Virus record (IMG/VR): IMGVR_UViG_3300042348_001285
Strand: one strand, 5' to 3'
Source of the DNA: a virus
Taxonomy: Duplodnaviria > Heunggongvirae > Uroviricota > Caudoviricetes
DNA: 64,000 nucleotides
Shown here: positions 1 through 64,000 of the stretch, one piece after another
Numbering within the stretch: the stretch's first letter is position 1
How the letters are laid out: every line of letters starts with the position of its first letter
The notes under the pieces: model-generated
Seen by the model: the letters and a program-made list of their open reading frames with translations, nothing else
What the model was told of the DNA's origin: nothing
The model's database searches: none
Translations under genes and position numbers: made by a program

Positions 1-401
1 GCTTGTTCTGTTAGGTTTTGTGGGTCGTAAAGGGTATCACTCAAGATGGCATAGTGGTATTGGCCATTACTTAGTATGACATTTACTCTGGACCCTACCA
101 AGTCCGGGGGCTGCTTACCGACAAATGCAGGAGAAGCGTCAATCCAATGTGAATATGAATTTCCTTTACCGTCCCTTGGACCCGAAAATAAACCGGCCCC
201 TTCAACCTCAGGTATATCATCCGGGTTCATAGCATCAAATAGTACCCTAACCCTACCGAGATTCTCAGGGTCATCGACATCGACTATTTTCCCCCTAACC
301 ATCCCCCTAGGTAAACCAGCATACTTAGCATTGGATTCTGCAAATAGCATCAACCTGGCTAAATTGTGAGTTAGCGGTATACAACTGAGACTTTGTGCCA
401 T
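1..401 (-). CDS. Baseplate spike/hub protein (gpV/gp5-like OB-fold N-terminus), runs off the window edge
   Basis: Not in the ORF track. Manual translation from ATG at 401 (overlaps the TAA of the upstream gene): MAQSLSC...RGMVRGKIVDVDDPENLGRVRVLFDAM. The G.V.D..DPE.LGRVRV motif is typical of gpV/gp5/VgrG OB domains. Confidence 0.65.
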   Translation of the reverse strand, partial: MAQSLSCIPLTHNLARLMLFAESNAKYAGLPRGMVRGKIVDVDDPENLGRVRVLFDAMNPDDIPEVEGAGLFSGPRDGKGNSYSHWIDASPAFVGKQPPDLVGSRVNVILSNGQYHYAILSDTLYDPQNLTEQ

Positions 402-748
402 TACTTATGCGCTGAGAATCTAGGGGTATTTCTAAGTTGGGTGCGCTTTGGTTGGGGTTTGACTATCTTTTGTTCCCCTTGAGCTACTTGTGCCACTTGT
501 GTGTCACTAATCGGAAATTGAGTTAATTCATTTTTGTCTAACTCTGCAGTTTCCTCAGGCACTTTTGGTTTAGAGAGGGCTTTAAGAATTGGGCTTAGTT
601 GCTTGGGGCTTACTTCCAAAATTGGTTCAGGGGTTTCGGGGGTTTCGGGGCTCCCAAAGTTCCCAAGGCTCCCAAGGCTCTCAGCGCCCTCGGCGCTATC
701 GGGAGTCAAATCCTGAGTCTCATCCAAGTTTTTTCTTTTGGTGGTCAT
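401..748 (-). CDS. Hypothetical protein (acidic/Pro-rich)
   Basis: 115-aa ORF in the structural operon, preceded by a GGGTAAAAA motif. Confidence 0.5.
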   Translation of the reverse strand: MTTKRKNLDETQDLTPDSAEGAESLGSLGNFGSPETPETPEPILEVSPKQLSPILKALSKPKVPEETAELDKNELTQFPISDTQVAQVAQGEQKIVKPQPKRTQLRNTPRFSAHK

Positions 749-801
749 AATAATTTGTTTGTATGATAGATTTTTACCCTGACTTTATTGTTACAGATCA
801 A

Positions 802-3696
802 TTATGGGCAATCCGGGCACGGGGTCAAATAGAGGGAAGTTCTTTGCGTACATTTTTTCCAAGATGTAGGATTAAATGGATCGAAGAAAGTTTCATCAGC
901 GGCCGACAAATCCGCAGCAAAATACGCATAGCCGACCTTATAGTGGTTGGCGTCTACTCTGTAAGATTCTTCGTTTATGACACAAGTAGTTGGAATTTTA
1001 TAGATACTGGAATCCCAGAGTGGGGCGTCTACTCTTTCGATAATTGAATCTTCCAAGTCATTAGCTAAGTGGCCAGATAGTCTTCCGCATTCATCCGCTC
1101 TGTAGTAATCCCCTTCCCAATCCCCATAGACTTTATCTAATGTGGCTTCAGTGGTCGCTCTACGGTCGTGGAGGGGGGCATATTCCACTATTTTGGACCC
1201 TGAGAAATCATCAAAATCAATATCCGCACCCGGCAATATGGCAGCATTTAGGTAGTCCTCTTCCAGACCTAGGCCGTACCGTACATTGGAATATAAGTAA
1301 GATTCAGAATACAGATAAGTGGGACTCGATGGCTCTAGACCGTATAGAAACACATCGTCGTAAATCCTTGGTTGCTCTTGCTGAGGGGGACACTCCATGT
1401 CTTCTGGAGATAAAGGAGACCCCCATAAGCCAAAATCTTGGCAAATCAGGTTTACTTTTTGCCACTCTGGCCCGTTCCTTTGGTAGGCCGGTGGTAGCCT
1501 TAGGAAATAATTCTCCCAGTTTTCATCACCTACTCCTGAGTTTAAATCAGCCACGAGGGCATTGTCATACATATCCAACTCTGGTACGGAATTGACCACA
1601 TACAGGGGCTTCGTCTTCCAGATTCTCAAAGAAGTAGAAGCGTCCATTACGTTGGGGGACATGTAGATTTGTAACCCACTGAATACCAAGTTGGAGATGT
1701 CGTGTCTAAATGTATAAGTCAGCGAATCCGTTATTATTACTGTCGGGAGTTTAACTTTTCCCTCGAAAGTCATTGTGTTGTAGGAAAAATTAAAAGTCCC
1801 ATTTAGGCTGTCAACTGTAAAAACTATTTGGAAATCCTCAGTTTGATACGGAATGGATGGCTCTAGTGGTACATCGTTACAAAATACCTTAACAGCATCA
1901 AAATTGACAGCTGATGATGGGGCAGCAGGGGTGAAACTATTGATGTCTACCCAGTCTCCTTGTAGTTCCCATTGGGTGCCCACCAACTCCCACCGGTTAT
2001 AATAGAAGATAGATGCCCCCCTTACCTGTGGGTCGGGGTTACTGTAATCCCAAGATAATTCCCCATCTTGTAGCTCATCGCCAAAGAGACGGGTATCCCC
2101 GATGTACTTTAATTTGGACGGGGGTGAAATATACCATGGACTCCTCGGCTGATTATCCCACCTTGATAAGATCAGGGGGTAAGGGCCCCCCAGGTTTGCC
2201 AATAGGTTGGCAACCACATAGCTACTAGTGGATGGACTAAGAGATGCCGAATTTTCTAGTTTGATAATTACCCTTGCAGGTAAAATGGGGGCGTCTATGG
2301 AAAAGTTTGTCTCATCAGGGTATATTACAGACTGCAGCTGCCAGTGCCCCTCATCAGATGGTTTGAACATGTCGATTTGGCAAGTACCAGATATGGCCCC
2401 AGACAGACCTATAACTCCATCAGCTTCTGATAGCCCAGTAGCGTCTAAGATCCTAACGACTGCCCCGACTGTAATTGGGTCCATATAGCTAGAGAAACTA
2501 TTATAATCAGGGAATAGGAAATCAGGGATTAAGGGGAAATTACCATCCTCAGGGTACTCTATCTCCACCCATGGGCCACAGTTGAAGCCGCCCCCGTCGT
2601 AAACCGAAAATGATCCTGTCTGGCTATTCCACCAGATTTGATTTTGTTTTGGAGACGGGGCAGTAGGGCTTACTGTTGCCTTCTGGTAGTAAATGAAATT
2701 TAAAATGTCATTAAATGGTATCTTTCTTTCCACTGGCGCCGAATACAGGGAGTTTCTCTCATCGAAACCATGTAAGCTAAGGCTATCAAATACGAAATTA
2801 AATGGTAAAAATCCTCCCTTATTCCCCCAGACCCCCGTAAAATTATCTAAGACGGATTTGCAATTCCAGTCGCTATTGAATGACCAAGGTAGTACCAAGA
2901 AAGTTGAGCTATACTCATAATACTTTAATAGGGCATTAATTCCAAGACCTTCTAATTTTAGATTTAGGGGGATGTCCAGGAACCACGACTTTGTTTCAAA
3001 ACTATAGGTTGGATCTATAGTAACTTCTTCAGAAATGATGAGCTGTACGGGTTTATCAAAGTATAGTCTGGACCCCACATAAAATATGTTGAATACATAC
3101 GGTAAAGAGTATTGGTTATCAAAATCTGGGTGGAGGACTATGGAACCAGTCTCATTTACTAAGCTAACCAAAAATGAAGCATCAGCAGAGATGCCAGGGG
3201 TTGGCCTATAGAATGGGGCTGGCCGAGTACTTTCTATATTAATTTTAATTTGGCTACCGATAGAATAATCAAGTATGAATTGATCATTGAACTCGCTAAT
3301 AAACAACGATAAAGATTGGTTATTTTTTTGGACATCCTTTATTTCGTATGAATAATCACCCAATGTCAAAATTTGACCGATTTGAATTCTGTTATCAGAT
3401 TCAACTACAATGGAGCCTTCCCAGTTCCTAATTTCTTTGACGACAGGGAATACAGAGCTATTGTAAACACCGAAAGTACCACCCAAGAGTTGTCGTTTTT
3501 GGTCTATGTTTGAAACAAGACTAAACCAGTATTCATCACCGCTCCAACCCAATAGTTGGGCCAACCAATCTAATTGGTTACTAACTCTGGTTCCAACTTG
3601 TTGGACAGATGCAGCTTGACTATCTGATAGGAATGGGTTGGAATACCCATAGAGTTCATAGTCGCCTATGTTAAAATTTGGGGAAATTTTGGTCAT
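802..3696 (-). CDS. Large putative virion (baseplate/tail) protein
   Basis: 964-aa ORF tightly coupled to baseplate genes. Contains a SPTAPSPKQNQIWWNSQTG segment of the kind seen in cyanophage tail proteins. No firm family call. Confidence 0.5.
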   Translation of the reverse strand: MTKISPNFNIGDYELYGYSNPFLSDSQAASVQQVGTRVSNQLDWLAQLLGWSGDEYWFSLVSNIDQKRQLLGGTFGVYNSSVFPVVKEIRNWEGSIVVESDNRIQIGQILTLGDYSYEIKDVQKNNQSLSLFISEFNDQFILDYSIGSQIKINIESTRPAPFYRPTPGISADASFLVSLVNETGSIVLHPDFDNQYSLPYVFNIFYVGSRLYFDKPVQLIISEEVTIDPTYSFETKSWFLDIPLNLKLEGLGINALLKYYEYSSTFLVLPWSFNSDWNCKSVLDNFTGVWGNKGGFLPFNFVFDSLSLHGFDERNSLYSAPVERKIPFNDILNFIYYQKATVSPTAPSPKQNQIWWNSQTGSFSVYDGGGFNCGPWVEIEYPEDGNFPLIPDFLFPDYNSFSSYMDPITVGAVVRILDATGLSEADGVIGLSGAISGTCQIDMFKPSDEGHWQLQSVIYPDETNFSIDAPILPARVIIKLENSASLSPSTSSYVVANLLANLGGPYPLILSRWDNQPRSPWYISPPSKLKYIGDTRLFGDELQDGELSWDYSNPDPQVRGASIFYYNRWELVGTQWELQGDWVDINSFTPAAPSSAVNFDAVKVFCNDVPLEPSIPYQTEDFQIVFTVDSLNGTFNFSYNTMTFEGKVKLPTVIITDSLTYTFRHDISNLVFSGLQIYMSPNVMDASTSLRIWKTKPLYVVNSVPELDMYDNALVADLNSGVGDENWENYFLRLPPAYQRNGPEWQKVNLICQDFGLWGSPLSPEDMECPPQQEQPRIYDDVFLYGLEPSSPTYLYSESYLYSNVRYGLGLEEDYLNAAILPGADIDFDDFSGSKIVEYAPLHDRRATTEATLDKVYGDWEGDYYRADECGRLSGHLANDLEDSIIERVDAPLWDSSIYKIPTTCVINEESYRVDANHYKVGYAYFAADLSAADETFFDPFNPTSWKKCTQRTSLYLTPCPDCP

Positions 3697-3697
3697 T

Positions 3698-4993
3698 TTA
3701 TTCTACAATGATTAAATCATCAGATAGTGCTAAGTATTCTTGATTCATGCAAGTATCAGGGGTCATCCACAGGGTCGAATAATTATCCACTTGCTCGTAT
3801 AGGTTAATCAAGTTGTCATCCCATGGCCTTGTAAGCCATTCTGCAATGGGTTGGTAATCTGCATTTACTGATTCTCTGATGTCAAAAATTTTCTTTACTT
3901 CATAACTCGGGGAAATATCAACTTGAGCAAGTTTACAGTAAGTAATCGGAACTTCTTCTCCCGCACTATTAATTACTGTAGATGGCAGACTACCCAGTGG
4001 GTGAGCAACAAGAGATACTTCTGATTTACCCGTAGACGGTTTCCTCAGGAGGGAGATAGTCCCTGAAACAGAAACAGACTGTATGGAAATTTCGGGGTCA
4101 GACCACTCGATCTTCCAACCAGTATTAAAGGTAGGTATTGCAATTTGAAACGTAAAGAATTGACCTATACTATCCCTACTAACTTCCACTGTTTCCACAA
4201 AAATCCAATCTGGATTAGGGCAGTATGGGCTATTAGGGTCCGGTTGTCCAGGGTTATCAGGATCTTCGTTAAAACAGTTGGTTATAGATAGAGTGGCGCT
4301 ACCCGTAATTACAGTGTCAGGTGGACAACGGAAAGTTATCTCAGAAAAAGAAGCCGCCCTGGGGAATTGCCAGTATAGGTACGGCGCCCCAGAATAATAT
4401 GGAAATACTCCATCGTAATTTCTCCATTCTAAGGTCGTATCATCGCAAAAAGCATATTTAGGTGCGAACCTCCACCCTACCTCAGAATCTGTGCCACTGA
4501 CGACATTCATTTCGTGACCAGATAGGGAATAATTCTCTACAGAGTACAAAGCATAGAAAGGGGAATCGTCATAGGTCAATCTATAAGCTATCAAATATTG
4601 GGAATCAGCCATCCCTACCAGTTCTAAATTTATAATGACTGGGCCTATGGAAAGATTACCGTGCTCCCAAACTACGGTTCCAGGCTTGATGACTAAAAAT
4701 TTATCACCTCCTGATGCAACAACTTCCAGGGAATTAGGGCCAAACGGACTTTCCCCAGGCGGTAGATACACATAAGCAGACTTCCTATCTAGTCCAAAGT
4801 CAATATAGTATCGTTCTGATGCAGCAGGTAACCTACCATAAATAGGTCTACCACCTGGTACCCATTCAGTGGGTGTCTCAAACAGGTTATTAGCCTCTTG
4901 AAACTGAACGGACAATATAGTACCAAATGTAGGATTAGAAGATGTTTGAATTTCCCCCCTGCCTCCATTTAAAGGCGTGATAATCTGGCTCAT
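3698..4993 (-). CDS. Putative baseplate/tail protein
   Basis: 431-aa ORF overlapping the baseplate J stop. A central beta-rich segment (LYWQFPRAASFSEITFR...GWKIEW) resembles a discoidin-like domain. Confidence 0.45.
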   Translation of the reverse strand: MSQIITPLNGGRGEIQTSSNPTFGTILSVQFQEANNLFETPTEWVPGGRPIYGRLPAASERYYIDFGLDRKSAYVYLPPGESPFGPNSLEVVASGGDKFLVIKPGTVVWEHGNLSIGPVIINLELVGMADSQYLIAYRLTYDDSPFYALYSVENYSLSGHEMNVVSGTDSEVGWRFAPKYAFCDDTTLEWRNYDGVFPYYSGAPYLYWQFPRAASFSEITFRCPPDTVITGSATLSITNCFNEDPDNPGQPDPNSPYCPNPDWIFVETVEVSRDSIGQFFTFQIAIPTFNTGWKIEWSDPEISIQSVSVSGTISLLRKPSTGKSEVSLVAHPLGSLPSTVINSAGEEVPITYCKLAQVDISPSYEVKKIFDIRESVNADYQPIAEWLTRPWDDNLINLYEQVDNYSTLWMTPDTCMNQEYLALSDDLIIVE

Positions 4994-7900
4994 AGACTTA
5001 AGGTTCCTTCTTTATAGTCAGGCGGTTGGTAGGGGAAAGTAGTCCCAGTATACCAAGAGAGTTGGGGAACATCTGTATTGGAACTGGGGTTCTCCCATAC
5101 ATAAGTGATTTCCTGGTTAGAGTTGGTAAATCTCCCCGTATTACGTGGCACTAATGTTATTTGAGCTACGCCTAATTTAATCGAGGAGGTCTCCAGTCCA
5201 AATTGAGAGATAATTTCCTCTTCACACCGGTAAAAAGAGACGTACCTCAGTAGGTTATCGGCAAATTCTTCGTATCTGGCCGTATTGGTGACTGTCATGT
5301 TTGTCCAGTTGGTCACCGTTGTTTGAGGTGTGAATGCTCTCATTACCCTATAGATATTCCTACCATCTTCTGCTATAAGGGTGTCCTCTGCGTATTTGAC
5401 ATACTCCGGATTAAAATATGGGACGTATGCCCGGGGGTCAAATTCGTTTGTTCCAGCTTCTGAGGAGTCTATGAAAATACCATTTTTGTAGTAAATTGAA
5501 AAGTCAAATAAGGGGCTTACGCTAGATGTGGCAGTATAGGATTTTACCGAATTACCATTTCTAAAGTAGGTTCTGTCCCCCCTATAGAAGGTAAACATCC
5601 TGACAAATGTATTTATTTCCGTCAGCCGGGGGTAAAGAGAGGTTATTTGGATTTGGAAGCCACTACCAGTACCGCCCAAGTAACTATTATCTATAGTCAG
5701 GACATCGCCAATTGAGTACCCCCTTCCAAAATCAGATAACTCGTAGGAAATAATTGTATTCCCTGAGACTACCAAGTTAATAGATCCGTTGACCCCAACC
5801 CCATTGATTGGGTTGCTATATATTAAAGGTAGGTTAGTATAGGTACCGTTTCGGTAACCTGACCCCCCGTTTACCAAGTTGGTCGTCTTTATTCTGCCAG
5901 ATACGCTATTATTTACTAGGTCGTCTAATTGCGACCTTAGCTCGAATGAAGGTGCAAGGTTGATCACTGAGCCATCATTGATTAAGTCCTGAATAGATGA
6001 GCTGCTTGGTGTGAAGTACTTGGCGGCAATACAATAGGTAGGGGTCCCACCTGAAACTTCCCTGTATTCTAAATACTGCCCACATTTGAATCTAGGTTTG
6101 TATTTGTAAATGGGTAGCCCGCCATTGCCATCTAGTACGGACACTTCTCTTATAATGCCTTGCTTTATTAACTCGCTAAAGTAATCTACGGTTAGTGCCC
6201 CATTGGGTCCGTAAGTAAAAGGTGCAATTACATAGGCGTACTTATTGACAGCCCCTTTCGTTACGTCCACATAGTTATAATGGGGGTCAGAAACAGCATC
6301 CGGACCGCTCCCAACCTGTGGTGTATAAACCCAAGTTCCTGCTAAGTAGGACTGACCTTCAACTAGTTGATTGTAATTATTCGGCAAGCTAGAATTTAAA
6401 GCTGGTCCTATTTTATTTTCAGTCTGGGCCCCGGTAATGTCATTAGTAGAAGGGAATAAGATAAAATTCTGAGCTACCAGCCAAGCTAATCTTCCGACAG
6501 TAGTGGTAGGTAGGAACTCACCGTCTGAGTAGTCATACTCAACGATTTCTGGGTCTATTGTTGTCCCCAGTGAATATTGGTAAGAGTTATTTACGACCCA
6601 TGCAGAATAAGTCTTTGCTGAAGAAATTTTTCCAGCTACAAAAGCACTGGGGATATCTGCTGAAGATCCAATCACTATATTTTCAAGGACTACGAATAAT
6701 TGATTATTGAAGAACACAATGTCCCCCAAACTGTATCTACCGGCAGTGAGTAACTTTATTTGCTTTAAAGCAAGATTACCGTACACAGTTTGGTCGAATT
6801 TGTTCGTTGAATAGGGGCTATACGCTACTTCTACTGGGTAGTATGATGGGTTAGGGTTATTAACTACAATGAGATCATCACTGTTTAAAATGGTATTTAC
6901 GGGTTCAAAATCATATACATTAGTATAAATAGCAGCGTCTTTACTCAGAAGGACAGGGGTATTGTAAGCTGCGGAGTAGTTAATTTGAGGGTCTTTGAAC
7001 CTGCTGATAGAATCAAAAGTATTATAAAAAGCGGCATCAACATCACTTACGGCTGGGTTCGTATCAGTTGGGAAAACATTTCCAGGGGTCAATACTGTGG
7101 AGAGCCTATCCCTAAAATTCAAAGTTACAGGCTGATAATTAGACCCATAGATACCATTGGCATCAACTTCAAGAGTGATGTTATATTGAGTTTGACTTAG
7201 AGTAATGGGGTACAAGTGGGCTTGATTTTCAATAGGGATCGAAAAGTTAATTACATTCTGACCCCTTCTTATTTGGTCATCTGTTAATTCTATACCATTG
7301 GGCCCAAGCACAAAGAAAGAAACTTGTCCATTGGGCTTCGTAAAATCAGACAGATAATTATAGCCTAATCTACTACTTCTATTGGGTTGAACAGAAGTCA
7401 GAGTCCCTAAACCAAACATATCTATGAAGAAGTTCTCCCAGTCTGCCTGGCTAACGGGATTCCTGCGTCTGATTAGGGAGAAAAACCTTTCTTGGACTTG
7501 AGCATATGTTTCTACATCACTGCCTCCTACCGCAGGTTCTGGGTTAGTTGCTACGGTGCTAGCTTCCCCGAGGTCCGGGGGGCCGGTAATTGAATTAGCC
7601 GGGACATTATAGATGTTACCTACAAATTTAGAATAGACAGGGATTTCAACTTCGGTCTTACCGGCAGGTATTGTAACGCTGTACGAGCTTATATATTCAA
7701 ATCCTTGGCCGCCGGATAATTGGGGGTTGGATGTAAATACAGACCCGGATGGTACCGACAAGTCTGAATTTCTTGGTGCTATTGACAACCTAACCAAAGC
7801 TGTAGCAGGGGTACCTAGTCTCCTTAGGGCGCCTAAAAATGGGCCTATCCATTCGATGAGAATCTTGTTTGGTAGTTGATTAGCCCAAAATAAAAATTCA

Positions 7901-8070
7901 CCTTGAGAAAAAGCCTGCCCCTCTAAAAGAACCGCAAGGGGATTCCCTGCACTGAAGTCATTGAGGGTTTTGTTAGACGCCTCGTATACTTTTTGCGCTG
8001 CATCTTGAACTAATTGTGCCTCGTTCCTTGGGTCTATTGAAACCGAGGGGAGGGGAGCATATCTTGGCAT
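4990..8070 (-). CDS. Baseplate J-like wedge protein with long C-terminal extension
   Basis: The N-terminal ~330 aa carry baseplate-J hallmarks (LNDFSAGNPL..LLEG, AVGGSDVET...ERF, RNPVSQADWE). The C-terminal part has a cyanophage-type GGSGY.NGTY repeat module. Confidence 0.8.
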   Translation of the reverse strand: MPRYAPLPSVSIDPRNEAQLVQDAAQKVYEASNKTLNDFSAGNPLAVLLEGQAFSQGEFLFWANQLPNKILIEWIGPFLGALRRLGTPATALVRLSIAPRNSDLSVPSGSVFTSNPQLSGGQGFEYISSYSVTIPAGKTEVEIPVYSKFVGNIYNVPANSITGPPDLGEASTVATNPEPAVGGSDVETYAQVQERFFSLIRRRNPVSQADWENFFIDMFGLGTLTSVQPNRSSRLGYNYLSDFTKPNGQVSFFVLGPNGIELTDDQIRRGQNVINFSIPIENQAHLYPITLSQTQYNITLEVDANGIYGSNYQPVTLNFRDRLSTVLTPGNVFPTDTNPAVSDVDAAFYNTFDSISRFKDPQINYSAAYNTPVLLSKDAAIYTNVYDFEPVNTILNSDDLIVVNNPNPSYYPVEVAYSPYSTNKFDQTVYGNLALKQIKLLTAGRYSLGDIVFFNNQLFVVLENIVIGSSADIPSAFVAGKISSAKTYSAWVVNNSYQYSLGTTIDPEIVEYDYSDGEFLPTTTVGRLAWLVAQNFILFPSTNDITGAQTENKIGPALNSSLPNNYNQLVEGQSYLAGTWVYTPQVGSGPDAVSDPHYNYVDVTKGAVNKYAYVIAPFTYGPNGALTVDYFSELIKQGIIREVSVLDGNGGLPIYKYKPRFKCGQYLEYREVSGGTPTYCIAAKYFTPSSSSIQDLINDGSVINLAPSFELRSQLDDLVNNSVSGRIKTTNLVNGGSGYRNGTYTNLPLIYSNPINGVGVNGSINLVVSGNTIISYELSDFGRGYSIGDVLTIDNSYLGGTGSGFQIQITSLYPRLTEINTFVRMFTFYRGDRTYFRNGNSVKSYTATSSVSPLFDFSIYYKNGIFIDSSEAGTNEFDPRAYVPYFNPEYVKYAEDTLIAEDGRNIYRVMRAFTPQTTVTNWTNMTVTNTARYEEFADNLLRYVSFYRCEEEIISQFGLETSSIKLGVAQITLVPRNTGRFTNSNQEITYVWENPSSNTDVPQLSWYTGTTFPYQPPDYKEGTLSL

Positions 8071-8082
8071 TTAATCCTCTAA

Positions 8083-8574
8083 TCAGTATTCGCCGTTGTC
8101 AATAACAGAACCGCCAGCCATCTCAGCTAATATTTTTTTAGTAATCAAATCAGCATCATCCAATGACCCGAACTTTTGAGCTACTGACGGGGTAGGTGTC
8201 CCATTAGCGTAATTATATTTATTGTTTGTCGTATAACTTCTAGGGGCATTTTCTTTGATATTTTCAGGGTTGACATTATTATTATTTTCATCTAACAAAG
8301 TAGGGAAACCAAACCACCATTTACCTAGGGTAACTTTATTGCCGGTGATAGGGGCTCCAGAAATGAATTCATTTAAGCTAGATAGCGTAGGCTGGTTGGT
8401 ACCTAAAGTCATGTACCGATTATCCAATCCATTCGGACCAGCCGTAACCAGGGAGTTCAATCCGAGGGGGTCATAGTGCCAATCTAAATCTTGGCCATCG
8501 AAAAATATTTGTTTTGCTCCGTTCAACCATGCACTGGTTACAATGACAGCGGAACTGTAAGTTGTCTTTGCCAT
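8083..8574 (-). CDS. Hypothetical virion protein
   Basis: 163-aa ORF between tail tube and baseplate J, with a GGGTAAAAC motif upstream. Confidence 0.5.
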   Translation of the reverse strand: MAKTTYSSAVIVTSAWLNGAKQIFFDGQDLDWHYDPLGLNSLVTAGPNGLDNRYMTLGTNQPTLSSLNEFISGAPITGNKVTLGKWWFGFPTLLDENNNNVNPENIKENAPRSYTTNNKYNYANGTPTPSVAQKFGSLDDADLITKKILAEMAGGSVIDNGEY

Positions 8575-8616
8575 TATCCGTTGGTAATCCTGTTATGTAT
8601 GTTTTACCCTGCCTAC

Positions 8617-8638
8617 AAAAAAGCCCCCTTTCGGGGGC
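8617..8638 (-). terminator. Rho-independent terminator after the capsid/tail tube transcript
   Basis: Minus strand GCCCCC-GAAA-GGGGGC followed by TTTTTT. Confidence 0.85.
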
Positions 8639-8656
8639 AATTATTGAACCACAAAA

Positions 8657-9100
8657 TCAAGTTCTGTCCCAAATATTGACGGTCAGTTCCACTTCAATTT
8701 CCTGGACGTTTCCGCTGTCGCGATCAACGTTGGCAGTAGTGATTGATAGGAATTTACAACCGTAGCAGGTGTACGCGCCACCGGCTGGAGCAGATCCTGT
8801 ACCAGTACAGTCCCTAGGGGTTACTGTAACGGTAACATCTTGACAATTGTAGTTTAACCAGAAGTTCTCTAATTGCTTGAAGATCGTAGGATCATACGGA
8901 GCAGTAAGAGTAACATTATCTGCAGTTCGTGGGCCAACGACATGGTACTTTCGGTTTCCAGTGCCATTGGCGTATTCGCTCTTTTCGGAAGAATCTTTGA
9001 TACCACTGAATTTTGTGAAAACAGCGATTAAAGACACCCCGTTGGGAGCTACGAACGATACCTCGTATTGCGACTTTGTTAAAGGTCTGAGAATTGCCAT
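8657..9100 (-). CDS. Tail tube protein
   Basis: 147 aa with a contractile-tail tube signature (FTKFSGIKDSSEKSEY, DNVTLT, ANVDRDSGNVQEIEVELTV). GAGGTG RBS upstream. Confidence 0.75.
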   Translation of the reverse strand: MAILRPLTKSQYEVSFVAPNGVSLIAVFTKFSGIKDSSEKSEYANGTGNRKYHVVGPRTADNVTLTAPYDPTIFKQLENFWLNYNCQDVTVTVTPRDCTGTGSAPAGGAYTCYGCKFLSITTANVDRDSGNVQEIEVELTVNIWDRT

Positions 9101-9128
9101 GGGATCACCTCTTTATTTCCTATCCTTA

Positions 9129-12100
9129 TCAGGACAAGATGTTGGTGATCATAGCTCCAGAACCGGTAAGACCAGATGCACCGAGGCCAACCAAGTTAAC
9201 CACACGTTCGATGGTGATTTCAGCACGCACGACACGGCGTTCGCGAATGTAGTACTCCAATTTGTTATCGTAAAGGCTCTTTATCCCTTGCTTCTGCATG
9301 TTTCTATGCAGTTCAGACTATATCATCGTTTTGTAAACAAAACGTCAGGCGCTCGTGGATTGTTCACCTGTTCTAGGCTACTTAATCTAGTCGTTGAACC
9401 TTGCTTTTATCCCTAAAAGCCTTGGCTGCTGATTGCCTTGTGTTTCAAGGAATTCACTCCTGAAACCGTCAGGTTTCCCAGCAATTCACCTAATTTCTTT
9501 TTATGTCAGACCCCAGTAGTTAAGGACGGACAGCGGGTGTTCCTGTGAGTTGATCATTTTTGTTAGCGTAAAGGTTATTTATCCTTCACTTCTTTACATT
9601 TCTGCAAAGATCAGACTATATCTTCTTCCTTGCCTTGTGTTAAAGCTAAGGAGTAGGGCGCTCGTGGAGTTTTCATCTGTTCTAGATTACTAACTCTAGT
9701 CGTTGAACGTTCGTTTTCTCCCGAAAACGCTTCGCTGCTGATTACCATAGCGTCAAACTTTCGTTTGAAGCCGTAGGCTTCCCAGCAATTCACCCCATTG
9801 ATCTGCGGATCAGGCAGATAATTTGACGTTACCGTCAAACCACGCATTCAACTCGTTTGAAAGAAACGATGTTATTAACATACGTGTCGATTATGTTATC
9901 GTAAGGCTCTTTATCCTTACTTCTGCATGTTTCCATGCAGTCCAGACTATATCATCTTATTGTTTCTTTTAGTTCGTATCACTGATTCCCTTATTTTAAC
10001 CTTTTGCTCCTCTGACATCTTGTCATTCCCGTTTTTTCTACGGGTTTCCCAAGCTCTTTTTGCAGCTTCCACTGCTTTGGGGGTCTTGGTTCCAGCTGGA
10101 CCACAGTTATAGGGCTTCCAGCCGGAGGCAATAAGCTTCTTTTTACTTTCACTTTGCTTCTTACGAGTTTCTTCGGAAGCAACAGGGTTTCTTTTGTACT
10201 GGTCTAAGAACCGGGTGGTTCTAATAGTTCCGGTACTATCCCTAAGCGTTCTACACACGGCCCAAGCATCTTTGTAGTGCCGGGTAGCTTTGTACAGAAG
10301 CAAGTGAGCTATAGCATGCTCTCTAGGAGTTAAAGGTACAAGGTTGACAGGGTGGTCCCACTTTTTATAGTGTTTAGGCAATATGTGATGCCTATGGAAC
10401 CCTTTCTTTTTACAAGTCCAGTTTCTTATAGACTTATAGTGAAGAACTAATTTAATATACCGTCTACCATAATGGTTATCGGGTATCCAACAATAAGGAA
10501 GGCTTTCGTGGAGATTTTCTATCAGGGTTAAGAGCATCTCTAGTCGTTGAACGTTTGCAAACAAGTTTTACCCTTTGTTTACACTTCGCTGCTGATTGCC
10601 CAATCTTAAGAAGTTTTTAACTATCACGATTACCCTTTCAGGTTGCGTTGTAGTCTCTTAAGCTCTAAGGGGTTTCCAGCAATTAACCTTCTTTTACTTG
10701 CGCTACACAGTTTCTTGTGAATGAAACAATGTTATTCAACGCAAAAGCAGGAGTCGCAGCATTAGCACCACCCGCAGGCATGATCGAATCAGAAGGGCCG
10801 TTGGGGCTGTAGAACAGGAGGATGCCATTGGCGGGGAAGACAGGCTGCAAGGAGCCGTCGTTGGCCAAATAACGCCCTTCAGCTACGCGCAGGCCACGCT
10901 CAAGACCGAAGTAGCGAGCGATGACATCTGTGTCGATGCTATTGGCGGAGGTGTATTTGATACGATCAAGGATCGCTTCGTTGGTCAGCAAGAGGTCGAA
11001 AACCGAAGTTCCAAGAACAGCGGAGTTCGGACGAATGCCGATCTGGTTGGCAACAGCACGCTTCAGAGTCAGGATGTCCTCAATGGGATTAGAGGTTGCA
11101 CCAGACCATGCGGCAGGGCCAGTGGCTGTGCCATAAGCGGTGTTGAAGGCGGTCCAGGTTGTAAAACCAAGACCAGTTTGTGAGCCAGGAGTCCCATTGT
11201 AGGGCTCGTATGGATTGTAGCTGCCAGTCACTGAAACAGCTTGAGCAACGGTGTACTCGTAGCTGTTCATTCATTATGTTATCGCGAGGGCTCTTTATCC
11301 CTTGCTTCTGCATGTTTCTATGCAGTTCAGACTATATCATCGTTTTGTAAACAAAACGTCAGGCGCTCGTGGATGGGTTATTATTTTCGGTATTCACCAT
11401 CTAGTCGTTGAACCTTTTGACTACAACTCTATTATAGCATAGAGTCCGAAATAGTCAACTTGGCTGCTGATTGCCTTGTGTTTCAGAGAAGCCACTCCTG
11501 AAACCGTCAGGGTTCCCAGCAATTCACCCAATTTTCTAAATGAGATTAATCTCATAGGGCCAATGTGTTTAGCCTAGACATCGCATTGCGAGTCTCGATG
11601 GCGCGTAGCATTTGTTAACTCAGCGGCTCTTTATCCACTGATTCATTACCTTGTCGTTGGTAATGTTCAGACTATATCATAGCATTGAAAAAGTTTTCCA
11701 GTCTTGGTCCTCGTCTGGTATCCACTTATTCCCCTCTGGACAGAGGGATTTAAGGTCTCCATTAAAGGCTTTGACGATATTTGACAAAGTTTGAGAGTTC
11801 GGGGTACCTGTAGCTTTGGCTAGCCTTAGGCAACCGCTACTTCCCACTTTTCTAGGGATAAATTGATAGTGAAAGTAAAGATAGTCTGCAATCTTCCAAA
11901 GGTCTCGGGTTTTACTTGACGCATTGTTATTATCCCAAGGTTTACAGACTAAGGATGGGTTATTTAGTCTCCCTCTCCCCCCGCATCCAACGGCAAACCT
12001 GTAATCTTCAGTAACGTAGGGTAATCCAGTTTTTCCCTTATTGTGGGGAACGGACCTACTGTTCATGAAATTTTTCCAAATACTTGGAAGATTTGTGGCT

Positions 12101-15100
12101 ATGGATGTTTTATTTTTCCCCCTACCAAAATGGTCTAAAAATCTCTTTAAGGAATAAGATTTAAACAGACCTGACTTCACCAGTAAAAGATGAAGTATAA
12201 AGTGTTCCCTAAATGTAACCCCAACCGTCCAAATTACCAAATGGCTTCTCCACCCATCCGGCCAAATTTCTTTGGGTACAGGGTGATGGCACTCATATTG
12301 TTCTGGAAGTTGGCATCTTTTCTCAAATTTGTCGATTAAACTCCAATACCACTTTTCATATTTATTATGATAGTGGCACTCAATGCCCCGGGCGCTCGTG
12401 GATGGGTTATTATTTTCGGTATTCACCATCTAGTCGTTGAACCTTTTGACTACATTCCCATTATAGCATGGGGACCGAAATAGTCAACTTGGCTGCTGAT
12501 TGCCCACGCGGGGGTTCCAGCAATTCACCCGGTTTATAGTGGACCTACGCTGCGATCGAAATCGTCCGTAAAAAATAATCCACTTGTGCAGGCAAAATGT
12601 TGTTACCGTACGGGCTCTTTATCCCATACTTCTCCATGTTTCCATGGAGTTCAGACTATATCTTTGCCCCACCGTTAAGCACGGTAAGACATCAGGCGCT
12701 CGTGGAGTTTTCATCTGTTCTAGATTACTAACTCTAGTCGTTGGACCTTGCTTTTATCCCTAAAAGCCTTGGCTGCTGATTGCCTCTTTTGCGTAGCAAA
12801 AGTAAGGTGTCCCAGCAATTCACCCAATTTTTAGTGACCTTTGTCACAAGGAAGGCCCTTACAACCTTCCCCTGCGTTTTCAATAACCTCTTCCAAGGTT
12901 GTTATCACAAAGGCTCTTTATCCTTTGCTTCTGTAAATTTACCATCTTTACAGTTCAGACTATATCACCGTCTATACCCTCCTATAAAGGTTAGTCAGAC
13001 GTAAGGCGCTCGTGGAGTTTTCATCTGTTCTAGATTACTAACTCTAGTCGTTGAACGTTCGTTTTCTCCCGAAAACGCTTCGCTGCTGATTGGCCATTAA
13101 GTTGGAGGCTTTCCAGCAATTCACCCTATTATTCTTACCGCGCTAACTAGGCAACGGCAAGGCCCAAAGATTTAGGCAATTCCCATGCGACCACTTCCTG
13201 CTCCAGAGCGTAGGGCTCAGAGTCGTAACGGCTTTGGACGTAGGGGATGTTTGTCATTTGTTATCGCAAAGGCTCTTTATCCCTTGCTTCTACATGTTTC
13301 CATGTAGGTCAGACTATATCTTTGCCTTACATTCTTATGTAAGACATCAGGCGCTCGTGGAGTTTTCATCTGTTCTAGATTACTAACTCTAGTCGTTGAA
13401 CCTTGCTTTTATCCCTAAAAGCCTTGGCTGCTGATTACCATAGCATCAAACTTTCGTTTGAAGCCGTAGGCTTCCCAGCAATTCACCCAATTTATTTACG
13501 GCACAAACTAATTACCGTAAGCACGACGGAAGTCGTTAATAGCAACACCATGTTATCGTAGAGACTCTTTATTCCCTACCTCTGCATGTTTCTATGCAGT
13601 TCAGACTATATCATCGTTTTGTAAACAAAACGTCGGGCGCTCGTGGACGAGTTATTGTTGTCGAAACTCATCGTCTAGTCGTTGAACCTTTCCACTACAG
13701 AAATCATAGTGATTCCTCGACGCAGTAGACTTGGCTGCTGATTTCCCTCGCCTTTACGTTAGGGGTTCCCAGCAATTCACCCAATTTTACAACAGCAAGC
13801 TATTTACTGTTCCTTACCGAATCTCAATATTCTACCAGCTCGGGTAGGTGTGTCCACAACTGGTGCGATAAACACTTGTTACCGTGAGAGAATTTATCAC
13901 TCACTTCTTACAGTTTCCTGTAAGTTCAGACTATATCATCATCTTCCTTAAACGTTTTAACAACGGTTTTTAGAGATTGCCAAGTGTTACCTAATTTTGT
14001 TATCCTATGGAGCCTTCTGGCACCACACTTTCCGTTTTCTGCCCAGGCTCTATGCAAGACATCTAAGTTAGACCAAACTTCTTTATCTGCGCGAGGGTTA
14101 TTAGCCCCCGTTCGATCTCTGTCTGGGTTATTAGCTGCTTGTATTGCAAACTGGATGGTAGGATTACTTATGGCTCTGTCTCTAAGTTTTTGTTTTGACT
14201 CTTCACTCCAAGCCCTATTTTTACATCTCTCTGCGCGAGCAGTTCTTTCTTCGTCAGACATTGGGACTTTCCTGGGCCTAGCTTTTCCTTTATTGGACTT
14301 GCTAATTTTGACTTTAGTTTCTTCGGAGTGCCCGTGGTGAGCCACCTTTTCGTAAACCCGTGAGTTCTTTGAAGACTTTTTGAAAGAGTTTATAGCTTTA
14401 CCCAGTTTCTTCACGGAACTGAAAGCTAAAGCTAATAAACAATGGGATATATAGTGCTCTCTGTAGGTAAGTTTAACTAGGTTGGCTTCATCGTTTCCAC
14501 CCTTCATGCACTTGGGCACTATGTGGTGAATATGGAAACCACCCTCTTTGACCAAACCTCTAGAGGGGCGAGAGTTAATAAACTTTACATACCGTTGGTA
14601 ATGTAAGGGAGAGTCGGGCGCTCGTGGAAAGATTATTCTTGGGTCAGTCACTTTCTAGTCGTTGAACCTTTTTACTCATTGTTACCCCTATTATATCGGG
14701 TAACTGCCCAAAGTAAACTCGGCTGCTGATTGCCTTGTGTTCCAGAAAAGTAGATTCTGAAACCGTCAGGTATCCCAGCAATTCACCCGATTTTCAATCA
14801 GAGTTGCCTCTGAAGGGAACCTTATCGATTCGCAATGTTGGTAGACGGTAGCATGAAACCTTGCGCGAGGGTGGTGAGACATTTGTTAACGTAGAGGCTC
14901 TTTATCCCCTACCTCTCTTTGTTTCCAAAGAGTTCAGACTATATCACCGTTTTGTAAACAAAACGCCCGGCGCTCGTGGAGTTTTCATCTGTTCTAGATT
15001 ACTAACTCTAGTCGTTGAACCTTGCTTTTATCCCTAAAAGCCTTGGCTGCTGATTACCATAGCGTCAAACTTTCGTTTGAAGCCGTAGGCTTCCCAGCAA

Positions 15101-15733
15101 TTCACCGGATTTTCTTTGTTAAAAACAAAGCCACTCCTTTAAATGGGCAATATGTTATCGCAAAGGCTCTTTATCCCTTGCTTCTACATGTTTCCATGTA
15201 GGCCAGACTATATCATCATCCTTTAACTCCCATGCTGAGGAGTCAAGGAGCTGGGCGCTCGTGGATTGTTCACCTGTTCTAGGCTACTTAATCTAGTCGT
15301 TGAACGTTCCGTCAATCCCTTGACGGCTTCGCTGCTGATTGCCTCTTTTGCGTAGCAAAAGTAAGGTGTCCCAGCAATTCACCCAGTTTTCTGCCATCAT
15401 TAAAATGACAGGGACCCTAATTAATCCACACCTGCGTAGGTCTGTTGTAGCATTATGTTATCGTAAAGGCTCTTTATCCTTCACTTCTTTACATTTCTGC
15501 AAAGATCAGACTATATCATCATCTTTGCCTAGGCAAAGAGTCGGGCGCTCGTGTCAGCTTCATTACTGTTCTAGTAGTATGCTGTTAGTCGTTGGACCTT
15601 GCTTTTATCCCTAAAAGCCTTGGCTGCTGATTACCATAGCATCAAACTTTCGTTTGAAGCCGTAGGGTTCCCAGCAATTCACCCAATTTTCATCCCAAGG
15701 TTACCCTTGAGCGGAACCGCCATGATTCATCAT
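9129..15733 (-). CDS. Major capsid protein, 351 aa, 14 exons interrupted by 13 group I introns
   Basis: Exons in transcription order: 15733-15725, 15450-15424, 15147-15143, 14879-14828, 13872-13806, 13545-13514, 13254-13174, 12893-12864, 12592-12578, 11608-11571, 11271-10739, 9887-9882, 9554-9523, 9257-9129. They sum to 1056 nt (352 codons, no internal stop): MMNLQQTYAGVDPILTTLAQGFMLPSTNIANFIAPVVDTPTRAGRILRFGKEQFAINDFRRAYGTNIPYVQSRYDSEPYALEQEVVAWELPEEVIENAGEGPAQVDLRAIETRNAMSRLMNSYE...ATPAFAYTYQLTGTPAVRPEYYIRERRVVRAEITIERVVNLVGLGASGLTGSGAMITNILS. It follows the protease and decoration genes, and its size fits a capsid protein. Family call by resemblance and position, not by search. Confidence 0.9.
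9258..9522 (-). mobile_element. Group I intron 13 (265 nt, no ORF)
   Basis: P/Q/R/S present. P1 CCU/GGG; P10 AGUA/UACU. Splicing restores AVRP|EYY. Confidence 0.88.
9555..9881 (-). mobile_element. Group I intron 12 (327 nt, no ORF)
   Basis: P/Q/R/S present. P1 CACGU/GCGUG uses the 6-nt exon; P10 UCAACUC/GAGUUGA. Confidence 0.92.
9888..10738 (-). mobile_element. Group I intron 11 (851 nt) with HNH ORF in P8
   Basis: P/Q/R/S present. P1 UUGCGU/GCGCAA; P10 ACAC/GUGU. Confidence 0.92.
9947..10537 (-). CDS. Intron-encoded HNH homing endonuclease with NUMOD3-like repeats
   Basis: FHRHHILPKHYKKWDHPVNLVPLTPREHAIAHLLL, SEETRKKQSES and MSEEQKVKIRES. Likely start is ATG 10537 just after R (the track starts at 10564). 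Confidence 0.85.
   Translation of the reverse strand: MLLTLIENLHESLPYCWIPDNHYGRRYIKLVLHYKSIRNWTCKKKGFHRHHILPKHYKKWDHPVNLVPLTPREHAIAHLLLYKATRHYKDAWAVCRTLRDSTGTIRTTRFLDQYKRNPVASEETRKKQSESKKKLIASGWKPYNCGPAGTKTPKAVEAAKRAWETRRKNGNDKMSEEQKVKIRESVIRTKRNNKMI
11272..11570 (-). mobile_element. Group I intron 10 (299 nt, no ORF)
   Basis: P/Q/R/S present. P1 GGCU/GGCC; P10 AAUG/CAUU. Confidence 0.9.
11609..12577 (-). mobile_element. Group I intron 9 (969 nt) with HNH ORF in P8
   Basis: P/Q/R/S present. P1 GUGGAU/GUCCAC; P10 CUACGC/GCGUAG. Confidence 0.92.
11677..12429 (-). CDS. Intron-encoded HNH-like homing endonuclease
   Basis: YECHHPVPKEIW...VTFREHFILHLLL (HNH-like). The C-terminal segment resembles that of the intron 4 ORF. 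ATG immediately follows the R element. Confidence 0.8.
   Translation of the reverse strand: MVNTENNNPSTSARGIECHYHNKYEKWYWSLIDKFEKRCQLPEQYECHHPVPKEIWPDGWRSHLVIWTVGVTFREHFILHLLLVKSGLFKSYSLKRFLDHFGRGKNKTSIATNLPSIWKNFMNSRSVPHNKGKTGLPYVTEDYRFAVGCGGRGRLNNPSLVCKPWDNNNASSKTRDLWKIADYLYFHYQFIPRKVGSSGCLRLAKATGTPNSQTLSNIVKAFNGDLKSLCPEGNKWIPDEDQDWKTFSML
12593..12863 (-). mobile_element. Group I intron 8 (271 nt, no ORF)
   Basis: P/Q/R/S present. P1 GGAAGGU/GCCUUCC; P10 CCU/AGG. Confidence 0.92.
12894..13173 (-). mobile_element. Group I intron 7 (280 nt, no ORF)
   Basis: P/Q/R/S present. P1 GCCU/GGGC; P10 GAAGA/UCUUU. Confidence 0.9.
13255..13513 (-). mobile_element. Group I intron 6 (259 nt, no ORF)
   Basis: P/Q/R/S present. 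P1 UUACGGU/GCCGUAA; P10 ACAAAC/GUUUGU. Confidence 0.92.
13546..13805 (-). mobile_element. Group I intron 5 (260 nt, no ORF)
   Basis: P/Q/R/S present. P1 AACAGU/GCUGUU; P10 GCUA/UAGC. Confidence 0.9.
13873..14827 (-). mobile_element. Group I intron 4 (955 nt) with HNH ORF in P8
   Basis: P/Q/R/S present. P1 GAAU/GUUC; P10 UUUAUCG/CGAUAAG. Confidence 0.9.
13926..14651 (-). CDS. Intron-encoded HNH homing endonuclease with NUMOD3-like motif
   Basis: FHIHHIVPKCMKGGNDEANLVKLTYREHYISH (HNH) and HSEETKVKISKSNKGK (NUMOD3-like). The stop codon lies in the intron S element. Confidence 0.88.
   Translation of the reverse strand: MTDPRIIFPRAPDSPLHYQRYVKFINSRPSRGLVKEGGFHIHHIVPKCMKGGNDEANLVKLTYREHYISHCLLALAFSSVKKLGKAINSFKKSSKNSRVYEKVAHHGHSEETKVKISKSNKGKARPRKVPMSDEERTARAERCKNRAWSEESKQKLRDRAISNPTIQFAIQAANNPDRDRTGANNPRADKEVWSNLDVLHRAWAENGKCGARRLHRITKLGNTWQSLKTVVKTFKEDDDIV
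14880..15142 (-). mobile_element. Group I intron 3 (263 nt, no ORF)
   Basis: P/Q/R/S present. P1 CCAU/GUGG uses the 5-nt exon; P10 UCU/GGA. Confidence 0.88.
15148..15423 (-). mobile_element. Group I intron 2 (276 nt, no ORF)
   Basis: P/Q/R/S present. P1 GGAU/GUCC; P10 CC/GG; terminal G. Confidence 0.88.
15451..15724 (-). mobile_element. Group I intron 1 (274 nt, no ORF)
   Basis: Core elements on the minus strand: P GAATTGCTGGGA, Q AATCAGCAG, R GTCCAACGACTA, S GATATAGTC. Terminal G. P1 is exon GAAU with IGS GUUC. P10 is weak. Confidence 0.85.
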
Positions 15734-15854
15734 AATAGATGATTTCCTTTTCTAGGTTGACTTCAAAGATTGCGTTGGCAATCTAACCCAAAAGTCCGAA
15801 AACTTCGGGGTCACTGTAGTTATACCCACACTTTGCTAATGGAAGCCCAACCAT

Positions 15855-15880
15855 AAAAAAGGAGCCCCTTTCGGAGCCCC
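15855..15880 (-). terminator. Rho-independent terminator between decoration gene and capsid gene
   Basis: GGGGCTCC-GAAA-GGGGCTCC (8 bp with two G.U pairs) followed by TTTTTT. Confidence 0.75.
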
Positions 15881-15902
15881 ATAGTAAAAATTCAACCAGC
15901 AA

Positions 15903-16376
15903 TCAGTTGAAGGTTGCAATAACCAAGGTACGACGACCGATCGTAACAATCTCACGAATGAGTGGGGTGGTACCATCTAGGGTAACGTTCACACCGCTGT
16001 TGGCGGTTGGGAGTGCTTTACCGTCGGTACCAACAGAAAGGCGGCTACCAATGGTAAAAGCAGCGACAGCCGAAGCGCTTACTTCGACGATCAAAGAGCC
16101 GCTACTAGCGACACTAACTTGACGGGCAGTTTGAGGTTGGGATAGTGCAGTCGGGATATAAGACTGGCTAACACCTACGATAGCCCCGGTAAAGGATGTT
16201 AAATTACCAGGGGAGCAGACTAGATTAGCTCCGGCATAGGTTGCTTGAGCGACAACCGAAAATTCGGGGATTTCGACTACGCCAATACTACCAGCTTGGT
16301 TGTCGGTAGCGGCTTGCCAGGTGGAAGCATATCTGATGTACTGTTTTGCGTAAACGGGTGCAATGTTTAGACTCAT
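15903..16376 (-). CDS. Capsid decoration/cement protein (DUF2190-like)
   Basis: 157 aa, small and beta-rich (VGVSQS, SVASSGSLIVE, AFTIGSRLSVGTDGKA). Lies directly upstream of the capsid gene. Confidence 0.65.
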   Translation of the reverse strand: MSLNIAPVYAKQYIRYASTWQAATDNQAGSIGVVEIPEFSVVAQATYAGANLVCSPGNLTSFTGAIVGVSQSYIPTALSQPQTARQVSVASSGSLIVEVSASAVAAFTIGSRLSVGTDGKALPTANSGVNVTLDGTTPLIREIVTIGRRTLVIATFN

Positions 16377-16484
16377 GATCTTTTTCTTAATATGTGTTGA
16401 CTTTTGGTTTACTCTAGGACTTGTTTTTCACCTAGCTGATGTGATAATTGGTTTTACCCCCACTTACGTGGGGTAGCTAATGGG

Positions 16485-17246
16485 CTACCGGTAATCAACG
16501 ATACAGCGGCATCTGTCATAGCATCTGCATCTCTGCCCAGGAAGTGGTAGGGAGCCAATGGGTTGCCAACCCAGCTTCTCATATTCTTTGCATTCTTTGC
16601 AAGTTTTCTTATCTTTTTTGGCAACTCGCATCATTTCCTTGTGGCCCTGTTCTTCCTTTACTAGGTAATCACCCAGTTGGAAAAATGCGTAAGCTGGGGT
16701 AACAAGGTAGCGAGAAACCCTAGAAAAAACCCCTTGCCAGGTTTGCCCCACACCGGAATCAATCGAATTCTGTATGGCATCCTGAACTTCAGGATCTTCC
16801 GAATCGTAATCAGGATCATCAAGGATGTCCCAATCATAGTCACCAGATGGGCCTTTGGAGGCAAAATCCATTTCGTTACCAACGATGGAGATTACATTAT
16901 TATCAAATCGAGCCTTTGTCACATCGAGGAATTTAAGTAATGGTGGCACCAATTGTCCAACAACTGTTGGCCATGCTTTTTCCAATTTTGCTTTAGGCTT
17001 CGATGATGCTGACCCAAGGTATATCCCTGCCAGGGAAGCCTCTAAGGTTTTGTCAACCATAGCACGAGAAAACTCGTCCCACTTTATGTCTTTGTCCTTA
17101 AGAGACTTAACTAAAAGCTTAGAATCCCTGAGCATCATACTCTCTAGGTTTTCGATGGTTTTAGCTTTTTTGGCCAGGGATTCGGCATTAGAGAAAAAAT
17201 CTCCCCTCCTTTTAGTGACAGAGCCAATCAGGGAGAGGAGATCCAT
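16485..17246 (-). CDS. Head morphogenesis protein (Mu gpF/SPP1 gp7-like)
   Basis: C-terminal KKTCKEC...LPLPGQRCRCYDRCRC cysteine motif, in the head module. Confidence 0.6.
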   Translation of the reverse strand: MDLLSLIGSVTKRRGDFFSNAESLAKKAKTIENLESMMLRDSKLLVKSLKDKDIKWDEFSRAMVDKTLEASLAGIYLGSASSKPKAKLEKAWPTVVGQLVPPLLKFLDVTKARFDNNVISIVGNEMDFASKGPSGDYDWDILDDPDYDSEDPEVQDAIQNSIDSGVGQTWQGVFSRVSRYLVTPAYAFFQLGDYLVKEEQGHKEMMRVAKKDKKTCKECKEYEKLGWQPIGSLPLPGQRCRCYDRCRCIVDYR

Positions 17247-17251
17247 TTAGC

Positions 17252-19822
17252 TCAGTTAGAAGTCCAAAGGCAAGTTTTGATGGCTTCCAAGTAGTCGGAG
17301 GCTTCACCGCGTTTTACCATTTCAAGGGCTCTTTCATGGGGATCCATGTTTTCTAAGGTTGCTTCAAATGCTTTGTCTTCCGGTCCAACAATTTCCCCAA
17401 AATGCACCATGCTTGGCAGGCGATTTAAGATCGCAAAGAGTTTGGATGTTGGTGTTTCACCTTCAGAGAATTCCAAGGTCCCAAATTCTAAACCTTCGCA
17501 GAAACTTTGCAGTTCATCTTGCTGAATGATAGCATTGGTCAGTTTGCCGTCGCTATAAAGATTCTCAACGTAGTGGGAAATCCTTTGTTTATGGGCATGA
17601 ACTTTCTGCTCTTCGAATTCCCTTTTGAGCCTATCGTTTTCTTGCTTAAGGGCCTCAATCTCCTTGTAGATTTGGGCGGGGAACCCAGTCGGGCGGGCTT
17701 GACCTGCAGAACCCATTCCGCTATACTTAACTTCTTCTTCCCCGTCAGAACAAGCTCCCATGGAACCCTTGGGCTCCCTATAAGTCGAACCCTTGCCTGT
17801 TACGGTCATCGGGTCTCCCTCTTCGGCTGCCTTTTTACGGCGGGATATTTCACCTTCAGCATGATTGACGGATGCCTTCTCACCGGACTTCTGACGGACA
17901 ACCCGGACCTTATCACTTTGGGTAGCATCCTTTACGTCAACTGCCATATCGAGATCATCAGGATCTTCCTCAGAGCGAGTTGGGAAATCAGTCGGACCAC
18001 CCTCGCGGCCACGGGGGGCTTTACCACTGGAAGTCTTGGCGGATTTCGGTTCTCGGACGACTCCCTCTTCATCAGGCTCACCACCTTCGGCATGGTCGGC
18101 AATTGGGCCACCTTTGAGTGGGGCTCTTTTGTCGCTGGATGACTGATGAATGACGCGGGAAGTTTTGTTACCTTTAACTGATTTGACATCTACTGCCATA
18201 TCGAGATTGTCGGGGTCTTCCTCAGAAAGGTTAGAAACTGGGGTGGGCCCTTCGCTGCGGCCATGAGGATCCTTCCCATCGGAAGTTCCAGGGCGTTGCT
18301 TCTCTGGGTACTTGGTGCTGGCATCGTCATACTGATCGTTGTTTCTATCTTTGGCCATAGTGTCTTGACCGGCCCAACGACCTTCCTGACTATTGTCACC
18401 ATCTTCCTCTCTGGCAGTTTTTAGGCGGTCCTCGTCTTGTTCGCTATTTTTTGCAGTCTTGAGACGGTCCTCGTCTTGTTCACCATCGCTGGTTACACCA
18501 TCGCGGTCTTCCTCTGGGGCTTTACCAGCCTTTTGACGGGCACCGTAACTATCATCTCTAGATCGGGCAGTAACTGAGCGGCCAGTAACTTTATCTCCGG
18601 TTTCACCTTTGTGAGTACCAAAGGATACTTTCCCATTAGATGCGGTTTTGTGACTAACTTCGTCGTACTCTAGTTCATTGTACTCTGAATCCTCGTCATC
18701 CATTTCCTCTTCGTCCATGTCCGCTTCGTCAACAGGTTGACTGGGGGCTTTCTTTTTCTTGGACTTGGAAACTTCCTTATGCTGAGAATCGATACCTTCC
18801 TCAAATACTTGCTCAACAACCTGAACCTCCTGGCCACCAGCCCCTTTAGAGACACGGCGCTTAATGCCTTCCTCGAATTCGGTGTCTTGGCGCTCTGGTT
18901 CATCCTCGGGGGAGTCCATCATTTCGGACTTTTCGCCACCTTCGGTAACTTCCTTGAATTCCCCGTCTTCTTCGGTATCATCAAGTTTGGCTTCGGGGGA
19001 AACTTTTGATTTGGACATTTTTGGCTTGTTTTCTGGTGCTTTGGTTTCTAGATTGGCTACTTCTTGAGTAGACTCAGTGATTTCAGCGCCTTCGCGCCCC
19101 AAGTTCTTTTTCATTTCAGAGAATTGCTGATTAGGGTTATCGGGGTTGGCGTTTTGATCCGCCGAATTTGTGGTTTCAGGTTGTTGGCCTTGGCCGACAT
19201 CCGGTTCTGTTTGTTGGTCCTGGTTTTGTTCTAGTTGCTGTAGGGACTGATTGACTTCACTTTTGACTTCATCTAGTCTTTCTTTTAGCATTTCTAGGGG
19301 ACTTTTTTCTATAAGCAGCGTCGGTCCTAAGTCCTTATCAAAAATTTGGTCAGGGGACAGGGCCACCGCAAAGTCGAAAACTCCCTCTTCTTCGCTGAAA
19401 GAGAATGGCTCCAAGCCTTTCACAGCTGGGGGTGCAGCTCCGAGCAATGCCAAATGCCTTGCACTCCACTTGCCTTTGTGTGGGTTAATGGGGGAATCGG
19501 GGGAATAGAAGGAAATGGAAACTTTCCTATAATGACCACCTCTAACTAAGTCCTTAGCTACATCCGTAAATTCTACATCTGCATATAAGTCATCACCCTT
19601 TTGAGAGAATCCTTTAATCCACCCGTAAGCAGGTACGCTGTCGTTATCTCCAGAGTGGCCAATTACAAGGGGGGCTGAATGGACTTTGGGGTCATATGAG
19701 TTTGCAACTTCCTTAAGGTCGTCAGCAGAGAAGTTTCTCTGCACACCCTGTGCGCTAGTTTGGGGGCCAGCTTTAAATACGTGGACTTTTTTTGAGAACA
19801 CTTTTTTATCGGATTTACTCAT
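17252..19822 (-). CDS. Mu gpI-like prohead protease with long acidic scaffold region
   Basis: N-terminal ~150 aa carry APLVIGH, PAYGWI, YRKVSISFY and RHLALLGAAPPAVKGL. About 700 aa of acidic low-complexity sequence with internal duplications follow. Confidence 0.85.
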   Translation of the reverse strand: MSKSDKKVFSKKVHVFKAGPQTSAQGVQRNFSADDLKEVANSYDPKVHSAPLVIGHSGDNDSVPAYGWIKGFSQKGDDLYADVEFTDVAKDLVRGGHYRKVSISFYSPDSPINPHKGKWSARHLALLGAAPPAVKGLEPFSFSEEEGVFDFAVALSPDQIFDKDLGPTLLIEKSPLEMLKERLDEVKSEVNQSLQQLEQNQDQQTEPDVGQGQQPETTNSADQNANPDNPNQQFSEMKKNLGREGAEITESTQEVANLETKAPENKPKMSKSKVSPEAKLDDTEEDGEFKEVTEGGEKSEMMDSPEDEPERQDTEFEEGIKRRVSKGAGGQEVQVVEQVFEEGIDSQHKEVSKSKKKKAPSQPVDEADMDEEEMDDEDSEYNELEYDEVSHKTASNGKVSFGTHKGETGDKVTGRSVTARSRDDSYGARQKAGKAPEEDRDGVTSDGEQDEDRLKTAKNSEQDEDRLKTAREEDGDNSQEGRWAGQDTMAKDRNNDQYDDASTKYPEKQRPGTSDGKDPHGRSEGPTPVSNLSEEDPDNLDMAVDVKSVKGNKTSRVIHQSSSDKRAPLKGGPIADHAEGGEPDEEGVVREPKSAKTSSGKAPRGREGGPTDFPTRSEEDPDDLDMAVDVKDATQSDKVRVVRQKSGEKASVNHAEGEISRRKKAAEEGDPMTVTGKGSTYREPKGSMGACSDGEEEVKYSGMGSAGQARPTGFPAQIYKEIEALKQENDRLKREFEEQKVHAHKQRISHYVENLYSDGKLTNAIIQQDELQSFCEGLEFGTLEFSEGETPTSKLFAILNRLPSMVHFGEIVGPEDKAFEATLENMDPHERALEMVKRGEASDYLEAIKTCLWTSN

Positions 19823-19824
19823 GC

Positions 19825-21597
19825 TTATTTTTTACCCTTGACCTTGTTTTCCATCTCTGATATTATAGAGTCTAATTCTCCATCGGAAATTCCACTTGTG
19901 GATTCGGTCTCATTTGCCTCTTCCTCAGGGAGTTCCCCCGGTTCGGATTCCCCTGGTTCTTCAGCCAATGCAGAGTCTAACTCGGATAGTAAGGAGTCTA
20001 ACTCTTTGTTGGCTTTGCTATTTTTCTTTTTTGGTTGCTTTTCTACAGGGGGTTGCTTTGTTGGAGTTTCTTCATTCGGAGTCATCTCATCCGGGGTTTC
20101 TTCAGTTGGGGTCACCTCAGCCGGGGCCATCTCATCCAGGGTTTCTTCAGTCGGGGTCGTATCATCCGGGGTTTCTTCACCCTGAATTCCCTCATCCGGG
20201 GCCCCTTCATCTGGGGCCACCTCATCCGGAGTCATCTCAGTGGTAGATCCAAGGGGCCCTTCAGCATCCCCACCCGAACCATCTTCTGGACCGAAAATCG
20301 ACTCATATAGGTTCTTATCCTTTTCAGGGTCAAACGTAGTTTCACCTTCGCTACCCTGTTGGCCTTCAGCAGATTTGGCCTCATCTTCTAAATCAACTCT
20401 AAAGTGCCTCTCAATCCATTCTCTACGGGGTTTGAAACCATTTTGAATCAATAGGGAAACATCAGCGGGTGTCAGTTGGGACTCCTCAATTCTGAACTCC
20501 CTAGTTAAGGTCGGAGATGCAACATCAGCACCGAAATTTAAATCTACAATCCACCTTACCAAAGTTTGAGTTAGTTGATGACAGATCATTTCTGATATCT
20601 CAGATGCCCTCACCACTCGAACTACGTTAGCAACCATCGACGAAGCCCTGGAACCAGACTCAGCCTGCCCAGCTTCATTTTCACCGCAAATCAGAAGGCT
20701 AATGACTTTATCTAGGTAGTCAATCAAGCCTTTAAACACATCGGGGCTACCTTCAGGGTTAATAAAATCCAATACGAACCCTTCAGGTAAAACCATCGCG
20801 GTCTCTTGGGATAAATTTGAGATCATCCCATAAATATTATCGATTTCGGCTGTTGATGCACTTAGGGGGGCAGTTGCTACGGTAGTCGGGGTTGCATATC
20901 TGTCACCATAAAGGACATAAGACTCTAATGCCCTCCTCCTAAACTTCACCAGGGGGTATAAAATACGACCAATCGAAGAACCATAGGGATCCCCATTATG
21001 CTGAGTCCAGTACCTATTGATGATGAATTTACGCGCAGGTAGCTCGATACCTTCAAACATCCTGTTGAATGTCAAGCAACGCATTGTAAAACCTGTTTGA
21101 GAATCCTCAGCTTCTTGGAAGACAAATCGGCGCTGGTCTCTAACTCGAACATCAAATGGGATGACACCCCGCTTGGTTTTCTTCCACATTACTTCCGCAA
21201 CACTGAAACCAACAATTAAGGCTTCGGCTAAGCCTTTGAAAATATCGTCTATTGGCAACTCCTCTAAAACTTCTGCTACAAAGTCCCTGACGGCTAAATC
21301 CCCAGGTTTATCGCTGTATTCCTGAACATACCATGGCCTAGACGTAACTTCCTGGAGCAACTTAGAGTAAGAACCCTGGACTTGTTCATCCAATAGCAAC
21401 CTTTGGTAAGTTGATAATGCGCGATTACCTCCCTTTTGGATTAGTAGGTCGTCATTAGGGCGAACAATGCTGGAACCAGTCCCCGTAAAAGGAGAGCTAG
21501 AACCAAACATGTAAATGGAACTAAGCGCATACGGGTTACTGATGTACGAGCTTATTTCACCGGTTGGGACAGGCGATGTCTTAAATCTTTTGGCCAT
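19825..21597 (-). CDS. Portal protein (DUF935/Mu gp29-like)
   Basis: GLAEALIVGFSVAEVMW, NGDPYGSSIGRILY, YGDRYATP, GSRASSMV and PTLTREF motifs, then an acidic C-terminal repeat tail. Confidence 0.85.
   Translation of the reverse strand: MAKRFKTSPVPTGEISSYISNPYALSSIYMFGSSSPFTGTGSSIVRPNDDLLIQKGGNRALSTYQRLLLDEQVQGSYSKLLQEVTSRPWYVQEYSDKPGDLAVRDFVAEVLEELPIDDIFKGLAEALIVGFSVAEVMWKKTKRGVIPFDVRVRDQRRFVFQEAEDSQTGFTMRCLTFNRMFEGIELPARKFIINRYWTQHNGDPYGSSIGRILYPLVKFRRRALESYVLYGDRYATPTTVATAPLSASTAEIDNIYGMISNLSQETAMVLPEGFVLDFINPEGSPDVFKGLIDYLDKVISLLICGENEAGQAESGSRASSMVANVVRVVRASEISEMICHQLTQTLVRWIVDLNFGADVASPTLTREFRIEESQLTPADVSLLIQNGFKPRREWIERHFRVDLEDEAKSAEGQQGSEGETTFDPEKDKNLYESIFGPEDGSGGDAEGPLGSTTEMTPDEVAPDEGAPDEGIQGEETPDDTTPTEETLDEMAPAEVTPTEETPDEMTPNEETPTKQPPVEKQPKKKNSKANKELDSLLSELDSALAEEPGESEPGELPEEEANETESTSGISDGELDSIISEMENKVKGKK
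20060..20240 (-). repeat. Imperfect 15-nt (5-aa) tandem repeats in the portal C-terminus
   Basis: TPDEV/APDEG/APDEG/TPDDT/TPTEE/TLDEM/TPTEE/TPDEM/TPNEE. Boundaries approximate. Confidence 0.7.
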
Positions 21598-21673
21598 TGC
21601 CTTCCCCCTTGTTGATATGATGTTTGACCAAGCTACTAAATGTTACGCTGTAGAGGTTTTACCCCGTGGAAAC

Positions 21674-22051
21674 TCAGTTTCCAAGGGAGAATTGAACAGG
21701 GGGTTGAGGTATGTTATTGACGGCGTAAGTAATGGCCACTAAATAAACACCGTCGTCCCCCCTGGTTACCCAATCCCCATTAACAGAGAGGGAAGTTAAA
21801 CCTGAAACCTGTGATGATATTGAAGTTTGAAACTCTGAATTAATTTGCCCAGGGTCCATTACATCTAGAGTATGGTCACCAACCCCATAATCAGCTCTCA
21901 TCACCCTTTCGAAAAATCTCGTCTCTACCACACTTCTGATCTCTTGAGATTTCAATTCAAAATCAGTACTTGTAGCTAAATTACCATTCTTAATTCTTAA
22001 AGGATAAGCTATGCCCCTTACAGTGGGGTATGTCGGTTGCGGCACACTCAT
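21674..22051 (-). CDS. Baseplate wedge protein, gp25/gpW-like
   Basis: RGIAYPLRI...IRSVVETRFFERVMRADYGVG matches the gp25 family pattern. Confidence 0.8.
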   Translation of the reverse strand: MSVPQPTYPTVRGIAYPLRIKNGNLATSTDFELKSQEIRSVVETRFFERVMRADYGVGDHTLDVMDPGQINSEFQTSISSQVSGLTSLSVNGDWVTRGDDGVYLVAITYAVNNIPQPPVQFSLGN

Positions 22052-22332
22052 CTATAACACCTTAGAATTTGAAGCTCTAATTGTCTTACCCTCCTTTTTA
22101 CCTCCTCTGTAGATAAGTCACTTCCCATGACTTTCTTCATTTCTAACCTAATTTGACCATTCGGCAAAGACCCGTACAGTGATGGATCTGTCAGTTGTTC
22201 TGAAACTCTTTGATTGTCGCTATCTAGCATATAGAGGCAGAATGCTTCTAATGAAACACCCTGCCCCTTAGCTTCTTGCTCTAGCTTAGAAAAAAGAGAG
22301 TCAGGAATCTGTAGCTTTAATTCCTTGTTCAT
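22048..22332 (-). CDS. Ribbon-helix-helix-like DNA-binding protein
   Basis: KELKLQIPDSLFSKLEQEAKGQGVSLEAFCLYML. Confidence 0.6.
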   Translation of the reverse strand: MNKELKLQIPDSLFSKLEQEAKGQGVSLEAFCLYMLDSDNQRVSEQLTDPSLYGSLPNGQIRLEMKKVMGSDLSTEEVKRRVRQLELQILRCYR

Positions 22333-22347
22333 TGACCCTCTTGTAGG

Positions 22348-25300
22348 TTAACCTAAGCCTCTTGATTGAAGTTCATTGCTCATTTGACCAATGGAAACTC
22401 TAATCAATCCAACATCGATTCTTTCCATTGTTGGGACAGGGACATCATAGACTTGGACATTGACGATTCCGTTTTCCAGATCTTCGACCCTGTTGATCCT
22501 TTCGTCGCAGATGACTTGGAAAGCATCCGAAGGCTTAGCACCATAAAGAGCACCTTCGTTGTAAAGTTGACCCATGACGCTGTTGCCAATGGTGACAATC
22601 TGGTTGAAGATAACTCCAAAGCCATCAATTACTGAGAAGATTTGATTATCAAATACCCTGCGGAGCGAACCATAAACAACGTTTTGGATGACGCGGGTGT
22701 TGACAAATTGGAACTTACGTTGTTCGGGGATGGCAGGATTGACCCTGGTTCTTCCTCCCCAGATGAAAATCGCAGAAGAAGCATAGCCAGGCAGGGTCCT
22801 AGCAACGTTGCAGCCCCTGGGGTTCAACAGGTTCTGTTGAGCAGAGTTGACAGAAAGTTGAACACTAACGGCATCGACAAGTTGATACTTAGTGCCAGCT
22901 GGGGGGAATTGGAACCCTTCTGAGCGATAACGTCTTAGTGCAACTCCGGCCACATACGGGGAGAGAGGAATGTACTGACCCGCTGAATTAAGGATGTGTG
23001 GGCCATAGTAGGCAATAAATCCAAAAGCGTTAAAGTAGCGTTGGCTATCCTCTAGCAAGCGTGCTACATTATCGACACCGGCCTCTATGAATACCGCCTC
23101 TGGTTCACCTGAATTTCCCACCCCACGTAAAGCATCATCGATAATCTCAGTGGATGTAATGGCATCAAAGTTCCACAAATTGGTTAATGGTGTTTGCTCT
23201 TCGGTTAATACAAGTTCGACTTGTGAGCCATGGCACACATGGCCAACCGAAGTAAGATCACCACCAAGGCTATTAGCAGGGACCACAACCCAGTCGTAAC
23301 TGCCCCCGTTAAGCACCACAGCAATCCGGTCACCCACCTTAACTGCAGTCATACCGTCTGGTGCCACAGAGTTTGTTGGTGCCGAGGTCACTTGGAAGTA
23401 GACACCACCCAAATGGCTGATAGAAGACTGAATGTTAATGCCTGTGCTGGAAACGGCTAGTCCGCAAGCTACTGCATAAGGGGAAGCTACATCAAGAAGT
23501 CCTGTGCCAGCAGTGGTATTAGCCTCGTAGTCGCCACCGTAGATGGCGTCAATGGCTGGAACTATGAAGGCCTGGGAGGTAAAGTTTTGGTCTGTAGTCG
23601 GGGTGCAAATATAGTTTTGAGTTGAACTCTGCGTTGCACCCGGATTAACTAAAGCCAAGGTGGGCAGCCATCCAGCAGATGTGGTTTCACCATAGGGGAA
23701 AATCAACTCCTCACCAAGGATCTTGGAACTCCTATTAAGATACATGGACACAGTCGGGTTGCCAGCTCCGGGGGCTGGTGCCACCGATGCGTCAGCAGCC
23801 TGGCTTGCGATAATACCGCTGTTTAAACCATATTTCCGAGCCCTAATTAGGGGGATAGTGGTTAGTTCGGCCAAATTAACAGAAGTCAAGTTACCACCCA
23901 GTACTCCGGAGTACAAAATGGTGGGCTTTGTGGAAATAGAGCCAGATGGGAAAGTAATGTATGAGCCAGACAAATACCCCGTATAGCTAGACGCTAGCAG
24001 GATGGTATCATTATCAATGACCTTGGCAAAGTAAGGATTAATGGAGTTAGCAGTAGTTGCCTTTAGCAAAGTCGTGGTGCCAGCCAAAACAGCTTGCGTG
24101 AAGAAGACTCTTTGACCATTGACTAGACCATGCTTATTGATGTCTAGTGACGCATGAGCAGTAGTACTACCGGCCATGGTATAAGAATTGATACCCTCAG
24201 AAGGGTCAAATAAAGTCCTTGAGATGAAATTCAGCCTATAATCTCTGGTTGAATCCTGAAGGGTTGCAGGAAGGTGCAATGTATTAACTCCCTTTGTTTC
24301 CCCTGTGATATTTTGAACCAGGTTAGAGGTTTGCCCCTGAATTTCAACAGGCCAATTCCAGTCAGGTGTGCCGTAAGTGACGACCGCTGTAGATCCGGTT
24401 GGGGTGTTAACTACATAAGCTCCATTTGCTGCAGCTACACCGTTAGCTACAAGGTCAGTGCCCCCAGCAGCCATAACCGCTGTCAACACTGCAGTAGCTT
24501 CAGATGCTGTTTCTGTGATGTAGACATATTGAGTGCTGCTATTAGAAGGATAAGCACAGAACAGATTCTCATCATATGGGGGTGCTACAATGTAGACAGT
24601 AGCTGAAGTTTCATCCATGCCGAATAATCCACCGAAGTCTGCACCAGCGTTGCTGATGGTTACCTCTTGAATTTCTTTCCCAACTGGCCAAACAGCACCA
24701 TCAACGACGAAAATGCCATTCTGGGACAAACCAGAAACAGACTCCAATGCAAAGACAGCTGGGTCTAAAATGCCGACCTTCTCGCCAGCGGCTACAGTTG
24801 CTGTAGATTGTAGTACTGCGACCTTTGGGCTATGGCCAGGGATCATAGATTGGTATGGCAAACGTCTGTAAGTAACGTCATTGCCGGTCCATTCGTAGAT
24901 GGTATTATCAACCAAATACTTCAAGCCCATTACCAAATCTTCGGCAGGCTGATGTGGGGTATAGTTTTTATACTTATTGATATCTGTAACTAAGAACGAG
25001 CCACCGTCTGCCAAAGCCAGCCACTTAAAGTTACCATCTTCGCAATGGGCAGCAGCAGCAGCTCCCACGGCAGTTCTACCTGCAGCATCAAACTGTGCAT
25101 ATGCAGTGGGCGATAGCAGATATCCCTGGTCTTGTTGTCCGTCAAATGCAGTTCTGATGCACTGAACATAGTCTTGAGGGACCCTTTCCAGGCTAGTCTG
25201 GGCACAATCAATAGTTCCGACCACATAGCAATCGGTCATTAAGATTTTAGCAGCGCCTACAATGAATTGTTCAGGTACTACTTGGATAGTCCCGTCAAAA

Positions 25301-25998
25301 GTTGTAGCTGCCAGGACTGCAAATCCGCTTTCTGAATTTATCTCAGGGCAAAGGGTATTTACTAGGCCCGACTCCCTGACATACACAGAGCTACTAATGC
25401 TAGGATTAGACTCAATTGCAGCGGCAAATGCGTTGACGATTGCAGATGAAATCTTACGGTTATTTACTTCGTCCCCAACAATGTAATCAACGGGTATAGT
25501 AACAGGGACACCAAGCCACTCGCCATCGGCAGTATAACCAGTGGAGCCATCTCCAGCCACTAACTTTTGGCCATTAAGGATCATTTGGATGTACACCTGG
25601 TCACCAGCTTCGAGCTGGGAGGGTAATCCAGTGGAATTGATCTTGGTCCCAGAAGGTAGAAACTCGATTTCAGCAATCTGAGTTGGTGTTCCTACTCTGA
25701 CGACACGAACGTCCCCAACTTGTTGGGCATTTAGGAAAAGTTCATTTACACAATTATAGCTAAGAAGGGGGATTTTCTCGGTGGGTACTCCGCCTACTAG
25801 TGCCTTGTAGTCAGTTAAAGAGGTGATGGCTACAGGGTTATTAAAGGGGAAGCGACTTACTGGGACAGAGTCCTCAGCCTCCACCAACATGTAGGCAGTG
25901 TTAAATGTTGCGATTGGAGCGGCTGTAATATTGCCAGCGACTTCGTTTATGAATGTACCAGGGGCCCCAGGGGTGGTGCCAAAAGAGAAAGTTGCCAT
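22348..25998 (-). CDS. Tail sheath protein (very large, with internal insertion domains)
   Basis: N-terminal APGTFINE. C-terminal sheath motifs AYYGPHIL, PLSPYVAGV, FQFPPAG, IWGGRT, FVNTRVI, ICDERIN and VPVPTMERI. Confidence 0.9.
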   Translation of the reverse strand: MATFSFGTTPGAPGTFINEVAGNITAAPIATFNTAYMLVEAEDSVPVSRFPFNNPVAITSLTDYKALVGGVPTEKIPLLSYNCVNELFLNAQQVGDVRVVRVGTPTQIAEIEFLPSGTKINSTGLPSQLEAGDQVYIQMILNGQKLVAGDGSTGYTADGEWLGVPVTIPVDYIVGDEVNNRKISSAIVNAFAAAIESNPSISSSVYVRESGLVNTLCPEINSESGFAVLAATTFDGTIQVVPEQFIVGAAKILMTDCYVVGTIDCAQTSLERVPQDYVQCIRTAFDGQQDQGYLLSPTAYAQFDAAGRTAVGAAAAAHCEDGNFKWLALADGGSFLVTDINKYKNYTPHQPAEDLVMGLKYLVDNTIYEWTGNDVTYRRLPYQSMIPGHSPKVAVLQSTATVAAGEKVGILDPAVFALESVSGLSQNGIFVVDGAVWPVGKEIQEVTISNAGADFGGLFGMDETSATVYIVAPPYDENLFCAYPSNSSTQYVYITETASEATAVLTAVMAAGGTDLVANGVAAANGAYVVNTPTGSTAVVTYGTPDWNWPVEIQGQTSNLVQNITGETKGVNTLHLPATLQDSTRDYRLNFISRTLFDPSEGINSYTMAGSTTAHASLDINKHGLVNGQRVFFTQAVLAGTTTLLKATTANSINPYFAKVIDNDTILLASSYTGYLSGSYITFPSGSISTKPTILYSGVLGGNLTSVNLAELTTIPLIRARKYGLNSGIIASQAADASVAPAPGAGNPTVSMYLNRSSKILGEELIFPYGETTSAGWLPTLALVNPGATQSSTQNYICTPTTDQNFTSQAFIVPAIDAIYGGDYEANTTAGTGLLDVASPYAVACGLAVSSTGINIQSSISHLGGVYFQVTSAPTNSVAPDGMTAVKVGDRIAVVLNGGSYDWVVVPANSLGGDLTSVGHVCHGSQVELVLTEEQTPLTNLWNFDAITSTEIIDDALRGVGNSGEPEAVFIEAGVDNVARLLEDSQRYFNAFGFIAYYGPHILNSAGQYIPLSPYVAGVALRRYRSEGFQFPPAGTKYQLVDAVSVQLSVNSAQQNLLNPRGCNVARTLPGYASSAIFIWGGRTRVNPAIPEQRKFQFVNTRVIQNVVYGSLRRVFDNQIFSVIDGFGVIFNQIVTIGNSVMGQLYNEGALYGAKPSDAFQVICDERINRVEDLENGIVNVQVYDVPVPTMERIDVGLIRVSIGQMSNELQSRGLG

Positions 25999-26173
25999 TT
26001 TATATTTAGTATTCCCCCTTTACCTAATCCTCGTACCGGCGGGGATAACTCCGGTGGTGGTGCCCGTAGGCCAAGGATTGTTTATGGACAATTAATATTT
26101 ACCCACCACTAAATTGACATCCTTTCCGGCCTGAATAGTGATGTCCCCCAGCCAAAGATTAGTGGTTTTTATT

Positions 26174-26539
26174 CTATTGGTTGCCAGTATCGGAATGAAC
26201 ACTAGCGGCTGACCAACCGTTGTTTCTTTCTACATCACTTAAAGACAATCTAGTGTATCTCGATAAGGACTCAGCGTAAGACTCTTGAGAAGTGAAGGGG
26301 AAGAAGTCTCCAACAGAGTTTGTAACGGGGGACAGTACGGGGGATTGTTGCGTCAATCCTACAGACATAGCTGGCCCCGAAACACTACCCGGGTTAAGAA
26401 TTGTCCCTAAAGGGGGATTTTTTACTACGGACCATGTGGGGTTATTCTCCAGAACTTCCCTATATGAGAGGGAGTTTGAGTATAGAGCAAAACCCAGTCT
26501 TCTCCAGGTTGAACCAGATTGAAAAACTAGGTTTGCCAT
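26174..26539 (-). CDS. Putative tail protein X/LysM-like baseplate protein
   Basis: N-terminal QSGSTWRRLGFALYSN...VLENNP fits a gpX/LysM-like pattern. Confidence 0.45.
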   Translation of the reverse strand: MANLVFQSGSTWRRLGFALYSNSLSYREVLENNPTWSVVKNPPLGTILNPGSVSGPAMSVGLTQQSPVLSPVTNSVGDFFPFTSQESYAESLSRYTRLSLSDVERNNGWSAASVHSDTGNQ

Positions 26540-26542
26540 CTA

Positions 26543-26992
26543 TCAGGTTCCTCTTTTTGCTTTTGCCATCAGGCGAGCACCAACTTCAGTACCACGAGTT
26601 AGGGGGAAGCCATTATCCCTTGAAACTTCCTTAACTTCGTTATTAAGTTGACTCGAAGGTACAAATGGGTCTACTTCCGGGGAGTTTAACCTATTGGAAA
26701 GTTTCTCTTGAATAGACGCCTCGATGGACTCCTTAGTGGGTTTATCCTTAATGGCAGTGCTCTCGGCTGTTTTAAGGTCGATTACAGCGGGTTCGTGTGA
26801 TTCGTATGATTCGGACCCTAAACCATGGGTTTCTGTGGACTCTGGTGTCATGGCTACGGGGGGCTCAGGGGTTTCTGAATTGGGTGTAATTTCAGCAGCT
26901 GGATTTTCTTCCCAGGCTTCATTTACATTGGGGGTAGTTGGGTCATCGCCAACAAATTTACCGAGGTGGTCTTTAGCGCGTTGTCTTGTCAT
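26543..26992 (-). CDS. Hypothetical acidic protein
   Basis: 149-aa ORF within the operon. Confidence 0.5.
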   Translation of the reverse strand: MTRQRAKDHLGKFVGDDPTTPNVNEAWEENPAAEITPNSETPEPPVAMTPESTETHGLGSESYESHEPAVIDLKTAESTAIKDKPTKESIEASIQEKLSNRLNSPEVDPFVPSSQLNNEVKEVSRDNGFPLTRGTEVGARLMAKAKRGT

Positions 26993-26994
26993 GG

Positions 26995-27405
26995 TTATTT
27001 AAGAATGTGTTTCCAGGCAATGTCAGATAGTTTGTCAAGGGAGCTATCTGGTACTCCCATCCATGGGCGGGCGGGCATTTTTTCAGTCCCAAATTGGTTG
27101 AACACCCCCCACGGAGTCGTATCGACTAAGAATCTATTACCCCAAGGTTTAATAGTAGCCGAGTCTTGCATTTCGCCAGTCTGCCTCAAGATTGGGCCAG
27201 CTCCAAACCCACTGGAAATTCTTTTCTTTATAGTGTTGGGGCTTAATTTAATCCATGGTCTCCCTTCGGGGTCTACTTGAGACGGCCAGTTAACCTTATT
27301 ATCATCTAGAAGGGCAGGGGCCCATTCCACTTTGGCCGGACCCCACCACCCTAATTTAAAGGGTTGCATAGAACCCGGCTCCTTTAGGGTGACTTTAATT
27401 TTCAT
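26995..27405 (-). CDS. Virion morphogenesis protein (Mu gpG-like)
   Basis: WIKLSPNTIKKR, ILRQTGEMQDS and QFGTEKMPARPWMG motifs. Confidence 0.8.
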   Translation of the reverse strand: MKIKVTLKEPGSMQPFKLGWWGPAKVEWAPALLDDNKVNWPSQVDPEGRPWIKLSPNTIKKRISSGFGAGPILRQTGEMQDSATIKPWGNRFLVDTTPWGVFNQFGTEKMPARPWMGVPDSSLDKLSDIAWKHILK

Positions 27406-27818
27406 TTCTTTTTCATTAGGCTCTCTTGTTCTTCGGCATATTTTTTATTGACTTCAATCATGGCTCTAATTTTGCTCATAGGTTGAGTTTCCAACCAATC
27501 GATGGATGAATCCCACCGTTGTTTGCATAAGTGAAACGCTACTTCAAGCCAATTTTCCACTGACAGGATATTTTCTTGGAAGATAGTTGTCACTGCCCAG
27601 TCAATTAATACTTTGAAAATTTTAGACGGGGTTTCATCGATGGCGTCGGTATTTAAGATCACCCTTAGAAGTAGCGGTAGGAAGCTCTTCTCACCATTCC
27701 TGAGGATTTGTGCCCTATAGAAGTCTTTGGGGGTTATCTCCCTAAGGTGAAATGGCCCCCACCCGTCTATAGTTACAAGATACGAAAAGTCGTCTTGATC
27801 CTCAATTAAGATTTTGGG
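27402..27818 (-). CDS. -1 frameshift extension of tail chaperone (GT form)
   Basis: The -1 frame opens at CCC AAA ATC TTA ATT GAG, directly after an in-frame TGA, and runs to 27402. Its first ATG/GTG/TTG is the GTG at 27662. Slippery heptamer C CCA AAA at 27812-27818. Confidence 0.6.
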   Translation of the reverse strand, partial: PKILIEDQDDFSYLVTIDGWGPFHLREITPKDFYRAQILRNGEKSFLPLLLRVILNTDAIDETPSKIFKVLIDWAVTTIFQENILSVENWLEVAFHLCKQRWDSSIDWLETQPMSKIRAMIEVNKKYAEEQESLMKKK

Positions 27819-28123
27819 TCAACTACAACTTCCCCCATTGCCTTGCCGACTAACTCACTGATTTTTTTGATGTCTGAAAGACGGAGATCAGCAATTTCGT
27901 CAAAGGAAATTTTATCCTCACCGATTGTTAATCGTTCGGCCAATAGAAAGCTTTGCTTGGCTTGTTTGAATTCACCAAGTTCTTCTTCTAGGTAAATTAA
28001 ATCCCTGCCGGTCATTTCCCTAATTGTGAGGGTTCGGCCGTCAGACAAAGTTTCACTATAAGTCTCAAGCCCAGTGACTGGTGTAGTCTTTACTGTGGTG
28101 GTTTCGTTGGATACGGTTCGCAT
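27806..28123 (-). CDS. Tail assembly chaperone (G form)
   Basis: 105 aa, LTIREMTGRDL...DEIADLRLSDIKKISELV. Ends at GAC CCA AAA TCT TAA. Confidence 0.65.
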   Translation of the reverse strand: MRTVSNETTTVKTTPVTGLETYSETLSDGRTLTIREMTGRDLIYLEEELGEFKQAKQSFLLAERLTIGEDKISFDEIADLRLSDIKKISELVGKAMGEVVVDPKS

Positions 28124-28356
28124 TTGGTTTTTATTGAGGGATACTCAGTGAGTTTTACCCTACTTGCCACCAGATGCCTTTCCAATTCTGCATCACCTTT
28201 CCCAGCAGGAAGTTTGAGATATAGGTGGTTAGCTGTCTGCCAGCTTTTTTCAGCCCCATCTAAATCCCCCATATCGACCCTATCGCCAACATCATCGATC
28301 CAACTACGGATAACTTCTTTGCGAAACTGTGGGTCTAAGGGTAGCGGAAATGGCAT
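28090..28356 (-). CDS. Hypothetical protein
   Basis: Likely start MPFPLPLDP (ATG 28356) within track ORF 28090-28467. Confidence 0.45.
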   Translation of the reverse strand: MPFPLPLDPQFRKEVIRSWIDDVGDRVDMGDLDGAEKSWQTANHLYLKLPAGKGDAELERHLVASRVKLTEYPSIKTKCEPYPTKPPQ

Positions 28357-28414
28357 GTTGCTGTTTGGGTTGAGATTAAGTAATAGAAACTCCCATGGGC
28401 TTAGTACCCAGTAA

Positions 28415-28612
28415 TCAGAGGGCTTTAAGCATTTGGACAACTTGATCTTCGGAATAGTAAAGAGCATTATATGCGCAATCGACTGAAGAAGGGATAAATT
28501 TATCCTTTTTATCGAAAGGTTGCGGCATATAGAAGGTACCTAGGGAGCCGGGATGCGCAATAACGATGGCAGAAACAGCGCGATTCTTTTTCAGTTTTGG
28601 TTGTGTTGACAT
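28415..28612 (-). CDS. Hypothetical protein
   Basis: 65-aa ORF downstream of the polymerase. Confidence 0.4.
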   Translation of the reverse strand: MSTQPKLKKNRAVSAIVIAHPGSLGTFYMPQPFDKKDKFIPSSVDCAYNALYYSEDQVVQMLKAL

Positions 28613-28653
28613 GGTGTTTTTGTGATTAGTTTTGGTTAAAGGTAAGTTAAAAG

Positions 28654-31644
28654 CTAAATGAGTCCTTTCTGAATTGAATCATACCGGAAAGTTAGCTTAC
28701 TGACAGCACCCAATTCAAATAGTTGAGTCATTGAGTATTCAACCCCGGGTGGTTCATCACCCCCGGACTGATTGGATGGGGTTACCGTATTCTCTTTCGG
28801 GGACTTCCGGAGCCTATCATCAATGGCAACCGAGGAGAAAAACGCACGGCTCAATGGTAATTCAGGTATTTCCATCGCGTAGTGGAATAGTCCCCAAGTG
28901 AAAAGGTGGGCAATCTGGAATAACACGGCAAACTGCTCTGCGTATTTTTCCGGTGTCATAAAATGCAGTTCATCATGGATGCTAATTATGAATCGGTAGG
29001 GGATCTTAAACTCTTCGGCCAGCCATGCCACGGCAGTTAGGGTGATAGACAGGATTTCAGACCCTGAAGCTTGAATTGCCCAGTTGGTCCTCCCCGTCTT
29101 AAAATCATTGCCGACTGCAGATGGCATCATGGCCGTTGAGATTTTTGTCCCCAAACACGGCAACCGGGGGGTCCCTGGCCCCATGGAAATTCTTTCCATC
29201 ATATTGAAAGCACCTGAGTCTGATCCACCTTCGTATTTGCCGAACCTTAAGACCCCCTTCTTAGATGCAATAGCTTTAAGGGCAAAAGTCTTGACTGCAT
29301 CCTCATCCTTATCAGGGAAAGTCATCCTGATAGGGTTACTAAGGGCTCTGACGCTCCCGCCATACAAGGTAGCAAATCCAACAATCTTGGCCAGGTCTCT
29401 AGCTATTTTAAGCATAGTGTCCTTTTCCTTATCAATTGGAGACACCCAGTAGCCATCACGGGGATGGCAATTATCGCTATCTTCAGGTTTTTGCTCATAT
29501 TTATAGCAGATCCCCAGGGATTTATCCCAAATTAGACCCTCATACAGCTCGGGAAAGATGGCTCGGGCCAATGCAGTGTGAGGATCAGTGCCATTCTCTT
29601 TAGAACCCGAAAGCACATTGTACCCCATGGGCGAACACCCAATGAAACCACCCTCCCATTTATCACTATAGATAGACGCAATCTGCATCTCTTGGCCGTC
29701 ATAGTCCGCACTAATGATTTTCCACCCCTCAGGGGCCTGTACACGGGTCTTAAGCTCGGTTCCGATGCGCCAGCTCTTGGTAGAGCACATGGTGGCCATA
29801 AGGCTCTCTACGACCCTACGGGTGACGGTTCCGTGGCAGACGATCTCTGGGAGGGTAACGAGGTTAGGTTTTCCCGAGGGGTTGGTGGCCCCCATGACAA
29901 TGCGGCTTTTAACCCGGCTACGAACTGATGTCCAAAAACTAATGGCATTGGCAATTTCCAGTGCCCTTTTTGCCTCCGGTAAGTCACTACTTAGTCTTCC
30001 AACTTCCATGTGAGTAACGAACTCTTTTGAGAATAGGCCGCCTACGTTTTCTCCAGGTTTCTTAGGGTGTGGGATTCTATCCAAGGTGCCGTCCCCCGTA
30101 GTAAAACACCAACCTTGTCCATCTTCCCATACGATGGGGGTGCCCTCCCATTTTAGTTTCAGTAGGAAATGCGATAGTTTGCTTTTAACACCAATCTCCT
30201 TATCAGGGTCCTTCTTATAGGGTCTCATCCAAGTGGGGATCCATGCGTAGACACCCTTGATAGACTTCACTTCCCAATCTAATTGGCGAATCCATGGGTC
30301 TTTTGATACCCATTTGCTTGCCTCTTTGACCCCGATTTCCTTTGTTTCGTGGCTATCTACTATTTCCCTCCATGAATTGAAAGTATCCCATAGCAAAGTC
30401 TTACAAAGACCGGTCATTTCCTGGTTATGGCTGTTATAGACTTCCTCAGCCCCTTGCACCCATTCAAACCAGTTGTCCACTAACGGCACCACAGACCCAT
30501 TCAGATGGTAATGCCCGCAAAGCCCCACCATTGATGGTGTACTATCGAGATATTTTGGCCATAGCTCCTGGAATAGCTCCGAAGTATAATAAGCGTCCTT
30601 AATGGCATAATCTACTGTTTCGGCTAGTACCTTATTGATTTCGGAAAGCGTATTAGCGGTGACAAAAATGTTCCTAATTTCCTTGTCGGAATCGGATAAT
30701 GGCTTTACATCCCCATCGTCAAAGAAAAATTCTTTTGCCCGTTGAACATGGAAGTTGTATGTTTTAACTAGGGAGTTTGTGCTCCCCCTGTCAAGCCATT
30801 CCGGAGAATACTTAAGTTTCCGCTTCTCATCATCATCAAGCAAATCAAAGTCCTTTTCAGCCAGCGCATAAAGCCACCTCTGACCTGATGCTAAGCCTGA
30901 TACGCCAACGTGCGCTGACAGGGTATCAAAGTAGAAATTCTCCGGTTTGGTAAAATCTAGCGAATAACCCTCTTGAGCCCTCACACGGTCATAGGATATA
31001 TTATGGCCAATAACAAGCCTATCAGTTCCAATCGGGATCAACTTGAATTGGTCCCAGTCATTTTGGGGAATATCAAGGTTAACAAGCTCGGCGGCTAACC
31101 AAATATAGGCGGCCTCATCACTTAGGGCAGTTCCAATAATGGGAAAGGCCCCACCTTTAACGAAAGTTTCCGTGTCGAATGTAAATACTTCTTCCTCGGG
31201 GTAGGGTACTTTTCTAGTTTGCCATTGCTTGTTGGGGCCATCCCCGATAAGCTCATACCGTGTCCACCCCGGTTGAAATACTAAATCGTTGATTGACGGG
31301 ATCTTTGGTAGGGTACATTTGGCAAATTTATTGCCCAGTTCCTTGTAGCGTCCAACTTGATTTTCTGCAATCTTTTCAAAGTGGTCGCGGATATTGTTAG
31401 CCTTTAGGTTAGGCAGGGGGATTGGGCCATCATAGATGCTTTCGGGATAATCAACGGGGGTCTCAATCCCAAATTTCCTCAAAAGGGAAACGGCCTGGTC
31501 CTTTTGCTTGCTATTCATTTCGGGCCTGTAATCAGATCCGAAAATCTTTAGGTGCAAGTCATCGGACAAGACCGGGTAGCCAAGGGCAGTAGTTTTCATC
31601 GGCGTTAGGTTGATTTGACTGTGGGCTATTTGACTGTGGGCCAT
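28654..31644 (-). CDS. Family A DNA polymerase, mitochondrial Pol gamma-like
   Basis: ExoI FDTET, ExoII GHNISYDR, ExoIII YAIKDA; motif A ADYDGQE, B AKIVGFATLYG, C ISIHDE. POLG-like segments DTLSAH..SGL, GTVTRRVVE, IGTELK..VQAPEG, GG.DSGAFN..E.I and AFFSSVAIDDRLRK. The start may be MKTTALG, slightly downstream. Confidence 0.92.
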   Translation of the reverse strand: MAHSQIAHSQINLTPMKTTALGYPVLSDDLHLKIFGSDYRPEMNSKQKDQAVSLLRKFGIETPVDYPESIYDGPIPLPNLKANNIRDHFEKIAENQVGRYKELGNKFAKCTLPKIPSINDLVFQPGWTRYELIGDGPNKQWQTRKVPYPEEEVFTFDTETFVKGGAFPIIGTALSDEAAYIWLAAELVNLDIPQNDWDQFKLIPIGTDRLVIGHNISYDRVRAQEGYSLDFTKPENFYFDTLSAHVGVSGLASGQRWLYALAEKDFDLLDDDEKRKLKYSPEWLDRGSTNSLVKTYNFHVQRAKEFFFDDGDVKPLSDSDKEIRNIFVTANTLSEINKVLAETVDYAIKDAYYTSELFQELWPKYLDSTPSMVGLCGHYHLNGSVVPLVDNWFEWVQGAEEVYNSHNQEMTGLCKTLLWDTFNSWREIVDSHETKEIGVKEASKWVSKDPWIRQLDWEVKSIKGVYAWIPTWMRPYKKDPDKEIGVKSKLSHFLLKLKWEGTPIVWEDGQGWCFTTGDGTLDRIPHPKKPGENVGGLFSKEFVTHMEVGRLSSDLPEAKRALEIANAISFWTSVRSRVKSRIVMGATNPSGKPNLVTLPEIVCHGTVTRRVVESLMATMCSTKSWRIGTELKTRVQAPEGWKIISADYDGQEMQIASIYSDKWEGGFIGCSPMGYNVLSGSKENGTDPHTALARAIFPELYEGLIWDKSLGICYKYEQKPEDSDNCHPRDGYWVSPIDKEKDTMLKIARDLAKIVGFATLYGGSVRALSNPIRMTFPDKDEDAVKTFALKAIASKKGVLRFGKYEGGSDSGAFNMMERISMGPGTPRLPCLGTKISTAMMPSAVGNDFKTGRTNWAIQASGSEILSITLTAVAWLAEEFKIPYRFIISIHDELHFMTPEKYAEQFAVLFQIAHLFTWGLFHYAMEIPELPLSRAFFSSVAIDDRLRKSPKENTVTPSNQSGGDEPPGVEYSMTQLFELGAVSKLTFRYDSIQKGLI

Positions 31645-31667
31645 TTGACCGTTTGACTATTCAGCCA

Positions 31668-31970
31668 TTAGGACACGGAGTCCAAAGGTGGTGGCACTAG
31701 GCTGTCGGCGACTGGGGAAAGGATTGCACTAAAACCATTGCCAAATATACGTTTTGAAGGCTGCGCCCATCGTGGTTGGTTTCCTAGCCAACTATGGACG
31801 TAATAGCTGAATGTTACGGGCCTGCCTAGAGTATCACTGGGGCCATTGCCTGAGGTGCCTAAGAAGTAACCGGAGTAAATGTTGCTCCACCCCATGTAAG
31901 GCTTGGCTATGATGTTGCCATATTCACTTACTGACTCCCCCCCAATAATGCCAGCTACGGCTTTCGCCAT
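31668..31970 (-). CDS. Hypothetical protein
   Basis: ATG 31970 just after the upstream stop; Gly-rich, ~100 aa. Confidence 0.45.
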   Translation of the reverse strand: MAKAVAGIIGGESVSEYGNIIAKPYMGWSNIYSGYFLGTSGNGPSDTLGRPVTFSYYVHSWLGNQPRWAQPSKRIFGNGFSAILSPVADSLVPPPLDSVS

Positions 31971-31972
31971 AG

Positions 31973-32896
31973 TTACTGTAAGTGGTACCATTCTTCCTCT
32001 CTTTCAATTTCTTCAATTTTACCCCTTACCCAAGTTGATCCCGTATCCTCTAGGTCGGCATCTAGTTGGAAATTAATTGATTGGTTTAGTTTTTGAAAAC
32101 TTACTTCAAAATCCTGAAGACCTGAACTTATGTAAACATCTTTTCTATTTCTTTTGTAGATGTCAAATACGTCATCAATTTTTGAAAATTCATGGGGGCG
32201 GCATTCCGGGTGCTGCTGCCACTTTCTCATTTCGAAGAATGAAAATGGCTCATCGATTTCCCATGATTTATCTTTGCCTTCAAAAAGTCTAATAAGGGCG
32301 TCCCTCTTCCACCAATTGCTTACCCTGTCGATATAATACTCCCATGCAGTTTCGTCAGTTAAGTAAGTATCACAATCTTTACGGATTGTTTCAAGCTCTT
32401 TTTTACCGTCGTTTATGACATCCATGGTAGCTTCAGGGAGCACACCAAATAGGTACTCAGAGCGGCACTCATTGATGCGTTCATAAACACTGGGGAACAA
32501 AACCGAGTAGCACATTAGCTTATAGTCGTCAGAATCCCCACAAATTAAATCTAAGATGGTTTCAAAGATTGATATTGACGTTGCGATTTGCTTTTCCAGG
32601 TCTGGCTCTTGCTCTTCTTCCCGGTCTGGCAGTCCTCTTTCACTTCTAAGTTCACGAATTTCACTCATCAACCCCTCAATATCAAGCTTTAGCTTCTTGT
32701 TTTCCCTACCCATTTCTCTTTCTAGTCGTGCCTTGTAGGCTTCCACTTCGTAGAATAGGTTTGTAACTTTTTCTTTTAGATAATCAAGAGATAATGCCGT
32801 CTTATTATCTAGTTGGGTGCGAGCATTAAAGTCTTTTTCAACACTGCGGATACTGGAGAGAACGCTGGTTTTTAATTTGAGGATCGAATCGTTCAC
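31973..32896 (-). CDS. Hypothetical protein with N-terminal coiled coil
   Basis: 307-aa ORF. Confidence 0.55.
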   Translation of the reverse strand: MNDSILKLKTSVLSSIRSVEKDFNARTQLDNKTALSLDYLKEKVTNLFYEVEAYKARLEREMGRENKKLKLDIEGLMSEIRELRSERGLPDREEEQEPDLEKQIATSISIFETILDLICGDSDDYKLMCYSVLFPSVYERINECRSEYLFGVLPEATMDVINDGKKELETIRKDCDTYLTDETAWEYYIDRVSNWWKRDALIRLFEGKDKSWEIDEPFSFFEMRKWQQHPECRPHEFSKIDDVFDIYKRNRKDVYISSGLQDFEVSFQKLNQSINFQLDADLEDTGSTWVRGKIEEIEREEEWYHLQ

Positions 32897-32897
32897 G

Positions 32898-33467
32898 TTA
32901 AATTGGTTTGATGGTTGCTTTTAGTTTGTTTTCTGGTTCCCCGGGTTCAGTTGTATCTGATGGCCGGATTATGAAGCTGAATTTCTTTTCAGGGTCTGAT
33001 AGCAGGTGAAAATCACCCATAAAATGTTTGCCTTCAGAAGATAACAAAAATGAATTACCCGGTGTCGGCGGAGAACACAAGGCAATGTCACCTTCTAAAT
33101 CGGGGTCAGCCTCTTCGATGGCTATTACTAATTCCCTGTAAATGGCAGAGGTCTTAGCCAGATCCTCATCAGTGGTTATTTCAGCCCTGACTTCATCCTG
33201 TACGGCCTCTAAGCGAGATTCTAAACCAGTGTCAAGCTGGATGGTGAAGATAGCTCCGTCATTTTCCGACTCAAACATGACTTCCTCGGGTTCAAATTCA
33301 CAGTCTTCGGGCTCTTGATCTGTGAAATCAAACTCCAGAAGCGAGTAGAAAGCTTCTTTTAGTGTGTCACCGTCTGGGCCACCCAGATAGTTGGCTATGG
33401 CATAGAAGATTTTGGGGTTTGCTAACAATCTGGAGACAGGGTATACAATTGACATAGTTCGGTCCAT
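32898..33467 (-). CDS. Hypothetical acidic protein
   Basis: 189-aa ORF with a promoter directly upstream. Confidence 0.55.
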   Translation of the reverse strand: MDRTMSIVYPVSRLLANPKIFYAIANYLGGPDGDTLKEAFYSLLEFDFTDQEPEDCEFEPEEVMFESENDGAIFTIQLDTGLESRLEAVQDEVRAEITTDEDLAKTSAIYRELVIAIEEADPDLEGDIALCSPPTPGNSFLLSSEGKHFMGDFHLLSDPEKKFSFIIRPSDTTEPGEPENKLKATIKPI

Positions 33468-33475
33468 CTACTCTT

Positions 33476-33503
33476 AGTATAGCAGGGAGGCCCCGTAAGT
33501 AAA
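33476..33503 (-). promoter_or_regulatory. Sigma70-type promoter
   Basis: TTTACT-N16-TATACT with an extended TG; ATG 8 nt downstream. Confidence 0.55.
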
Positions 33504-33526
33504 CCCCCCTTGTGTTTTACCCTGTT

Positions 33527-36295
33527 TCACTCTGGGTTTTCTCTAACTTGTTGGATTCTTTGCTGGGCGATGTCTAGGTACGTTTCTTCCATTTCAATGC
33601 CAACGAAGTTAAATCCTTCGAGTAGTGCAGCCTTTCCAGTTGTTCCAGAGCCAAGGAATGGATCAAGTACGGTACCACCGGGCGGCGTAATTAAGCGGCA
33701 CAAGTATCGCATTAAATCTGTCGGTTTGACTGTAGGGTGATTGTTGGTTTCACCATTGAGACCTTCGTTTCTGTCTTTTTTATTGGCTTTGGGGCAGTAG
33801 AAGAACCGGGCGGCGCTGCCGGTGTCGCCATAACCTGGGTTCACGCCGTCAGGTACGGCTCTGTCGGTGCCGGTGTTCCAGTTGTAGCGCCCAGTCCCGG
33901 CGTTGATCTGCTTTGAGTTACCTCCCCGGCTGATTCCCGTCTGTGGAAACAACCCCACCACTTCGCCTTCACCCGAATGGATCAGGTTGGCGGGCCAACG
34001 GCCGGCGGTCGTCAGCTCACCGCTTGACGTGGCCCCCGTGCTTTGTCCGCTCATTGCCGTTGCAGACACTACGGTTTCAGTGCGCACCATCACCGGCCGC
34101 GCTTCCGTCCCCACCCTGCACCCATCCACATTCAGCGCCCCGGTGCCGTGCTTCAGCACGTTGGCGGCCACGGTGCCCTCTGAGATGGGCTTGCGGGCCA
34201 TCACTACAGGCTCAAGGCTGGGGCTGACGGCCTCGGACTGGGAGGCGTCCAGAACCCGCCACGTAGCAGGCTCGATTGCAGAAAGTGTGAGGGTGCTTTG
34301 CAATAACGCAAGCGAGGCGTTGAAGATCTGCGCCGCAGTGGAAGCATTGGCACCGAACCCACCGGGAAGGCTGCACGCCTGGATGATGCTCTCGGGCGTG
34401 ATCTGCGATAGACAGTAGCTCAAGGTTTTCCAGTCGGTTGTCGTTTTTGATTCCGTTTCGGTGGTGGACGTTTTCTCCCTTGCACAGACGCCTTCCAAGG
34501 TGTGCCTCCATGACGAGGCAATGCTCCAAGCGATACTTGCCGCCGCCAATGTTGACGCCGATGTATCCACTAGAGAGCTGGTAGCGCCCGCCGCCCCAGT
34601 TGCCGTTTTTCTCTCCTGCTCTCCCTCGTGCTGGGTTGCTGCAGGCTCTTGAGCAAAACCGATCTTCGCCTCTGGCGAGCCTGCTTGGGTAGGTCTTGAA
34701 CTGCTTGCCGCAGCATTCGCAATTTGTAAGCACTGCGCCTCTAGTTCTGTTAGGTTCTCTAAAATTATAGCGCAGTAACCCATTGAGTCTACGGGCTTTG
34801 TGGCCCATGTCACGCTTTCAAAGGACGGTTTCAACGCGGTGCCCCAGCCGGCCCACTGCTGGGCTTCGGGGGTGATGCCCTGCGGCTTTACATAATCGGG
34901 GTGATCCGATCGCAGCTCTGGGCGTTGAATCACGCCTAGGCCCGAAGTTTTGCCAGCCACATTGAATCCCACGCTGTCATGCCCTCTGGCCCCTGCCGCC
35001 TTATCAATCGCCTTGCTCACATCCAGTGACTTCGGAAATCCGCTATTACCTGAAATAAACGGCTTACCATTTCTACGCACCAAGAACGCTCCGGTATCCG
35101 TCTTTAAGCACCAAACTTTATCACCGCTGTAACTAACTTTCTCTACGTTGTGTTTTGCCTGTAACTCAGTTGTGCAGCTTTTTCGATTAAGGTGTACGCA
35201 CCCTTTCCCGTAATCAATATGGTTACGAATAGCCAATGAGCTACAAATTGCTGAAACAATGTCAAGATATTGGGGCTTCTTTGACCAGAAAGTCTCAGCG
35301 GTCGTGTCTTTAGGCATAGAGCCGTCACCGTCAAGCAACCCCTTTAAGAGCGCGCCCCGGCTATAATAATCAAACTTAAGAACATCCCACTTTAATTGAC
35401 GGTCTGCGTAGTTTTCCAGCATGAAGTCAGCCAAATTGCCTGTAACGTAGAAACTGTGCTCATCTTTGTGATTAGGGTTCTTCGCTACTTTCACATACTC
35501 TGAGAATTTGCAGTTTTCAGAACTCAGACTATCCCGCAACTTAATAAGTGTGTCTGGCTTGGACTGCGAAAACATAATAGCTTTCCCGCCCTTGTGTTTC
35601 CAAGCGTCAGTCAACCACCAACCAATCATGTATGCGCGTGGCTCGTAAATACCCTCATTAAGATGCGAAGCCAACGGGAATACTTTAAGCCAACTCTTTT
35701 TAACATCACTAGCTAGAGTTACATCAAAGTCTGAGTATTCGTAGCGGGAGTTTGTTTTGTGTTTAAGGTAAACACGATGTTTTGCGGTAAGCAATTGATC
35801 AGTATGCCTGTTTTGAAAATGGATCATACTGTCTGGTGCATCATATACTAACACTTCGTTCGGAGTAAACCAACTGAACTCATTGCTGGTGTGATTCCAT
35901 TGCAAGATTTTGTCTTTATTTGGTTGGATATCTTTGTAGTGTTTCCACCCAGAGTCAGTCAAACACTCGGTGTCTTCCGAGTAACACCCGTAGACCCACG
36001 CGATCATGTCCCGAATTTCAAATCCCGCATCCTCAATCCGCACCGCCATCCGGTGCTGCGTGCGCGTACCAGCAAATGACAGTAAATGTCCACCAGGCTT
36101 CAAGACCCGTAGGCACTCTTTCCAAATATCAACACTTGGCACATCATAATCCCATTTTTTACCCATAAACGCCAGCCCATAGGGAGGATCAGTACAAATA
36201 GCATCGATACTATTGTCGGGCATTTCCTTTAATACATCGAGGCAATTGCCATGGTAGAGTTGATAGCGATCTTCGGAAACGTAAGGCTTAATCAT
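33527..36295 (-). CDS. DNA methyltransferase (N6A/N4C, beta-class) with intein and 202-aa insertion
   Basis: Motif IV CTDPPYG near the N-terminus, motif I VLDPFLGSGTTG near the C-terminus, NNHPTVKP. The native sequence IAWVYG|SGFPKS and GTALKP|.EP.VMARKP is split by two insertions. Confidence 0.9.
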   Translation of the reverse strand: MIKPYVSEDRYQLYHGNCLDVLKEMPDNSIDAICTDPPYGLAFMGKKWDYDVPSVDIWKECLRVLKPGGHLLSFAGTRTQHRMAVRIEDAGFEIRDMIAWVYGCYSEDTECLTDSGWKHYKDIQPNKDKILQWNHTSNEFSWFTPNEVLVYDAPDSMIHFQNRHTDQLLTAKHRVYLKHKTNSRYEYSDFDVTLASDVKKSWLKVFPLASHLNEGIYEPRAYMIGWWLTDAWKHKGGKAIMFSQSKPDTLIKLRDSLSSENCKFSEYVKVAKNPNHKDEHSFYVTGNLADFMLENYADRQLKWDVLKFDYYSRGALLKGLLDGDGSMPKDTTAETFWSKKPQYLDIVSAICSSLAIRNHIDYGKGCVHLNRKSCTTELQAKHNVEKVSYSGDKVWCLKTDTGAFLVRRNGKPFISGNSGFPKSLDVSKAIDKAAGARGHDSVGFNVAGKTSGLGVIQRPELRSDHPDYVKPQGITPEAQQWAGWGTALKPSFESVTWATKPVDSMGYCAIILENLTELEAQCLQIANAAASSSRPTQAGSPEAKIGFAQEPAATQHEGEQERKTATGAAGATSSLVDTSASTLAAASIAWSIASSWRHTLEGVCAREKTSTTETESKTTTDWKTLSYCLSQITPESIIQACSLPGGFGANASTAAQIFNASLALLQSTLTLSAIEPATWRVLDASQSEAVSPSLEPVVMARKPISEGTVAANVLKHGTGALNVDGCRVGTEARPVMVRTETVVSATAMSGQSTGATSSGELTTAGRWPANLIHSGEGEVVGLFPQTGISRGGNSKQINAGTGRYNWNTGTDRAVPDGVNPGYGDTGSAARFFYCPKANKKDRNEGLNGETNNHPTVKPTDLMRYLCRLITPPGGTVLDPFLGSGTTGKAALLEGFNFVGIEMEETYLDIAQQRIQQVRENPE
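34212..34808 (-). CDS. HNH endonuclease with two Zn-finger modules, nested out of frame in the methyltransferase
   Basis: EHCLVMEAHLGR...ENVHHRNGIKNDNRLENLEL (HNH_3-type), plus CECCGK..FCSRAC and CFHCG..FCNRAC. Likely start GTG 34733 after GAGG. Confidence 0.85.
   Translation of the reverse strand: MGHKARRLNGLLRYNFREPNRTRGAVLTNCECCGKQFKTYPSRLARGEDRFCSRACSNPARGRAGEKNGNWGGGRYQLSSGYIGVNIGGGKYRLEHCLVMEAHLGRRLCKGENVHHRNGIKNDNRLENLELLSIADHAREHHPGVQPSRWVRCQCFHCGADLQRLACVIAKHPHTFCNRACYVAGSGRLPVRGRQPQP
35045..35986 (-). mobile_element. Intein (314 aa) with LAGLIDADG endonuclease domain
   Basis: Starts CYSEDTECLT and ends FLVRRNGKPFISGN, with Ser at +1. Blocks QLLTAKHRV, YMIGWWLTD and LLKGLLDGDGS. 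Removal restores WVYG-SGFPKS. Confidence 0.92.
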
Positions 36296-38352
36296 GGTAG
36301 TTTAATTTCTGTTAAGTTTGCAATTTTAGCCCCCTTCGCACCAGGTTTCCCTAGCTTTATGGAAAGGTCAATTTTTGTTGGTTTTTTCTTTGTCGATACC
36401 CATTCGAAGGTAAATGGTTTCTCTCCGAAATATGTCAGGGTGGCCCCATCTGGCAACCATTGTTTGCCTGTACTTGTGGTTCTACACAGGGTTTCCCCAT
36501 CCATGGACATGGCCCTCAGTTGGCCATCAACCATGAATACGGCCAAATACTTGCGTCCCGAGACGTATGCTTCCGGTCTTGCGAGCACTACTGGAGAGTA
36601 CCCTGTGGAAATTACTCCCTTATAGGAAGCAGGCACCTTCTTTAGCATTCCGTCTTCGCACATCAGGATTAGCTTGTCGGTAGACCCCATGGCTAGGCAA
36701 CCCTTGGGCCCCTTAGACTGTTCAATCACACCTTTCTTCATGTCGATTTTTAAGAAACGTGGTTTTGCTATTGGGGTGGTGCCTGAGGGGGTAGTGGCCG
36801 GAGGGAGAGACCCTGCGTTGTCTACTTTGGGCCGGACCCCTACGGCAACAGGAACATCAATCAAAGGACTCCTACGGGGAACCCCATATTGCTTGTTGAT
36901 CCTAGCAAGTTCCTCCAACATGTAAGACTTTCGGGCACTGACATTATCGGCTTTGTCCCCCACCAGGGACTCTAACCTATTGATGTCAGCCAATAGCTCA
37001 TTTTTCTCACAAGACATCAAATCAAAGTCTAGGCCCGTTAATTGCCGCAATCTCATTTCTAAAATGGCATCAGCTTGTTGCTCGGTGAATTTAAGCGGTG
37101 CTGACATTAGGGACTGCTTGGCTTCAGATTTGCCATTTGCGGCACGAATACGCTTAATGACTAGGTCCATACGGTCAATAGCCTTTAGGAGACCATCAAC
37201 AATGTGTAATCTTTTGTTTTTTGCCTCCAGTTCATGTTCAAATTTAACATCAAGGCGACCCAATCTCCATTGGACCCATCGTTGGATGATTTGTACCGGT
37301 GATAACTCAACGGGCTTAAACCCATCGATAACCAAGGTTTTAGCTGAGTATTTGCAATCAAGGTCTGTATATGTGTATAGCAACTGCTTTACCAAATTAA
37401 TATCAGCACCAGGTTTGAGGACCACCACCAGCCTATCCCCACTAATATCACTTTCATCTGTGATTTCGGCGATCCCTTCAATACGTCCTTTTTCTAGCTC
37501 ACTCTTGATCTGCTCACCAAGTTTCTCTGGATTGGTGCCAGGTGGCAAACAAGTGAAAGTCAAGGTGGATCGATCCCTTGATTTTCCGCCCCTTTTCTGA
37601 ATACCGGACTCAACACGGGCCATACAGCGTATGCCCCCGATTCCAGTACGGGTATAAGCATCTAGTTGCTCGTCTTGGACGATTTGGGTGCCAGTTGGGA
37701 AGTCGGGAATTAGAGATAGGCTGGCTTTTTTTATATTATCAAGGTGGGCCTTTTCGGTGGGGGCATCCTTGCAAATTAACTTAATGGCTTCTACGATAGA
37801 ACGTAAGCTGTGGGGAGCCAAACGAGTAGCAAAACCCACGGCAATTCCTGAGTCACCGTTTAGCAAAACGGTTGGCAAAGAAGTATTAAACCTGATGGCC
37901 TCCCGCTTACTGCCATCATAGTTTGATTTAGTTTCCCACACTTCCCGGTCTTGTAAAAGAAGTTCCACTGCGGAAATTCGTAGTCTATTTTCTAGGTACC
38001 TTTCTGCTGAGGGGGAGTCAACTGTGCTTCCAATATTTCCGTGACAATCAATCCAAGGGACATTATTGTTCCAAGGAGTAGCCATGTTAATCAGGGCCCC
38101 GTATGCAGAACCATGGGGATGGTAATAGGCACTAGTTAGGCCCGTAGTTCGGGCACACTTCACATACGGTTTATTCGGAAGCAGCCCTTCTTCAATCATT
38201 GTCTGAAGGATGCGTCTTTGAACTGGCTTTAGCCCATCGCAAATGTCCGGTATCGATCTCCCGATAAGCACGGCCATACTATAGCTCAAATAGTCTTCCT
38301 TGAGCTGATCGACAAGATTGACTTCTGTGATTTTTGGCCTAGTTTTAGTCAT
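36292..38352 (-). CDS. Type IIA topoisomerase subunit A (GyrA/ParC family), short C-terminal domain
   Basis: IPDICDGLKPVQRRIL, YHPHG, catalytic SAERYLE, LPTVLLNG..GIAVGFAT, PDFPTG, QADAILEMRLRQLT. Confidence 0.9.
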   Translation of the reverse strand: MTKTRPKITEVNLVDQLKEDYLSYSMAVLIGRSIPDICDGLKPVQRRILQTMIEEGLLPNKPYVKCARTTGLTSAYYHPHGSAYGALINMATPWNNNVPWIDCHGNIGSTVDSPSAERYLENRLRISAVELLLQDREVWETKSNYDGSKREAIRFNTSLPTVLLNGDSGIAVGFATRLAPHSLRSIVEAIKLICKDAPTEKAHLDNIKKASLSLIPDFPTGTQIVQDEQLDAYTRTGIGGIRCMARVESGIQKRGGKSRDRSTLTFTCLPPGTNPEKLGEQIKSELEKGRIEGIAEITDESDISGDRLVVVLKPGADINLVKQLLYTYTDLDCKYSAKTLVIDGFKPVELSPVQIIQRWVQWRLGRLDVKFEHELEAKNKRLHIVDGLLKAIDRMDLVIKRIRAANGKSEAKQSLMSAPLKFTEQQADAILEMRLRQLTGLDFDLMSCEKNELLADINRLESLVGDKADNVSARKSYMLEELARINKQYGVPRRSPLIDVPVAVGVRPKVDNAGSLPPATTPSGTTPIAKPRFLKIDMKKGVIEQSKGPKGCLAMGSTDKLILMCEDGMLKKVPASYKGVISTGYSPVVLARPEAYVSGRKYLAVFMVDGQLRAMSMDGETLCRTTSTGKQWLPDGATLTYFGEKPFTFEWVSTKKKPTKIDLSIKLGKPGAKGAKIANLTEIKLP

Positions 38353-39073
38353 TAGTAATTTCTTCCCTTAGCGAGGGATCAATGCCCCTAGCAGTTTGAT
38401 ATCGAGTGAGGGGGCCAGGTGTTGATATTTTCCCAGTCACTAAGCAGCGTACACGCCTAGAATTAATTTTTTTAGCCATATCGGAAAAATGCAGGGGATT
38501 CTTGGCCAATGTCACACGCGCTGATCGCCTAGCATGATTGCTAAAAAACTCAGGGTCTTTGCTTAGTTTAGTTTGATTAGCTTTTTCATATGCTTGTTTC
38601 CTCTTTTCTGGAGTCATGGCCTTTTTCATCGCCAAATACCTACTTTCTTTTTCTTCAGGGGATAACTTGGCCATCGCCGCTCGACCCCCTGCTTGTTTCT
38701 GCTCCCGGGTTTCTTCTCTGGGGAGACCGTTCCATCTAATTATTGCGGGAATGGCTTTTACCTTCATCCACTTTCGCCAAAGAGATAAAATCTCCGCCTT
38801 AAGGTAAGATTTCTCCCAACCCCAAATACAAGGGTGGTTACACTCTTCTGACTGCAAAACACCTTGAATAGCGTGGTGCTCTTTGAGCAGAAGAACGGTA
38901 TTACTTCCCCCTAGGCATTTTGGGACGGGATAATGACATGACTCCCAATCCCCATGGCAAGGATTTCCAGGTTCTAGCCGGTTGTCAAAGTAATAGTCTT
39001 CGCACCACCTTACAAATTGCTCCTGAGTCGGCATCATTTTGTCATTAGTCAAGGTAAAAATCCAGATAGTCAA
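38345..39073 (-). CDS. Free-standing HNH-like endonuclease
   Basis: WESCHYPVPKCLGGSNTVLLLKEHHAIQG resembles the HNH motif of the intron ORFs, followed by a basic helical tail. Likely start MMPTQ (~39037). Confidence 0.6.
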   Translation of the reverse strand: MTIWIFTLTNDKMMPTQEQFVRWCEDYYFDNRLEPGNPCHGDWESCHYPVPKCLGGSNTVLLLKEHHAIQGVLQSEECNHPCIWGWEKSYLKAEILSLWRKWMKVKAIPAIIRWNGLPREETREQKQAGGRAAMAKLSPEEKESRYLAMKKAMTPEKRKQAYEKANQTKLSKDPEFFSNHARRSARVTLAKNPLHFSDMAKKINSRRVRCLVTGKISTPGPLTRYQTARGIDPSLREEITND

Positions 39074-39638
39074 GGATCGTTTCCTTGGCTTCCGATGCTT
39101 TTACCCGAACAGGAGTAAAACTTTTGCCGTACTCAGTTGAAAACGAATTAAGATACTCCTCAAGGTGCCCATCCAAACGTAAAGCGTCTTCTTCAGATTC
39201 ATATCTGCCTTGGGGATCATATGGGAAATCTCTACTTAATAGGAAATTTAAATGCACCACACCGTCATTAGTAGAGTGGTTTACAAACCCCTTGGCCGCC
39301 TCATCGACGTAACTGGATATCACACCGTGGTAATAGGTGGCATAAAACCCGGCAAGCAATACCGGGGAGTCAGTGACAATGTATCTCACGGTGCCATACA
39401 GGAAAGACTCATAATGGGATTGTTTACCTAGTAGGTACAATTGGTCGTACTTCCCGATTTTTCTCTTTGTGTAAGCCCAGTGTTTGACATATTCGCGAAC
39501 AAGTTCTGCGCTTTCGCCTTGTTTCTTGAGTTCGCTGTAGATGTCGGGCGCAGCAGTGGATTTACCCGTACCTGGGCCACCAAATAGGTTGATTACGGTA
39601 GTTTGCATGGCGAATGTGGTTTGTGAAGATGGTGTCAA
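39045..39638 (-). CDS. P-loop nucleotide kinase-like protein (AAA_28/NadR-type)
   Basis: VINLFGGPGTGKST, ELVREYVK, IVTDSPVLL. Confidence 0.75.
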   Translation of the reverse strand: MTPSSQTTFAMQTTVINLFGGPGTGKSTAAPDIYSELKKQGESAELVREYVKHWAYTKRKIGKYDQLYLLGKQSHYESFLYGTVRYIVTDSPVLLAGFYATYYHGVISSYVDEAAKGFVNHSTNDGVVHLNFLLSRDFPYDPQGRYESEEDALRLDGHLEEYLNSFSTEYGKSFTPVRVKASEAKETILDYLDFYLD

Positions 39639-39646
39639 TCATGGGT

Positions 39647-39674
39647 ATTGTATCGTTTGGCGCCCCAAAGTCAA
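39647..39674 (-). promoter_or_regulatory. Sigma70-type promoter
   Basis: TTGACT-N16-TACAAT. Shares CCATTGACTTTGG with the promoter at 45019-45047. Confidence 0.65.
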
Positions 39675-39705
39675 TGGCTATAGGTGTGGGTGTGGCTAGG
39701 GGGGG

Positions 39706-39903
39706 TTATTGTCGGCAGGCGCCTACTTCCCTCAAGCAATCAGGACATTGCCACCCGGTAATCTTACCATTTTCTAAAACTCCTATCAACCGCGAATGAA
39801 AAGCCCCTGGCTCGCATGTGTGAGGCAAAAGCATTTCGCTTGCGATGAGATTTGTGCAACAATGGGGGCATTGCTTGCAGTGTAGAATAGTGGGATATGG
39901 CAT
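39706..39903 (-). CDS. Small Cys-rich hypothetical protein
   Basis: 65 aa with QCPHC and WQCPDC. Confidence 0.55.
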   Translation of the reverse strand: MPYPTILHCKQCPHCCTNLIASEMLLPHTCEPGAFHSRLIGVLENGKITGWQCPDCLREVGACRQ

Positions 39904-39976
39904 TAGGGTTATTAGTGTAGAATAGTGGGGGGCTAGTACGGGGCTAGTACGGGCTATTTAGACCAACCCCTCAGCA

Positions 39977-40612
39977 TCAAACATCGATGTCAACGTATTC
40001 TAATTCACCTAGGCTAATAATCTCGACGCCGTTGTAAATTTTACGCGAAGATAGATGCCAATGGCCATGGATCCATAGGTCCGGCTTATGGATTTCAAGC
40101 ATATTGTCGAAACACCTTCGGGTTACAGACGGGATATCATACTTATGTATTCCTTTTTCATGGCAAATACTGGTTATGACCGAATCCGGGCACTCATGGG
40201 TGACGACGATTTTCGGTTTTATCAACTCATAAGCATCCATTATATTGGACAATTCACCATAGGACAACTCCTCATCGTGCCACCAGTCGTAGTTTTCGGT
40301 CCGCCTATCCCTGTCAATGGAAAAAGCCCCGCCAACACAAAAGATATCGTCGCGGCCAAAGGCAGACCCACCGTCTTTGATCCAGAATGGATGTCTCTTG
40401 CAAGCTCCGGGACTATCGTGGTTTCCACGAATGAAGAAGTGCTCCCCCTTGGCCATGTGGTCGTAGGGCGGGTTGCTATGGGGCTTTTCGGTTCCGGGGT
40501 TAATGAAGCCAACTCCAAAGTCCCCAACTTGCAAGGAACGGTCGCACCCTTTAATGATGTCCTGAAATTTACTCCATTTCGCGTGGACATCTCCAATGAA
40601 TCTAATTTGCAT
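39977..40612 (-). CDS. Calcineurin-like metallophosphoesterase
   Basis: GDVH, GDFG, RGNHD, VTHE and HGHWH motifs. Confidence 0.9.
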   Translation of the reverse strand: MQIRFIGDVHAKWSKFQDIIKGCDRSLQVGDFGVGFINPGTEKPHSNPPYDHMAKGEHFFIRGNHDSPGACKRHPFWIKDGGSAFGRDDIFCVGGAFSIDRDRRTENYDWWHDEELSYGELSNIMDAYELIKPKIVVTHECPDSVITSICHEKGIHKYDIPSVTRRCFDNMLEIHKPDLWIHGHWHLSSRKIYNGVEIISLGELEYVDIDV

Positions 40613-40823
40613 TTTGTTTTTTGGCGATTTTGTTAAATTGCTTCACGATAGACTCAGCTTGTGCGGGGCTGTCTACTTCAAGGAGAACAATGGAGATACC
40701 CGCGAATAGGGACCTGACTACCCTTGAACCCTGGGTAGTATAGGTTGCTGTGCCAACTTTTAGGGTATTACGTAGAATGAAGCTAATTAGGGGGATTTGT
40801 GGAATTACCATTTTCTCCATCAC
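40602..40823 (-). CDS. Hypothetical protein
   Basis: 73-aa ORF overlapping both neighbours. Confidence 0.4.
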   Translation of the reverse strand: MMEKMVIPQIPLISFILRNTLKVGTATYTTQGSRVVRSLFAGISIVLLEVDSPAQAESIVKQFNKIAKKQNAN

Positions 40824-41884
40824 AAAATATTCAAATCGGGGTACAAACTCAAAAGCTCCTCCTTCGAAAGAACATCATACTCATCTTCCGGTTGCCAGAT
40901 AATCTCAAGGGCGACTAGGTCATCAGGTGTAATGGAGCCCAGAGCCACCAGATTTGATTTTAGGTTCTCATGTGAATCGGATGGCCTTAGGTTAAGATTC
41001 TCATTTGTAGCCGCCAGGACACTCACAAGGATGTATTCGTTGTCTTGGGTTTTTTCGTGAGCCTTTTCCTTACTCTTTGAGAGACGACCGTCAACGTTCG
41101 TCAAAGTTTCTTCCGACGCTCGGGAACGCTCTTCCATGGAGAACTGGTTAAAGAGATCTTCCGCATTGTCAATGGACTCCCTGTTCTTATCACTCCAAGC
41201 GTAGATTACCTTATCAGGGTGCCGGAGAAGCGTAAGGGTCGTTTCTTGCAGGATCTTGGCAAGACCGTATGAACTGTCGGTATCTCCTTGTTCGGCCATC
41301 CGAATTAGGTCAGATTGAATGTCTTTGGCTGACGCGAGTAGGGCTACCCGTTGACGCACTACTGTGAGTTTCTTATACTTTTCTTTTTGGGTGCTTAACC
41401 ACGGGCCTACAAAGTCTTCCCACCCTCCGCACAAAAGAATGACCGCAATAATTACCACACCCATTGAAGCAAGCAGAGTCAAAAGAACCACCGGATTGGC
41501 AGGTTGTTGGCTAACTGTGGTTACTTGTGAGGGCGAGGGGTATGGGATAGCCGGTGCGAGATTTGGAGTCAAGTCAGGCATGACGATGATGTTAGTGCTT
41601 GAACGACTTGGAGGGTTGTAAGAAGGTCTAGGGGCAGGCAAGGGAGTGTATGTTCTCGGTGCTGAGTAACTATGGCTGGGACTACGACGGCTGTAGCTCG
41701 GGGTGCTAGGACGACTATAGCTCGGCCTACTATAGCTCGGGGAACTAGAGCGGCTGCGAAAGCTACTACCGCCGATGCGACCGGCAGATGCAGCAAAAGC
41801 GGGTGTTGCTGTTAGTAGCATCGCAATCGTGAGCGTCAGAATTATTGTCTTGAGTGATTTGGTGTTCATGGGTTTCATTTTCAT
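40820..41884 (-). CDS. DUF1517 family membrane protein (FLAP1-like)
   Basis: Signal peptide, AFAASAGRIGGSSF, an S/P/R-rich linker and a TM helix, then VALLASAKDIQSDL, LQETTLTLLRHP, FNQFSMEERS..SEETLTNVDG, EYILVSVLAA and LEIIWQPEDE. Confidence 0.85.
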   Translation of the reverse strand: MKMKPMNTKSLKTIILTLTIAMLLTATPAFAASAGRIGGSSFRSRSSSPSYSRPSYSRPSTPSYSRRSPSHSYSAPRTYTPLPAPRPSYNPPSRSSTNIIVMPDLTPNLAPAIPYPSPSQVTTVSQQPANPVVLLTLLASMGVVIIAVILLCGGWEDFVGPWLSTQKEKYKKLTVVRQRVALLASAKDIQSDLIRMAEQGDTDSSYGLAKILQETTLTLLRHPDKVIYAWSDKNRESIDNAEDLFNQFSMEERSRASEETLTNVDGRLSKSKEKAHEKTQDNEYILVSVLAATNENLNLRPSDSHENLKSNLVALGSITPDDLVALEIIWQPEDEYDVLSKEELLSLYPDLNIL

Positions 41885-41978
41885 GTACTAATGGTAACAG
41901 TTCTGCAACGCAGAAACAAGGGGAGAAGCCGAAGGCTTCCGTTCGGTTAACCGTCCTTGGGTTCAATCAATCACAGCC

Positions 41979-42596
41979 TTAATCACTACCACAATCAAAG
42001 CCGCCAAAGTCGTGACCACCGCAATCATGACCTCCGTAGTCATGGCTGCTCCCATAGTCATGGCACCCGGGGTCATAACTGCTGTGGCTACTATAACTAA
42101 TGAAAGTATCATCGTCTACGTCTCTTGAGTAACGTTCAGTTGTAGCCCCTCTTCTTGTTTGTGATTTATTCCCTAACTCGGATCTCGGGCCACCTGCTTG
42201 GTGTTTAGATATGAAATTGACAGCGGCTTCTTCGCCGAACGACGTACGAATGCGACTAAGGAGTATAGGGTCTATAGGACCTTTGAAACCTTGGTTCGGG
42301 GCCAGGGATTCGAGGTTTTCCACTGGTTTGAGTAATTTTGGGTTAAGGGTGCGCTTAGCGGCGTCTTCCCCAAGTGAATCTCGAATGCGGGCAAAAACAA
42401 TAGGGTCAATAGCGCCGGTAAGGCTTCCGGTAAGCCCCTGTTGTTTCAGGTAGTCTTGATACAGGGCTAGGGATTCAGGATTTTTGATAGTATCCTCTTT
42501 GCGTTTGACTTTGGGGGCTTTTTGAGTTAAGCTCATGCTTGCGGTTAATGCCGTAGTGATTAGGAGAATGGCTATGACTGGTAAAAGAAAGGTCAT
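41979..42596 (-). CDS. Membrane-anchored hypothetical protein with internal duplication and His/Gly/Asp-rich tail
   Basis: Likely start MTFLLPV (42596), N-terminal hydrophobic helix, two IDP...RIR.S.GE.AA repeats. Confidence 0.6.
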   Translation of the reverse strand: MTFLLPVIAILLITTALTASMSLTQKAPKVKRKEDTIKNPESLALYQDYLKQQGLTGSLTGAIDPIVFARIRDSLGEDAAKRTLNPKLLKPVENLESLAPNQGFKGPIDPILLSRIRTSFGEEAAVNFISKHQAGGPRSELGNKSQTRRGATTERYSRDVDDDTFISYSSHSSYDPGCHDYGSSHDYGGHDCGGHDFGGFDCGSD

Positions 42597-42623
42597 TTGT
42601 GGGTTGGTTGTAGGGGGTAGTGT

Positions 42624-42692
42624 GGGCCGGGTATCGCCTGCGGCGCCCGTCCCTGGTCGGGGGCTTACGCCCCCTCCCGAAATTTTGGGTTT
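42624..42692. repeat. ~70-nt GC-rich dispersed repeat, copy 1
   Basis: Nearly identical to 48588-48656. Confidence 0.8.
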
Positions 42693-42697
42693 TGCTA

Positions 42698-43048
42698 TTA
42701 GCAACTTGCCCACTCCAACAACCGATCAACAACATCCCTGGGGGTGTGGCCATCCCACTCTTTGCCGTTTTCAAGGATGACGGCACCAGCATCCACTGCA
42801 CGGCACCACAACTCTATGGGCAAGTGATAGGTTATTTGTATTGGTACTCCTTCACGCCCCAAGTCCATCCCTGCAATAAACCAGTTTGGGTCCCCGAATG
42901 GAATCTCCCCGTCGTGATGCCTCAGGCTGATCCAACTTTTTTTGGGATTGGAACGCATTAGTGCCAAAAACAAAGCGTGCCGGTGCTCGTAGAGTTCGGC
43001 AAAAGTATGGTAGCCATCTGATTGGAGTTGGGTGCTTTCGTGTGTCAT
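42698..43048 (-). CDS. Phage hypothetical protein
   Basis: DGYHTFAELYEHRHALFLAL...WFIAGM...QITYHLP. Confidence 0.6.
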   Translation of the reverse strand: MTHESTQLQSDGYHTFAELYEHRHALFLALMRSNPKKSWISLRHHDGEIPFGDPNWFIAGMDLGREGVPIQITYHLPIELWCRAVDAGAVILENGKEWDGHTPRDVVDRLLEWASC

Positions 43049-43068
43049 GGTACTGCTGTGGTTTAAAT

Positions 43069-43392
43069 TTAAAGGAGGTTCCCCCTAAGGTATGCGATTG
43101 GTAGGGTAACTAAGCGATTTTGTAACTTCCCAAGGACAGAACATTCCCTAGTTACAATTGCTTCTATTGCCACCCAGTTGTTGCATTCGATGGTCCACCC
43201 ATTCATACCCTCAATCGGTACTGAAACCTTGAAAAACCATTCGGTCATGAACGGTGTGATGTCCGAGGGTTCAGCAGCATCCGCAGTGATTACGGCTACC
43301 TGACGCCCAGTTTCGTTGTCATACGCGACTATACGGGCTTTGTAGGGGGTGTTTAAAACAAGTTTTGCTGTTACCTTGCAGTTCTTAACCAT
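43069..43392 (-). CDS. Hypothetical protein
   Basis: 107-aa ORF; its start overlaps the upstream stop. Confidence 0.5.
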   Translation of the reverse strand: MVKNCKVTAKLVLNTPYKARIVAYDNETGRQVAVITADAAEPSDITPFMTEWFFKVSVPIEGMNGWTIECNNWVAIEAIVTRECSVLGKLQNRLVTLPIAYLRGNLL

Positions 43393-44074
43393 TGGTTAAC
43401 CCCTTGGCGTCGTCATACAAAGCGATGCCCCACCTTAGCGCCCAGCAGCACCGTAGGAATGAGGGGGTATACTCCGCGCAGTCGTATTCATAAAAGTCCT
43501 GGAATGGGTATGATCTGCTGGTAACTACGCATCGCGTGTGACTACCTTCCACGGCAAACATATAGGCAGCCTTTTGAGCGGCATATTCATTGTCGTCTGC
43601 ATAATATAGAATTTCCTCTTCGACTCGTTCCCAGGTGTCTGCTATTAACTTTTCTTTTATGGATTCCCCCAAGCTATTGTTATGCCACCGTTGGTACTCG
43701 GCCCAGTTGTCAAAATCGGTTTTGATATTTTCCTTAAAGATTCTGGGACTAAATTTAGAAACGCCACTTTGCTTATCGAAGGCTTGGAGCTTTTCTGCCC
43801 AATACCGGTAGTCAATCCGATATCTATCGCAACCACCTCTAAAAAACTCAAACATATCCGTTATGCGGCTAAACACATACGTGCCCATATCCCCGGTGTA
43901 ACACAGGCTGCCTGGCCATGTGATGATGTCGAAATACTGGTTGTTAGTGTCAGGGCACTTAAAGCGTAGGTGACGGTGGGTGCCTTCGTCTTTGATTATG
44001 GTTATTTGGTGGTTAGCAACTTGCTTTTTGAATAGCTCAAGTTCCACCTTGTGGTCTTCAGATAGTTGGGGCAT
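43385..44074 (-). CDS. Phage hypothetical protein
   Basis: Likely start MPQLSED. HRHLRF...FDIITWPGSLCYTGDMGTYVFSR, YWAEKL. Confidence 0.6.
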   Translation of the reverse strand: MPQLSEDHKVELELFKKQVANHQITIIKDEGTHRHLRFKCPDTNNQYFDIITWPGSLCYTGDMGTYVFSRITDMFEFFRGGCDRYRIDYRYWAEKLQAFDKQSGVSKFSPRIFKENIKTDFDNWAEYQRWHNNSLGESIKEKLIADTWERVEEEILYYADDNEYAAQKAAYMFAVEGSHTRCVVTSRSYPFQDFYEYDCAEYTPSFLRCCWALRWGIALYDDAKGLTNG

Positions 44075-44156
44075 TTTGGTATGGGAGATGGCATTGTTGG
44101 CTGAGGAGTTGCCAATGGTATAGCATGGTGTAGGATGGTATGGCAATTTACGGGTA

Positions 44157-44948
44157 CTAATCAGGAACCACCAGATCCCAACTCTCTGAGTCGAACCGGG
44201 GCTCGCGCCAATCTTTGATTATTCCATCGGGTCCAATGTTTAGAATGATGTAATCCCCAAACCCCTCATCCCCGTGGCAAAGATACGGGTCGGGAACGTA
44301 ATAGTCCCTATACTTGAATAGTCTACGGAAGGTACTACGCAACCAATACTCCCCTTCGTCGCAAACTTTGTAATACACCCGTGCAGTCATCCCTTCAGGC
44401 CAATCCATGACTTTACCGTCGCTGAGTCGGATCGTAGGGGCCCATAAGTCTCCATTACGGAAAGGCATCAAAGTACCGTCAGTGTCCCTGTCGCCATTAA
44501 CATGGGCATCTTCCCAATACCTGACTTTGGCGGAAACTTCCAGGAATTCGGGCTTTTCTGGTACTGGTTGTTCCGGTACTGGTTGTTCCGGTACTGATGG
44601 TCCCGGCACTAGCCCTTCCGGTACTAGCTGTTCTCTTTTTGTAATTCTTTCACCCGATGCCCCCTTAGCCGCAACTAATACGTGGGGCCAGGTCCTCTTG
44701 GGGTTGGTATCAATAGCAATGTCCCCATGGTAGGGCAACCGCATCGTTTCCATCTGTGGTTCACCCAGGGGGATCACCTCAATGGTGTAACCTTCACCGT
44801 CGTTTGTAAATGAGTTGAATTTTGTTGCTTCTCCGGAATATAATGCTTCGGCCAAACAGTCGAGTAATGCAGCCAGAGACTGGCGGTCACCGACGATATA
44901 AGCAGAATCATGCCAAGCGTCTTGGCCGTAAATGTGTAGTGTGTCCAT
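44157..44948 (-). CDS. Two-domain hypothetical protein with PEQPV repeat linker
   Basis: N-domain LHIYGQDAWHDSAYIVG and C-domain VRYWEDAHVNG, joined by 15-nt tandem repeats. Confidence 0.6.
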   Translation of the reverse strand: MDTLHIYGQDAWHDSAYIVGDRQSLAALLDCLAEALYSGEATKFNSFTNDGEGYTIEVIPLGEPQMETMRLPYHGDIAIDTNPKRTWPHVLVAAKGASGERITKREQLVPEGLVPGPSVPEQPVPEQPVPEKPEFLEVSAKVRYWEDAHVNGDRDTDGTLMPFRNGDLWAPTIRLSDGKVMDWPEGMTARVYYKVCDEGEYWLRSTFRRLFKYRDYYVPDPYLCHGDEGFGDYIILNIGPDGIIKDWREPRFDSESWDLVVPD

Positions 44949-45018
44949 GCTTGTTGGGTGTTTGTGGTGGGATTAGCTAATTAGAATCGGAATTATTCCG
45001 GTTGCAGTTACCGAAAGT

Positions 45019-45047
45019 ATTATAGGGGGAGATCCGGCCAAAGTCAA
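45019..45047 (-). promoter_or_regulatory. Sigma70-type promoter
   Basis: TTGACT-N17-TATAAT. Confidence 0.75.
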
Positions 45048-45084
45048 TGGCTTGACTGGCTTCTATGTTGTGCAGTGTAATTAT

Positions 45085-45151
45085 AGGGTCAGGGTCAGGG
45101 TCAGGGTCAGGGTCAGGGCCGAAGTCAAGGTCAAGGTCAAGGTCAAGGTCA
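45085..45151. repeat. Hexanucleotide tandem repeat (AGGGTC/AAGGTC, about 11 units)
   Basis: Directly visible in an intergenic region. Confidence 0.9.
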
Positions 45152-45553
45152 AGAAAGGAGTTTGTTTGAAATTTCTTGCCTGAGATTCAAGATGGGGGTT
45201 TGCATTTTGTACTCGATGGCTTTTGATAGCGCCCCTAGTAACCCATCTTTCAGTACAGCATCGATTGTAGTGGTTACCTGCTCGGAATTATCCTGAAGCC
45301 AAGTGGTGATCGCTTTTTCCATCATGGGCTGTACTTGTTCGGTTACAAGTTCTTGGAATAGGGATGGTTTCTTTTTATCGCGATCATAATAATAATTCGA
45401 AGAGGGAACAATTCGTTCTTCGAAAAATGACTTTTCAATGGTTCTTTCTAGGAGTTCTTTCAAGTCGTCTTCTGAGAGGAGTTCCCCCATTGATTCACGG
45501 ATGCGTTCAAACATTCGCTGTTGAAAAGTGTCTGCTTTTGTGAGTTCTGTCAT
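45149..45553 (-). CDS. Hypothetical protein
   Basis: Likely start MTELTKAD; helical, ~134 aa. Confidence 0.55.
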   Translation of the reverse strand: MTELTKADTFQQRMFERIRESMGELLSEDDLKELLERTIEKSFFEERIVPSSNYYYDRDKKKPSLFQELVTEQVQPMMEKAITTWLQDNSEQVTTTIDAVLKDGLLGALSKAIEYKMQTPILNLRQEISNKLLS

Positions 45554-45587
45554 TGTGGGTTTTGAGGTGAAAAGGGTGGGGGTGTAG

Positions 45588-45881
45588 TTAGAAATCGGGA
45601 TCAAGTTCTGTTGCGATGTCCATGAGTTTACTTCGCGTGGTATGACGCTGGAGACTTTGTGCTATTTCTGTCAGATTAAATTCGCCGGTAGCGTCATCAT
45701 AAAAATCATTCGGTCTGGAATGCTCCCATAGGAGTTCCTGTTCTGTTAATACTCGGATAATAAACGCAACATCCTCACGGCATTCTTCACACGGCTTCAC
45801 GCAAGGGCCTGCAGACGCAGGGTATCGACGTTGGCATAGTGCATTTACCAGGTTTTGGGGGACAGGTGATAGATCAGTCAT
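45588..45881 (-). CDS. LSPAAQ-family paralog
   Basis: MTDLSPVPQNLVNA...IIRVL...LMDIATELDPDF. Confidence 0.55.
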   Translation of the reverse strand: MTDLSPVPQNLVNALCQRRYPASAGPCVKPCEECREDVAFIIRVLTEQELLWEHSRPNDFYDDATGEFNLTEIAQSLQRHTTRSKLMDIATELDPDF

Positions 45882-46057
45882 TGTGGGTTTGGGGGTGTAG
45901 TCAGAGGTTGGAATCAAGTTCTGTTGCGATGGTCAAGGTTCCCTATTTGAGGGAGGACGCAAAAAAGAAGCACGACGCAAGGAAGCACAGCACCACAGGG
46001 TAAGATTGCCCTCCCGCGCAAATCAGAATCACACCACAAAGGGCGTATAGCTGTTTG

Positions 46058-46276
46058 TCAGTCATTTGATTCACCTGTTTCAACACGCAAATGGCGCACA
46101 GTGGGGTATCTCTCGGTAAGTGCTGCGGTCGCGCCACAGTGGGTGCAACTATGCGGGTACTGCACAGGGTCAGTCAGCCATGCGACTTTACCACGGGGTT
46201 CCATGGTTCCGATCCCGCACTTGTCGCACAGGTATTCAACGCCGACGACTCGGATTGGAAAGTTTCTCTCAGCCAT
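46058..46276 (-). CDS. Small Zn-ribbon protein
   Basis: YLCDKCG...YPHSCTHCG. Confidence 0.6.
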   Translation of the reverse strand: MAERNFPIRVVGVEYLCDKCGIGTMEPRGKVAWLTDPVQYPHSCTHCGATAALTERYPTVRHLRVETGESND

Positions 46277-46706
46277 TGGGGCCCTCTAGATCGGTGGCAA
46301 TGGCTCTGGGTTTTCGTTGCACAAAGTGGTGAAGATCGCCACCGGGCCAGAACCTCTTTCTGTTGTTTAATGCCACCTCTTGTTCTTCATAAAAAGCATC
46401 TCTCCAGAAATCATTGCGAGGATCGTTGTGGAAGCCTTTGTATCCTCCGCGATTCTCCCGATAGTACAGAGTCATTTTTGAAGCATACCATTCGTCAAAC
46501 TCCCAAACTTCTCGGGCAGACATAGTAAACTTGCACTCGGGGATGTCGTTTGTTTTGACTCCCCAAACTCCGGTATATGCCTCAGGATTATTGTGCCATA
46601 CGTCTCTGGCACTTAGCCACTCTCCCGAAATAGCGCACCATCTTTCAATGGGGTGAAGACTGCCTATGGCCACTCGGTAGTGAATGCAGGATGAACAGGG
46701 TGACAT
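46269..46706 (-). CDS. Hypothetical protein ending in AIATDLEGPNG
   Basis: 145-aa ORF overlapping both neighbours. Confidence 0.55.
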   Translation of the reverse strand: MSPCSSCIHYRVAIGSLHPIERWCAISGEWLSARDVWHNNPEAYTGVWGVKTNDIPECKFTMSAREVWEFDEWYASKMTLYYRENRGGYKGFHNDPRNDFWRDAFYEEQEVALNNRKRFWPGGDLHHFVQRKPRAIATDLEGPNG

Positions 46707-46957
46707 TAAATGGGGCCCTCCAACTCGGCGGCTAGGGCAAGGAGTTCGCGTCGGGTCTTGCTGCGCTGGTCTTGTCTGGTGTGGCCGTCTATCGGCGCTT
46801 GCTCTGGGAGAACCAGCTCAAGGGGAACTACCAGATCTGCCACGGCGCGAATGGTGACGGTGGCGACTTGGCGGTAGTAGACATCCCCGCGATCAATGCA
46901 GTCACTGGCAGCAATTTTGTTGACCACTGCTTGCGCGGCAGGTGATAGGTCAGCCAT
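46706..46957 (-). CDS. LSPAAQ-family paralog
   Basis: MADLSPAAQAVV...IRAVADLVVP...LLALAAELEGPI. Confidence 0.6.
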   Translation of the reverse strand: MADLSPAAQAVVNKIAASDCIDRGDVYYRQVATVTIRAVADLVVPLELVLPEQAPIDGHTRQDQRSKTRRELLALAAELEGPI

Positions 46958-47150
46958 TGGGGCCCTCCAACTCGGTGGCGATGGCGAGAATGTTCTTTTC
47001 AGTAATTCCAATATACTTGAGTTCCTGTGTAAGAGCACGAAGGGCGGCAGCCATACCCGCTGTATGCGGCCTATTATCGCGGTAAGCAATTAGTACCGCC
47101 TGCGCGGCAGGGGAGAGGTTGTCCGTTGGTTTGGGAGTTGATTCGTTCAT
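46950..47150 (-). CDS. LSPAAQ-family paralog
   Basis: LSPAAQAVLIAY...AAALRAL...ILAIATELEGPNG. Confidence 0.6.
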   Translation of the reverse strand: MNESTPKPTDNLSPAAQAVLIAYRDNRPHTAGMAAALRALTQELKYIGITEKNILAIATELEGPNG

Positions 47151-47255
47151 TTTCCTAAAGGTTTAACAAATAGCTCGTGAAGCATTACATCGTCGTCAGT
47201 CATTGCTTCTAGGGTTGTACATAATGAATGAGTTTAACCATTAGGCGGTTGTTGT

Positions 47256-47663
47256 TCACGATTCGCCCAAAATGTCAAGTTCGTAAATGCCAACAACTAT
47301 CATTTTCTCCCCGTGGTGGTTTGAGGCTAAGCCGGAGATTTTGTCGATCGTTCTTCTAGTTAGCTTCTTCACTTGGGCATAATGTGTGGCGGTTACCACT
47401 TTGGTTGACCCTTGAAGAGTGAACATGAAATCTCTCCAAGGTTCCGCAGGAACAGGTACATTTGCTAGTAACTCATCGTCCTCTGCTGCCATTTCTTCGG
47501 TGTAAACCACGGGGTTGCCCTCCAGAGTTTCCATGACATTTGCCAGCTCCAAAAGTTGCTCTTTTGTGAATGTCCCATCCAATTGAATTTGGTCGATTCC
47601 TACTTCGGCAATCCTATTAAGCCTATGGTCAGGGCGATTTGAGATTTTGTCAAGTTCGGTCAT
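47256..47663 (-). CDS. Hypothetical protein
   Basis: 135-aa ORF. Confidence 0.5.
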   Translation of the reverse strand: MTELDKISNRPDHRLNRIAEVGIDQIQLDGTFTKEQLLELANVMETLEGNPVVYTEEMAAEDDELLANVPVPAEPWRDFMFTLQGSTKVVTATHYAQVKKLTRRTIDKISGLASNHHGEKMIVVGIYELDILGES

Positions 47664-47868
47664 TTTGCTTGCGGGTTAAATAGCGAGGCAATCACATTGA
47701 TGCAATCTGGGCAAGGAACAAGGCGACCTTCGTCCCTGACAGTATAAGCAGCGTGGTCGATGTCCACGAAAGGAAGGTCAAAGTTGCTCAAGGGAAGGCC
47801 GCACCATGACTGCTTTGGGAGAGCCTCGTGAGTGTGCCGTATGCAGCGGATGTATGAGGGTCGTTTGC

Positions 47869-48084
47869 TCACGGTTTCTTCTGTGATACTGCGCCTAGAA
47901 CTCTCTTCCAATCTCTGTGAATGTTCTCTGCGTCTTTTGCAAAACCTTCCTCCGGATGTGCCCTGAGCCGAGTCTCAATCTTTCGGAGTTGCTTTTCATT
48001 ACGGTAGAACACCCTTCCCATTAAGAATCCGGTAGCACCGACAATGCCCGTATACACCATGAGAAAAAGAAATGTTGTAATCAT
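47869..48084 (-). CDS. Small membrane protein
   Basis: N-terminal TM helix. Confidence 0.5.
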   Translation of the reverse strand: MITTFLFLMVYTGIVGATGFLMGRVFYRNEKQLRKIETRLRAHPEEGFAKDAENIHRDWKRVLGAVSQKKP

Positions 48085-48476
48085 TGCTTATAAAGTTCAG
48101 ACATAATCAATGGGCGGATAGTATTGTATTGGTCATTCTTGACTAGGAAACGTAACATTTCCTCTTCCAAACCCTTAGTTACATCCCCAGCAATAGACGC
48201 TGCAAGTTTCTTTACGGCTTCAACTGCCGAAGCTCCATTATTTGCTTGAACCCCTGATGTTGAAAAAGTAACATCACGAGTAGTTTCTTTTCCGTTTAAT
48301 TTCCACCTCGCCCGCAGTGTGCAATTATTGATAATAACTGAGGTGTTGTGCCAATGGTCTACAGCCACAGACAGGGAATTTTCCGGTGCGACTAAGTCTT
48401 TTGTGTATAGAGACAGGTAGTAATCAGAAAGCTCTTGCCATTCGGTAAGTTGTTGTAGCGGGGTTTTGTCAGTCAT
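48081..48476 (-). CDS. Hypothetical protein
   Basis: 131-aa ORF. Confidence 0.5.
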   Translation of the reverse strand: MTDKTPLQQLTEWQELSDYYLSLYTKDLVAPENSLSVAVDHWHNTSVIINNCTLRARWKLNGKETTRDVTFSTSGVQANNGASAVEAVKKLAASIAGDVTKGLEEEMLRFLVKNDQYNTIRPLIMSELYKQ

Positions 48477-48545
48477 TGCTTAATGGGTGTGGAATTTTGT
48501 CGTATGGTAACCAGTGAGTGAGGTCGTTGCAGTCGTCGAGGTAAT

Positions 48546-49013
48546 CTAGGAGTTGATGCGGTTGAAAGTCTTGGCGGGTTGGGGGTTGGGTCCGGGCATA
48601 GCCTGCGGCACCCGTCCCTGGTCGGGGGCTACGCCCCCTCCCGAAATTTTTGGGTTTAGCTCAGAGGCAATTTCCCCCAGTTTCTCAACGATCGACATTT
48701 CACCTAAAGTTTCAAAATTCTCAAAGGTCTCATTGAGGTATAGGCTCTCGCCATTGGGACCAATCCAAGGGGTTCTGGATGGGAGGGGGCGTAAGTGGTT
48801 TGCAGCGGCCAGGAAAGCCACAGCCAGAATCTCCCGGTTAGCATAGCACGAACTGCACCCTTTCCAATCTTCATCAGACGGGTGGCAAGGTGGATCGTTG
48901 ACGTTGTCCCACTCCCAGAGGCATTGGGCTTTGGTAACTGCGTCACAGATTGATTCGGTGATTTGGTTTATGTCAGTTTTCAGAAAGTGTCTTTTATACA
49001 ACTTAAGATTCAA
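48546..49013 (-). CDS. Hypothetical protein (divergent LSPAAQ-like C-terminal half)
   Basis: LAVAFLAAANHL...LGEIASELN. The last codons are contributed by dispersed repeat copy 2. Confidence 0.45.
   Translation of the reverse strand: MNLKLYKRHFLKTDINQITESICDAVTKAQCLWEWDNVNDPPCHPSDEDWKGCSSCYANREILAVAFLAAANHLRPLPSRTPWIGPNGESLYLNETFENFETLGEMSIVEKLGEIASELNPKISGGGVAPDQGRVPQAMPGPNPQPAKTFNRINS
48588..48656. repeat. ~70-nt GC-rich dispersed repeat, copy 2
   Basis: Nearly identical to 42624-42692. Confidence 0.8.
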
Positions 49014-49248
49014 ATAGGGTGAATTGGTCAGGGTCAGCAGGCATGGCCTTTGGTGCTTTTACTCTTTCCGAAATTAGTTGCCGGTTGATCTCATCACACC
49101 AGGTTTTGTATGGGTAATACTCCCTCAACCCAAATGGATAAGCCTCTCGGAGTTTGCTGCGGAGGATTTTCAGGTCGGCAGTTCCAACTTCGGAGATGAC
49201 GCGGGCGATTATCGGAGCGGCCCGCTCTCTCCAGGTTAGGTATTTCAT
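49003..49248 (-). CDS. Small phage hypothetical protein
   Basis: TWRERAAPIIA...LREAYPFG.R...PYKTWCDEI. Confidence 0.6.
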   Translation of the reverse strand: MKYLTWRERAAPIIARVISEVGTADLKILRSKLREAYPFGLREYYPYKTWCDEINRQLISERVKAPKAMPADPDQFTLFES

Positions 49249-50414
49249 TGCTGGATGAATTTAAAAATTTCTTTCTTGGAAAGCCTAATGATTTGATTGT
49301 TTAGGATTTCTATTGAAGGGATGATCGTGGTGTCATCCGATACCTTAATTCCGGACAAAACGACAGACCCGGCTCTGATTTTACGTCTGGCATCGCTGGT
49401 GCTTTTTACTAGGTTGAGTGTTTTTAGCAGGTTGGCTAGTGGTATAGGGAATGTAATGCCGTTGAGAAGGGCGGTTGGCACGTTGCTGTCCGTAGGATCT
49501 GCCAGGCCAGAAAATACAATGGACTCAGCACTCTGTTTGGCCTCTAAGGCTTTGTCCATGCCGTGAAAGGTCGCCGTAACTTCGATTGCCATTTGCCGTT
49601 GCTTTTCACGGGGGTTGGTAGGGAAATCCTCTGGGCCACAATCAGTAAGCAAAGTGATGAACTCATTGACGGCACTATCGGAAATTTTCTCCAGTTTGGA
49701 AAACATGTGGAGAGGGTGCTCGTTGATTCCGATGGTGTTCCCAAGGCTCTTTGACATCTTTTGGTGGCCGTCGGTACCCACAAGAATGGGCATTAGCAGT
49801 CCGATTTGTTGCACTTCCGAGCCAAGTCCCCTTTGGATGGTTCGCCCGATACTGATGTTGAACTTTTGGTCGATGCCACCTAGTTCTACATCAGATTGGG
49901 CAACAAAGCTGTCGAAACCTTGCAGCAACGGGTACATGAACTCGTGCAAGCTGATTGGTGTTTCGTTTTTTAGACGGTTGGAGAAATCTTGCTTAGCCAA
50001 TAGCTGCTGCACAGTCATTAGAGACTGGAGCTTGATGATGTCGTTGAGTTGTAGGGATTCTAAGTGTGTGGAATTAAATATGATTTCGCATTTTTCTATG
50101 TCAAGGAATTTTCCCATAGTATCCAGAAAGGACCGCCCATTAGCGCTCACCACTTCAGGGTCAAGTTGCGGGCGAGTTGTGTTTTTGCCGGTTGGATCCC
50201 CAATCCTAGCAGTGAAATCACCGATAATTACAACCGGAGTATGACCCTCTTGCTGGAAGGCACGGAGCTTCCTCAGAAGCACAGAATGCCCCAGGTGCAA
50301 AAAATCTGAAGTCGGATCGAATCCAAGCTTGATGCGTTTGGGTTGTGATAGGAATTGGTTTAGGTTGGTGGCAGGTAGTACATCAACGATGCCGCTTTGT
50401 ATGGGTCTTATCAT
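49245..50414 (-). CDS. tyrS: Tyrosyl-tRNA synthetase
   Basis: KLGFDPTSDFLHLGH (HIGH-like), IGDFTARIGDPTGK, YPLLQGFDS, ELGGIDQKFN, KMSKSLGN and a C-terminal S4-like domain. Likely start ATG 50414. Confidence 0.95.
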   Translation of the reverse strand: MIRPIQSGIVDVLPATNLNQFLSQPKRIKLGFDPTSDFLHLGHSVLLRKLRAFQQEGHTPVVIIGDFTARIGDPTGKNTTRPQLDPEVVSANGRSFLDTMGKFLDIEKCEIIFNSTHLESLQLNDIIKLQSLMTVQQLLAKQDFSNRLKNETPISLHEFMYPLLQGFDSFVAQSDVELGGIDQKFNISIGRTIQRGLGSEVQQIGLLMPILVGTDGHQKMSKSLGNTIGINEHPLHMFSKLEKISDSAVNEFITLLTDCGPEDFPTNPREKQRQMAIEVTATFHGMDKALEAKQSAESIVFSGLADPTDSNVPTALLNGITFPIPLANLLKTLNLVKSTSDARRKIRAGSVVLSGIKVSDDTTIIPSIEILNNQIIRLSKKEIFKFIQQ

Positions 50415-50420
50415 GTTCCT

Positions 50421-50449
50421 ATTATAGGATCTCTTAGGCGGCAAGTAAA
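50421..50449 (-). promoter_or_regulatory. Sigma70-type promoter of tyrS (probably leaderless)
   Basis: TTTACT-N17-TATAAT, 6 nt before ATG 50414. Confidence 0.6.
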
Positions 50450-50495
50450 GGGCGGATAACCGAATGCTGGTGGGGGAATCTAAGGGGATTCTGGG

Positions 50496-51083
50496 TCAAC
50501 ATTCTGGGTCAACAATAGCCCAATGCGGCAACCAGTGAGTGTATTTATAGATTCTGCCCGAAAGATTGTAATTTTTAATGTCGGTGTCATGCTGTAATTT
50601 CTCCCAAAGTCCTTCGACGCCTGTACCATCAGTTCTCCACCACCAACATAGCCCATCTTCATCTGCATCAGTAAAGTCTGGAAGGCGGTCAAGTACAGAT
50701 ACCGGGTCTACTCGAACGTCCGCCATGATAGCTGCCTTGATTGTCTCAATGTCTTGGTGCTGTTCGCGGATGTCATTTGCACCGGATGCTATTGCGTTCA
50801 GGGCAGTCAAGGCTTGTTGGCGTGTTGGGGCTTGCTGCCCACCACTTTTCAAGCTGTCTAAGATTGTTCGTGTTTCACCTGAAAGCTCTCGAATTCTGAC
50901 CATACTAGCTTCGATCCTGAGATCGGCATCTCTGAGTTTCTTTTCTAGCTCGGATTCCAAAGTGGTTGTTGGGTGCAAGAAGCGTAACTTCCTAATGATT
51001 TGTAATTGTCTGCCGTACAATAGATAAACTGTAACCATGGTAACCAGTAGGCCAATCGTCAGAAAGAAGTCGTAGATAGTCAT
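50496..51083 (-). CDS. Membrane-anchored coiled-coil hypothetical protein
   Basis: N-terminal TM, coiled coil, C-terminal DADEDGLCWWW...YTHWLPHWAI. Confidence 0.55.
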   Translation of the reverse strand: MTIYDFFLTIGLLVTMVTVYLLYGRQLQIIRKLRFLHPTTTLESELEKKLRDADLRIEASMVRIRELSGETRTILDSLKSGGQQAPTRQQALTALNAIASGANDIREQHQDIETIKAAIMADVRVDPVSVLDRLPDFTDADEDGLCWWWRTDGTGVEGLWEKLQHDTDIKNYNLSGRIYKYTHWLPHWAIVDPEC

Positions 51084-51583
51084 TGTGATTCCGGTGAGTT
51101 TAAGTTGGCAGTTAAAGCCTTGCGAATCGTATCTGTGATTTCTGGCAAGTACCTGCCGTCTTTTTCGATTGTGCCTAGGAATTGTAGAGCCAACTCGTCT
51201 AGAGTTGGGGACTTTGGGCGCCGAATAGCACGAAGAACATTCCCAGATACATACGCTCCATTTATTTCCATAACGTTACAACAGGCATTTAGTTCACCAT
51301 CGGCAGCACTTTGCTCAAGGTACTGGATATACTCTCGGAGATATTCTACAATCTTTTCTGGAGTTGGAGTAATTCCTTTCCACTGCCAAAGAGAAGGGCC
51401 ATCACCACCGATTTCGTCAATGAAATTTGTGAGTGCGTCTGCCCACTGGTCTGATATTTTTAATTTGGTTCCAGAACTCGTGACATCTGCAATTTCTCTA
51501 GCAAATGCTTTATAGTCTGCCGTAGTTCGCCAAAGGTAATCAATTACTTCAGGTGAAACGGTAAATTCAAGTTTGGTGGTCAT
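51080..51583 (-). CDS. Hypothetical protein
   Basis: The C-terminal RRPKSPTLDELAL...IRKAL module is shared with 54573-55178. Confidence 0.55.
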   Translation of the reverse strand: MTTKLEFTVSPEVIDYLWRTTADYKAFAREIADVTSSGTKLKISDQWADALTNFIDEIGGDGPSLWQWKGITPTPEKIVEYLREYIQYLEQSAADGELNACCNVMEINGAYVSGNVLRAIRRPKSPTLDELALQFLGTIEKDGRYLPEITDTIRKALTANLNSPESQ

Positions 51584-51876
51584 TGGTTGTTGTTATTGGG
51601 GGGGGGGGGTTTCAAGTTCGGTGGCAATGTCAAATGTTAGCTTCGTGGGTTTGGTCATGGTTTAGGGTGGTTAAGCAACCAAGTATAGCGCTCCCTCTTT
51701 GCGAAAGAAAGGACGGCTAACCGACCCTTATCAAGCTACGGATAGCGTCTGCATTTTCCAGGAACCACTCCACTGCTTCCCAGTTATTTGCATACCAGTC
51801 ATCTAGGGACTCTAAGTAACCGCCCCCAAAAGTCCACTCATCATAGGGGCGGCGAGGTGATACATGTGGCATGGGG

Positions 51877-52242
51877 CTAAGTTTCGGTTTTTGCGATTCC
51901 ATCAAATTCGTTGGCAATGTCGCAAAGTTGATCTTTGCAGGAAAGTAGCATTCCGCCTTGAGAGTTTATTTCTGGGTCTAGAACAAGTTGATCAGCGGCG
52001 GCGCGAAGGGCAGCTGCAATTTGTCGGAGGCGTGTTGTTTCGATATCGCCGAGAGATACAGGTAAGTTCCAAGCCGCATCGAATACGGTCTGAGCGGTGG
52101 ATGTCAAGGGTGCTGGTTGGTCTTTTTCGGTGATATCCAAGGGGGGTTCCTTCATGTATTGGTAGCTGCCCGCGTATTCAAAACGGGGCTCTCCCCATAA
52201 TTGCAAAGCGGCAAGGAGGAGGCGGTGGCTTGAGTCAGCCAT
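51877..52242 (-). CDS. LSPAAQ-family paralog with N-terminal extension
   Basis: LTSTAQTVFDAA...IAAALRAAADQLV...LCDIANEFD. Confidence 0.55.
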   Translation of the reverse strand: MADSSHRLLLAALQLWGEPRFEYAGSYQYMKEPPLDITEKDQPAPLTSTAQTVFDAAWNLPVSLGDIETTRLRQIAAALRAAADQLVLDPEINSQGGMLLSCKDQLCDIANEFDGIAKTET

Positions 52243-52534
52243 TTTCCACCCTTAGCACAGAATCAACTGCTTCGTCAAATGATAGATTGGGGTCGCCTGA
52301 AAAAAATTTAATCTTCCAAATACAGCCTTCGCGGGGCAGAAACAAATCGTCATGTTTCGTGGCTTTGCTCTTGAGTGCGCGATACCGCTTAGCATCGAGG
52401 GCGTCTTGGGTAGTAGGGTTCAAGGATTGGTTATTCTCAGGGTCTGCCATGTGTAAAAAATATGCGGTAAGGTCGTTTTCTGCTCGTAATTGCAGAGCGG
52501 CCCGTAAGAGAGGTGGAAGCCTTAAGTCATCCAT
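52235..52534 (-). CDS. Hypothetical protein
   Basis: 99 aa, DALDAKRYRAL motif. Confidence 0.5.
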   Translation of the reverse strand: MDDLRLPPLLRAALQLRAENDLTAYFLHMADPENNQSLNPTTQDALDAKRYRALKSKATKHDDLFLPREGCIWKIKFFSGDPNLSFDEAVDSVLRVENG

Positions 52535-53068
52535 TGTAACTATCCAATTCTAAGGCAATAGCGCGAACTTCTTCTGGATGAATGTAGAGAGTCTCGCAAT
52601 CAACGACCCATGGATATTCCGTGAGGTCAGCAAGGGCACGGAGGGCGGCAGCGAGACCTTTGCGGAATTCGCATGTTGGGTCTGAGTCTGAGCCACATTC
52701 CGCATCAATAAAAGCATCAAGCAAGGCTTTGGCGATGGGACTTAGTGATGGCTTTTCGGATGAAGACACCGATGCAAGTACCGGCTTCTTAACGTATAGC
52801 ACCGACGCTGACCGGCCTGAACGTGTGGGTCGCTGATTTTCCTTGCCAGTTAAGGGGTCGGTTCGCTTCTCTAATTGACCCATTTGCACTAATTCCCGAC
52901 ACCGGGCAGAAGCAGTTTGGTGCAACATTGAAAGGTCTTGTTCGATCTCGTCGCAAGTGGCACCATTGGGTTTGGTTCGGATGTGGTTGAGAACCTTTAG
53001 CCTTAGGCTTCCTGCGATTTGGGCGACTGAGTTTGCGGCAGCTTTTTGGGTTTGGGTGGTGGTTGGCA
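52527..53068 (-). CDS. Winged-helix-like protein fused to an LSPAAQ-family domain
   Basis: VLNHI...GATCDEIEQDLSMLHQTASARCRELV..G...RPTRSGR, then LSPIAKALLDAF...LAAALRALADL...RAIALELD. Likely start MPTTTQ. Confidence 0.6.
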
Positions 53069-53184
53069 TGGTTGGTTTGGGTGGTGGGTTTGGGTGGTGG
53101 TTGGCATGGTGAGTGAGACCCCCAGTAGCTACTATGGCAGGCAGGCTAGGTGCGGCGGTGCTTTTACTATCAGCAGTTTGACCC

Positions 53185-53358
53185 TTAGGCATAGTGACCC
53201 ACTGCTCTAGCATAAAAGTCATTAAGTGCCTTAAGCACATCAGGCTCTAACACAACCACAGGCTCATTACGGTGGTCATTTACTATTAGTGAAACGGCAT
53301 ATCCGTCAAACTGGGCATATACGCCATCACCCAAATAGTCAATCCAGGGATCAGTCAT
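53185..53358 (-). CDS. Small hypothetical protein (57 aa, below ORF-track cutoff)
   Basis: MTDPWIDYLGDGVYAQFDGYAVSL...; the ATG overlaps the upstream TGA. Confidence 0.6.
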   Translation of the reverse strand: MTDPWIDYLGDGVYAQFDGYAVSLIVNDHRNEPVVVLEPDVLKALNDFYARAVGHYA

Positions 53359-53624
53359 TGAAATGTCAACTCACGGTCGGCTTCATACGTGAGCAGGGCT
53401 CGAAGTTGTTTCCGGAAATCGTACTCGTGTTCAACTAAAGATCCAAACCAAATTGGGTCTAATGGCTCTTCTTCTGGTACAAGCCAGTCGCGAATAGCTC
53501 GGATTCGAGCAGCATTGTAGTCTTCGTCGTTTAAACACTTACCGGTCTTCCCTTCTATTGCCAGAAGGTCGTCTTCTGACTTATCTATAGCTTGCCACAG
53601 TCTAGGGCCGGATTTTGTACTCAT
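53355..53624 (-). CDS. Hypothetical protein
   Basis: AARIRAIRDWLVPEEEP...LRALLT.EADR. Confidence 0.55.
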   Translation of the reverse strand: MSTKSGPRLWQAIDKSEDDLLAIEGKTGKCLNDEDYNAARIRAIRDWLVPEEEPLDPIWFGSLVEHEYDFRKQLRALLTYEADRELTFQ

Positions 53625-53723
53625 TAGGTCTCTTCGTTTGGTTCAAGCGTTGAGTTCATTGATCTGCAGGCGCTTATCTTTAGGCCGTATAGGACGCCGC
53701 TTTTACTTACCTCATTAAAATAG

Positions 53724-54131
53724 TCACTCCAGTGTGTATACGGCTCTGGGGGGCAGACCCGAAAATACGCAATTGGTGATGAGAGATAAAGGACTGTTGG
53801 TATTCATTGGTGGGTGATTGTCAGTGGTCATTGGTGGATGGTTTAGTGGTTTGATGGTTTCAGTGTCATCGTTAAATTCACCCTCTTTGGACCTAGTAAT
53901 CATCTCGTTTAGGTGCTGTTGGGCCCTATTCCACTCTTCTAGCGAACTGTCAAATTTCCCCTTAGAGGTGTCATTGAATACCCTAATCAAGTCGTGAACA
54001 GTGTTCATTTCCCCGTAAAGTAAAGAGGAGGAGTATTTTCTGTTGTTGTGGTATCTTAGCCAATTTACCATTTGGCCGAACGTTTCTTTCGAGAGTTTTG
54101 GTTTACTTTGGTCCATATTTTCAAAAGTCAT
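53724..54131 (-). CDS. Hypothetical protein
   Basis: 135-aa ORF. Confidence 0.45.
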   Translation of the reverse strand: MTFENMDQSKPKLSKETFGQMVNWLRYHNNRKYSSSLLYGEMNTVHDLIRVFNDTSKGKFDSSLEEWNRAQQHLNEMITRSKEGEFNDDTETIKPLNHPPMTTDNHPPMNTNSPLSLITNCVFSGLPPRAVYTLE

Positions 54132-54253
54132 CGTAATCGGCTCTCCACGAATGCGGCTAATCCTATGTAGATAACTCCTGCTACAACCACAGTGCTAACG
54201 GTACAAGCGGTACCGTAAAGGAGCGAAAGTGGAATTGTGAATGTGAACGTCAT
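54128..54253 (-). CDS. Small single-TM protein, paralog 3 (41 aa)
   Basis: MTFTFTIPLSLLYGTACTVSTVVVAGVIYIGLAAFVESRLR; ATGA overlap with the next gene. Confidence 0.6.
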   Translation of the reverse strand: MTFTFTIPLSLLYGTACTVSTVVVAGVIYIGLAAFVESRLR

Positions 54254-54316
54254 TGGGTACTTATGGTAATAATCAAAGGTGCGTGAGAAGGTCGCTGTGT
54301 GATAAGGTTTTGGTTA

Positions 54317-54457
54317 TTACTCCCAGGGCCCAAATCTATTGCCGCCGGTAACATGTTCTAGGAAAATAAAAGCCCCTAAACACATAAACACTAATGCCAC
54401 AAGTGCGGCAAAGCCTCCTGCTGTGTATAGCAGCCAGATTGGAATTGTGAATGTCAT
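54317..54457 (-). CDS. Small single-TM protein, paralog 2 (46 aa)
   Basis: MTFTIPIWLLYTAGGFAALVALVFMCLGAFIFLEHVTGGNRFGPWE. Confidence 0.65.
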   Translation of the reverse strand: MTFTIPIWLLYTAGGFAALVALVFMCLGAFIFLEHVTGGNRFGPWE

Positions 54458-54576
54458 TGCAGTTTAATTGATCGAAGGTAGTGAAGCGCCAAGGCTCCGA
54501 AGCAAGCTAGGGCAAGCGTCACAATAATTGCAGCGCCTCCTACAAATAAGAGCCAGATTGGAATGGTTACTGTCAT
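54454..54576 (-). CDS. Small single-TM protein, paralog 1 (40 aa)
   Basis: MTVTIPIWLLFVGGAAIIVTLALACFGALALHYLRSIKLQ; ATGA overlaps at both ends. Confidence 0.65.
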   Translation of the reverse strand: MTVTIPIWLLFVGGAAIIVTLALACFGALALHYLRSIKLQ

Positions 54577-55178
54577 TGGGGGACCTCAGGTGTAGCCTCT
54601 AGTGCGCGGCGAATGATGTCGCATTGGTCGGGTGTTAGTTTCACCGCTGATGTACCATAAGTCTCAAGTAAACGCAAGGCCTGTTCTTTTTCGGAGGGTG
54701 GTTTAGGACGGCGGGCAGTGCGAAGATCCTTGTAGAAGTTTGGACTACCTAAGACGTTGTCGTAAACAAAGTTGATGCACGCCTGCAATTCCATGTCGGC
54801 CGCCCATTTTACCAATGAGTCGATTTCTTCGAAGGAGAGTAACCAACCTTCGATAGCCTTCCCTGCCTGACCAGGTGATGACTCCTTGATCTCACGGATT
54901 TGACAGTTTATTTGTTCTCGGGTGAGTGTCGGCGGGTTAGGGTCGGTCATTGTGGTTTGATGGTTGGTTGGTGAGGGAAAAAAGAAGCCACCCCTAAATT
55001 TAATGATTCCATCTTCACTTAATTTCCACAGGATAGGTGCTACTTCATGTGGATAGCAAGGGTCAGCAAAATAATCGCTAATTCCAAAGTGTACGTCTAT
55101 AACGGAGTGACGCCCTGGGTGTTCCTTAAGGAAGGAAATGATTGCCTCTTGTAATTGGTGCTGGTTATGGGGTTCCAT
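54573..55178 (-). CDS. Hypothetical protein
   Basis: C-terminal WAADMELQAC...RRPKPPSEKEQAL...IIRRALE module. Confidence 0.55.
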   Translation of the reverse strand: MEPHNQHQLQEAIISFLKEHPGRHSVIDVHFGISDYFADPCYPHEVAPILWKLSEDGIIKFRGGFFFPSPTNHQTTMTDPNPPTLTREQINCQIREIKESSPGQAGKAIEGWLLSFEEIDSLVKWAADMELQACINFVYDNVLGSPNFYKDLRTARRPKPPSEKEQALRLLETYGTSAVKLTPDQCDIIRRALEATPEVPQ

Positions 55179-55390
55179 GTTTCAAGGAGATAAAGGTGGC
55201 ATTCATCGCATGTCATTATAATAAAGAGTCATTCTACGGTCGCATAGCTTGCACTTGTAGTATTCGCAATGGAAGTCGGACCATGTTTCTAGCATATGAG
55301 GGCATGACCATGACTCTTGTTCGGTGTTGCATCTTGTGGTTTTATCGAAGGCATTATTTATCTTTATTGCGGGTTAATGTCCTTAGCAAT

Positions 55391-56050
55391 TCAGGGTGTG
55401 AGGTCATTGCGGAATGCAATCCATAGGCGCCTAAAGACATTGTACTGACAGTATTTATGAACTCTTCGCCTAATGACAAAAAGTTCGCCCTCGGCAGAAA
55501 GCAACCTTTCATTCAAAGAGGCGTTCGTATTTAATGCATCGTTGAGTTTTTCCTCTAGTTTAGATTTTTCCTGCCTGGTTTGGGTGAGGCTTTCAAGGCA
55601 CTTCTCTAACTTGCCAGTCTCTACCTGTTTCTCATGCTCTAATTTTGAGATTTTTCCTGCTACTTTTTCTCCATTGAATACGTGCCATAGGATGCTTTCT
55701 AGTTCGGGTTCAACGGCGAACAGGTGGTGGTAGGTATCTACGGTGTCGTAAGTTTCTAAGTCCTTATGGGTATCGTACAATTTCCACGGTCCCGGGGGAG
55801 AAATTCCAGGGATGCCCTGGGTTATCCTAAACGATTTACACACATGGTGCAAAGGTAGGTAGGTCTCTTTTAAATACGATGGAATATACAAGGGTGGTCC
55901 TCCTTCAACCCGGAGAGGGGACACTTCCTCAGTCATGTATCTCACACTTTCGTGATTGTATACTGGAATGACTTTAGATTGAAGGGTGTATAAGGTGGCG
56001 GTTTGCATCTTGCTGTGGGGGTTATGCGATGGTATTCGATGGATAGGCAA
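55391..56050 (-). CDS. Coiled-coil hypothetical protein
   Basis: 219-aa ORF. Confidence 0.5.
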   Translation of the reverse strand: MPIHRIPSHNPHSKMQTATLYTLQSKVIPVYNHESVRYMTEEVSPLRVEGGPPLYIPSYLKETYLPLHHVCKSFRITQGIPGISPPGPWKLYDTHKDLETYDTVDTYHHLFAVEPELESILWHVFNGEKVAGKISKLEHEKQVETGKLEKCLESLTQTRQEKSKLEEKLNDALNTNASLNERLLSAEGELFVIRRRVHKYCQYNVFRRLWIAFRNDLTP

Positions 56051-57130
56051 TCAGACGGGGGGCCGATAAAATCCGACACCAACAACCTCTTCCCAAAGCT
56101 GCCGCATCGTTACTAGTATAGCAGCTTGGTGCCTAGAGTCAAGCAGTCCGAAATCGTGGCGGTATCGCATGGCCATTGACTGTAGGAGTTTCGGATCTGG
56201 CCCCGTAGTTTCCTCCCCAAATAGGGCAGGTTCTGGTAGGGCATCGAGGCAACCTGCAATGCAGTCACCGAGGGAATGTATTGAGTAACCGCCCTCTAGA
56301 ATCAGGGCTAAGCCAATATCTAACTCTTGGGCAATTTCCCAGATTTGCTGAGTCATTTCCCCATAACCGGAACTCGTCATTGCCATATTGGACAGAGGGT
56401 CGTCCTTGTGCGCGTCAAATCCGGCCGATATTAGGATGACTTGGGGGTCGAAGTCTCGAATGACTGGAACCACAATTTCCTTGATGCAAAATAGGTAATC
56501 GTTATCGTCAGATTCTTCTTCCAGGGCAATGTTACGATTGAAGCCAAGTCCGGCCCCAGCCCCCATTTCTTCGCTTGTTCCTGAAGAAGGGTAAGCCGAC
56601 TTCTGATGAATCGAGAAGAAAAACACCTTGTTGTTTTCATAGAAAATTTCCTGGGTGCCGTTCCCATGGTGGACATCCCAATCCAGGATGAAGACTCTTT
56701 CCGCCCCTTTGGCCAGGCAGTGGGCTGCAGCGATGGCAACGTTGTTAAATACGCAAAAACCCATCCCTGTATGGGGGCGGGCGTGGTGGCCTGCGGGGCG
56801 GCATAGTGCTACGGCGGCATCTCCACCCATGGCCACATCGGCAGCTTCAATCGCAGCCCCAGCACTCCACAATGCAGCATCGACTGAATGCTCAGTCAGT
56901 GGTGCTCCGGGTCCTGCGGATCCTTTTTGGCCTTGCTGTTTGAGGACGCTACGGATGTAATCTGGCGTATGAGCTGTGGCAATTTCCTCGAAGGTGACTG
57001 GGCGCAGTGGCCGCTGAGTGCGGTACGGCTTGATTGCTTCTAGAATTGTATCAATTCGAGCAGGGTTGTCCGGGTGGTTGTAAGTTGGGTTGTGGAGCTT
57101 GGAGAATGGGTGGTATAGGATTGTTGTCAT
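56051..57130 (-). CDS. Zn-dependent histone deacetylase family protein (HDAC/AcuC)
   Basis: HPDNPARI, RPAGHHA...GMGFCVFNNVAIAA, ILDWDVHHGNGTQ, SAGFDAHKDDPL, LEGGY. Confidence 0.93.
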   Translation of the reverse strand: MTTILYHPFSKLHNPTYNHPDNPARIDTILEAIKPYRTQRPLRPVTFEEIATAHTPDYIRSVLKQQGQKGSAGPGAPLTEHSVDAALWSAGAAIEAADVAMGGDAAVALCRPAGHHARPHTGMGFCVFNNVAIAAAHCLAKGAERVFILDWDVHHGNGTQEIFYENNKVFFFSIHQKSAYPSSGTSEEMGAGAGLGFNRNIALEEESDDNDYLFCIKEIVVPVIRDFDPQVILISAGFDAHKDDPLSNMAMTSSGYGEMTQQIWEIAQELDIGLALILEGGYSIHSLGDCIAGCLDALPEPALFGEETTGPDPKLLQSMAMRYRHDFGLLDSRHQAAILVTMRQLWEEVVGVGFYRPPV

Positions 57131-57436
57131 TGTTGGGCTTCGGTAGGAATTCGGTGGGAAAGTTAATAGCTCTGTCGTTCACCATATCAATATTAATCGC
57201 ATGATAGTCGTCAATTCCTGATTTAGACACGATCCAGTCCCCGTCCCAACACTCAAAGGTGATCCATCGTTTGGTGCCAGGGCATTTGGTTACCCTTAGT
57301 CTGTCACCTCGCTTTAGGGTGGTTTTGGCCTGAGCTGTTGCTAGGTTGCAAATACGTCTCCTTTCGGAGTGGTCGGGTGTTTCAGTTTTAGGGTCTTGGG
57401 AAAGTTCCAAGTCAGTCATTGGGAGGTGGCATGTAT

Positions 57437-57643
57437 TTAGTTTGGGCGGCGATTCCATGCGGCAATCAGCGGCTCCGGGGTCTCTCCGTCAACTTCCATG
57501 CCAGCGGGGCATTCTTCGCAATCTACCCACCATGTTGGAGCGTAAGTATCTCCCTGGTATTCGGCACAGTGCGGGCCTCTGAGGTTTATGCTTCCGCAAT
57601 GGGGACATGGCTTGAGCGTGGTTGGGGACTCTGTGTCTTTCAT
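57437..57643 (-). CDS. Lar family restriction alleviation protein
   Basis: LKPCPHCGS...WVDCEEC...IAAWNRR. Confidence 0.75.
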   Translation of the reverse strand: MKDTESPTTLKPCPHCGSINLRGPHCAEYQGDTYAPTWWVDCEECPAGMEVDGETPEPLIAAWNRRPN

Positions 57644-58137
57644 GGTTTTTCGCTTGCGGTTGTTGAGGAATCTTGCATTCTACTTTTGAAATGATTCTCA
57701 ATGTCGTTATCATCAATGCTCACATGGGTTCTGTTGGGGTATTTTCTTATTGTTTTGCCCCATGGTCCATCGGCCACATTAACCATTCGTGTAAGTTGAT
57801 AGGGATAATATTGGCCATACAGTTCCCAAATGCGCCTCAAGAGTGGGATTCTAGAGTCGTATTCTCGAAGAGTGGGGTAACCGTCGAGGGGTGAAAGGCA
57901 GGAAGGAATTGGCTCACATCCAAACTCCCCAGCAAAGCTATAAATACTTTGAAATCCAGGTCCCCATGGCATCATCGTCACTACTTCACTAATGAGGGGC
58001 TTACCAAATAGGGCCAGGTGCCACCCGTAAGCGAAGTATACGAGTTTTTGCAACTTGGACAGCGTGATTTGCTGGCCATCTCGCCTAGCAGCATCTATGA
58101 ACCAGATGGCCACGGATAAGGTTTCTGGGTTATTCAT
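57640..58137 (-). CDS. Panacea domain (DUF4065/SocA-like) antitoxin
   Basis: ITLSKLQKLVYFAYGWHLALFGKPLI...PWGP...LTRMVN...PW...SIDDNDIENHF. Confidence 0.85.
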   Translation of the reverse strand: MNNPETLSVAIWFIDAARRDGQQITLSKLQKLVYFAYGWHLALFGKPLISEVVTMMPWGPGFQSIYSFAGEFGCEPIPSCLSPLDGYPTLREYDSRIPLLRRIWELYGQYYPYQLTRMVNVADGPWGKTIRKYPNRTHVSIDDNDIENHFKSRMQDSSTTASEKP

Positions 58138-58216
58138 TTATTTTCCGAATTATTCCAGGGCAACATCAAAGCGATGCTTTGTCGCAGGGGTTCTAGCCAA
58201 TCATCTTCAGGGTGTA

Positions 58217-58519
58217 TCATATTAGGGACCTTAGCGGTATACCACAGGCCTTCAGCCAAAGGGCATCGTTACCGATGCGATCGGCGATCACCTTAAGCTC
58301 AGAAATATCGCATGGTACTTGTAGCCAGACTTGCTCTGAGTCTTTGTTTGGGGCGTATTTAGGGTGAGACCGATTTGCTTTTATGCAGAGGTGCCCGTCC
58401 TCATCCATACCGTATTCTTGCCCATTGGCATCCGTCACGGTATTTCCCGCCAGCAAAACTCGAAGTAGGATTTCTACGGGTTCTTTGAGACTTGTGGATT
58501 CTTTACCATTTACAGTCAT
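58217..58519 (-). CDS. Hypothetical protein
   Basis: 100-aa ORF. Confidence 0.5.
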   Translation of the reverse strand: MTVNGKESTSLKEPVEILLRVLLAGNTVTDANGQEYGMDEDGHLCIKANRSHPKYAPNKDSEQVWLQVPCDISELKVIADRIGNDALWLKACGIPLRSLI

Positions 58520-58857
58520 ATCCCTAACCCCACAACATCACGCAAGGTGCCGTCCGAATCGCGAAGAATCACATTGCCCCCTTGCCGACGGGTATCTATT
58601 GCTTTCTTATAGAGAGCCATGGCGCGGCGGAAGATTTCACCACGGGAATGGCCCGTTTGTTCAACAAGGTCTTGCATGTCCTGGGCGAGGTCAAGTGGCA
58701 TAATTACGTCGAAGCGGCGCGGCGGTGGTTGTCGATTCACTTCCTCACCCCATTCCGACATATACATTTCTTTGAATTTTTTGGCCTTTACGTGATCTAA
58801 TTTTATGGTGGCAAATAGATGTTCGAGTTTTTGATTGAACTTCTCTTCTGTATTCAT
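58516..58857 (-). CDS. Ribbon-helix-helix (CopG-like) protein
   Basis: RFDVIMPLDLAQDMQDLVEQTGHSRGEIFRRAMALY. Confidence 0.7.
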   Translation of the reverse strand: MNTEEKFNQKLEHLFATIKLDHVKAKKFKEMYMSEWGEEVNRQPPPRRFDVIMPLDLAQDMQDLVEQTGHSRGEIFRRAMALYKKAIDTRRQGGNVILRDSDGTLRDVVGLGI

Positions 58858-59201
58858 GATGGGTTTCCGTAAGTCTGCAGGAGCTTGGTGGCAAAGTCCA
58901 CCACGATGCCCCGAATGTCAGTGCCTTCAGTATAGGGAGAAAAAACGCCTGAATAAGAATTTTCGTAGACTAGGTCCGTTGAAACAGCCAACGCAATAAT
59001 TTGGTCTGTGGTCGGGAGTGGTGGTGGTTGACGGCCAGTTGACACACCGGTAGTAGCCATTCCCCTAACTTCAGCAACAAACTCTAGGCAAGTTACTCTT
59101 TCAGGACAGGTAAAGCAGTCGTTCTCTGCAATTTCCTGAAAAGATTTGGTTCGGCCTGGACTATAACATTCTGGCTTTTTGCGGGCTTGAAATTCCATCA
59201 A
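58854..59201 (-). CDS. Hypothetical protein
   Basis: 115-aa ORF. Confidence 0.45.
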   Translation of the reverse strand: MMEFQARKKPECYSPGRTKSFQEIAENDCFTCPERVTCLEFVAEVRGMATTGVSTGRQPPPLPTTDQIIALAVSTDLVYENSYSGVFSPYTEGTDIRGIVVDFATKLLQTYGNPS

Positions 59202-59680
59202 AAATCACCTCCGTCAATCTCTTGGAGTTTAGCCATAATCTCCATGTAGAAAACATGGTACTTTGCCATTCGAGCAATGTCCTTCTCGGTTACACCTTTG
59301 AGGCGGCGCACATCGGTATTATGTCGGAGATCGCAGAGTTTCACCCTCATTGCATCCTCATTGGCAAAGACTCGGTGCTTGTATTCATCGTAGGTTTCCC
59401 CCGGAAGCTTAGTCAGGGCGCGGATGCCTTCGATTACCCGATGGGTGAATCCTTGCTCCCGGAGATCCGCATACGTCACCTTGGTATCTTCGATAATGTC
59501 GTGACCAAGCGCAATGCACTGGAGGTCTTCGTCGTCTGATTTTAGGAAATACATTACCTTCAGCGGGTGAAGGATATAAGGCTTTCCACCTTTGTCATAC
59601 TGTCCAGCGTGGGCATTGGTTGCCAGAACCAGCATCTTGTTTAGCTGTTCGCCTTTTTGCATTTTGCTCGGGGTTTGCAT
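59198..59680 (-). CDS. HD-domain hydrolase (RelA/SpoT HD / MESH1-like)
   Basis: AHAGQYDKGGKPYILHP, ALGHDIIEDT, VKLCDLRHN. Confidence 0.85.
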   Translation of the reverse strand: MQTPSKMQKGEQLNKMLVLATNAHAGQYDKGGKPYILHPLKVMYFLKSDDEDLQCIALGHDIIEDTKVTYADLREQGFTHRVIEGIRALTKLPGETYDEYKHRVFANEDAMRVKLCDLRHNTDVRRLKGVTEKDIARMAKYHVFYMEIMAKLQEIDGGDF

Positions 59681-59761
59681 TTTTATGGTTGGGTCTCAGT
59701 GTATTATAGGGTGTTCCTGTCCGGGTGTATAGGGTGGTTTACCGGCCCTGGGCCATTCGGG

Positions 59762-60136
59762 TTAGTAAGCCTGGGTGGAAGACTTCTTATTGACCTGGTC
59801 CCCCATAAGCATAATGCGGCCACACTCCCCATCAGTGAGTCCAATTTTGAGACTCTTCAGATCGTAGGTGGTTCTAATGTTCTTCAAGATACGGCTCAAT
59901 GCCCAGGCAAAATCAGCTTCGGAGTACTCCGGATTTTTAGGAATCCATTCTTTGGTTCGTCTCCAAGGCCTAGTCCTACCTAGTTTGGTACAATCGTCCC
60001 TATAGTGGCCCACATGCTGATAGTCCAGATGTTGATAGCCATCCTTGTCTTCGCCTAGTAAGATTTCAATACACCCGTCAGGGTCCATATCATCGAAGTC
60101 AGGGAGATGGGGTGGTTGGTTGAAGGGGGTTGTCAT
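59762..60136 (-). CDS. Hypothetical protein
   Basis: 124-aa ORF. Confidence 0.5.
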   Translation of the reverse strand: MTTPFNQPPHLPDFDDMDPDGCIEILLGEDKDGYQHLDYQHVGHYRDDCTKLGRTRPWRRTKEWIPKNPEYSEADFAWALSRILKNIRTTYDLKSLKIGLTDGECGRIMLMGDQVNKKSSTQAY

Positions 60137-60153
60137 TTACTTAAAGTGTGAAT

Positions 60154-60693
60154 TTATAATAAGGTTGTTAGATCCGTTATCGAAATCATCTGTTGGCTCA
60201 TGTGGCCCATAAACTCGTGCCACGTCCGATGATAATACCAAATAGCATCCGTAAGCCCACCCAAGGAATCAACTTGTTCGACGCCGTAACGCTCGCAAAC
60301 AATGTCAACGTTTCCCTTTCGGTGGAAGCCTTCAGGGCAGCATACGACCAGCTTGTTGTCCATATTAGCAGCGTAAATCCCAAGCTCCAGCAACGAAATC
60401 GGACTCATGGTGCCTGGTGCCAAATACATAACGACCAGATTCGCCTGAGCCAGGGCATCAAGTTCCCACTCCACTTGTTCACGGAACTGGGGATTGTCTG
60501 CGCTTTGCACCCATGTTGGGTCCCAGTTATCGCGGCGCGGATTGAAGATGTCAATGTCGAGGTGGGCAAGATTGCGTTCAATCTCGGCTTGCCAGTCAGG
60601 GGCAGCACCCATTTCGATGGATCCGGCGAGAAAAACGCTGTAGCCCTGCCATTTTGGCGGAAGTGGTGCGGGGGGTTTGTATGTGGTTGCCAT
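60154..60693 (-). CDS. Nucleoside 2-deoxyribosyltransferase-like protein
   Basis: VFLAGSIEMGAAPDWQ, FNPRR, QVEWELDAL, SPISLLELG. Confidence 0.85.
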   Translation of the reverse strand: MATTYKPPAPLPPKWQGYSVFLAGSIEMGAAPDWQAEIERNLAHLDIDIFNPRRDNWDPTWVQSADNPQFREQVEWELDALAQANLVVMYLAPGTMSPISLLELGIYAANMDNKLVVCCPEGFHRKGNVDIVCERYGVEQVDSLGGLTDAIWYYHRTWHEFMGHMSQQMISITDLTTLL

Positions 60694-60734
60694 TTTGGGT
60701 TTTGGATTTGTACTTGAAGATCAGGATGTTAGAG

Positions 60735-61367
60735 TCATGCAGCTAGGCCATTGGCAACAAATTGCTGTGACCGCCAGTGCTTGTTGGCACGAACATGGTT
60801 GGCACGAACAAACTTAGCCACTGACATACCAAAATCATCGTAATGAAAAGAGTCAGCAAGGCGAACGACGTAGCCTTCGGTTTGATCCGGGTTTAGGGTA
60901 TCGCAGAGACTGCGGATTGCGAGTTCATTCCATTTCCCGCCCCAGAGAACGGGTACAGGTTTTATTCCGAGCATAGAAAAATACTCTAAAGTGTCACTCC
61001 AGGGTAGGGCAATGTTGTGGCTATCCCATATGCTAAACCCATAAAAGTAAGATTCCAGCTCGGTGTATCGGACGCTATGACAAGCCCATAGGTTCTCACC
61101 ACAGATTCGCCACCCTTCAGGGATTTCATTTCGAATTGACCCCCAAAACTGCTTGACCCATGCCCTGTCCTCACCACCTTTGCTGTCTAGGCTTCTGGCA
61201 TGAATATGGTTGCGGTACATGGTCGTATTCTCACCGTCCATCTTTTCGGTCACAATCACTTGACGGCCCCTAAAATGAGCGACCGAAGGCACAACCTTAT
61301 CATCGGATGTGACGCCTAGGGACCACGGAAGGTGCAAGGTGCGGGGATATTTGGTATGGTTTTCCAT
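60735..61367 (-). CDS. RNA ligase family nucleotidyltransferase (Rnl2-like)
   Basis: KYPRTLHLPWS, TEKMDGENTT (KxDG), ICGENL, EGYVVR. Confidence 0.85.
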   Translation of the reverse strand: MENHTKYPRTLHLPWSLGVTSDDKVVPSVAHFRGRQVIVTEKMDGENTTMYRNHIHARSLDSKGGEDRAWVKQFWGSIRNEIPEGWRICGENLWACHSVRYTELESYFYGFSIWDSHNIALPWSDTLEYFSMLGIKPVPVLWGGKWNELAIRSLCDTLNPDQTEGYVVRLADSFHYDDFGMSVAKFVRANHVRANKHWRSQQFVANGLAA

Positions 61368-61457
61368 TTTGGCCTCAGTTTGTTGTCAAGGGCTTGCGTT
61401 GATAGGGATACATAGGCATCATAGCTCCTTAAGCATTGTATAGGGCAAAAACCAAAC

Positions 61458-62123
61458 CTACATCCCCTCGGCCGTGTTTACACTAAGGTCTACACTAGGG
61501 ACAGCACCACTAGGGACATTAGCAGCTATCGCCACAGCAAATGGCCTCGGGACATTGACACGAGGGGCAATACGTTCCCCAGTAACTGCAGCTTGTTGTG
61601 GTACGGATGGGGTCATTGCCACGGTCGTAGGAATCGACGGCAATTGGGTGGGGGGTTGATATGGCTGATATGGCTGATACGGTGGATACGACCCTGATGT
61701 TGGCGCAGCCTGGGAACCAATCGTATGCTGAGCATGTAGCGGATTAAATTCAGGTAGCGGGGCCGGAGTTGAACCCGGCGGGGAAATACTAATGATTAGT
61801 TCATTTAGACAATCTGAGTATGGGGGCATTGCTCCCGTCGCCATGATGCGTTGGTTTAGGTTCTCCCGACGGTTGTTAACCCAATCAGCAACTAAAGCCG
61901 AAATCCGATCAGCCCAAAACTGTGCCTCTTCCTTTCCATTATCCTCGTCAATGAACGCCGCATAGATGGCCCCCCACAGGGAATCTGACCGTCTACGTTC
62001 CCTTTCTAATTCCCCCATTAGGAATGCAACTTGTTCTTCTAGTTGGGAAATTCGGTCCTTGCTGTTTGGTTTGATTAATGGGGGTTCAGTAGCTGATGGT
62101 TTGATTGATGGGGGTTCAGTCAT
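61458..62123 (-). CDS. Hypothetical Pro-rich protein
   Basis: Likely start MTEPPSIKP; short coiled coil, Pro/Gln-rich tail. Confidence 0.5.
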   Translation of the reverse strand: MTEPPSIKPSATEPPLIKPNSKDRISQLEEQVAFLMGELERERRRSDSLWGAIYAAFIDEDNGKEEAQFWADRISALVADWVNNRRENLNQRIMATGAMPPYSDCLNELIISISPPGSTPAPLPEFNPLHAQHTIGSQAAPTSGSYPPYQPYQPYQPPTQLPSIPTTVAMTPSVPQQAAVTGERIAPRVNVPRPFAVAIAANVPSGAVPSVDLSVNTAEGM

Positions 62124-62247
62124 TTTGGGTTGGTGGTTGGTGGTTGGTGGTTGGTGGAGTGGTGGTTGGGCCATTGATGCTTATAGACAGTAATTATCGT
62201 GCTGTTTCGCCGTAGTCATCGCCATAGTCGTCGGTGGCATGATATAA

Positions 62248-63063
62248 CTAGGCGGTAGCATGGGACCAACCTAGCCGTTCGTGAGACCCATTGGCATCAT
62301 CTAAAAGGCTACAAAATACGATTTGACGCCATCTTGATACTAACATATCCGCATATTGCTGTCGGGTAGGGGGGTTAGATTGGGGGTCGTTATTTTCGTA
62401 CAAACCTAATGCCCAGGCATCGTTAAGTTCGACTAGGCAGTACCTGCCTAAATCACACCTCCATCCGATGTCCACCGTATATGCCCCTGGGGCACCATTG
62501 CCTTCCAATTCTTTCATTATGGCTTCGACCAACCCGAAGTCGGGTTCAGGGCATTGCAGGTAGGTGTCATCGTAGCGAGACCAACCCTGGACTTTACCAC
62601 CACCAATGAAATCCTGAACATAAAAGCGAAACTCAGCCCCAAATGGTACGGCCTCGGAAATCCAAACTGGGGTGTCATTCGGTATGGAATCCGATGTTTC
62701 CACATTAAGGTGCCCCTTCACATTTCCAGTAAATGACTTTATCTCAATGGGTTTGATGAAATCAGTCGTAGTAGCTTCGCCGTAGGTACCCTTTCGGACA
62801 GTCCTCATTAGGAATTTGTCCAGATCACCATCGCAAATCCCATAGGAAAAATCATCAGGTAGCCGGATACCGACGTGGTCTCCATAAGCCTTGGCAAACT
62901 CAACTGAGCCGACCGGGATGTATCTGATTTTTGCTTCTTGGGGGTCTAACTTTGTTAGTTCCGCCAATGAGCAATACCTGATAGGGTAACATGAGAAGCT
63001 GCAGGCGATTTTTTCTGTCGGTAGTGGCCCGCCGGCTTGGAGTAGGAATGTTGGGTTTTTCAT
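62248..63063 (-). CDS. ATP-grasp domain protein (DUF4343/R2K-like)
   Basis: FIKP...KSFTG, VWISEAV.F..EFRFYV, AYTVDIG, LVELNDAWALGLY. Confidence 0.75.
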   Translation of the reverse strand: MKNPTFLLQAGGPLPTEKIACSFSCYPIRYCSLAELTKLDPQEAKIRYIPVGSVEFAKAYGDHVGIRLPDDFSYGICDGDLDKFLMRTVRKGTYGEATTTDFIKPIEIKSFTGNVKGHLNVETSDSIPNDTPVWISEAVPFGAEFRFYVQDFIGGGKVQGWSRYDDTYLQCPEPDFGLVEAIMKELEGNGAPGAYTVDIGWRCDLGRYCLVELNDAWALGLYENNDPQSNPPTRQQYADMLVSRWRQIVFCSLLDDANGSHERLGWSHATA

Positions 63064-63083
63064 TGAGGGTTGATTATCAGGTT

Positions 63084-63112
63084 ATTCTAGCAGGGTTAGT
63101 CCCGGTTGTCAA
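63084..63112 (-). promoter_or_regulatory. Sigma70-type promoter
   Basis: TTGACA-N17-TAGAAT with an extended TG. Confidence 0.75.
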
Positions 63113-63159
63113 TGCTGACGGGGTCACATCGGAAATAAAATTGTGAGGCCAAGAAACTC

Positions 63160-63441
63160 TTAGTGTACACATGGTACCACCTTTTTTTTTACAGTTTTTT
63201 CTGAGACTTCGAAACCAAACTTTTTAAGGAGTTTCAAGGCAGTAATCATAGATGGTTTTCTTATGGAAGGGTCTCTTTTGTCCACAACACAGTAGATAGT
63301 AAATTCTACGGAATTGTCACGCCTGTGGTGAGCTTTTTTAACCGATGTCCCAATATGTGAAAGCATTGATCCTAGCGAAATCAAGCCCTCTACATTTCCC
63401 TCTTCTATAAGGGGGTCGATGTGGTTTGATGTGATTGCCAT
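63160..63441 (-). CDS. Hypothetical protein
   Basis: 93-aa ORF. Confidence 0.5.
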   Translation of the reverse strand: MAITSNHIDPLIEEGNVEGLISLGSMLSHIGTSVKKAHHRRDNSVEFTIYCVVDKRDPSIRKPSMITALKLLKKFGFEVSEKTVKKKVVPCVH

Positions 63442-63707
63442 GTTGTTTATAGGGATGTTGAGGCCATAGGGTGGATAATACGAACATTATGCTTCGGGGT
63501 ACGCCAACTCGTTATCATCGGAAATCAGATCTAGCCAGATCGGCTTCACTTCGCTAAAGAGGCTATTACTGGCTTCGATATTGCCTTCCAATAGCGACAA
63601 ATACGAATCCCTTAGCTTTTGGGAATATGCCTGCATTTTTTCTGCGTGATTCATGGGTGGGAGAGTATACTTAGCTGTAAGGAAGTTAAAAGTAATGACT
63701 TGGGGGA

Positions 63708-63902
63708 TCAATCGTCACTAAAGATTGCAAAATCATACTGCTCTTTGCCATCGATATGCGCCATAATCAAGTTAATAACCGCCTGTATAGACTCAGGGTT
63801 GGCATATGGCCCAGATGAACCAGGAGTCTCATTGTACGCATCAACTAAGTCCCTACCAAGTTCGGTCAGGGGGCGAGTTTGTTTTGCTTTGAAGTATGTC
63901 AT
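63708..63902 (-). CDS. Hypothetical protein
   Basis: 64-aa ORF. Confidence 0.45.
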   Translation of the reverse strand: MTYFKAKQTRPLTELGRDLVDAYNETPGSSGPYANPESIQAVINLIMAHIDGKEQYDFAIFSDD

Positions 63903-64000
63903 TTTGATAGTTGCTGTCGGTCATGTGTCATTTTGACATTTGTGATATACTAATTGCTGGTTGCCAGTAGCCATTTGCCAGTTGCCCAATAACGAATTAC

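Follow-up and report, generated by a model that had tools for sequence, protein, structure and literature searches.

A gene on the minus strand of the 64,000-nucleotide phage DNA analysed here (hereafter the window) is very probably a single functional major capsid gene into which 13 mobile group I introns, all of one family, have moved, rather than a designed regulator. Its 14 exons join into a 1056-nt open reading frame (ORF) of 351 aa running from ATG 15733 to TGA 9129, and only 16.0% of the 6605 nt of the gene is coding, which reproduced the exon number, product length and coding share of the original prediction. The phage is an uncultured freshwater virus. Among cultured phages, Synechococcus phage S-CBWM1 is its nearest relative, and its closest complete relatives measure 277-279 kb; host assignment is inferential.

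Thirteen group I intron cores in one gene

The Rfam scan of positions 9258-15724 that had been proposed as a check returned 13 non-overlapping minus-strand matches to RF00028, 11 of which reached the gathering score of 50 bits (range 50.0-93.7 bits). The two lower scores, those of introns 9 (46.8 bits, E 1.2e-9) and 11 (43.3 bits, E 1.3e-8), were caused by ORF inserts of ~600-700 nt, as was that of intron 4 (50.0 bits). No further RF00028 match was obtained in the rest of the 64-kb window. The core segments AATCAGCAG, CAACGACTA and GATATAGTC were each found in 13 exact copies on the minus strand of the window, all within 9129-15733, and GAATTGCTGG in 12 exact copies plus one with a single mismatch (TAATTGCTGG, intron 11), while the plus strand of the window contained no copy of any of the four. 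Motif counts and RF00028 matches thus agreed on the 13 cores claimed originally, and all conserved core segments were complete in each intron. On this sequence evidence, each of the 13 interruptions is a group I intron whose core is intact.

A 363-aa exon map, with an exon 1 of 24 nt and an exon 7 of 102 nt, had arisen from P2 hairpins mistaken for P1, and was dropped because it left two alignment gaps against S-CBWM1 gp175; exon 1 has 9 nt and exon 7 ends in ...TTGCCT. Both junction peptides quoted in the original prediction were present in the spliced product. The mechanical ORF list held only fragments of the gene, in line with the claim that gene callers miss it.

Assignment of the spliced product

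The spliced product was 66% identical, end to end, to gp175 of S-CBWM1, an intron-less 'major capsid protein' (E 2e-177). Exon 11 matched Pfam PF03864 (Phage_cap_E) with 36.4 bits against a cut-off of 22.9, the protein of an intron-free allele (P0002) scoring 33.7 bits, and the PHROG family phrog_1005, 'major head protein', at E 1.2e-22. PDB entry 3bjq, a 'phage-related protein', was matched at E 5e-28, and a profile search of PDB gave only 3bjq again. AlphaFold2 modelling from 15 close homologues, aimed at the expected HK97 fold, gave a mean pLDDT of 33.8, which was too poor for a fold search. The gene sits between portal/protease genes, upstream, and tail-like genes, and one capsid gene copy was found in each of the 64-kb window, the related G001 and the complete genomes G002 and G003. 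Since Pfam, PHROG, the S-CBWM1 alignment and the gene neighbourhood agree, homology and context identify it as the major capsid gene that it had been claimed to be, of the Phage_cap_E family.

Exon and intron map

The spliced mRNA aligned with the intron-free allele at L015:4177-5232, an independent IMG/VR contig, over 1056 nt without gaps and with 95% nucleotide identity, and the L015 protein (P0002) matched the window product at 347 of 351 residues. This gapless collinearity fixed all 13 junctions to the nucleotide. A second relative, L014, lacks introns 1, 5, 6, 7, 8 and 11 and reads straight through the corresponding junctions. The comparison with related phages suggested in the original prediction therefore yielded intron-free alleles and an exon map in agreement to the base.

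All features are on the minus strand, and intron sites are given as mRNA positions. A terminator-like hairpin followed by a T-run (15861..15880; 8-pair stem with 6 G-C, then TTTTTT) lies upstream of the capsid gene and sets it apart from the preceding gene, and an RBS-like AAGGAAA (15743..15749, read from the sequence) is located 9 nt upstream of ATG 15733. Exon 1 (15725..15733; 9 nt, MMN) was placed by the S-CBWM1 alignment and is joined to exon 2 in L014 and L015. Intron 1 (15451..15724; 274 nt, site 9, 93.7 bits) is ORF-less, has the P1 pairing GAAU|C..GGUUC and is 94% identical to the same-site intron of L018. Exon 2 (15424..15450; 27 nt) was defined, like exons 4, 6, 8, 9, 10 and 13, by exon joining and the alleles of relatives. 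Introns 2 (15148..15423; 276 nt, site 36, 87.1 bits) and 3 (14880..15142; 263 nt, site 41, 86.8 bits) are 98.6% and 98.5% identical, respectively, to their same-site counterparts in L046. Between them lies exon 3, a 5-nt micro-exon, CCCAT (15143..15147), required for the stretch ..VDPILTT.., found unchanged in the intron-free P0002 and also conserved in S-CBWM1. Exon 4 (14828..14879; 52 nt) precedes intron 4 (13873..14827; 955 nt, site 93, 92% identical to the same-site intron of L044), whose P8 region holds an HNH-type homing endonuclease ORF of up to 241 aa (13926..14651; phrog_655 at E 4.9e-32; Pfam NUMOD3) with its stop codon just past the P7 3' strand.

Exon 5 (13806..13872; 67 nt, from the S-CBWM1 alignment and exon joining) carries 15 nucleotide differences from close relatives, at mRNA 101-150. 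It is followed by intron 5 (13546..13805; 260 nt, site 160, 93.2 bits), which is 100% identical to the same-site intron of L046, has no P2 and forms its P1 as AACAGU|AA..UUGCUGUU; the site is empty in L014 and L015. After exon 6 (13514..13545; 32 nt) comes intron 6 (13255..13513; 259 nt, site 192, 93.0 bits), whose site is empty in L014. The end of exon 7 (13174..13254; 81 nt) was set by the gap in the S-CBWM1 alignment together with the contiguous L014 and L015 sequences. Intron 7 (12894..13173; 280 nt, site 273, 64.4 bits) and intron 8 (12593..12863; 271 nt, site 303, 85.9 bits), the latter with a 9-bp P1, flank exon 8 (12864..12893; 30 nt) and are 96% and 99% identical to the L018 introns at the same sites. 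Exon 9 (12578..12592; 15 nt) leads into intron 9 (11609..12577; 969 nt, site 318, 79% identical to the same-site intron of L020), which contains an endonuclease-like ORF of 250 aa (11677..12429) with a weaker homing-endonuclease match (phrog_655 at E 6.3e-7, residues 22-85 only); this ORF may be degenerating.

Exon 10 (11571..11608; 38 nt) is followed by intron 10 (11272..11570; 299 nt, site 356, 86.9 bits), a mosaic in that it has 174 nt in common, at 98.9% identity, with the site-281 intron of L014. The large exon 11 (10739..11271; 533 nt) encodes the capsid domain matched by PF03864 and phrog_1005. Intron 11 (9888..10738; 851 nt, site 889, 91% identical to the same-site intron of L047) bears an HNH-type homing endonuclease ORF of up to 205 aa (9947..10564; phrog_655 at E 1.1e-18; phrog_12434, HNH, at E 4e-7), and in its P3, as read from the sequence, GAAG/CUUC replaces the UUGG/CCGA of other introns by compensating changes. 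Exon 12, a 6-nt micro-exon, ACACGT (9882..9887), is joined to exon 11 in L014 and L015 and gives ..AFAYTYQL.. as in S-CBWM1. At the site of intron 12 (9555..9881; 327 nt, site 895, 81.9 bits) relatives carry endonuclease-bearing forms of 910-950 nt. Exon 13 (9523..9554; 32 nt), intron 13 (9258..9522; 265 nt, site 927, 82.8 bits, 99.6% identical to the same-site intron of L019) and exon 14 (9129..9257; 129 nt including the TGA stop, from the S-CBWM1 alignment and exon joining) complete the gene.

Splice signals and ribozyme structure

The upstream exon ended in T and the intron in G (omega G) in 13 out of 13 cases, exactly as had been claimed. P1 consisted of 4-9 exon-guide base pairs, including the U.G pair, in all 13 introns, several of these helices having just 4 exon pairs, and P10 pairing averaged 3.6 bp with the intron's own 3' exon versus 1.2 bp with other exons. 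The guide pairing described in the original prediction was therefore upheld. When the guide was searched freely in the intron 5' region, a noisy matrix was obtained in which the own exon ranked first for 6 of the 13 introns; the informative measure is given by the fixed-position P1 and P10 counts, not by this matrix. The guide GGUUC is common to introns 1 and 4 and the guide GGUCC to introns 2 and 9. Given these shared guides and the P1 helices of 4 pairs, mis-pairing and exon skipping are conceivable. The 5- and 6-nt micro-exons are almost too short to hold both a P10 with the preceding intron and a P1 with the following one. Every intron has an in-frame stop 0-18 codons after its start.

RNAalifold analysis of 28 introns from the window and its relatives indicated that 31 of the 43 predicted pairs covary, with both sides changed. 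These pairs belong to P3, P4, P5, P6, P9 and P9.1 and to a hairpin (alignment columns 234-246) that separates the P7 5' strand from P3'; P7 itself was uninformative because it is invariant across the aligned introns. Subgroup IA (phage-type) introns have extra helices, P7.1/P7.2, in this P7-P3' interval, and the hairpin suggests that the introns may be IA-like. The intron type that occupies site 93 in several relatives (L014, L016, L017, L018 and L046) ends in A, not G.

Intron number and mobility among relatives

Among 51 complete alleles in related contigs, 23 had no introns and 2 had 13, one of the latter in a complete genome of 279 kb that has terminal repeats. In all, 204 introns were mapped. 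Across the related alleles, introns occupy 16 sites, and intron-free and intron-rich alleles, 95-99% identical, are spread over lake metagenome contigs. At the codon level the window and L015 differed by 43 synonymous and 4 nonsynonymous changes, and every spliced ORF checked was stop-free; judged by these comparisons, the joined ORF is under purifying selection. In the complete relative G002, 13 of ~16 introns were within the capsid gene and three more matches were found outside it, at 20378-21454. This last cluster was considered as a possible psbA, by reference to S-CBWM1, where two group I introns, one of them with a homing endonuclease, are annotated in psbA and the capsid gene has none; the candidate was rejected, the ORF translations being unlike PsbA.

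HNH homing endonuclease genes were present in 3 of the 13 introns (4, 9 and 11), all between P3' and P7'. Both endonuclease-bearing (long) and ORF-less (short) forms occur at 11 of the 16 sites, and the 10 long-form ORFs from relatives that were tested all matched phrog_655. No maturase-like ORF was seen among the intron ORFs, which match HNH endonucleases. Nucleotide differences from relatives cluster beside the endonuclease introns 4 and 11, and Sigma-70-like promoter motifs lie directly upstream of two of the endonuclease ORFs. Homing would be driven by the intron endonucleases, and we read this essential late gene as a hotspot for mobile introns rather than as a demonstrated regulatory device.

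Another kind of movement may also have contributed. Introns of one lineage, with a full-length identity of 89%, occupy site 9 in some phages and site 93 in others, and the two sites share only GAAU ahead of the cut; sites 36 and 318 share GUGGAU. Jumps to sites that match only a 4-6 nt guide would be expected from reverse splicing rather than from endonuclease homing. On the strength of the site 9/93 lineage, the shared GUGGAU and the mosaic intron 10 (174 nt, 99%), we tentatively propose, as a possibility somewhat short of probable, that one ribozyme chassis was multiplied within a 1-kb gene by reverse splicing to 4-6 nt guide matches and that its guide and peripheral modules then recombined. 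If true, the gene would offer a natural collection of at least 16 ribozymes, each specific for its own site, with splicing coordinated around exons of 5-6 nt.

Discussion

Splicing presumably takes place, and efficiently, in this capsid gene. The pre-mRNA would begin past the terminator at 15880-15861, and each intron would fold and excise itself in two transesterification steps. In P1, the final 4-9 nt of the exon upstream would pair with a guide located 7-36 nt inside the intron (U.G at the cut), and the terminal G of the intron would mark the 3' site, often assisted by P10 with the next exon. Ribosomes entering unspliced RNA would be halted by the early in-frame stops, so the 351-aa capsid protein would be encoded solely by RNA freed of all 13 introns. 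At the DNA level, the introns would behave as homing elements. As nearly every site is known in endonuclease-bearing, ORF-less and empty forms across the population, the load of 13 introns would represent the current state of many independent cycles of invasion, decay and loss, together with recombination between introns. To our knowledge, there is no precedent for 13 ribozymes shown to self-splice on a single bacterial mRNA.

It could be argued that some of the introns are removed with help, from RNA chaperones, from a protein cofactor of phage or host, from translation of the exon upstream or from the folded core of a neighbouring intron, and that maturation is ordered or cooperative instead of a set of 13 independent self-splicing events. 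Several P1 helices with only 4 exon pairs, and micro-exons of 5 and 6 nt, whose few nucleotides must serve the P10 and P1 of neighbouring introns alike, would fit such assistance, but each of the 13 introns has a complete core of its own and the intron ORFs are HNH endonucleases with no maturase-like ORF seen among them, and we consider this rather unlikely. A beneficial role for the intron load, either as a timer or throttle responding to GTP, Mg2+ or temperature or as an endonuclease weapon against co-infecting intron-free relatives, seems quite improbable. It has a precedent in an intron endonuclease of phage PhiPA3, which PMC11620839 describes as conferring an advantage over a co-infecting relative; moreover, the intron-free alleles in the lake contigs, 95-99% identical, would be targets if the phages co-infect, and Sigma-70-like motifs stand just upstream of two endonuclease ORFs. 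However, the 23 intron-free alleles out of 51, encoding nearly the same protein, indicate that the introns are dispensable, an endonuclease gene is present in only 3 of the 13 introns here, one of them weak in appearance, and no condition-dependent element was found. The dependence of capsid output on Mg2+, guanosine or temperature that the original prediction had contemplated accordingly gained no support, and the existence of near-identical phages without introns points to selfish mobile elements rather than to a built-in regulator.

Two further explanations would question the allele itself. One or more introns might no longer splice, making this a dying or helper-dependent variant. Introns 9 and 11 do fall below the Rfam gathering threshold, and the nearest same-site counterpart of intron 9 matches it at only 79% identity, but the low scores are due to ORF inserts in introns whose core motifs are intact, the unusual P3 of intron 11 has compensating changes on both strands, the exons still join into an intact ORF that differs from relatives mostly at synonymous positions, and 13 introns are likewise present in a complete genome of 279 kb with terminal repeats, so that a defective allele is very unlikely. 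That the repeated intron copies led to pieces of different phages being stitched together during assembly is a prospect we regard as negligible. The introns are repeats of 52-80% sequence identity, and numerous related contigs in IMG/VR break off at intron sites, a sign that assemblers struggle here. Nevertheless, the best match of 12 of the 13 introns in independent assemblies was the intron at the same site (79-100% identity), two contigs from different samples (L016 and L017) have the identical 13-intron layout, and the joined exons form a perfect ORF. The exception was intron 10, whose best match is the mosaic stretch in the intron of a different site, even though relatives do have introns at site 356.

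If the gene is indeed a functional capsid gene invaded by mobile introns, the most abundantly needed virion protein would depend on 13 ribozymes on one bacterial mRNA, two of whose exons (3 and 12) are shorter than any P1 plus P10 footprint. Sister phages with 0-13 introns and nearly the same protein make several questions directly testable, namely what the introns cost the phage, how homing cycles proceed in the wild, whether reverse splicing seeds new sites and how mis-pairing and exon skipping are avoided. Also, since gene callers miss the capsid gene and contigs break at the repeats, capsid surveys of lakes would miss or misplace an abundant lineage.

Group I introns in phage genes typically number one to three per gene and are mostly found in DNA-metabolism genes. 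The classical mobile examples are those of T4 td, nrdB and nrdD, the SPO1 DNA polymerase gene and the lysin gene of S. thermophilus phages. The introns described here resemble them in ribozyme class, in having an endonuclease ORF in a peripheral loop and in presence/absence polymorphism, whereas the classical ones, taken together with those of S-CBWM1 psbA, occur singly or in pairs and mostly in genes for DNA metabolism or photosynthesis. A parallel in a late gene is orf142 of the Staphylococcus phage Twort, which reportedly contains three group I introns. In both cases several self-splicing members of one group I family interrupt the same phage gene, some of them with endonuclease ORFs, but the number here is 13 instead of 3, and Twort is not known to have micro-exons of 5-6 nt or a population range of 0-13 introns. 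For Twort nrdE, Landthaler et al. (2002) give two introns.

Split capsid genes have also been described elsewhere. In the crAss-like Zeta group, the capsid gene of cMAG OLRF01000054 is in five fragments with four interruptions (Yutin et al. 2021; PMC7886860), and the same paper termed 14 introns per whole genome an unprecedented density. There too an uncultured phage lineage has a capsid gene split by group I introns and hard to annotate, but here 13 introns interrupt one 1056-nt coding sequence, in an unrelated lineage from another habitat. The capsid gene of Faustovirus E12 is in about as many pieces, with 13 exons of down to 13 nt and 12 introns of 1.3 kb on average, some with GIY-YIG homing endonucleases; only 5 of the 12 are group I introns and the rest look spliceosome-like (PMC6247863). 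Unlike that eukaryotic giant virus, ours is a phage of bacteria, with no spliceosome, and all 13 introns are group I. A spliced intron in the capsid gene of Cluster J mycobacteriophages is described in PMC3706429. The Jug jumbo gut phages have a mean of 18.5 group I introns per genome, with terL in 2-3 pieces and splicing supported by metatranscriptomes (PMC12880540), but there the introns are scattered across 360-400 kb and any one gene holds far fewer, whereas ours are concentrated in a single gene. The paper on Pseudanabaena phage PA-SR01 reports an intron endonuclease homologue only, and no split capsid gene. Our literature search turned up neither an account of this lineage nor a phage gene interrupted more than four times; thus, while group I introns in phage genes are well known, 13 in one gene would appear to exceed the published cases that we found. 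No near-identical longer DNA was found in GenBank phages beyond core stretches of 65-80 nt, which match introns of Bacillus, Streptococcus and Staphylococcus phages and are 87-91% identical to the Bacillus and Streptococcus ones.

Thirteen group I introns in the capsid gene

On the minus strand of 9129-15733, the core words AATCAGCAG, CAACGACTA and GATATAGTC were each found in 13 exact copies and GAATTGCTGG in 12, plus one copy with one mismatch, matching the counts originally claimed; no minus-strand copy of the four words lay beyond the capsid gene in the 64-kb window. A scan with the Rfam group I model RF00028 gave 13 non-overlapping matches on this strand across the gene and none elsewhere in the window. 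Eleven of them reached the gathering score (50-93.7 bits); of the remaining pair, one scored 46.8 bits (E about 1e-9) and the second 43.3 bits (E about 1e-8). These two introns and the 50.0-bit one each contain an inserted ORF of roughly 600-700 nt. These results confirmed the observation of a capsid gene with 13 group I introns.

The splice signals also agreed with the original prediction, which had described exons ending in U, introns ending in G, pairing of each guide with its own 5' exon (P1) and usually with its 3' exon (P10). Every one of the 13 upstream exons has a terminal U and every intron a terminal G, and an in-frame stop is reached 0-18 codons past each 5' splice site. In every intron, the guide G pairing with the splice-site U is located 7-36 nt from the intron 5' end and, beyond this U.G, 3-8 more guide pairs are formed with its own upstream exon, while P10 averaged 3.6 bp with its own downstream exon versus 1.2 bp with other exons. 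When 28 ORF-less introns of the window and its relatives were aligned, RNAalifold yielded 43 pairs, 31 of which, in P3, P4, P5, P6, P9 and P9.1, covary (both sides changed, pairing kept). In intron 11, which has the lowest Rfam score, P3 is altered on both strands in a compensating manner. Judged from their sequences, the 13 introns look functional.

Exon map and identity of the spliced product

Exons were placed manually, using the P1 helices and the conserved intron 3' tails as landmarks, and the ends of exons 1 and 7 were set by alignment to the intron-less gene of gp175, the major capsid protein of Synechococcus phage S-CBWM1, the nearest cultured relative. Exon 1 was given 9 nt and exon 7 the end ...TTGCCT because longer versions left alignment gaps versus gp175. 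The resulting spliced ORF (1056 nt, 351 aa, 16.0% of the 6605-nt gene) reproduced exactly the 14 exons and coding fraction predicted, exons 3 and 12 being 5 and 6 nt long. Introns were then mapped in 80 related loci from an IMG/VR scan using a spliced dynamic-programming aligner, which had recovered the window's own intron map before its use on relatives. Intron-free alleles, whose comparison had been proposed initially, do exist: contig L015 encodes a capsid allele without any intron, to which the window spliced mRNA aligns gap-free over all 1056 nt with 95% identity (347/351 residues identical in the proteins). Because of this gap-free alignment, all 13 junctions, including those of the micro-exons, are fixed to the nucleotide. 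The nearest record (G001, locus L014, 103 kb), whose capsid protein differs by 2 aa over 351 residues, has nine introns only; it is contiguous across window junctions 1, 5, 6, 7, 8 and 11, and two of its intron sites are empty in the window.

The assignment as major capsid protein was backed by several matches and by the gene neighbourhood. Exon 11 scores 36.4 bits against Pfam Phage_cap_E, for which the cut-off is 22.9, and also matches the PHROG 'major head protein'; the spliced product matches gp175 (66% identity end to end, E 2e-177) and PDB 3bjq (E 5e-28). Portal (Mu-type) and protease-scaffold genes lie upstream of the capsid gene and a tail-tube-like gene immediately downstream, in the order of S-CBWM1 gp174-176. 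An HK97 fold is predicted for the product from sequence; the structure model was poor (pLDDT 34). Neither the window nor G001 contains a second capsid copy, and the same holds for two complete genomes of relatives, G002 (279 kb, with terminal repeats) and G003 (277 kb).

Intron load and mobility across relatives

Among 51 complete alleles of relatives, 23 contained no intron, 23 contained 1-6 and the rest 9, 10, 11 or 13, the last number being found in two alleles, one of them in G002. Sixteen insertion sites are used (positions 9, 36, 41, 75, 93, 150, 160, 192, 273, 281, 303, 318, 356, 889, 895 and 927 of the spliced mRNA), and at 11 of these both short (about 260-370 nt) and long (740-1020 nt) intron forms occur. 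Ten long-form ORFs, from 10 of the 11 sites, were tested and all belonged to phrog_655, an HNH homing-endonuclease family. Such a mix of long, short and empty sites is expected when homing recurs, endonucleases decay and introns are lost. The window differs from its close relatives mostly at synonymous positions (43 codons synonymous and 4 non-synonymous versus L015), and the differences are concentrated at mRNA 101-150 and 851-950, adjoining endonuclease introns 4 and 11, where the clusters resemble putative co-conversion tracts.

An assembly chimera was ruled out because 12 of the 13 window introns have as best match a same-site intron in an independent assembly (79-100% identity). The reading of the capsid gene, an essential late gene, as an extreme hotspot of mobile introns whose splicing is predicted from sequence is supported; of the original interpretation, the intron-split gene stood and the speculation that capsid output may depend on Mg2+, guanosine or temperature was not supported.

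Many IMG/VR contigs of this lineage (L021-L028, L037 and others) start or stop precisely at capsid intron sites, e.g. mRNA position 94. Assemblies evidently break at repeated introns, and intron-rich alleles are therefore probably under-represented among complete contigs.

Endonuclease ORFs and relations among introns

Introns 4, 9 and 11 contain phrog_655 ORFs (E 5e-32, 6e-7 and 1e-18, respectively), all inserted between P3' and P7' and extending into the P7 strand. The overlaps with the P7 3' strand (GATATAGTC) are at 13926-13937, 11677-11679 and 9947-9953, with the stop in or just past the motif and at an offset that differs among the three. Sigma-70-like promoter motifs, consensus matches only, lie on the minus strand within the P6 extension of introns 9 (12460-12487), 10 (11431-11458) and 4 (14690-14717), all with TTGACT, a 16-nt spacer and TATAAT, and with a TG extension in introns 9 and 10. 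Those of introns 9 and 4 directly precede the endonuclease ORF, and that of the ORF-less intron 10 may be a relic.

The ten ORF-less window introns show 52-80% mutual identity and are old paralogues, not fresh duplicates. Across genomes, introns cluster mainly, but not always, by site. Introns of one lineage, with 89% identity along their entire length, sit at site 9 in L031 and at site 93 in L029, two sites with only GAAU in common before the cut; GUGGAU is common to sites 36 and 318, and a 174-nt stretch of intron 10 is 98.9% identical to part of a site-281 intron of L014. Together, these cases suggest, without amounting to proof, that the short guide sequence directs switches from one site to another and that intron copies recombine.

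Two variants were found in relatives. At site 93, a 277-nt ORF-less intron (L014:5772-6048) apparently ends in A, not G (...GTATATTA/TTCATAGCA), and the same type occurs in L016, L017, L018 and L046. Its 3' splice site was placed by P10 pairing and the conserved ..IAN/FIAPVV.. protein, and no other junction ending in G preserves the frame. Site 75, a 16th insertion site, is empty in the window and holds in L044 (5758-5972) and 12 other loci a 215-nt group I intron without the P9.1 hairpin and with variant core words AACTGCGG and AAGATAGTC.

Comparison with known systems and genome context

In S-CBWM1, psbA is annotated as three joined pieces (L094, MG450654.1 111225-113321) with two group I introns, one of them with a homing endonuclease; its capsid gene is intron-free. 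The complete relative G002 has 13 of its roughly 16 introns in the capsid gene. Three further group I matches of G002 sit together in a different gene, some 52 kb from the capsid gene and beyond the region covered by the window (G002:C1:20378-21454, L095). Phage Twort orf142 has three introns. The capsid gene of the crAss-like Zeta group is in five fragments, and 14 introns per genome were termed unprecedented in that work (PMC7886860); Jug phages have 18.5 introns per 360-400-kb genome (PMC12880540), and of the 12 introns in the capsid gene of the eukaryotic Faustovirus, only five are group I (PMC6247863). None of these published cases equals 13 group I introns in a single 1056-nt phage coding sequence.

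The portal gene (19825-21597, minus strand) is 59% identical to that of S-CBWM1 and about 32% to those of S-TIM5-like marine cyanophages, a similarity that supports a probable cyanophage affinity of this phage, whose host we can only infer. All large ORFs of the window (1-64000) are on the minus strand.

Follow-up and report, generated by a model that had tools for sequence, protein, structure and literature searches.

Thirteen group I introns with shared peripheral hairpins in the major capsid gene of an uncultured freshwater cyanophage

Group I introns, homing endonucleases and gene conversion have all been described before, and published phage genes hold one to three group I introns (PMC11878797), two to three in published surveys. 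Three related introns occupy a single gene, orf142, of bacteriophage Twort, suggesting within-gene spread (Landthaler & Shub 1999, as cited in PMC11878797). 'Jug' giant gut and crAss-like phages carry ~18 introns over a 360-400-kb genome, with genes in 2-3 pieces and splicing backed by metatranscriptome reads (PMC12880540). The major capsid gene of Faustovirus E12, with 13 exons, was the first viral gene described with 12 introns (PMC6247863). Gene conversion and mosaicism are documented for fungal mitochondrial group I introns (PMC4059233), and spread by reverse splicing for fungal rDNA introns (PMC1299323). Our literature search returned no description of (i) a bacteriophage gene with 13 group I introns, (ii) near-identical phages whose copy number ranges from 0 to 13, over at least 16 sites in a single gene of 1 kb, or (iii) whole-hairpin exchange between ribozyme copies that keep their own guides. 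Papers on cyanophage PA-SR01 also came up and are not about capsid-gene introns.

Here we describe a stretch of viral DNA of 64,000 nucleotides (the window; IMG/VR record IMGVR_UViG_3300042348_001285, Caudoviricetes), the source of which is an uncultured giant freshwater cyanophage with one major capsid gene only; the gene is likewise single-copy in a complete 279-kb relative. Very likely, one swarm of self-splicing group I introns of the phage type, with what is probably the extra P7.1/P7.2 element, has colonised the essential capsid gene of this clade, its copies exchanging hairpins and keeping their guides. The gene, its two micro-exons and its introns are as follows.

9129..15733, minus strand: major capsid protein gene (Pfam Phage_cap_E / lambda-gpE type), 14 exons and 13 introns
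15451..15724, minus strand: intron 1, CDS site 9, 274 nt; P5 alpha, P6 x; guide GGTTC pairs with exon GAAT/C
15148..15423, minus strand: intron 2, site 36, 276 nt; P5 beta, P7.1 q
15143..15147, minus strand: micro-exon 3 (CCCAT), 5 nt, flanked by introns 2 and 3
14880..15142, minus strand: intron 3, site 41, 263 nt; P5 alpha, P6 x, P7.1 p, small P8
13873..14827, minus strand: intron 4, site 93, 955 nt; gamma-like P5, endonuclease ORF in P8
13546..13805, minus strand: intron 5, site 160, 260 nt; modules mostly unique, small P8 shared
13255..13513, minus strand: intron 6, site 192, 259 nt; P5 alpha, P6 x, P7.1 p; 95-nt exact run in common with intron 3
12894..13173, minus strand: intron 7, site 273, 280 nt; P6 y, P7.1 p
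12593..12863, minus strand: intron 8, site 303, 271 nt; P5 beta, P6 x, P7.1 p; P1 exon pairing of 9 bp
11609..12577, minus strand: intron 9, site 318, 969 nt; P6 z, P7.1 r, endonuclease ORF
11272..11570, minus strand: intron 10, site 356, 299 nt; P5 gamma, P6 z (compensatory variant), P7.1 r, small P8
9888..10738, minus strand: intron 11, site 889, 851 nt; outlier with a compensated P3 change, endonuclease ORF
9882..9887, minus strand: micro-exon 12 (ACACGT), 6 nt, flanked by introns 11 and 12
9555..9881, minus strand: intron 12, site 895, 327 nt; P5 alpha, P6 y, P7.1 p; long P1-P2 segment
9258..9522, minus strand: intron 13, site 927, 265 nt; P5 gamma, P6 x, P7.1 q, small P8

All 13 introns lie on the minus strand, and the limits of 9258-15724 given for the array in the initial annotation, which was made from the sequence alone, are exact: 15724 is the first base of intron 1 and 9258 the last base of intron 13. 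Removal of the introns leaves one intact ORF of 1,056 nt (351 aa), in which all exons of the gene are accounted for and in order, with exon lengths of 5-81 nt across the first 356 nt of the CDS. The spliced CDS aligns with uninterrupted genes without gaps over positions 1-1056, excision restoring the reading frame, and its product is colinear with the capsid protein of Synechococcus phage S-CBWM1; a search of database proteins for the window's own capsid protein in exact form, whether from an intron-free or a spliced gene, found none. As regards annotation, this capsid gene goes entirely undetected by gene callers.

Assignment to group I is consistent across the array. Eleven of the 13 introns score above the gathering score (50 bits) of Rfam RF00028 (range 50-93.7, nine of them at 82-94 bits), the remaining two, both with endonuclease ORFs, reach 46.8 and 43.3 bits, and all 13 are at E<=1.3e-8. 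Five core blocks (~59 nt; P3, P4, P6/J6-7, P7 and P3') are near-invariant, with 0-3 nt of difference across all 13 copies, the P7 strands GACTA and TAGTC being mutually complementary and forming the guanosine-binding helix. Each intron also carries a 26-29-nt insertion between P7 and P3', at the position that the extra P7.1/P7.2 helices take in phage-type introns of subgroup IA. Throughout the window the 5' exon ends in T and the intron in G (omega G); among relatives, one orthologous intron (in L015, L017 and L045) ends in A. P1 has a U.G wobble at the splice site in all 13 copies, with the exon T opposite a guide G and 4-9 exon nt paired. The proposal that each guide segment matches its own site was borne out by permutation, own-site pairing exceeding that with other sites for both P1 (p=1e-5) and P10 (p=0.0014), and by compensatory exon-guide changes between orthologues, in P1 at sites 303 and 281 and in P10 at sites 93 and 281. 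From these features we infer guanosine-dependent self-splicing chemistry for the 13 introns.

Because relative L017, after removal of its 11 predicted introns, equals the separate contig L014 over 5,745 of 5,745 nt, the junctions are real and the introns probably spliced in vivo; L014 itself may be RNA-derived, and a literature search on the identifiers of the samples that hold it returned nothing. Introns 1 and 4 both target GAAT, and such repeated guides, together with the micro-exons, raise testable questions of splicing order and exon skipping.

To compare the introns outside the core, modules were delimited by the five conserved anchors in each copy. This segmentation reproduced every block membership that the initial annotation had listed: P5 alpha in introns 1, 3, 6 and 12, beta in 2 and 8, and gamma in 4, 10 and 13, the copy in intron 4 being more diverged; P6 x in 1, 3, 6, 8 and 13, y in 7 and 12, and z in 9 and 10; P7.1 p in 3, 6, 7, 8 and 12, q in 2 and 13, and r in 9 and 10; and a small P8 hairpin in 3, 5, 10 and 13. 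Further sharing was found in P8 (type b, introns 6 and 8) and P9 (introns 1/12, 2/6 and 5/10/13). The shared blocks are mostly 23-38 nt and exactly identical, with adjoining blocks of the same intron pair unalignable, and for P5, P6, P7.1 and P8 most module comparisons give an identity of either >=95% or <60%, a split that P9 does not show. Each module folds as a separate hairpin, the P7.1/P7.2 insertion folding weakly in isolation. This pattern of sharing cannot be chance. The further claim that only the 5' segment is unique holds in part: the P1-P2 segment does differ in every intron (76 of 78 pairs <60% identical), but introns 4, 5 and 11 and parts of 7 and 9 are also unique in most modules.

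Given that 13 repeats, with identical stretches among them, lie in the region, and that a 2.2-kb contig from a relative (L042) seems to fuse two introns, one contributing its 5' part and the other its 3' part, we considered whether the shared blocks are collapsed-repeat or chimeric artefacts. L042 is an apparent chimera, and short metagenomic contigs are therefore not all trustworthy. For the window itself, misassembly is extremely improbable. Two contigs from other samples, L093 (JGI) and L094 (ENA; final k=141 assembly, different assembler), are 100% identical to it over 6,700 nt, the longest exact repeat between introns is only 95 nt, and the completeness of the exons and the agreement of L014 with intron-free L017 count against an artefact as well, as does the identical intron arrangement of L015 and L016, which come from different metagenomes.

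Identity of hairpins at different sites could also reflect convergent selection, if a splicing cofactor or a tertiary contact demanded exact hairpin sequences. Conserved loops (P6 NGGGAN, P9 GAAA and P9.1 GATAAAGAG) fit such a demand, which we nevertheless regard as a highly improbable cause of the sharing. Across the 15 distinct P6 variants of 25 nt, 104 of 105 stem pairs are maintained, with compensatory changes at every position, and because stems vary freely in this way, a particular stem sequence is not needed for function; yet blocks of 25-38 nt, stems included, are identical at up to 11 sites, one P6 25-mer occurring at 11 different sites and P7.1 p and q at seven each.

The initial annotation had argued that the co-occurrence of beta and non-beta P5 with P7.1 p and q defeats any single tree. 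On the window alone this argument is invalid, because it lumps non-homologous states together: once modules are coded as multistate characters, no pair of them conflicts with a single tree (incompatibility 0). When site order was tested (PHI-type) within the window, the result was p=2e-4, a value confounded by stem covariation and by the alignment of non-homologous hairpins. The window's compatibility with a single tree is what would be expected of duplication without exchange, each hairpin being replaced or diverging independently after copying. Such a history would, however, need full turnover of one hairpin beside 50-95 unchanged nt, and per-module distances are mutually uncorrelated save for P6 with P7.1.

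The relatives bear directly on this point. Among the four closest genomes, incompatibility is 2-7 in seven of ten module pairs (0 in the other three), and P6 x P7.1 yields 12 strict four-gamete quartets. Between phages whose capsid proteins are 98-99% identical over exon 11, orthologous introns differ by replaced blocks of 11-49 nt, which mostly correspond to single hairpins and most of which have their alternative versions verbatim at other sites. Purely tree-like duplication is thus highly improbable, and it is the relatives that supply the proof of the recombination that the initial annotation had proposed: sequence comparison shows that peripheral hairpins are exchanged between copies by recombination. 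Where this exchange takes place is a separate matter. Identical modules at different sites are equally frequent between genomes and within one, and a search for an excess within genomes found none, so that there is no signal of intragenomic homogenisation. Of the intragenic exchange originally suggested, hairpin swapping between copies stands, but the pool is population-wide, and exchange may take place chiefly between genomes in co-infection, and less within a single genome.

Each copy is three-layered, comprising (i) a site-specific 5' segment (P1, the P10 guide and P2) that pairs and covaries with its own exon ends, (ii) the near-invariant core, and (iii) self-contained P5, P6, P7.1, P8 and P9 elements. 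In a mechanism in keeping with these observations, hairpins would pass as DNA from one paralogous copy to another, through short-patch recombination or gene conversion, with the invariant core blocks and the hairpins already shared supplying the homology. A crossover between two copies would remove essential exons and be purged, and swaps that split a stem would be selected against; because of this presumed filter, the survivors would be whole-hairpin mosaics drawn from a pool shared by the population.

Three introns contain putative endonuclease genes, located in P8.

13926..14651, minus strand: HNH-type homing endonuclease ORF, 241 aa, in intron 4; starts in P7.1 and runs through the P3' core into P8; NUMOD3; PHROG 655, 4.9e-32
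11677..12429, minus strand: homing endonuclease ORF, 250 aa, in intron 9
9947..10564, minus strand: homing endonuclease ORF, up to 205 aa, in intron 11; PHROG 655, 1.1e-18

Matches to PHROG 655 ('homing endonuclease') extend across all three ORFs (the third at 6.3e-7), two of them also match PHROG 12434 ('HNH endonuclease'), and an HH..P...N...EH..H pattern is visible; a Pfam search of the ORFs gave no HNH match and a NUMOD3 motif in one, and a PDB sequence search with the intron 4 endonuclease gave no meaningful match. The proteins group by insertion site and are at most 64% identical between sites, bar one pair involving the unreliably mapped L052, sharing between sites being limited to 12-13 N-terminal residues, for which P7.1 and P3' code. 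This site-specific clustering rules out endonucleases that cut the shared intron core, which would have driven shuffling through breaks in ORF-less copies. Endonuclease ORFs are present or absent at the same site among relatives. The putative site-specific HNH endonuclease genes of the three copies would explain the presence/absence polymorphism and the transfer of blocks from one co-infecting phage to another.

Relatives carry 0 to 13 introns at a minimum of 16 sites in the capsid gene, a count that leaves out, or re-reads by hand, misplaced donors (L015 '106' and '883', L027-type '80/93' and several L052 sites). For every site occupied in the window, at least one close relative lacks an intron there, the presence/absence polymorphism by which mobile introns are recognised. 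A search for the same cores in other genomes, as the initial annotation had advised, found them at further capsid-gene sites and in at least 70 unrelated viral contigs carrying the exact core pattern, which also means that the core is not special to the capsid gene; it resembles introns of Bacillus, Clostridium, Streptococcus and Staphylococcus phages.

Such a widespread core raises the possibility that each site was seeded separately from outside by a common phage intron type, with likeness arising later through conversion. The occurrence of the core in other viral contigs and in known Firmicutes phage introns agrees with separate colonisation, as do the divergence of the endonucleases between sites and the sharing of target tetramers or hexamers between sites, which is not enriched (p=0.13 for 16 sites, 0.34 for the window's 13). 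We nonetheless consider it quite unlikely. The hairpin pool is private to the capsid gene, being absent from the 70 other contigs with the same core; best HMM scores among capsid-gene copies have a median of 216 bits vs 93 to outside introns; and the family lies nowhere outside the capsid gene, whether in the window or, for 80 related loci, at distances of up to 10 kb from that gene. Two pairs of sites, moreover, show homology: 9/93 have guide, P2 and target GAAT/C in common, and 889/895 share a 19-nt 5' segment and target CGT. Sites 36/318 have GTGGAT in common.

For the single-swarm reading, these pairs suggest spread by guide-directed hopping, and new sites may have been seeded by this route. 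The description of the introns as retargetable or programmable is accordingly upheld as far as guide-site covariation and the two site pairs with homologous targets and guides go, and is weakened by the lack of enrichment in target sharing and by endonucleases that are site-specific too. A more far-reaching reading, which we think unlikely, is that the swarm forms a combinatorial ribozyme system at the level of the population, and not a set of 13 passive parasites, with guide-directed seeding and an array kept for its benefit to the phage. Hairpin alleles may then reassort almost freely over the 16 or more target sites, and new sites may be seeded by hops to short matching targets, as at 9/93 and 889/895. 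The benefit may lie in endonuclease-mediated exclusion of intron-free competitors during co-infection, or in the fragmentation of the conserved capsid gene into exons too short to hold intact CRISPR protospacers.

Whichever route the introns took, the locus offers a natural data set on interchangeable group I peripheral domains, comprising dozens of naturally tested chimeras, and bears on guide-target co-evolution and on how introns arrive at new sites. The closest likeness is to the Bacillus SPO1/Bastille-type DNA polymerase introns (I-HmuI/I-BasI), the Streptococcus thermophilus lysin intron and the Twort-like Staphylococcus phage introns, with which the core is 70-80% identical over ~180 nt, and which share an insertion between P7 and P3' of probable P7.1/P7.2 type, a putative HNH-type ORF in P8 and a location in essential phage genes. 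Unlike those introns, the present ones number 13 in one 1-kb gene, with exons down to 5-6 nt and a private pool of interchangeable hairpins. Twort orf142 holds three copies, compared with 13 here and at least 16 sites in the clade. Landthaler and Shub's account of orf142 is said to describe no reassortment of hairpins at the population level.

Group I introns and HNH-type endonuclease genes interrupting essential genes, the introns being many and small, are features common to this phage and the 'Jug' and crAss-like phages (PMC12880540), which differ in that 13 introns occupy a single gene here. Faustovirus E12 likewise has a fragmented viral capsid gene, some of whose group I introns carry homing endonucleases, but this giant virus of eukaryotes has a 17-kb gene, in which five of 12 introns are group I and do not form one module-sharing family (PMC6247863), whereas the window's gene belongs to a bacteriophage and all 13 of its introns to one ribozyme family. 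Presence/absence polymorphism, conversion mosaics and a proposed spread through short guide-exon pairing are shared with the fungal introns; the fungal cases involve orthologues compared across species or rDNA sites that lie far apart (PMC4059233, PMC1299323), whereas in this capsid gene hairpins reassort among paralogues a few dozen nt apart, on the time scale of strain divergence.

Matches to the group I intron model (Rfam RF00028) in the 64-kb window were confined to positions 9258-15794 of the minus strand, where 11 introns exceeded the gathering threshold and all 13 were recovered once weaker matches were admitted. Neighbouring open reading frames encode phage structural proteins (a Mu-like protease/scaffold protein, a gp19-like tail tube protein, and a 1,026-aa baseplate-J-like protein), and the longest open stretch encodes part of a Phage_cap_E major capsid protein, 59% identical to its counterpart in Synechococcus phage S-CBWM1. 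Exon ends were set by homology to the S-CBWM1 protein and by the rule that the 5' exon ends in U and the intron in G. The resulting 14 exons, sized 5 to 533 nt, join into a single reading frame of 1,056 nt (351 aa) that is colinear with the S-CBWM1 protein; the interval 9258-15724, to which the initial annotation had assigned the introns, extends exactly from the last base of intron 13 to the first base of intron 1. Downstream of the preceding gene is a strong terminator-like hairpin (15855-15880). A second, small hairpin (15796-15808) sits some 65 nt ahead of the start codon of the capsid gene, near the starts of two short related contigs, L216 and L217.

Collapsed-repeat misassembly, which the initial annotation had raised against its own reading, is not tenable, because exact repeats common to two introns reach 95 nt at most, which is less than a typical read length and below the final k of 141 used for L094, an 84.9-kb ENA contig. 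Both this contig and the 117.8-kb JGI contig L093 are 100% identical to the window across 6,700 nt. The predicted spliced coding sequence (CDS) aligns end-to-end and gap-free with uninterrupted capsid genes on approximately 25 related contigs (75-78% nucleotide identity), and gap-free with contig L014 at 95% nucleotide identity. Removal of the 11 predicted introns of L017, a 127-kb contig, yields L014 exactly (5,745 of 5,745 positions), in the flanking genes as well. Intron-free genes identical to that of L014 were found only on contigs of 1.4-5.8 kb from three JGI samples and one SRA run (L014, also handled as L215, L216, L217, and L218), all 100% identical to intron-deleted L017, and three of these contigs begin 20-68 nt ahead of the ATG, close to a small hairpin. 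L014 is more likely a spliced late transcript from RNA libraries than an isogenic intron-free DNA allele; under either reading its match to L017 verifies the intron junctions for nine of the 13 sites in the window, and the DNA of L017 itself supplies an empty allele at the other four. The L017-type orthologue of window intron 4, inserted at CDS offset (site) 93 (L017:7292-7568; also in L015, L016, and L045), diverges in its 3' tail and has A as its last base, as does its P7' strand, which otherwise ends in G. Lack of a terminal G would be unusual for a group I intron; L014 lacks exactly this A-ending segment, with an unambiguous boundary. Given that a complete 279-kb relative with terminal repeats carries only one capsid gene, all introns must be removed to build a capsid.

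Five core anchors are identical, or differ at no more than three bases, in 13 of 13 introns:

P3/J3-4/P4, 13 nt
P4', 10 nt
J6-7/P7, 14 nt
P3', 11 nt
J8-7/P7', 11 nt

Cutting the introns at these anchors left six variable segments each, and each variable segment folds independently into a hairpin, the P7.1 insertion only weakly. The segmentation reproduced each block membership previously proposed for the peripheral hairpins, and added shared types of P8 (introns 6 and 8) and P9 (introns 1 and 12; 2 and 6; 5, 10, and 13). Shared blocks are mostly exact and the adjoining blocks of the same intron pair unalignable, and per-segment identity in P5, P6, P7.1, and P8 is mostly at least 95% or else below 60%. 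The 5' segment (P1-P2) is unique to each intron, as had been described, and guide shuffling upheld its described fit to its own site: cognate pairs outperformed shuffled assignments for both P1 (p=1e-5) and P10 (p=0.0014). A guide G faces the last exon T in 13 of 13 introns, with 4-9 exon bases paired, and P1 pairing is present even at exons of just 5 or 6 nt; as these exons each serve two ribozymes, ordered splicing is implied. Introns 1 (15451-15724) and 4 (13873-14827) have the same guide, GGTTC, and the same target, GAAT|C, and GTGGAT precedes both intron 2 and intron 9. Cross-pairing of such shared guides and targets could cause exon skipping.

Using a profile built from the ten short introns of the window, we found 0 to 13 copies per capsid gene, all within that gene and on its strand, at 80 IMG/VR loci whose capsid proteins are 79-99% identical over exon 11. 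This population analysis rests on metagenomic contigs rather than clonal genomes. A spliced-mapping script, which reproduces the manual annotation of the window, was used to place insertions; with further, uncertain placements excluded, there are 16 well-supported CDS offsets (9, 36, 41, 75, 93, 150, 160, 192, 273, 281, 303, 318, 356, 889, 895, and 927). These are strongly clustered, with 13 inside the opening 356 nt of the CDS and the other three inside its final 170 nt, and among the relatives' mapped sites none falls in the 533-nt exon 11, barring doubtful placements in locus L052. Different phages have a conserved P1-P2 at any one site, and its changes track those of the exon. In the window, the site-303 exon GGGGAAGGT is paired to guide GGCCTTCC; in the related locus L022, exon GCGAGGGT is paired to guide GCTCTTGC. 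At site 93, a C-to-T substitution in the 3' exon is accompanied by a corresponding G-to-A substitution in the P10 guide. Such covariation in the aligned sequences is a signature of selection on splicing. Site 75, unoccupied in the window, holds a more divergent intron subfamily in one subclade (L031:8275-8500, L027-type loci, and L043), with core variants including GGTTCAGAGACTA and GATAAGATAGTCC. In the first 420 nt of L042, a 2,195-nt contig, a site-895-type 5' segment is attached to an intron body that leads into the site-281 3' exon. An assembly chimera at the end of the contig is the probable cause, and short contigs from this region call for corresponding caution.

Recombination between copies had been argued from four-gamete combinations within the window. 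The conclusion stands on evidence from relatives, but the argument from the window alone does not, since "non-beta" P5 is not one state; with multistate characters, every module pair among the 13 introns fits one tree (refined incompatibility 0). Incompatibility is 2-7 in 7 of 10 module pairs when the four closest genomes (the window, L015, L017, and L045) are taken together, and P6 with P7.1 then gives 12 strict four-gamete quartets of exact sequences. Orthologous introns in these genomes differ by few point changes and by replaced blocks of 11-49 nt, mostly single hairpins, whose alternative versions are mostly found verbatim at other sites of the same and other genomes. One 25-nt P6 hairpin occurs unchanged at 11 different sites, and two further P6 types and two P7.1 types at 7 sites each. 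Of the per-segment distances, only those of P6 and P7.1 are correlated; a site-order test of the window gave p=2e-4, although this test is inflated by stem covariation. Identical P6 hairpins were seen in 39% of orthologue comparisons versus 20% for introns at different sites. Modules are shared between different sites no more commonly within a genome than between genomes; the hairpins therefore behave like alleles of a population-wide pool rather than products of homogenisation inside one genome. Exchange would proceed through short-patch gene conversion at the DNA level, with a selection filter that keeps whole hairpins.

More than 119 viral stretches contain the exact core pattern, defined by three anchors and the spacing between them, and 70 of 80 examined have no related capsid gene. 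BLAST ties the core to introns of Bacillus (I-BasI hosts), Clostridium, Streptococcus, Staphylococcus, and other phages. By these sequence matches the invariant core is a consensus shared by a widespread type of phage intron; taken alone, it is no proof of recent common origin. Within the core-pattern stretches the hairpin types, two short P5 cores excepted, are restricted to loci with a capsid gene of this kind, and profile scores among capsid-gene copies are far above those of outside introns (median 216 vs 93 bits). The complete 279-kb relative (locus L095, G002:C1:18500-23500) has three more group I introns, clustered in a second gene (Rfam matches at G002:C1:20378-21454); one resembles the window's outlier intron 11, and the other two are of other types with no hairpins in common with the capsid introns.

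Certain site pairs point to how new sites may arise. Sites 9 and 93 have the common target GAAT|C and guide GGTTCC, with identical P2 in some genomes; sites 889 and 895, six bases apart, show 19 nt of 5'-segment similarity and the common target CGT; and sites 36 and 318 have the exon hexamer GTGGAT in common. This sharing is consistent with transposition in which short P1 pairing is the only guide, a route of spread for which reverse splicing has been proposed (PMC1299323). Over all sites, target sharing was not above chance.

Introns 4, 9, and 11 carry in P8 open reading frames of 205-250 aa that match phage homing-endonuclease families and represent site-specific lineages. Each begins within P7.1 and runs through the P3' core, one predicted start being a TTG in P6. 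Residues 1 to 12-13 (MVNTENNNPSTSA / MSFDNNNSSTSA, or MTDPRI.FPRAP) are encoded by P7.1 and the invariant P3' strand (window 11677-12429 and 13926-14651; also relatives), so that hairpin swapping also exchanges endonuclease N-termini between orthologues.

Literature searches found neither 13 group I introns in any one phage gene nor hairpin-level reassortment among paralogous intron copies. Surveyed phage genes contain one to three introns (PMC11878797), in contrast to the 13 group I introns of the window's capsid gene; intron-rich giant gut phages average about 18 introns per genome, with genes in 2-3 pieces (PMC12880540), and the Faustovirus capsid gene, called the first such viral case, has 12 introns of mixed type (PMC6247863). 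In fungal mitochondrial introns, conversion generates mosaics between orthologues (PMC4059233), whereas the introns of the window reassort hairpins among paralogous copies. Both the elements and the process are of known kinds and constitute no new category; the 13-intron, hairpin-reassorting form is new.

Follow-up and report, generated by a model that had tools for sequence, protein, structure and literature searches.

The stretch of viral DNA analysed here, called the window below, spans 64,000 nucleotides and is part of a large cyanophage-like genome. On its minus strand lies a major capsid protein gene in which 13 group I cores were found between positions 15733 and 9129. Joining its 14 exons yields a 1056-nt coding sequence (CDS) whose product is equal in length to that of an intron-free relative (L005) and differs from it at four amino acids. 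The nearest cultured relative found for the gene is Synechococcus phage S-CBWM1, with 59% identity between its capsid protein and the product of exon 11. Intron sites are given as CDS positions; in the record nearest to the window the site-895 intron is present and the site-889 intron is absent. The exons, introns and guide sequences concerned are the following.

9129..15733, minus strand: major capsid protein gene, 14 exons and 13 group I introns, 351 aa
15143..15147, minus strand: 5-nt micro-exon 3 (CCCAT), flanked by introns 2 and 3; P10/P1 overlap smaller than at micro-exon 12
10739..11271, minus strand: exon 11, 533 nt, with a PF03864 match in its product
9888..10738, minus strand: group I intron 11, CDS site 889, 851 nt, omega-G at 9888
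10705..10709, minus strand: intron 11 P10 guide UGUGU, pairing with micro-exon nt 1-5
10697..10703, minus strand: intron 11 P1 guide GCGCAAG, 7 bp with the end of exon 11, U·G at the splice site
9947..10564, minus strand: HNH-type homing endonuclease ORF in intron 11 (phrog_655, E 1e-18)
9941..9942, minus strand: intron 11 P9.0 (GA), pairing with UC at 9890-9889; compensated G-C pair
9882..9887, minus strand: 6-nt micro-exon 12 (ACACGT), CDS nt 890-895, parts of Tyr-Thr-Tyr codons
9555..9881, minus strand: group I intron 12, CDS site 895, 327 nt, no ORF
9848..9854, minus strand: intron 12 P10 guide GAGUUGA, pairing with exon 13 nt 2-8
9841..9847, minus strand: intron 12 P1 guide GCGUG (9845-9841) plus extension AU, pairing with micro-exon nt 2-6 and intron nt 1-2
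9523..9554, minus strand: exon 13, 32 nt

The original prediction placed a six-base exon, ACACGT, at 9882-9887 and read it as parts of the Tyr-Thr-Tyr codons, and both claims hold in the joined CDS. Among 501 alternative sets of U|...G junctions with the right length, only the ACACGT set restored the conserved protein with 20/20 identity to the reference, which was the intron-free consensus of 20 residues around PAFAYTYQL; an 11-nt exon and all other alternative junctions fitted worse. The exon (9887-9882) is bounded by the omega-G of intron 11 at 9888 and by A9881, the first base of intron 12. The 3' splice site G9888 is independently marked, because the first P9.0 pair of intron 11 is a compensated G-C pair (9942/9889) found in this intron only, while it is A-U in 11 introns and G·U in intron 2. 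The identical double-intron arrangement is present in 16 further contigs, which represent three intron-11 lineages, and the micro-exon is therefore no artefact of assembly. Three intron-free contigs (L180-L182), which show no mismatch to the spliced sequence of L027, confirm the site-895 junction. At the level of DNA sequence, the 6-nt exon between introns 11 and 12 is confirmed.

Intron 12 scores 81.9 bits against RF00028 and exceeds the gathering score. Intron 11 matches in two pieces around its ORF (43.3 and 22.7 bits), each below the gathering score. P, Q, R and S motifs are found in both introns, and the helices at both splice sites are those of group I introns. In intron 11, the 5' exon base U10739 pairs with G10703 within a P1 of 7 bp, whereas P1 of intron 12 has 5+2 bp and a U9882·G9845 pair. 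The 3' ends carry a terminal omega-G (G9888 and G9555, respectively), each with a P9.0 of 2 bp, and the P10 helices measure 5 bp in intron 11 and 7 bp in intron 12. P1 is the only helix common to all 8 intron 12 alleles folded, and the P10 guide of this intron shows a compensatory change in the L013 group. In the P10 guide of intron 11, GUGU is constant in all alleles and the fifth base is variable. P3 and P8 differ between the two introns, as do the guides. The endonuclease ORF of intron 11 encodes 205 aa from TTG 10564 or 196 aa from ATG 10537, and its product falls in a 23-member protein cluster. In one contig (L207), the 5' half of intron 12 is fused to the 3' end of the site-356 intron; this is either an assembly chimera or recombination between near-identical intron modules.

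Two guides had been proposed to compete for the exon, GUGU of intron 11 and GCGUG of intron 12, and both lie where claimed (10708-10705 and 9845-9841). Starting the first at 10709 (UGUGU) adds a fifth, G·U pair. In P10 of intron 11, micro-exon nt 1-5 pair with 10709-10705, and in P1 of intron 12, nt 2-6 pair with 9845-9841. Both helices use nt 2-5 and are mutually exclusive, with an overlap slightly larger than had been proposed. This mutual exclusion means sequential splicing, in either order.

We compared alleles carrying neither, one or both introns. In a first set of 63 sequences spanning both sites, 44 had neither intron, 17 had intron 12 only, one had intron 11 only and the window had both. 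Look-ups via the endonuclease and a truncated ORF added the 16 double-intron contigs mentioned above as well as more contigs with intron 11 only, which is found alone in L035, L198, L210 and L189. The three intron-11 lineages among the doubles are 77-140 differences apart, and each has its own intron-12 allele. Intron 11 of two doubles (L197/L199) is identical over all 851 nt to that of the single-intron locus L035. The guides of both introns are unchanged between single and double alleles, and comparing singles with doubles revealed no co-adaptation of guides between introns 11 and 12. In the intron-12-free allele ACACA all 5 bp of the intron 11 P10 are perfect; in the window the last one is a wobble, because every intron-12 carrier has ACG. 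Given the identical guides in singles and doubles and the unadapted P10 of intron 11, neither intron is adapted to its neighbour. In the doubles, the upstream exon codons resemble those of intron-11 carriers and the downstream codons those of intron-12 carriers, which suggests that recombination within the 6 nt may have made the doubles. At site 889 of another locus (L195) sits a distinct intron whose endonuclease is related; it has no tag mimic of the kind described below, and the locus contains further very short exons. A metagenome scan for the junction pattern gave nothing beyond the L035 contig, and pattern matches in L082-L084 were rejected as unrelated DNA. These natural alleles (neither, either or both introns, with an identical intron 11) constitute a test system for two ribozymes sharing an exon, and the series makes the importance of P10 easy to measure.

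From the shared exon, the original prediction concluded that splicing order is constrained or that a folding switch exists between the introns. Neither an obligatory order nor an evolved switch held up, and what remains is only a predicted kinetic bias with intron 12 leaving first. The introns lie side by side, neither interrupting the other, and each is intact and found alone. P1 of intron 12 and P10 of intron 11 are identical in precursor and spliced contexts. Since removal of either intron leaves P1 and P10 of the other unaltered, no order is written in the sequence. An obligatory order, with ligation by intron 11 possible only once intron 12 is out, or an evolved folding switch could be read from the four shared bases, from the single base (A1) between the omega-G of intron 11 and the P1 helix of intron 12, from a plausible steric conflict of the two cores and from the dominance of this P1 in the local fold; in addition, P10 covaries in intron 12 alleles and so matters in the family. 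We nevertheless consider it unlikely, as the departure of a neighbour creates or loses no pairing, single and double alleles share the same guides, group I splicing does not strictly depend on P10 (PMC7877785), a 1-nt exon elsewhere yields both intermediates (PMC5436844) and the 2-bp P9.0 of intron 11 includes a G-C pair. A candidate switch, a 7-bp hairpin in which the last bases of intron 11 pair across the exon with the first bases of intron 12, was rejected: it is worth -3.1 kcal/mol (z -0.36), is displaced once P1 of intron 12 is transcribed and is broken in the L196/L197 alleles.

Nearest-neighbour energies, which ignore docking, Mg2+, ribosomes and chaperones, were -6.7 kcal/mol for the 7 bp of P1 of intron 12, -13.2 kcal/mol for its whole hairpin and -2.8 kcal/mol for P10 of intron 11. 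The calculated occupancy of nt 2-6 by the P1 hairpin was 0.96-0.98. The predicted bias to intron 12 first arises because its P1 is local and strong, whereas P10 of intron 11 is long-range and weak by the energy given. Spliced, half-spliced or skipped forms of the 889/895 double were found in none of the loci examined, and the splicing order is thus computed rather than observed.

In our model, the two introns are independent mobile group I elements that sit 6 nt from each other and would splice sequentially. P1 of intron 12 would fold as a local hairpin about 45 nt after transcription of the exon and capture nt 2-6. Intron 11 would carry out step 1, and on the favoured route its step 2 would wait for splicing of intron 12 and release of the ligated exons. 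On a minor route, intron 11 could perform step 2 on its omega-G and 2-bp P9.0, dispensing with P10; both routes would give the same mRNA. Translation of exon 11 would be expected to melt P1 of intron 11, since the stop codon of this intron lies past the guide, and intron 12 may be shielded from ribosomes until intron 11 is gone. We judge it probable that there is a kinetic bias to intron 12 first, free of any obligation, and that the overlap is a by-product rather than an evolved switch.

P10 aids group I splicing efficiency (PMC7877785) and forms transiently, in step 2 only (PMC10020454). This transience, a weak or nearly absent P10 (1-3 bp) in several introns of the capsid gene and the frequency of doubles, which occur in three lineages, would all fit two introns that splice independently, in any order and at single-intron rates, the overlap having no measurable effect. 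We find this doubtful: once transcribed, P1 of intron 12 holds nt 2-6 almost fully, the ACAC/GUGU core is constant in all intron-11 alleles, and in a Tetrahymena system P10 pairing is a major driver of splicing fitness (PMC7877785).

Another consequence of the arrangement could be that a substantial fraction of transcripts loses the micro-exon and encodes a 349-aa capsid protein, in frame but lacking two residues. The last three bases of both 5' exons are CGU, and the intron 12 guide can form 6 bp (-2.5 kcal/mol) with the terminal bases of exon 11. The cognate pairing is stronger, however (-4.6 kcal/mol, or -6.7 kcal/mol with the extension), no skipped junction was seen in any locus examined, and the two-residue deletion is absent from all homologous proteins read over this segment. 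Tandem group I introns are known to skip exons by using a distal 5' site or by forming a hybrid ribozyme (PMC10136302; phage SIOphi, PMC11878797). In a tandem Tetrahymena model, differing P3/P8 and guides suppress skipping (PMC10136302); introns 11 and 12 differ in both, and their P3 and P8 disfavour a hybrid core. Taken together, we regard skipping on this scale as very improbable, and the sequential model with its kinetic bias is the one retained.

Very short exons are not confined to this junction. Exon 3, at 5 nt, is shorter than ACACGT, and the introns flanking it occur singly in 12 and 6 loci and together in 5. Micro-exons of 5, 8, 10 and 15 nt recur in the capsid gene family. The 8-nt exon of the 11-intron L006 gene likewise has overlapping footprints, with P10 on nt 1-5 and P1 on nt 4-8. 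Two intron-free contigs, L005 and L178, match the spliced L006 gene without mismatch and contain the 8-nt exon, and L005 also matches 3661 nt of the upstream flank of L006 exactly. These two contigs and L180-L182 are probably transcripts, as judged by identity and not by sample metadata. If they are, the overlapped 8-nt micro-exon is accurately retained, because the intron-free contigs match spliced L006.

Several other forms were observed in the family. In L019, introns are kept at sites 9, 36 and 75 while those at 93, 318 and 895 are gone and the exons are identical to L027; it is possibly a partly spliced RNA from which the downstream introns left first. The 277-nt intron at CDS site 93 (L006, L001, L002, L003 and L010) ends in A and cannot be slid to end in G. 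It is exactly removed in L005/L178 and retained in L183, which lacks the downstream introns; in its last base it resembles the omega-A intron of Coxiella. At CDS site 75 (L016, L018-L023, L032), a 215-nt insertion lacks the core motifs of the other introns.

By itself, the micro-exon is an extreme yet precedented case. Staphylococcus phage Twort orf142 reportedly contains three group I introns and a 23-nt exon and shows exon skipping between tandem introns. It resembles the window in having tandem group I introns around a short exon of a phage structural gene, with a risk of skipping, but the window gene has 13 introns and exons of 5 and 6 nt. In placozoan mitochondrial cox1, a 1-nt micro-exon separates two group IB introns, and both intermediates have been sequenced (PMC5436844). 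Both there and in the window the micro-exon is far shorter than the P10 and P1 footprints together, is needed for conserved residues and was made by a second intron inserting beside the first. In contrast to the phylum-fixed 1-nt exon of cox1, the window exon is 6 nt long, polymorphic, located in a phage late gene and known from DNA. Mini-exons under about 4 codons are described as regular between self-splicing introns of intron-rich mitochondrial genes (PMC10352661), and an intron-rich capsid gene with several group I introns as present in Zeta crAss-like phages (PMC7886860); the intron density of the window's capsid gene is higher (13 introns per 1056 coding nt), and the sections consulted contain no treatment of overlapping P10/P1 footprints.

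A second feature of the two introns lies in the codons following their 5' splice sites. In-frame read-through would append to the capsid protein a copy of the N-terminal part of the cyanobacterial tmRNA tag, as follows.

10683..10739, minus strand: intron 11 in-frame read-through, L-NNIVSFTR-NCVAQVKEG-stop; 20.8 bits with the tag profile (PSSM), second best in the window
9835..9879, minus strand: intron 12 in-frame read-through, VNNIVSFKRVECVV-stop, 14 residues; 25.2 bits, best in the window
12545..12577, minus strand: for comparison, the tail of intron 9, which closes with ISIAA-stop; those of introns 7 and 10 close with LAVA-stop and TLAL-stop

The profile was derived from the tags of 30 tmRNAs sampled from across the class with no reference to the motif, and ANNI[VI]xFxR is present in 26/30 of these cyanobacterial tags. 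Over the 127,948 8-mers of the window, the next unrelated one scores 2.4 bits, and the motif occurs in the six frames only at 10736 and 9876. For 13 introns with 10 offsets each, the probability that the six-residue motif arises by chance is about 4e-6. Compared with the cyanobacterial tag ANNIVSFKRVAVAA-stop (ARAGORN; L256 Snowella, L286 Crocosphaera), the intron 12 tail has the same length and nine consecutive identities. Both introns have the NNI[VI]xFxR of the host tag. Their last residues, CVV in intron 12 and KEG in intron 11, differ from the Ala-Ala or Val-Ala of the host, and the C-terminal protease signal is absent or degenerate in both.

Selection on the peptide is indicated by varying loop folds and low DNA identity to host tmRNAs. 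The loop fold differs among alleles while P1 is constant and the peptide is kept, and only 18-21 of 27 nt are identical to the best host tmRNA although the six conserved residues are. At these six positions, 14 alleles show 6 synonymous changes against 1 conservative change (P 0.002-0.007), a test that is partly circular as four alleles were found by the motif; alleles found otherwise give 5 to 1. Tag positions 6 and 8 vary freely in the intron alleles, as they do in host tags. The guide overlaps the tail codons in both introns, and AACA of the intron 11 motif also pairs with the P10 guide.

Resemblance to the cyanobacterial SsrA tag (ANNIVxFxR...VAA/AVA) therefore extends to the N-terminal motif, the length (intron 12) and the C-terminal place on a truncated protein, but not to the last residues or to the way in which the tag is attached. 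It is encoded in cis by the intron rather than added by trans-translation, and no tmRNA gene was found in the window, which makes it a mimic and not a member of the tmRNA system. An in-frame stop just past the 5' splice site is known from bacterial and phage group I introns (PMC3073962). As in those introns, ribosomes on unspliced RNA would be halted before the catalytic core; in contrast to them, the stop in introns 11 and 12 lies 15-19 codons in, past the guide, and is preceded by the host tag motif.

Tails of related kinds occur elsewhere. Endings of the Ala-Ala or Val-Ala type were found in introns 7 (AVA) and 9 (IAA) of the window. At 13147-13173, 12545-12577 and 11552-11572 of the window and at CDS sites 150, 281 and 303 of relatives, the tails end in LAVA, ISIAA, TLAL, PYAA, ASAA and AVAA, and some tails of this type vary synonymously between alleles. 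Capsid-family introns at aa 50-118 mostly have AA-, AVA- or LAL-type tails, and in introns located upstream of aa 32 a stop codon mostly follows within 1-3 codons. Intron 13, at aa 309, carries no tag and halts translation at once, directly after Pro (VRP-stop, 9520-9525). Pro-stop ends can trigger tmRNA tagging in E. coli, and this end might substitute for a tag.

Two scans of viral contigs with narrow motif patterns found tag-bearing introns only in the capsid family of the window and in one further contig, L375. There, a Synechococcus phage S-EIVl-type capsid gene (5042-5677, minus strand) without significant similarity to the capsid gene of the window contains two group I introns 23 nt apart; read from the splice site on, one gives K-NNIVAFSRKAIAA-stop and the other V-NNIVPFARR. 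The tail of its intron A is complete and terminates in Ala-Ala (KAIAA-stop), and the other L375 intron ends in ATA.

The simplest reading is that these tails may act as degrons. On a message retaining intron 11 or 12, translation would run on into intron sequence, and each of the two possible intermediates would yield a fragment of 313 or 314 aa, made up of about 85% of the capsid protein plus the tag with its NNIVxFxR copy. Such fragments could disturb assembly, and the tag would send them to host proteases, protecting capsid assembly while splicing lags. In Synechocystis, ssrA-type tags reduce protein levels (PMC2860132). The CVV and KEG ends, the immediate stop of intron 13 and the untagged site-889 intron of L195 speak against such a role. 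Because single-intron alleles carry the tag too, it is a property of the introns and not an answer to the micro-exon. Alternatively, the resemblance could go back to a tmRNA fragment captured in the past or simply reflect RNA structure, and leave protein turnover unaffected; the CVV and KEG termini, the pairing of AACA, the untagged intron 13 and a possible common ancestry of introns 11 and 12 in the tag segment would suit this explanation. It seems improbable to us, given that identical conserved residues are encoded by divergent DNA, that the peptide persists across different loop folds and that the motif stands in the host reading frame of four introns in two unrelated genes, in splice phases 0, 1 and 2. 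The idea that the P1 loops of introns in cyanophage capsid genes have evolved to encode a copy of the host tag in cis, by which unspliced and half-spliced products are destroyed, has in our view a somewhat better than even chance of being correct. Our literature search, which covered only a minority of subscription papers, returned nothing relevant on introns with ssrA-like tags or an NNIVxFxR mimic.

In conclusion, the tag mimic, if it works, matters more than the micro-exon. If the degron reading is true, the NNIVxFxR half of the cyanobacterial tag would itself be a recognition signal, and the introns, which keep it where Ala-Ala is lost, would provide an independent evolutionary read-out of the recognised tmRNA-tag residues. 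Selfish introns would then cancel their own cost at the protein level, a behaviour of which we found no description, and this form of quality control would make 13 introns, and splicing queued around exons of 5-8 nt, easier to tolerate for a structural gene that is heavily expressed.
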